Origin: an archaeon
GTDB lineage: Archaea > Iainarchaeota > Iainarchaeia > Iainarchaeales > CSSED10-239
Assembly (NCBI GenBank): GCA_037147375.1
Contig: JBAWVI010000046.1
Coordinates: 1 to 7,538, forward strand
Direction of reading: 5' to 3'
DNA length: 7,538 nt
A program made the translations under genes and the position numbers. Positions within the stretch are counted from its first letter, which is position 1, and every line of letters starts with the position of its first letter. Shown here piece after piece: positions 1 to 7,538 of the stretch. The notes below the pieces were generated by a model. It did no database searches and was not told where the DNA came from. It saw only the letters and a list, made by a program, of their open reading frames with translations.

Positions 1-1984
1 CCTTTCTTTTAAATCTTTCAACTTCGATTGCAGTTACAATTATGATTATGAAAAGACCAGCAACAATTATATAAAGTAAAGTATTGTTTGAAATTGTTTT
101 TTCTTTTTCATAAACATATACCTTTTGTTCATTAGCATCTTTGTTTCCTGTGGTCTCGTCTTGTGAAATAATTTTTGTAACATTATTTGTATCTACTACA
201 ATAACTTCTATGCTTGAGTTATCTGCGTTATTGTAATAAGCTAATACTTTATCTTCAACCTCAAGTATTCCTTTTGCCATATTAATTATAGAATTTGAAG
301 TTTGCATATCTCCTTTAGATTTTGCAACATCTGTTGCTGCAAAATATTGAGATGATTTATAAAAGTAAAGTGCATGATCTAAATACATTTTTGACCAAAC
401 ATGATTTTCTGAATTTAATTCTTTAATAGATCTAAGTCTACTATTAATAGTATCAAACTTTGCTTGGAATGGCACAGCCTCAAATGCTTGTACAGATTCA
501 TCCTTTGTAATTAAGATACCCATTGTTGTTGCTGAATCATACATAGATGTAACATACCAACCCTTCTCATAATTAATTTTAGCAGCGCTAAGTCTTCTCA
601 TAAGATCAGGATCATTTGATGTTTCTGGAGGAGAAATCATTAATTTATTTTCAATATCAATAATTCTTTGTTGTGCTTCATCCTTAAATGTACTTGATTC
701 TATAAACTTATATTTTGATTCAGTAATTCCAACATCAAGGAAATCATTTGAAATTTCAACCCATCCAACTGCATAACTATAATCTGAAACTCTTGTAAGT
801 GCTTCATTTGTGTTACCAGCTTTTAAAACTTCAAGCTTTTGCTGAGCCCAAGTAAGTCTTTGTCTAGCACCAATACACCATTCTAGTCTTTCAAGAGAGC
901 ATAAGCTACTTCTGTTTTCAGTAAGCTTAATCTTCTCTTCTAAAGTCTTTATTTTATCATCTAAAACAGTTGATGATTCACTAAGCATAGATGGATTATT
1001 TAATATTTCAGTTACGATTGTAACATTTACAATTGCAATAAATGAATTATTTGCTGCTGAATATAAATAATTATTAGATGAATATATTTTTGCTTCATTA
1101 ATTGCAGTTTCTGCACCTTCAGTTATTGATAAAATATTTTCTTGAATACTTTGATCTTTAATTAAGGTACTTTTATTAAGATTATCTTTTGCAGTTGCAA
1201 GTTTATCTTCAGCAACTAAAACAAAACTATCAGTTATGTTCTTCATTGGGTTTAATGCAATTGAATATTCTAGTTTACCAGGTGTAAACATTTCTGGCTT
1301 AACAATAGGAACAGAACTAATATTTATTTCATCAATGTTCTTTGAAACATATCCAAGAACATCAGTTAAGTTTTGTACTTCAACAATCTTCATACCCCAG
1401 GTTTTATATGAATAATCTATTAAATCAATTTTTTGAACATTTCCATCAATTGTTACAACTTGGATTCTGTTTCCTGCAGGAATCATAAATAACTTAATTC
1501 CAACTTCGCTTGCTTTTCTTGCTTTAAGGTAGATACCACCAACATCTCCAACAAAACCTTCTTGAGATATTGTTCCAGTCATACTTATATCGTTTGCTAT
1601 GTTTCTATCTTTAAACATAGACACCATTAAAAGAGCCATTGCAGCACCAGCTGATGGTCCATCAATTGAATAAGCACCAGAATCTATTTCAAATATATAA
1701 TCATATTTAGTTTTTGTGTTACCAATAACAAGATCAGTTGCATTAACTGCATACTTTTGAGATTCTTGGGTAGTGTTTCCTACAAGAGAATCAATATTTG
1801 CTAAAACCTTACCTGTTCCTGGGTGAATTTCTATGTTTAATGTTGCTTCCATTGCTGAATCTGGACCAGAAACTGCAAATATCTTCATTTCTCCATGTTC
1901 AATTAAAGCATAAGAGAATGGAGCTATGAAAACCATTGATATTGCTAATATAAGAAAACTAAGTAAATATTTTTTATTAAACAT
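1..1984 (-). CDS. Exported, membrane-anchored Lon-type (MEROPS S16 / Lon_C-like) serine protease domain protein with no AAA+ module. The 3' end runs off the window (>=661 aa).
   Basis: This ORF is absent from the supplied track because it has no in-window stop. My line-by-line translation from the ATG at 1984..1982 stays open for 661 codons down to nt 2. The N-terminus MFNKKYLLSFLILAISMVFIAPFSYA looks like a signal peptide or anchor. YSIDGPSAGAAMALLMVS (Ser111, nt 1652-1654) and GDVGGIYLKARKA (Lys154, nt 1523-1525) match the Lon Ser-Lys dyad, with the same 43-residue spacing as E. coli Lon S679/K722. A helical region of about 430 aa follows. The C-terminal hydrophobic segment LLYIIVAGLFIIIIVTAI (nt 26-79) is followed by the basic tail EVERFKRK. 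A GAGGTAGG motif (1994-2001) ends 9 nt upstream of the ATG. Confidence 0.85.
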   Translation of the reverse strand, partial: MFNKKYLLSFLILAISMVFIAPFSYALIEHGEMKIFAVSGPDSAMEATLNIEIHPGTGKVLANIDSLVGNTTQESQKYAVNATDLVIGNTKTKYDYIFEIDSGAYSIDGPSAGAAMALLMVSMFKDRNIANDISMTGTISQEGFVGDVGGIYLKARKASEVGIKLFMIPAGNRIQVVTIDGNVQKIDLIDYSYKTWGMKIVEVQNLTDVLGYVSKNIDEINISSVPIVKPEMFTPGKLEYSIALNPMKNITDSFVLVAEDKLATAKDNLNKSTLIKDQSIQENILSITEGAETAINEAKIYSSNNYLYSAANNSFIAIVNVTIVTEILNNPSMLSESSTVLDDKIKTLEEKIKLTENRSSLCSLERLEWCIGARQRLTWAQQKLEVLKAGNTNEALTRVSDYSYAVGWVEISNDFLDVGITESKYKFIESSTFKDEAQQRIIDIENKLMISPPETSNDPDLMRRLSAAKINYEKGWYVTSMYDSATTMGILITKDESVQAFEAVPFQAKFDTINSRLRSIKELNSENHVWSKMYLDHALYFYKSSQYFAATDVAKSKGDMQTSNSIINMAKGILEVEDKVLAYYNNADNSSIEVIVVDTNNVTKIISQDETTGNKDANEQKVYVYEKEKTISNNTLLYIIVAGLFIIIIVTAIEVERFKRK

Positions 1985-2017
1985 ATATAATAACCTACCT
2001 CAAATTAATTCATAAAT

Positions 2018-2061
2018 TATTTAATTACTAAGATAATATATAGAATATAGATTATTTAAAT
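2018..2061 (-). promoter_or_regulatory. Candidate archaeal promoter for the Lon-domain gene, with two TATA-like boxes.
   Basis: On the minus strand, TTTAAATA lies at 2061..2054, 69 nt upstream of the ATG. ATTAAATA lies at 2025..2018, 33 nt upstream of the ATG. TATA-like words are frequent in DNA this AT-rich, so this is only a candidate. Confidence 0.3.
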
Positions 2062-2073
2062 GTTACCTATATT

Positions 2074-2095
2074 AAAAAGCAAGATAAAATAAAAA
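2074..2095 (-). terminator. Candidate archaeal oligo-T termination signals after the DUF3750-like gene.
   Basis: On the minus strand, the 30 nt downstream of the TAA stop (2106..2104) read tcttcTTTTTattttatcttgcTTTTTaat. The two T5 tracts are at 2091-2095 and 2074-2078. Archaeal RNA polymerase is known to terminate at oligo-T runs. Confidence 0.3.
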
Positions 2096-2103
2096 GAAGA
2101 TAA

Positions 2104-2574
2104 TTACTTCTTCTTAATTATATAATTTTTTCCTATTGCATTTCTTGGGAGTTTTATTTTAATTTCTGGAAAATTATTAAGTATCCATTGAACATAAGTG
2201 TTGCTGTTGGGACCTAGAAAATTATAGATATGTAAATATGGATAGTTCTTTTTACTTTTCTTAACAAAATCAATTATTTTTTTTGCTAGTGCACCCTCTT
2301 TTTTATATAGAAGAGTGCCATTCCAAAACCATTTTTCAAAAAATATGAATTTTTCGATACCCTGAAAATGTGGAAACAAGTCAAGGTATAAATGAGTATT
2401 ATCTTTATTTTTTAAATGACGAACCTCATATCTTGTTAACTTGCCTTTTTCATTAATAACTATCCAAGGATGTCTTGCAAAATGAAATGGAGCATTTGCT
2501 GGGCAAGTGAAAATAAATACTTGATATTTATCTTTCTTAATTAATTTATTATAATCTATAATCAATTTAATCAT
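2104..2574 (-). CDS. DUF3750-like protein of unknown function, 156 aa, with no N-terminal membrane segment.
   Basis: This is a track ORF. ARHPWIVINEKGKLTRYEV and the C-terminal LGPNSNTYVQWILNNFPEIKIKLPRNAIGKNY resemble, from memory, the H-x-W-I-V ... R-Y-E/D-V ... PGPNSNTF-x-W ... LP-x-x-A-x-G-K/R-D-Y pattern of DUF3750 proteins. Its ATG (2574..2572) overlaps the scpB TGA (2573..2571) as ATGA. Confidence 0.75.
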   Translation of the reverse strand: MIKLIIDYNKLIKKDKYQVFIFTCPANAPFHFARHPWIVINEKGKLTRYEVRHLKNKDNTHLYLDLFPHFQGIEKFIFFEKWFWNGTLLYKKEGALAKKIIDFVKKSKKNYPYLHIYNFLGPNSNTYVQWILNNFPEIKIKLPRNAIGKNYIIKKK

Positions 2575-3122
2575 TTATTCCTTTTTTTTCTAGAATCAGG
2601 GTAAAGCATTTCAAACTTCTTTGTGGTTACAAGAACGTGGCGTCTTCCCTTTTTTTCAACAGTAACTAGGTTTAGATCCTTTAGTTTCTGAATATGCTCA
2701 TAAGGCCTCTTTCCAGTTATCTTTGATTGCATAACCGGGGAATTTAAGGATATATATGCTAAGGTTTTAAGCTCTCCTTTTGAAAGAGCAGCGCCAGCAG
2801 AGAAAACATTAAAAGAAGAGTATTCTGGTTTAACAACCATCTCAATATTTTCTCCATCTTTAACAATAGATATTCCTGAGTTTCTTTTATAATATTCATG
2901 CATAAGCTCAGCTATCTGGATATCAATTAAATCATGAGAAAGTCCAGGAAGAACTTTATAAATTTGTTTTAGTGCAATTGATTTTGGAGACATAAAGATA
3001 ATTGCTTCAATAGCTCCTTTAAGATAATTAGAATCAAACTTTTCAAGATCAAGCTTAACTTGAACTTGTGGTACATCTTTCTTTTGTGATGATACAATTG
3101 ATTTTTTTTCTTCTTCAACCAT
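2571..3122 (-). CDS. scpB: Segregation and condensation protein B (ScpB, SMC-associated KITE subunit with tandem winged helices).
   Basis: Three segments parallel Bacillus subtilis ScpB. AIEAIIFMSPKSIALKQIYKVL corresponds to AIVEALLFAAGDEGLSLKQIAAVL. LSKGELKTLAYISLNSPVMQSKI corresponds to LSQAALETLAIIAYRQPITRAEI. GRRHVLVTTKKFEMLYP corresponds to GRPILYGTTPEFLDYFG. The length (183 aa) is typical. Confidence 0.85.
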   Translation of the reverse strand: MVEEEKKSIVSSQKKDVPQVQVKLDLEKFDSNYLKGAIEAIIFMSPKSIALKQIYKVLPGLSHDLIDIQIAELMHEYYKRNSGISIVKDGENIEMVVKPEYSSFNVFSAGAALSKGELKTLAYISLNSPVMQSKITGKRPYEHIQKLKDLNLVTVEKKGRRHVLVTTKKFEMLYPDSRKKRNK

Positions 3123-3188
3123 AATTTATCAACATATAATTTATTAAACAATAATATAATAGATAAAGAATATAAAGATTATGCCTCT

Positions 3189-3536
3189 TTATTTCTTCTT
3201 CAAGGATTTCTTAATTGAATTTATTCCATACTCAATAGGAATTGTATCCATATTTAATGGAATTTCTTTAATATCAAGCTTTTCCATAAACTCACGATAT
3301 GGTATACCAGCAATCTCACTTGCTCCAGAAAGATTAACTAACTTATTTTTATAATTTTCAATTGCTTTTAATAACCTATACTCTGAAATATCTTTTTCTA
3401 TTAAGGATCTTATGTATTCTGATTCAGTTAAATTCTTTTCTTTTGCAATTGAATAAACAATAGTTGATAAAGAATCCTTTAATCTTAATGTTTTTACATT
3501 CATTTTATCCTTTAGTTCATATTTGTACTTTACCAT
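3189..3536 (-). CDS. Antitoxin-like DNA-binding protein with an N-terminal ribbon-helix-helix-like segment fused to a C-terminal UPF0175 (COG2886) domain.
   Basis: The C-terminal half, LLKAIENYKNKLVNLSGASEIAGIPYREFMEKLDIKEIPL, fits the UPF0175 pattern (short helix, then an S-x-x-x-A-A-E-x-A-G HTH, then the E-F-x-x-x-L-x-x-x-x-I-P tail). The N-terminal NVKTLRLKDSLSTIVYSIAKEKNLTESEYIRSLIEKDI has the strand-helix-helix periodicity of CopG/MetJ RHH proteins. An alternative start at the ATG 3503..3501 (MNVKTLRL) is preceded by AAGGA. Confidence 0.8.
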   Translation of the reverse strand: MVKYKYELKDKMNVKTLRLKDSLSTIVYSIAKEKNLTESEYIRSLIEKDISEYRLLKAIENYKNKLVNLSGASEIAGIPYREFMEKLDIKEIPLNMDTIPIEYGINSIKKSLKKK

Positions 3537-3550
3537 AATTACACACCAAA

Positions 3551-4078
3551 TTATAAATATTCTTTAATGTTTTTTAAACAACTAACAGGTATTGAGCTTT
3601 TTATTAAATCAATCTTTGAAAATACTTCTTTTTTAGATATCTTTTTTTCTAAATATAAAAATAATATAAATTCAATAATATTTGCAATCATTATATTGTT
3701 TTCTTTACAATAATTATATGGTCTTCCATTATCTATAAATAAAATATACTTTGTTTCTTCAGATAAAGCAATGCAATAAAGCTCTCCAGAATCTTTTGAA
3801 ACCTGACTTTCTAGTTGCTTTTTAATATGCTTTGGATCTTGCACGATTATTATTCCATCTTTCTTTAATTTATTATATTGTTTGATGTCTTCAGGAGTGT
3901 GTATAATAAATTTAAATGATTCTGACCAAGTTATTTCTTGCTCGACTTTTGTTGGGATAATAATTATCTTATAATATTCTAAGAACAAAGATAATAAATC
4001 AACTTTAATTAAATGTATCCAGAAAGATGCATCAACAATTGCACATGATCTATTATCCATATTAATTATATATACCAT
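3551..4078 (-). CDS. PIN-like nuclease-fold protein of the COG2405 / DUF3368 family (putative toxin).
   Basis: CAIVDASFWIHLIKVDLLSLF, IIPTKVEQEI, DSGELYCIALSEE, ILFIDNGRPYNYCKENNI and MIANIIEFILFLYLEKKIS follow the DUF3368 layout, with acidic residues at the four canonical PIN positions. An alternative start at the ATG 4060..4058 (MDNRSCAIVDAS) lies 22 nt downstream of a TTTATAAA box, which would fit a leaderless mRNA. Confidence 0.8.
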   Translation of the reverse strand: MVYIINMDNRSCAIVDASFWIHLIKVDLLSLFLEYYKIIIIPTKVEQEITWSESFKFIIHTPEDIKQYNKLKKDGIIIVQDPKHIKKQLESQVSKDSGELYCIALSEETKYILFIDNGRPYNYCKENNIMIANIIEFILFLYLEKKISKKEVFSKIDLIKSSIPVSCLKNIKEYL

Positions 4079-4082
4079 AAAA

Positions 4083-4108
4083 TTTATAAAAGTATTACTA
4101 GGTAATAC
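4083..4108 (-). promoter_or_regulatory. Candidate promoter/operator of the PIN / RHH-UPF0175 pair: a TATA box abutting a perfect 7-3-7 palindrome.
   Basis: GTATTAC-TAG-GTAATAC lies at 4092-4108 as a perfect 7-bp inverted repeat. It is 1 nt from TTTATAAA (4083-4090), so the palindrome occupies the BRE-proximal side of the TATA box. The whole element fills the 32-bp gap between the coiled-coil gene stop (4111) and the PIN start (4078). Confidence 0.35.
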
Positions 4109-4110
4109 AA

Positions 4111-4710
4111 TTAACTAAATTCTAAAAATAGTTGATTGCTTGATAATTCTCTATCAAGAGTACTAAACATTTTTATTCTACTATTGGTTTTTCTTAATTC
4201 TAGGTTTCTTGTAATTATCTTCATGATCTGAGAATAAAGTATTTCTCTTTTATTTCTTTCAATTGGATTATTAATATCATATAAATTATTTAATTTTTCA
4301 TCTAATTTAATATTAAATGAATTATATTTTTTAGTTAATATATTGTAATTTGGTTCTTTACTATCAAGCATAATAAGTTCTTTTTGCTTAATTAAATTCA
4401 TTCCAATCTCCAGTTTTCTAATAATTTTATTTGTTTTTGTTATTGATGCTCTAATCTCGTTTAGATTTTTGTTATTTTTATTATCTTGCTTAAAAATTAG
4501 TTTGTCCTTTTCCTTTTGAATTTCAATCTTTAATTTGCTTACTTCGTCTCTAAGTGTTGGGAACTTATAAACAAATTCTTTTCCAAAATAAGTAAAGGTA
4601 TGAACCTTTTTTGGATCAATAATTAATTTTCTTGGTAAATGCCCCATTTGATTTATTGTTTTAATTTTAGTAAACAATTTTTTAATAGGCATTTTTTGCA
4701 TAAATATCAA
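4111..4710 (-). CDS. Hypothetical lysine/asparagine-rich coiled-coil protein, about 193-199 aa, with no recognisable family.
   Basis: This is a track ORF. The track start is a TTG at 4710; ATG alternatives are at 4701 (MQK) and 4692 (MPIKK). Long heptad-like stretches include EVSKLKIEIQKEKDKLIF, IRASITKTNKIIRKLEIGMNLIKQKEL and ILYSQIMKIITRNLELRK. It has no hydrophobic segment and no catalytic motif that I recognise. It sits 11-29 bp downstream of the pilin-like gene. Confidence 0.65.
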   Translation of the reverse strand: MIFMQKMPIKKLFTKIKTINQMGHLPRKLIIDPKKVHTFTYFGKEFVYKFPTLRDEVSKLKIEIQKEKDKLIFKQDNKNNKNLNEIRASITKTNKIIRKLEIGMNLIKQKELIMLDSKEPNYNILTKKYNSFNIKLDEKLNNLYDINNPIERNKREILYSQIMKIITRNLELRKTNSRIKMFSTLDRELSSNQLFLEFS

Positions 4711-4721
4711 ATAGAAAGAAA

Positions 4722-4967
4722 TTAATTTGGATTTATGTTTTGACTTGCATTTTGAGGTATATAGATTACACTAATAGCAGTATTAAAATCTTTAACAAAA
4801 TTATCAGTTACATCTTCAGTTCCTTCAACTGTGTCTGTTGTAGATTCAATAGATTTACCTGAAAAATCTAAAAAGATAACAGCTAAAGCAATTGCAACCA
4901 CAAGTAAGATTGCTATTAATATTATTATTTCAAGAGAAACTTGTGCTTTTAATTTTTTATATATCAT
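4722..4967 (-). CDS. Small archaeal type IV pilin-like protein with a class III signal peptide (Class_IIIsignal / DUF361-type).
   Basis: MIYKKLKA|QVSLEIIILIAILLVVAIALAVIFL contains an exact QxSxExxxL motif (Q9, S11, E13, L17). It follows a short basic leader ending in K-A and is itself followed by a hydrophobic helix of about 20 residues. The mature part is about 73 aa and acidic/Thr-rich (TTDTVEGTEDVTD). An AGGT motif lies 9 nt upstream of the ATG. Confidence 0.8.
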   Translation of the reverse strand: MIYKKLKAQVSLEIIILIAILLVVAIALAVIFLDFSGKSIESTTDTVEGTEDVTDNFVKDFNTAISVIYIPQNASQNINPN

Positions 4968-4979
4968 AAATATTCAACC

Positions 4980-5108
4980 TTATTTTTTATATTTTGCAAT
5001 TAATTTTTTTAATAATTCTGCTTTTTTTGGGTTTTTCTTCACACTAATAACCTTACGTACAGCTTGAGCTTTAATCTTTTTCTTAAGTCTAGGACCAACT
5101 CTATTCAT
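4980..5108 (-). CDS. Unannotated 42-aa highly basic small protein (MNRVGPRLKKKIKAQAVRKVISVKKNPKKAELLKKLIAKYKK).
   Basis: I translated this ORF myself; it is not in the track. The ATG is at 5108..5106 and the TAA stop at 4982..4980. A GAGGT motif (5117-5121) lies 8 nt upstream, the same spacing as at the 227-aa gene. TTTAAATA (5148..5141) lies 32 nt upstream. Its stop overlaps the pilin gene's SD-like motif (TAAGGT). 17 of 42 residues are K or R. The ORF is short, so coding status is not certain. Confidence 0.5.
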   Translation of the reverse strand: MNRVGPRLKKKIKAQAVRKVISVKKNPKKAELLKKLIAKYKK

Positions 5109-5140
5109 AAGTAAAAACCTCAAATATATGTTATCATTAC

Positions 5141-5161
5141 TATTTAAAAAACTATTGCAAT
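5141..5161 (-). promoter_or_regulatory. Candidate promoter for the cassette (small ORF and downstream genes). The T6 tract may also act as the scpA termination signal.
   Basis: The minus strand reads ATTGCAAT-agtt-TTTAAATA. The TATA consensus 8-mer at 5148..5141 is identical to the one at 2061..2054. T6 lies at 5146-5151 and an 8-bp palindrome ATTGCAAT at 5154-5161, all in the 73-bp gap after the scpA stop. Confidence 0.35.
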
Positions 5162-5181
5162 CATTAGCTTTTGGCTTTTAA

Positions 5182-5847
5182 TTACAAGATCTTAATAAAT
5201 ATCTCTGAGAAAAAATCATCTTGCCAAACATTTATCTTCTTGTCTTGAGATAAGAAAAGAAGAGGCATGAAATAAAACTCAATTATCTCAAATGGATCTT
5301 TAGTTCTTTCTTGTAACTTTGAAAATACAAGGCATCCTTCTGAATCAATTTCATCTTTAAGAATTGAAAATAATCTATCTGTTCTTTCAGTAATGTCTAT
5401 TGATTTCCTTGGAAGCATAAACACAGCTTCTCCTTTTTCTTTCAATTGTCTTGAAAGATTACTCTTAGTTGGTCTATTCATAATAGTATCAACTATATCA
5501 ATTAATTCATTTAAAGAAACTTGACCTTCTCTAAGTTTAATTGGATTACTAAAGCTTATTGCATTAAGATTATAAATATCATCGTCTGTTGGAATTCTTA
5601 AAGGTTCATCATCAACTGATGTTAACTTAAGTGAATAAGCTTTAAGACGTAAAAGAATAGCTGCAGCAAGAAGAGCATTAGCTGGAATAAGTAGATTTTC
5701 TTCCTTAAGCTCCTTAATCTTTGCAAGATAAAGATCAGTTAGCTTGATTATATCTACATTCCAGATATCAAAATCATTTTGCTTAACAACATCGAATAAT
5801 AGAATCTTCCAGTTTGGTTGATCTATTAGATTAACTAGGTTTTCCAT
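5182..5847 (-). CDS. scpA: Segregation and condensation protein A (ScpA, the kleisin subunit of SMC-ScpAB).
   Basis: NWKILLFDVVKQNDFDIWNVDIIKLTDLYLAKIKELKEENLLIPANALLAAAILLRLKAYSL parallels the B. subtilis ScpA N-terminus (FEGPLDLLLHLI..IDIYDIPVAKITEQYL...ASEYLVMAATLLSIKSRMLL). The C-terminal FEIIEFYFMPLLFLSQDKKINVWQDDFFSEIFI fits the kleisin winged-helix tail (v-x-t-F-L-A-l-L-E-L ... Q-x-x-x-F-x-x-I). An AAGGA motif lies upstream of the ATG. Confidence 0.85.
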   Translation of the reverse strand: MENLVNLIDQPNWKILLFDVVKQNDFDIWNVDIIKLTDLYLAKIKELKEENLLIPANALLAAAILLRLKAYSLKLTSVDDEPLRIPTDDDIYNLNAISFSNPIKLREGQVSLNELIDIVDTIMNRPTKSNLSRQLKEKGEAVFMLPRKSIDITERTDRLFSILKDEIDSEGCLVFSKLQERTKDPFEIIEFYFMPLLFLSQDKKINVWQDDFFSEIFIKIL

Positions 5848-5963
5848 AAATAAATTTCCTTAAAGATTTAAATTATAAGTTATAAATAAAGTAGGACAAT
5901 GTATTTATAAATATATTTTAGATAAATAAGAAATAAGAAAAAGAAGATTAGAGAATTAATACT

Positions 5964-6647
5964 TTAATTCTCAAGAACTTGTGCACCAAATTGTTTTGCA
6001 TCTCCATCTGCAAACTTAATTGATTGACTTGGTCCTTCAATGTAGATTATATTTTCTTTCTCAAAATAAATTGCAATCTTTTCTGTAATTAATCTAAACT
6101 TGTTTGTTTGAGATTTTAAAACTTCTTCAAATATTAAACTAATATTATCTGAAGGAAAAACAATATCTATTCCATTCCTCTTACCTTGAACCCTATTAGT
6201 AATATCTGCTAAATCAATTGTTCCAACAACATTAAACTTTAATGTAAAAGTCTCAATTGAGAAGGTTTCAATTAATTTTTTTAAGAAATCTTGTGTTTTC
6301 TTAGAATCTTGGAAAACATATGTTCTGTATCCTCTAAAATTCTCAAGGAACTTGTTTGCTTCGTTCATGTCCTTGTACAAATAATCAATTTCATCCTTAA
6401 CTTGTAAAACAACAGCATGCATTTTCTTGTAAAGTGAAATAAGCTCTCTTTTTTTGATTTCTTCTTCAATATCCTTCTCAAGATGCTTGTTTTTTTCAAA
6501 TATGACTTCAATTTCTTTAACATCAGTAGCTATGCTATTAAATATATCAGATACAGGAGAATAAAGCTCTAATGCTTTGTTTGTTCTATATAGATTCTTA
6601 TTTAAAGACTCGAATGTCTTCTTAAGTTTAGTATTTACATCATTCAT
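5964..6647 (-). CDS. Hypothetical protein, 227 aa, with an N-terminal helical/coiled-coil half and a C-terminal mixed alpha/beta half. No family recognised.
   Basis: This is a track ORF. A GAGGT motif (6656-6660) lies 8 nt upstream of the ATG at 6647. A T5 tract (5938-5942) lies about 20 nt after the TAA stop. It has no hydrophobic segments and no motifs that I can assign. Confidence 0.7.
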   Translation of the reverse strand: MNDVNTKLKKTFESLNKNLYRTNKALELYSPVSDIFNSIATDVKEIEVIFEKNKHLEKDIEEEIKKRELISLYKKMHAVVLQVKDEIDYLYKDMNEANKFLENFRGYRTYVFQDSKKTQDFLKKLIETFSIETFTLKFNVVGTIDLADITNRVQGKRNGIDIVFPSDNISLIFEEVLKSQTNKFRLITEKIAIYFEKENIIYIEGPSQSIKFADGDAKQFGAQVLEN

Positions 6648-6729
6648 AATTGATTACCTCTTCCTAACCGATTAACCCCATATCATATATACTTTAATTG
6701 GGTTTTAAAAGATATTGTTTTATGTAGAT

Positions 6730-7538
6730 TCACTGTTTTTTAAGTTCTTTGTATGCTTCAAAAGCAGCTACAGATCCTTGTGCTTCTGCAGTTATTACTT
6801 GTTTAAAATCACTTGAATCAGTAATATCTCCTGCAGCAAATAATCCAAAAACATTTGTTTTCTGGGCCCTGTCAACCTTAATAAATCCATATTGATCAAG
6901 ATCTACATTTAGATTTTTTAATAGGTCTGTATTTGGAACAGCCCCTATTTCAATAAATAAACCATCAAGCTCTCTTTGGTCTCCATTCTGGAATTTAACT
7001 CCAGTTAATTTAGCTTCAGCAAGAAGTTCAGTTACTTCTGTATTATAAAGTATTTCAATTCTTGGATTTTTAAGTAATATATCTACCCAAGCAGGCTCTG
7101 CTCTAAGTTTATCCTTTCTATAAATTAAATAAACCTTACTTGCAATATCTGCAAGAACTAGTGCAGAAGTTACTGCTGCATCACTTCCTCCAACAACCCC
7201 AACAACCTTATTTCTAAAAAATCCACCATCGCATGTTGCGCAATAAGATATTCCTTTACCAACTAATTCTTTTTCTTTATCAAGCCCAAGCTCTCTTCTT
7301 GTATTTCCTAAAGCTAAAAGAACTTTACTTGCTTTAAGGGTTCTTGTGTCTGTATTAACTATAAATAGATTATCTTCTGTCTTATCTATTTTCATAACTT
7401 TTTCATAATAGATAGGGATTTCAAGTTTTTCAACTTGTTCAGTTATTTTATTCATAAGTTCAAGACCAGAGATTTCAATAAATCCAGGATAATTACAAAC
7501 CATGTGTGCAAGAGTGATTGTTCCTCCAAGGGATCCTG
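6730..7538 (-). CDS. trxB: Thioredoxin-disulfide reductase (low-Mr TrxR family). The 5' end runs off the window.
   Basis: It carries the redox-active ISYCATCDGGFF (CxxC) motif, the second dinucleotide-binding segment VVGVVGGSDAAVTSAL, then LIYRKDKLRAEP, and the FAD-binding tail GLFAAGDIT. The frame stays open upstream of the track's internal Met (..GSLGGTITLAH-MVCNYPGF, the usual GGQL..T..veNyPGf region), so the true start lies beyond nt 7538. Confidence 0.9.
   Translation of the reverse strand, partial: GSLGGTITLAHMVCNYPGFIEISGLELMNKITEQVEKLEIPIYYEKVMKIDKTEDNLFIVNTDTRTLKASKVLLALGNTRRELGLDKEKELVGKGISYCATCDGGFFRNKVVGVVGGSDAAVTSALVLADIASKVYLIYRKDKLRAEPAWVDILLKNPRIEILYNTEVTELLAEAKLTGVKFQNGDQRELDGLFIEIGAVPNTDLLKNLNVDLDQYGFIKVDRAQKTNVFGLFAAGDITDSSDFKQVITAEAQGSVAAFEAYKELKKQ

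Follow-up and report, generated by a model that had tools for sequence, protein, structure and literature searches.

An old, lineage-specific variable slot probably separates scpA from scpB in an Iainarchaeota archaeon and holds a PIN-UPF0175 toxin-antitoxin-like pair

The interval between the kleisin gene scpA and its partner scpB in the DPANN (Iainarchaeota) archaeon CSSED10-239 is, with good probability, an old and lineage-specific variable slot and not a freshly inserted cassette. The window, that is, the whole stretch of 7,538 nt analysed here (GCA_037147375.1, contig JBAWVI010000046.1, positions 1-7,538), contains all five of the small ORFs that an earlier note had placed in this interval (Table 1), with measured spacings of 12, 11-29, 32 and 14 nt that agree with the 11-32 nt reported there. 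The same note had read the five genes as one cassette, a description that does not hold since the parts of the interval differ in conservation range, promoters and homology boundaries. The interval is instead a mosaic of a resident pilin-like gene, a 42-aa gene, a 193-aa orphan and a PIN/UPF0175 toxin-antitoxin pair, in a largely ordinary slot where related genomes repeatedly gain and lose genes.

Table 1. Features of the scpA-scpB region, in window coordinates.
Feature	Position	Strand	Remarks
scpA (kleisin), 221 aa	5182..5847	-	Pfam SMC_ScpA (PF02616), 50.8 bits vs cut-off 24.6
TATA box TTTAAATA (5141-5148) and GAGGT (5117-5121)	5117..5148	-	Archaeal promoter-like, upstream of 42-aa gene
42-aa lysine-rich basic ORF	4980..5108	-	Same-length ORF in L006, L037
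81-aa class-III-signal, type IV pilin-like protein	4722..4967	-	KKLKA/QVSLE, then hydrophobic helix
193-aa helical orphan (coiled-coil orphan of the earlier note)	4111..4692	-	Conserved start MPIKK
Palindrome GTATTAC-N3-GTAATAC, candidate operator	4092..4108	-	Abuts TATA box TTTATAAA (4083-4090)
PIN-domain toxin candidate (DUF3368/COG2405 family)	3551..4078	-	PIN fold, acidic residues
Antitoxin candidate, N-terminal RHH (DUF6290) fused to UPF0175 (COG2886)	3189..3536	-	Pfam
30-nt element CATAATCTTTATATTCTTTATCTATTATAT, containing TTTATATT	3154..3183	-	Upstream of scpB, candidate scpB promoter
scpB, 183 aa	2571..3122	-	Pfam SMC_ScpB (PF04079), 79.5 bits vs cut-off 27.4
DUF3750 gene	2104..2574	-	Pfam DUF3750, 3.9e-22; overlaps scpB stop by 4 nt

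Profile searches place both condensin proteins above their Pfam cut-offs, as the earlier assignments would have it. ScpA has 93 full-length homologues whose source-given names, where present, are ScpA, the named sources including Candidatus Iainarchaeum MAGs. The Pfam match of ScpB spans residues 37-171 and covers the tandem winged-helix region; the protein scores 244 bits against an HMM built from relatives and 63 bits against TIGR00281, below the equivalog cut-off of 89. A kleisin of this family would be expected to contact SMC at its head and neck and, in bacteria, also a ScpB dimer; no smc gene was found in the window or its flanks. The two genes share the minus strand with 2,059 nt between them, slightly more than the 1.9 kb or so estimated before.

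Compared with the bacterial scpA-scpB operon of Smc-ScpAB condensin, the homologues here are likewise on the same strand, and the expectation of direct adjacency is borne out in the wider group, where scpA abuts scpB in 16 of 25 species-representative loci (9 Iainarchaeota, 7 Micrarchaeota). In this part of the DPANN archaea, most loci thus keep the two genes adjacent, which is probably also the ancestral state. Genes intervene in seven of the 25 loci, six of them with class-III-signal genes and one (L024) with two unrelated ORFs. The clade of the window departs from the bacterial operon in that other genes, 0.5 to >8 kb in all, come between the two and scpB has a conserved upstream element of its own. 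This 30-nt element is 100% identical in five species (the window, L051, L006, L037 and L041), and the gene upstream of it differs among the five (UPF0175, pilin, AP endonuclease, orphan). Such invariance suggests that scpB probably has its own promoter. In the euryarchaea tested, scpA and scpB are not constant in position and none of six ScpA-ScpB pairs gave a detectable interaction (PMC7055376), which makes their separation less surprising in archaea.

The order orphan-PIN-UPF0175-scpB is found in five assemblies of the strain group (the window contig, MAG contig L004 and the shorter contigs L001-L003), and the full scpA-to-scpB arrangement recurs in L004 and in L051/L052, a relative about 92% identical at the DNA level; the arrangement is therefore not an assembly artefact. 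Within the genus the interval ranges from 0.5 kb to >8 kb, its contents including liv transporter genes, DUF3750 and AAA_14. The window and L051/L052 hold 42aa-pilin-orphan-PIN-UPF0175, L006/L012 hold 42aa-pilin only, and L037 carries an 8.2-kb series of 42aa-pilin-orphan-livHM-truncated UPF0175-DUF3750-...-scpB. Two pilin-like genes and then the orphan occupy the interval of L041, that of L044 reads pilin-livHM-PIN-UPF0175-DUF3750, and L009 has a 736-aa pilin-like gene, liv genes and PIN-UPF0175, with DUF3750 further on. The synteny check proposed in the earlier note thus gave a divided answer: scpA and scpB abut in most of the wider clade, but every relative of at least 56% ScpA identity whose interval is complete has a pilin-like gene between them.

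The orphan and the toxin-antitoxin pair are found in both subclades of the genus, as defined by a ScpA identity matrix, either inside the interval or directly downstream of scpA. Protein comparison of the window with L009 gives 71% for PIN, 87% for UPF0175 and 65% for DUF3750, against 80% for the core protein ScpA and 77% for TrxB, so that divergence of the toxin-antitoxin pair tracks that of core genes. The interval is indeed more AT-rich, as the note had judged from spot counts (GC 23.1% in 3189-5181 vs 28.8% elsewhere in the window), but the deficit sits in codon positions 1 and 2 and reflects K/N/I-rich proteins. At third positions, GC3 is 0.09-0.20 in the interval genes vs 0.13-0.22 in the flanks, and therefore the composition is not foreign. 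Taken together, flank-like GC3 and core-like divergence point to a block that is old and vertically inherited, and close relatives without the block most likely lost it. On the same grounds, and with the orphan and the toxin-antitoxin pair present in both subclades, the compact arrangement of L006 (scpA-42aa-pilin-scpB) is best read as a deletion derivative.

These observations bear directly on a recent horizontal insertion of a single five-gene accessory cassette between adjacent scpA and scpB, held in place by its toxin-antitoxin pair. We regard such an event as extremely improbable, and the synteny data already largely refute it. The lower overall GC of the interval, the want of three of the five genes in the close relative L006/L012, and the majority state of scpA-scpB adjacency in the wider clade would all fit an insertion. 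However, L006/L012 retain two of the five genes, all relatives in the clade have a pilin-like gene, and the orphan and toxin-antitoxin pair occur in both subclades with core-like divergence and GC3 equal to that of the flanks. The five genes also fall into three or more units, each with its own promoter and homology boundaries. The searches for mobile-element signs argue in the same direction: no integrase family was recovered by profile search, no tRNA was found, the only repeats were of chance level (up to 29 nt at 79% identity) with none bracketing the interval, and neither the PIN protein nor the orphan had relatives in viral contigs. The reported lack of an integrase and of flanking direct repeats is thereby confirmed and extended to tRNA, and the interval shows none of these hallmarks of an integrative mobile element or genomic island, which would also be expected to deviate in composition. 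An ancestral arrangement with flank-like composition, which the earlier note had set against its own view, applies in part, in that GC3 is flank-like and several genes are old residents. What stands of the "accessory islet" is an accessory portion of the interval that differs among close relatives; the interval as a whole is neither one cassette nor a recent insertion.

The old variable slot favoured here resembles the chromosomal variable regions, or gene-flux hotspots, known between conserved core genes. The likeness, drawn to the category as generally understood and not to a formal definition, lies in the fixed flanking core genes (scpA ... scpB-Lon), in content that varies among close relatives, and in the enrichment of toxin-antitoxin and transporter genes. 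It differs in having no integrase, tRNA or attachment repeats, and the indel edges are at stop codons and lysine-tail microhomologies (AAGAAGAAGTAA) and not at recognisable recombination sites.

A possible history of the slot can be proposed, the order of events being a parsimony reconstruction from metagenome contigs. In the Iainarchaeota ancestor, about 10-20 nt would have separated scpA from an abutting scpB. In the clade with trxB-orf227-scpA, one to three class-III-signal genes may then have come between the two, and scpB would have acquired or kept its own promoter element; once scpA and scpB were uncoupled in this way, the gap could have tolerated further genes. At the base of the genus it may have held a pilin-like gene, the 193-aa orphan, livH/livM, the PIN-UPF0175 module and DUF3750, with differential loss or reshuffling of these genes among the descendants. 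The window genome would have kept 42aa-pilin-orphan-PIN-UPF0175, with DUF3750 now downstream of scpB.

The units of the mosaic differ in spread. The 42-aa ORF shares 54% identity with its L006 copy, and its length is kept in L006 and L037 despite frame-preserving DNA indels. It is shared among the nearest species, whose ScpA is about 90% identical or more, and was absent from species with about 80% ScpA identity. The TATA-like box and GAGGT motif that the earlier note had seen at the start of the interval were both read in the sequence and are conserved in three related species (L006, L037 and L051).

The pilin-like protein has the N-terminus MIYKKLKA/QVSLEIIILIAILLVVAIALAVIF, which shows the basic stretch, [G/A]/Q-x-S-x-E motif and hydrophobic helix of PF04021-type proteins. 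Its identification as a class III signal protein is upheld by motif and helix, with a Class_IIIsignal (PF04021) score of 20.8 bits, just under the cut-off of 23.7; the model is short (27 positions) and sub-threshold scores are common with it, while a paralogue in L041 passes at 24.8 bits. Orthologues or analogues occupy the same position in L006, L037, L041, L044, L009, L013, L017, L018, L019 and L023, all positional analogues carry the motif, and wherever ScpA identity reaches at least 56% and the interval is complete, scpA and scpB have a class-III-signal gene between them.

This persistence raises another explanation, namely a functional tie between the condensin genes and the intervening genes, which would be co-expressed with scpA/scpB in a shared process, their linkage being selected. 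The tie would concern the class-III-signal protein and perhaps also the 42-aa and 193-aa products, and conceivable processes are the assembly of pili or other surface structures coupled to division, or DNA uptake. In a screen of about 340 kb of Iainarchaeota loci, all 17 class-III-signal ORFs found directly adjoin scpA, and neither the rest of the flanks nor five unrelated loci contained any. The linkage takes two forms, with the gene either ahead of scpA or between it and scpB, and can be followed down to 47-63% ScpA identity. The motif screen was, however, strict and confined to flanks of ~10 kb, and the linkage is missing from five Iainarchaeota loci and all Micrarchaeota loci. Moreover, the pilin-like genes range from 79 to 932 aa with similarity confined to the signal and helix region, which suggests turnover of cargo genes and not one conserved partner; the loci are phylogenetically related, so that independent events may number only one or two; and separate promoter elements precede the 42-aa gene and scpB. 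On balance we consider a functional tie of the intervening genes unlikely. A real functional coupling of the condensin subunits with a cell-surface or pilus apparatus across Iainarchaeota is, in our estimate, very unlikely. If it were true, segregation or division could, as one possibility, be co-regulated with attachment structures or DNA uptake, and the 42-aa basic and 193-aa helical proteins would be lineage-specific accessory factors.

The 193-aa orphan is genus-specific and present in both subclades, with homologues in only three clusters among 5.8 billion proteins and five representatives among 1.84 billion. Its AF2 model (pLDDT 75) comprises a beta-hairpin and five helices, and no fold match was found in PDB or BFVD. 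It occupies the same position in L037 and L041 and lies between livM and livH in L050.

The PIN→UPF0175 pair is the sole part of the interval to which a mechanism can be assigned, and from its sequence features we infer a type II toxin-antitoxin-like unit. M7 at 4060 is likely the real start of the PIN protein, which would then have 169 aa and a near-leaderless mRNA. Its AF2 model (pLDDT 89) has PIN domains for essentially all of its top 50 Foldseek PDB matches, at a probability of about 1.0, the best including 1o4w, 1v96, Pyrococcus VapC4 (5h4g) and PAE2754, and residues D16, E48, E99 and D116 are invariant in 14 PIN sequences (36-98% identity). At the sequence level, no membership of PF01850 was detected and a profile search against PDB sequences gave no match. 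PF11848 (DUF3368) appears in the precomputed annotation of the window protein and of 12 of 13 homologues; hmmscan against the Pfam copy returned no match even at E = 10. The candidate antitoxin matches UPF0175 and DUF6290 at E 3.8e-6 and 6.8e-6 (26.9 and 26.6 bits, both roughly 1 bit short of the respective cut-off), and among its 13 orthologues UPF0175 is matched in 12 and DUF6290 in eight. The gap between the two genes, on the same strand, is 14 nt (criterion <100 nt), and the UPF0175 gene immediately follows PIN in 17 of 18 metagenome loci, the remaining contig (L062) ending there.

DNA homology of the module to L044/L009 runs from the stop codon of the orphan (window 4115) to that of UPF0175 (window 3188-3189), and the pair also occurs in unrelated contexts: L064-66 carry it upstream of trxB, and L046 has it twice around desulfoferrodoxin. 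PIN→RHH-UPF0175 is thus a self-contained, independent unit of 928 bp with its own TATA box. This qualifies the notion of a toxin-antitoxin-stabilised islet: the pair is present, but as a unit of its own within the mosaic. The palindrome beside the TATA box is unique in the window (0.03 chance matches expected), and among 15 distinct regions upstream of PIN genes in other genomes and contexts, 13 have the same 7-3-7 element beside a TATA box, including one compensatory GTGTTAC/GTAACAC variant; the half-sites form a direct and not an inverted repeat in L064-66 and are degenerate in L046b and L068. In the mechanism that we propose, the PIN protein would act as a Mg-dependent ribonuclease toxin that the RHH-UPF0175 protein would neutralise, and a dimer of the latter may repress the module's own promoter through the palindrome, which adjoins the TATA box at the BRE position.

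The pair is of a kind predicted earlier and not a new system. COG2405-COG2886 is a predicted type II toxin-antitoxin pair (Makarova et al. 2009, PMC2701414; Matelska et al. 2017, PMC5499597), and the claim that the gene combination is unlike any described system fails for PIN and UPF0175 on this account and on that of a match to PDC-S70, a PADLOC candidate system. The likeness consists of a PIN-fold protein with conserved acidic residues beside a small DNA-binding UPF0175 protein, in archaeal, multi-copy modules of varied genomic context. Conservation of active-site residues is variable in the COG2405 family (PMC5499597), and the two papers on the pair report no toxicity test of any family member (PMC2701414, PMC5499597). 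The present copies differ in that the toxin gene comes first in every one examined, the partner has an extra N-terminal RHH (DUF6290) domain, and a conserved palindrome abuts the TATA box, of which we found no description in the literature on the pair. With VapBC the unit shares the PIN ribonuclease fold and, as its promoter region suggests, a likely autoregulation by an RHH-containing antitoxin; unlike VapBC, where VapB normally precedes VapC, the order is reversed and the antitoxin is of another family (UPF0175 HTH plus RHH).

The PDC-S70 match also allows that the pair serves mainly in antiviral, abortive-infection-type defence and not as a DNA stabiliser, its position between scpA and scpB being incidental. 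Both proteins match the PDC-S70 profiles, copies elsewhere lie near Fic, AbiEii, AAA_14/DUF4143 and an Apyc1-like metallo-beta-lactamase, and some genomes have multiple copies. Yet the system is a candidate only, and the UPF0175 profile match is weak (E = 0.004, compared with 1.5e-9 for PIN). We hold this role to be possible but rather doubtful; it is compatible with the toxin-antitoxin mechanism and differs only in the proposed biological role.

DUF3750 is a second indel, at the strain level. The gene comes after UPF0175 in L044 and L037, and its place after scpB in the window needs an extra rearrangement. Window positions 2116-2577 are missing from L006 and from L051/L052, roughly 92% identical to the window, and in L001 the gene is shortened to 99 aa.

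The window comprises the whole of a 7,538-bp metagenome contig (ENA ERZ4223250, NODE_11522), and every gene on it lies on the minus strand. The five small open reading frames (ORFs) that the earlier note had placed between scpA and scpB, 11-32 bp apart, are present as described, and the ScpA and ScpB assignments hold at the Pfam cut-offs. An assembly artefact or chimera is ruled out, since the order orphan-PIN-UPF0175-scpB recurs in five assemblies of the strain group, one of which (L004) covers the entire scpA-to-scpB interval. Besides the window contig, the five comprise a 16.5-kb contig of MAG GCA_964445425.1 and three shorter contigs that carry parts of the locus. A relative with about 92% DNA identity shares the full arrangement. 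Where ScpA homologues bear a source name, they belong to "Candidatus Iainarchaeum" or to unclassified archaeal MAGs, which places the organism among the DPANN archaea, in the Iainarchaeota. A bacterial promoter and terminator scan returned 22 sites against 29 expected, the sigma-70 model being inapplicable to archaea.

Positions of the genes in the window
Gene	Position	Strand	Remark
trxB (partial)	6730-7538	-	first in transcription order
orf227, unannotated	5964-6647	-	second in transcription order
scpA	5182-5847	-	above Pfam curated cut-off
42-aa basic ORF	4980-5108	-	
81-aa class-III-signal (pilin-like) protein	4722-4967	-	
helical orphan	4111-4692	-	
PIN-like protein	3551-4078	-	
UPF0175/DUF6290 protein	3189-3536	-	
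scpB	2571-3122	-	above Pfam curated cut-off
DUF3750	2104-2574	-	
Lon_C protease (partial)	1-1984	-	

For the comparison with relatives, 36 ScpA homologues were aligned and one genome per GTDB species was scanned, giving 25 loci; contigs encoding the closest ScpA proteins were added, and the loci were annotated by phmmer and hmmsearch with the window proteins as queries. Direct abutment of scpA and scpB was found in 16 of the 25 species-representative loci, nine from Iainarchaeota (gaps of 3-19 nt) and seven from Micrarchaeota. Adjacency is therefore both ancestral and the majority arrangement, as the earlier note had supposed; the split is real and specific to the window's lineage. A clade with the order trxB-orf227-scpA (L013, L017, L018, L019 and L023) takes in the complete Candidatus Forterrea genome, and its ScpA proteins are 56-63% identical to that of the window. 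In this clade, one to three class-III-signal genes (127-932 aa) always lie between scpA and scpB, followed by scpB-Lon. In a different Iainarchaeota species, scpA and scpB are parted by two ORFs without annotation, 248 and 454 aa long (L024:10694-12723), which lack the class-III signal and any Pfam match; this junction has been invaded independently. The positions of archaeal scpA and scpB are known to vary, and tests of six euryarchaeal pairs did not detect binding between ScpA and ScpB (PMC7055376).

The pilin-like gene was regarded in the earlier note as part of an accessory cassette, but it neighbours scpA across Iainarchaeota loci. A strict motif picked out 17 class-III-signal ORFs in about 340 kb of Iainarchaeota loci (L012-L029). 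Every one adjoins scpA, lying upstream of it or in the gap before scpB; the remainder of the flanks (about 10 kb) and five unrelated loci yielded none. The gene is therefore an old resident rather than a newcomer. Outside the trxB-orf227-scpA clade, a class-III-signal gene often stands immediately upstream of scpA (L016, L020, L021, L024 and L025). A functional link between the pilin-like genes and scpA/scpB in Iainarchaeota is unlikely; the association is unusually consistent and may merit a genome-wide test. The 42-aa ORF is preceded by TTTAAATA (5141-5148) and GAGGT (5117-5121), as the earlier note had read, and this TATA/GAGGT region is conserved. The length and basic character of the ORF are kept in three species despite frame-preserving indels in the DNA.

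Within the genus, defined by ScpA identity of at least 77% and comprising two subclades, gene content between scpA and scpB varies widely.

Gene order from scpA onwards at genus loci (ScpA identity to the window)
Locus	ScpA	Order
Window	100%	scpA-42aa-pilin-orphan-PIN-UPF0175-scpB-DUF3750-Lon
L051/L052 (about 92% DNA identity)	98%	window order minus DUF3750
L037	91%	scpA-42aa-pilin-orphan-(livM livH)-truncated UPF0175-DUF3750-...-AAA_14-ABC ATPases-AP endonuclease-scpB-Lon; 8.2 kb
L006/L012	90%	scpA-42aa-pilin-scpB-Lon
L041	81%	scpA-pilin-pilin-orphan-scpB-Lon
L044	81%	scpA-pilin-(livM livH)-PIN-UPF0175-DUF3750-...
L009	81%	scpA-736-aa pilin-like-(liv genes)-PIN-UPF0175-...-DUF3750-...

In the L009 species, scpB is absent from about 12 kb downstream of scpA (contig extended with L053). 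Both the orphan and the TA pair (PIN-UPF0175) occur in both subclades, and the TA proteins of the window and L009 are 71% and 87% identical, compared with 77-80% for ScpA, TrxB and orf227. On this distribution and core-like divergence, the simplest reading places the orphan and the TA pair in the interval from the base of the genus onwards, with loss or reshuffling afterwards. The compact layout of L006 would then be a deletion derivative, so that this relative represents the derived and not the ancestral state. The window-L006 DNA alignment shows two clean indels: L006 has 58 bp in place of window 3192-4753 (orphan, PIN and UPF0175) and 2 bp in place of window 2089-2562 (DUF3750). A single inserted cassette, as proposed in the earlier note, does not survive the comparison, which reveals a layered mosaic of separate units; apart from the TA pair, the interval represents a common sort of variable chromosomal slot. 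The value of this result is mainly corrective, in that one genome viewed alone suggests an inserted cassette and the mosaic emerges only from comparison with relatives.

Composition does not point to a foreign source. The interval is more AT-rich (GC 23.1% versus 28.8%), as spot counts had suggested, but the deficit lies in codon positions 1 and 2, and the five interval genes have a GC3 of 0.09-0.20, a range overlapping the 0.13-0.22 of their flanking genes. Composition is thus no sign of foreign origin, and foreign composition is ruled out by the equality of interval and flank GC3. The failure of the earlier reading to find an integrase or flanking repeats was borne out: the search detected no integrase, tRNA or interval-bracketing repeats, with repeats at chance level only. 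The PIN protein and the orphan have no relatives among 2.9 million viral contigs. A viral or mobile origin was rejected on these grounds.

One unit of the mosaic is the PIN-UPF0175 module. DNA homology to L044 and L009 runs from the orphan stop codon to the UPF0175 stop codon (window 3188-4115), and these edges mark a self-contained unit of 928 bp. The window PIN protein had no match in a Pfam profile search; a precomputed PF11848 (DUF3368) annotation is attached to it and to 12 of 13 homologues. The protein is a candidate toxin. With its AF2 model (pLDDT 89) as query, the leading Foldseek hits are PIN domains throughout, AF0591 (1o4w), PH VapC4 (5h4g) and PAE2754 among them, and residues D16, E48, E99 and D116 are invariant. 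Its partner, the candidate antitoxin, combines an N-terminal RHH (DUF6290) with UPF0175; neither the UPF0175 nor the PIN profile has a sequence-level match in the PDB. The earlier note knew of no described system with this gene combination, but COG2405/DUF3368 with UPF0175/COG2886 is an already predicted toxin-antitoxin pair, and UPF0175 has been reported from no other context (PMC5499597; PMC2701414). The PADLOC candidate system PDC-S70 is likewise matched by the two proteins. Compared with the predicted family, the toxin gene of the window module comes first, its antitoxin is fused to an RHH, and a candidate operator motif is newly noted.

A metagenome scan recovered 18 PIN loci, and UPF0175 follows PIN in 17, that is, wherever the contig continued. 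The contexts vary widely, from a position upstream of trxB (L064-66) to one beside AAA_14 and an Apyc1-like hydrolase (L048), and two copies flank desulfoferrodoxin in L046, L047 and L063. In L046 these two divergent modules (7347-8191 and 10001-10876) share a genome at a distance of 2 kb, with desulfoferrodoxin, methyltransferase and Ogg genes between them and rubrerythrin just upstream of the first. A decayed module occurs at L037:11478-11702, where UPF0175 is cut to 74 aa, the RHH is lost, PIN is missing and DUF3750 is still next. DUF3750 was considered as a third component, PIN-UPF0175-DUF3750 being contiguous in L044, and was rejected as a general feature because it is missing from TA copies beyond the genus.

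Upstream of 13 of 15 distinct PIN copies, a 7-3-7 element with the half-site GTATTAC/GTAATAC abuts the TATA box, and one copy carries the compensatory variant GTGTTAC/GTAACAC. In the window, the GTATTAC-N3-GTAATAC element at 4092-4108 is unique, with 0.03 chance matches expected. This sequence, GTATTACCTAGTAATAC, is probably the operator through which the RHH-UPF0175 protein would act as repressor. Its conservation at the BRE/TATA of the predicted archaeal COG2405-UPF0175 toxin-antitoxin family offers a handle for binding and reporter work. The TATA box (4083-4090) ends 4 nt ahead of the first ATG of PIN, and homologue N-termini agree that translation probably starts at M7 (4060), on a near-leaderless mRNA.

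The 193-aa helical orphan belongs to a tiny family, with three clusters in a word-indexed search of 5.8 billion proteins and five representatives in an exhaustive HMMER search of 1.84 billion representatives, and has no match in Pfam, NCBIfam or PADLOC. Its AF2 model (pLDDT 75) comprises a beta-hairpin and five helices, and comparison with the PDB and BFVD gave nothing better than E = 0.4. It was rejected as a part of the TA module, since L041 and L050 have the orphan but lack the pair, and L044 and L009 have the pair but lack the orphan. In another relative, a distant homologue lies between divergently oriented livM and livH permease genes (L050:6001-6642); the same liv/PBP/AsnC/AAA_14 gene set fills the scpA-scpB interval of L037 and L009.

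Upstream of scpB, a 30-nt element (CATAATCTTTATATTCTTTATCTATTATAT, window 3154-3183) shows 100% identity among five species or strains whose ScpA identities span 77-98%. It is more conserved than coding sequence whichever gene stands upstream, and scpB therefore very probably has its own promoter. The physical uncoupling of scpB from scpA, together with this invariant element, bears on whether archaeal ScpB works with ScpA (PMC7055376). None of the by-products of the analysis, namely the operator, this uncoupling and the pilin-scpA linkage, overturns current understanding.

In the window, DUF3750 is translationally coupled to scpB via an ATGA overlap. The gene is a strain-level indel, window 2116-2577 being missing in L051/L052, and it is cut to 99 aa in L001. 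Both edges of this segment are lysine-tail-plus-stop sequences of the AAGAAGAAGTAA type, which also terminate UPF0175, scpB and DUF3750 in relatives. This suggests recombination at short A-rich microhomologies, for which such sequences are weak evidence at a genome GC of 27%.

Two further neighbours deserve mention. The 227-aa product of orf227 matches nothing in Pfam, NCBIfam or PADLOC and no PDB sequence. Throughout the trxB-orf227-scpA clade, orf227 keeps its place directly upstream of scpA, and it stays with trxB even where scpA is not adjacent (L064-66). At its N-terminus, the Lon_C protease carries a signal- or TM-like segment (MFNKKYLLSFLILAISMVFIAPFSYA), and its gene is preceded (2033-2070) by the same arrangement of TTTAAATA and GAGGT as the 42-aa gene.
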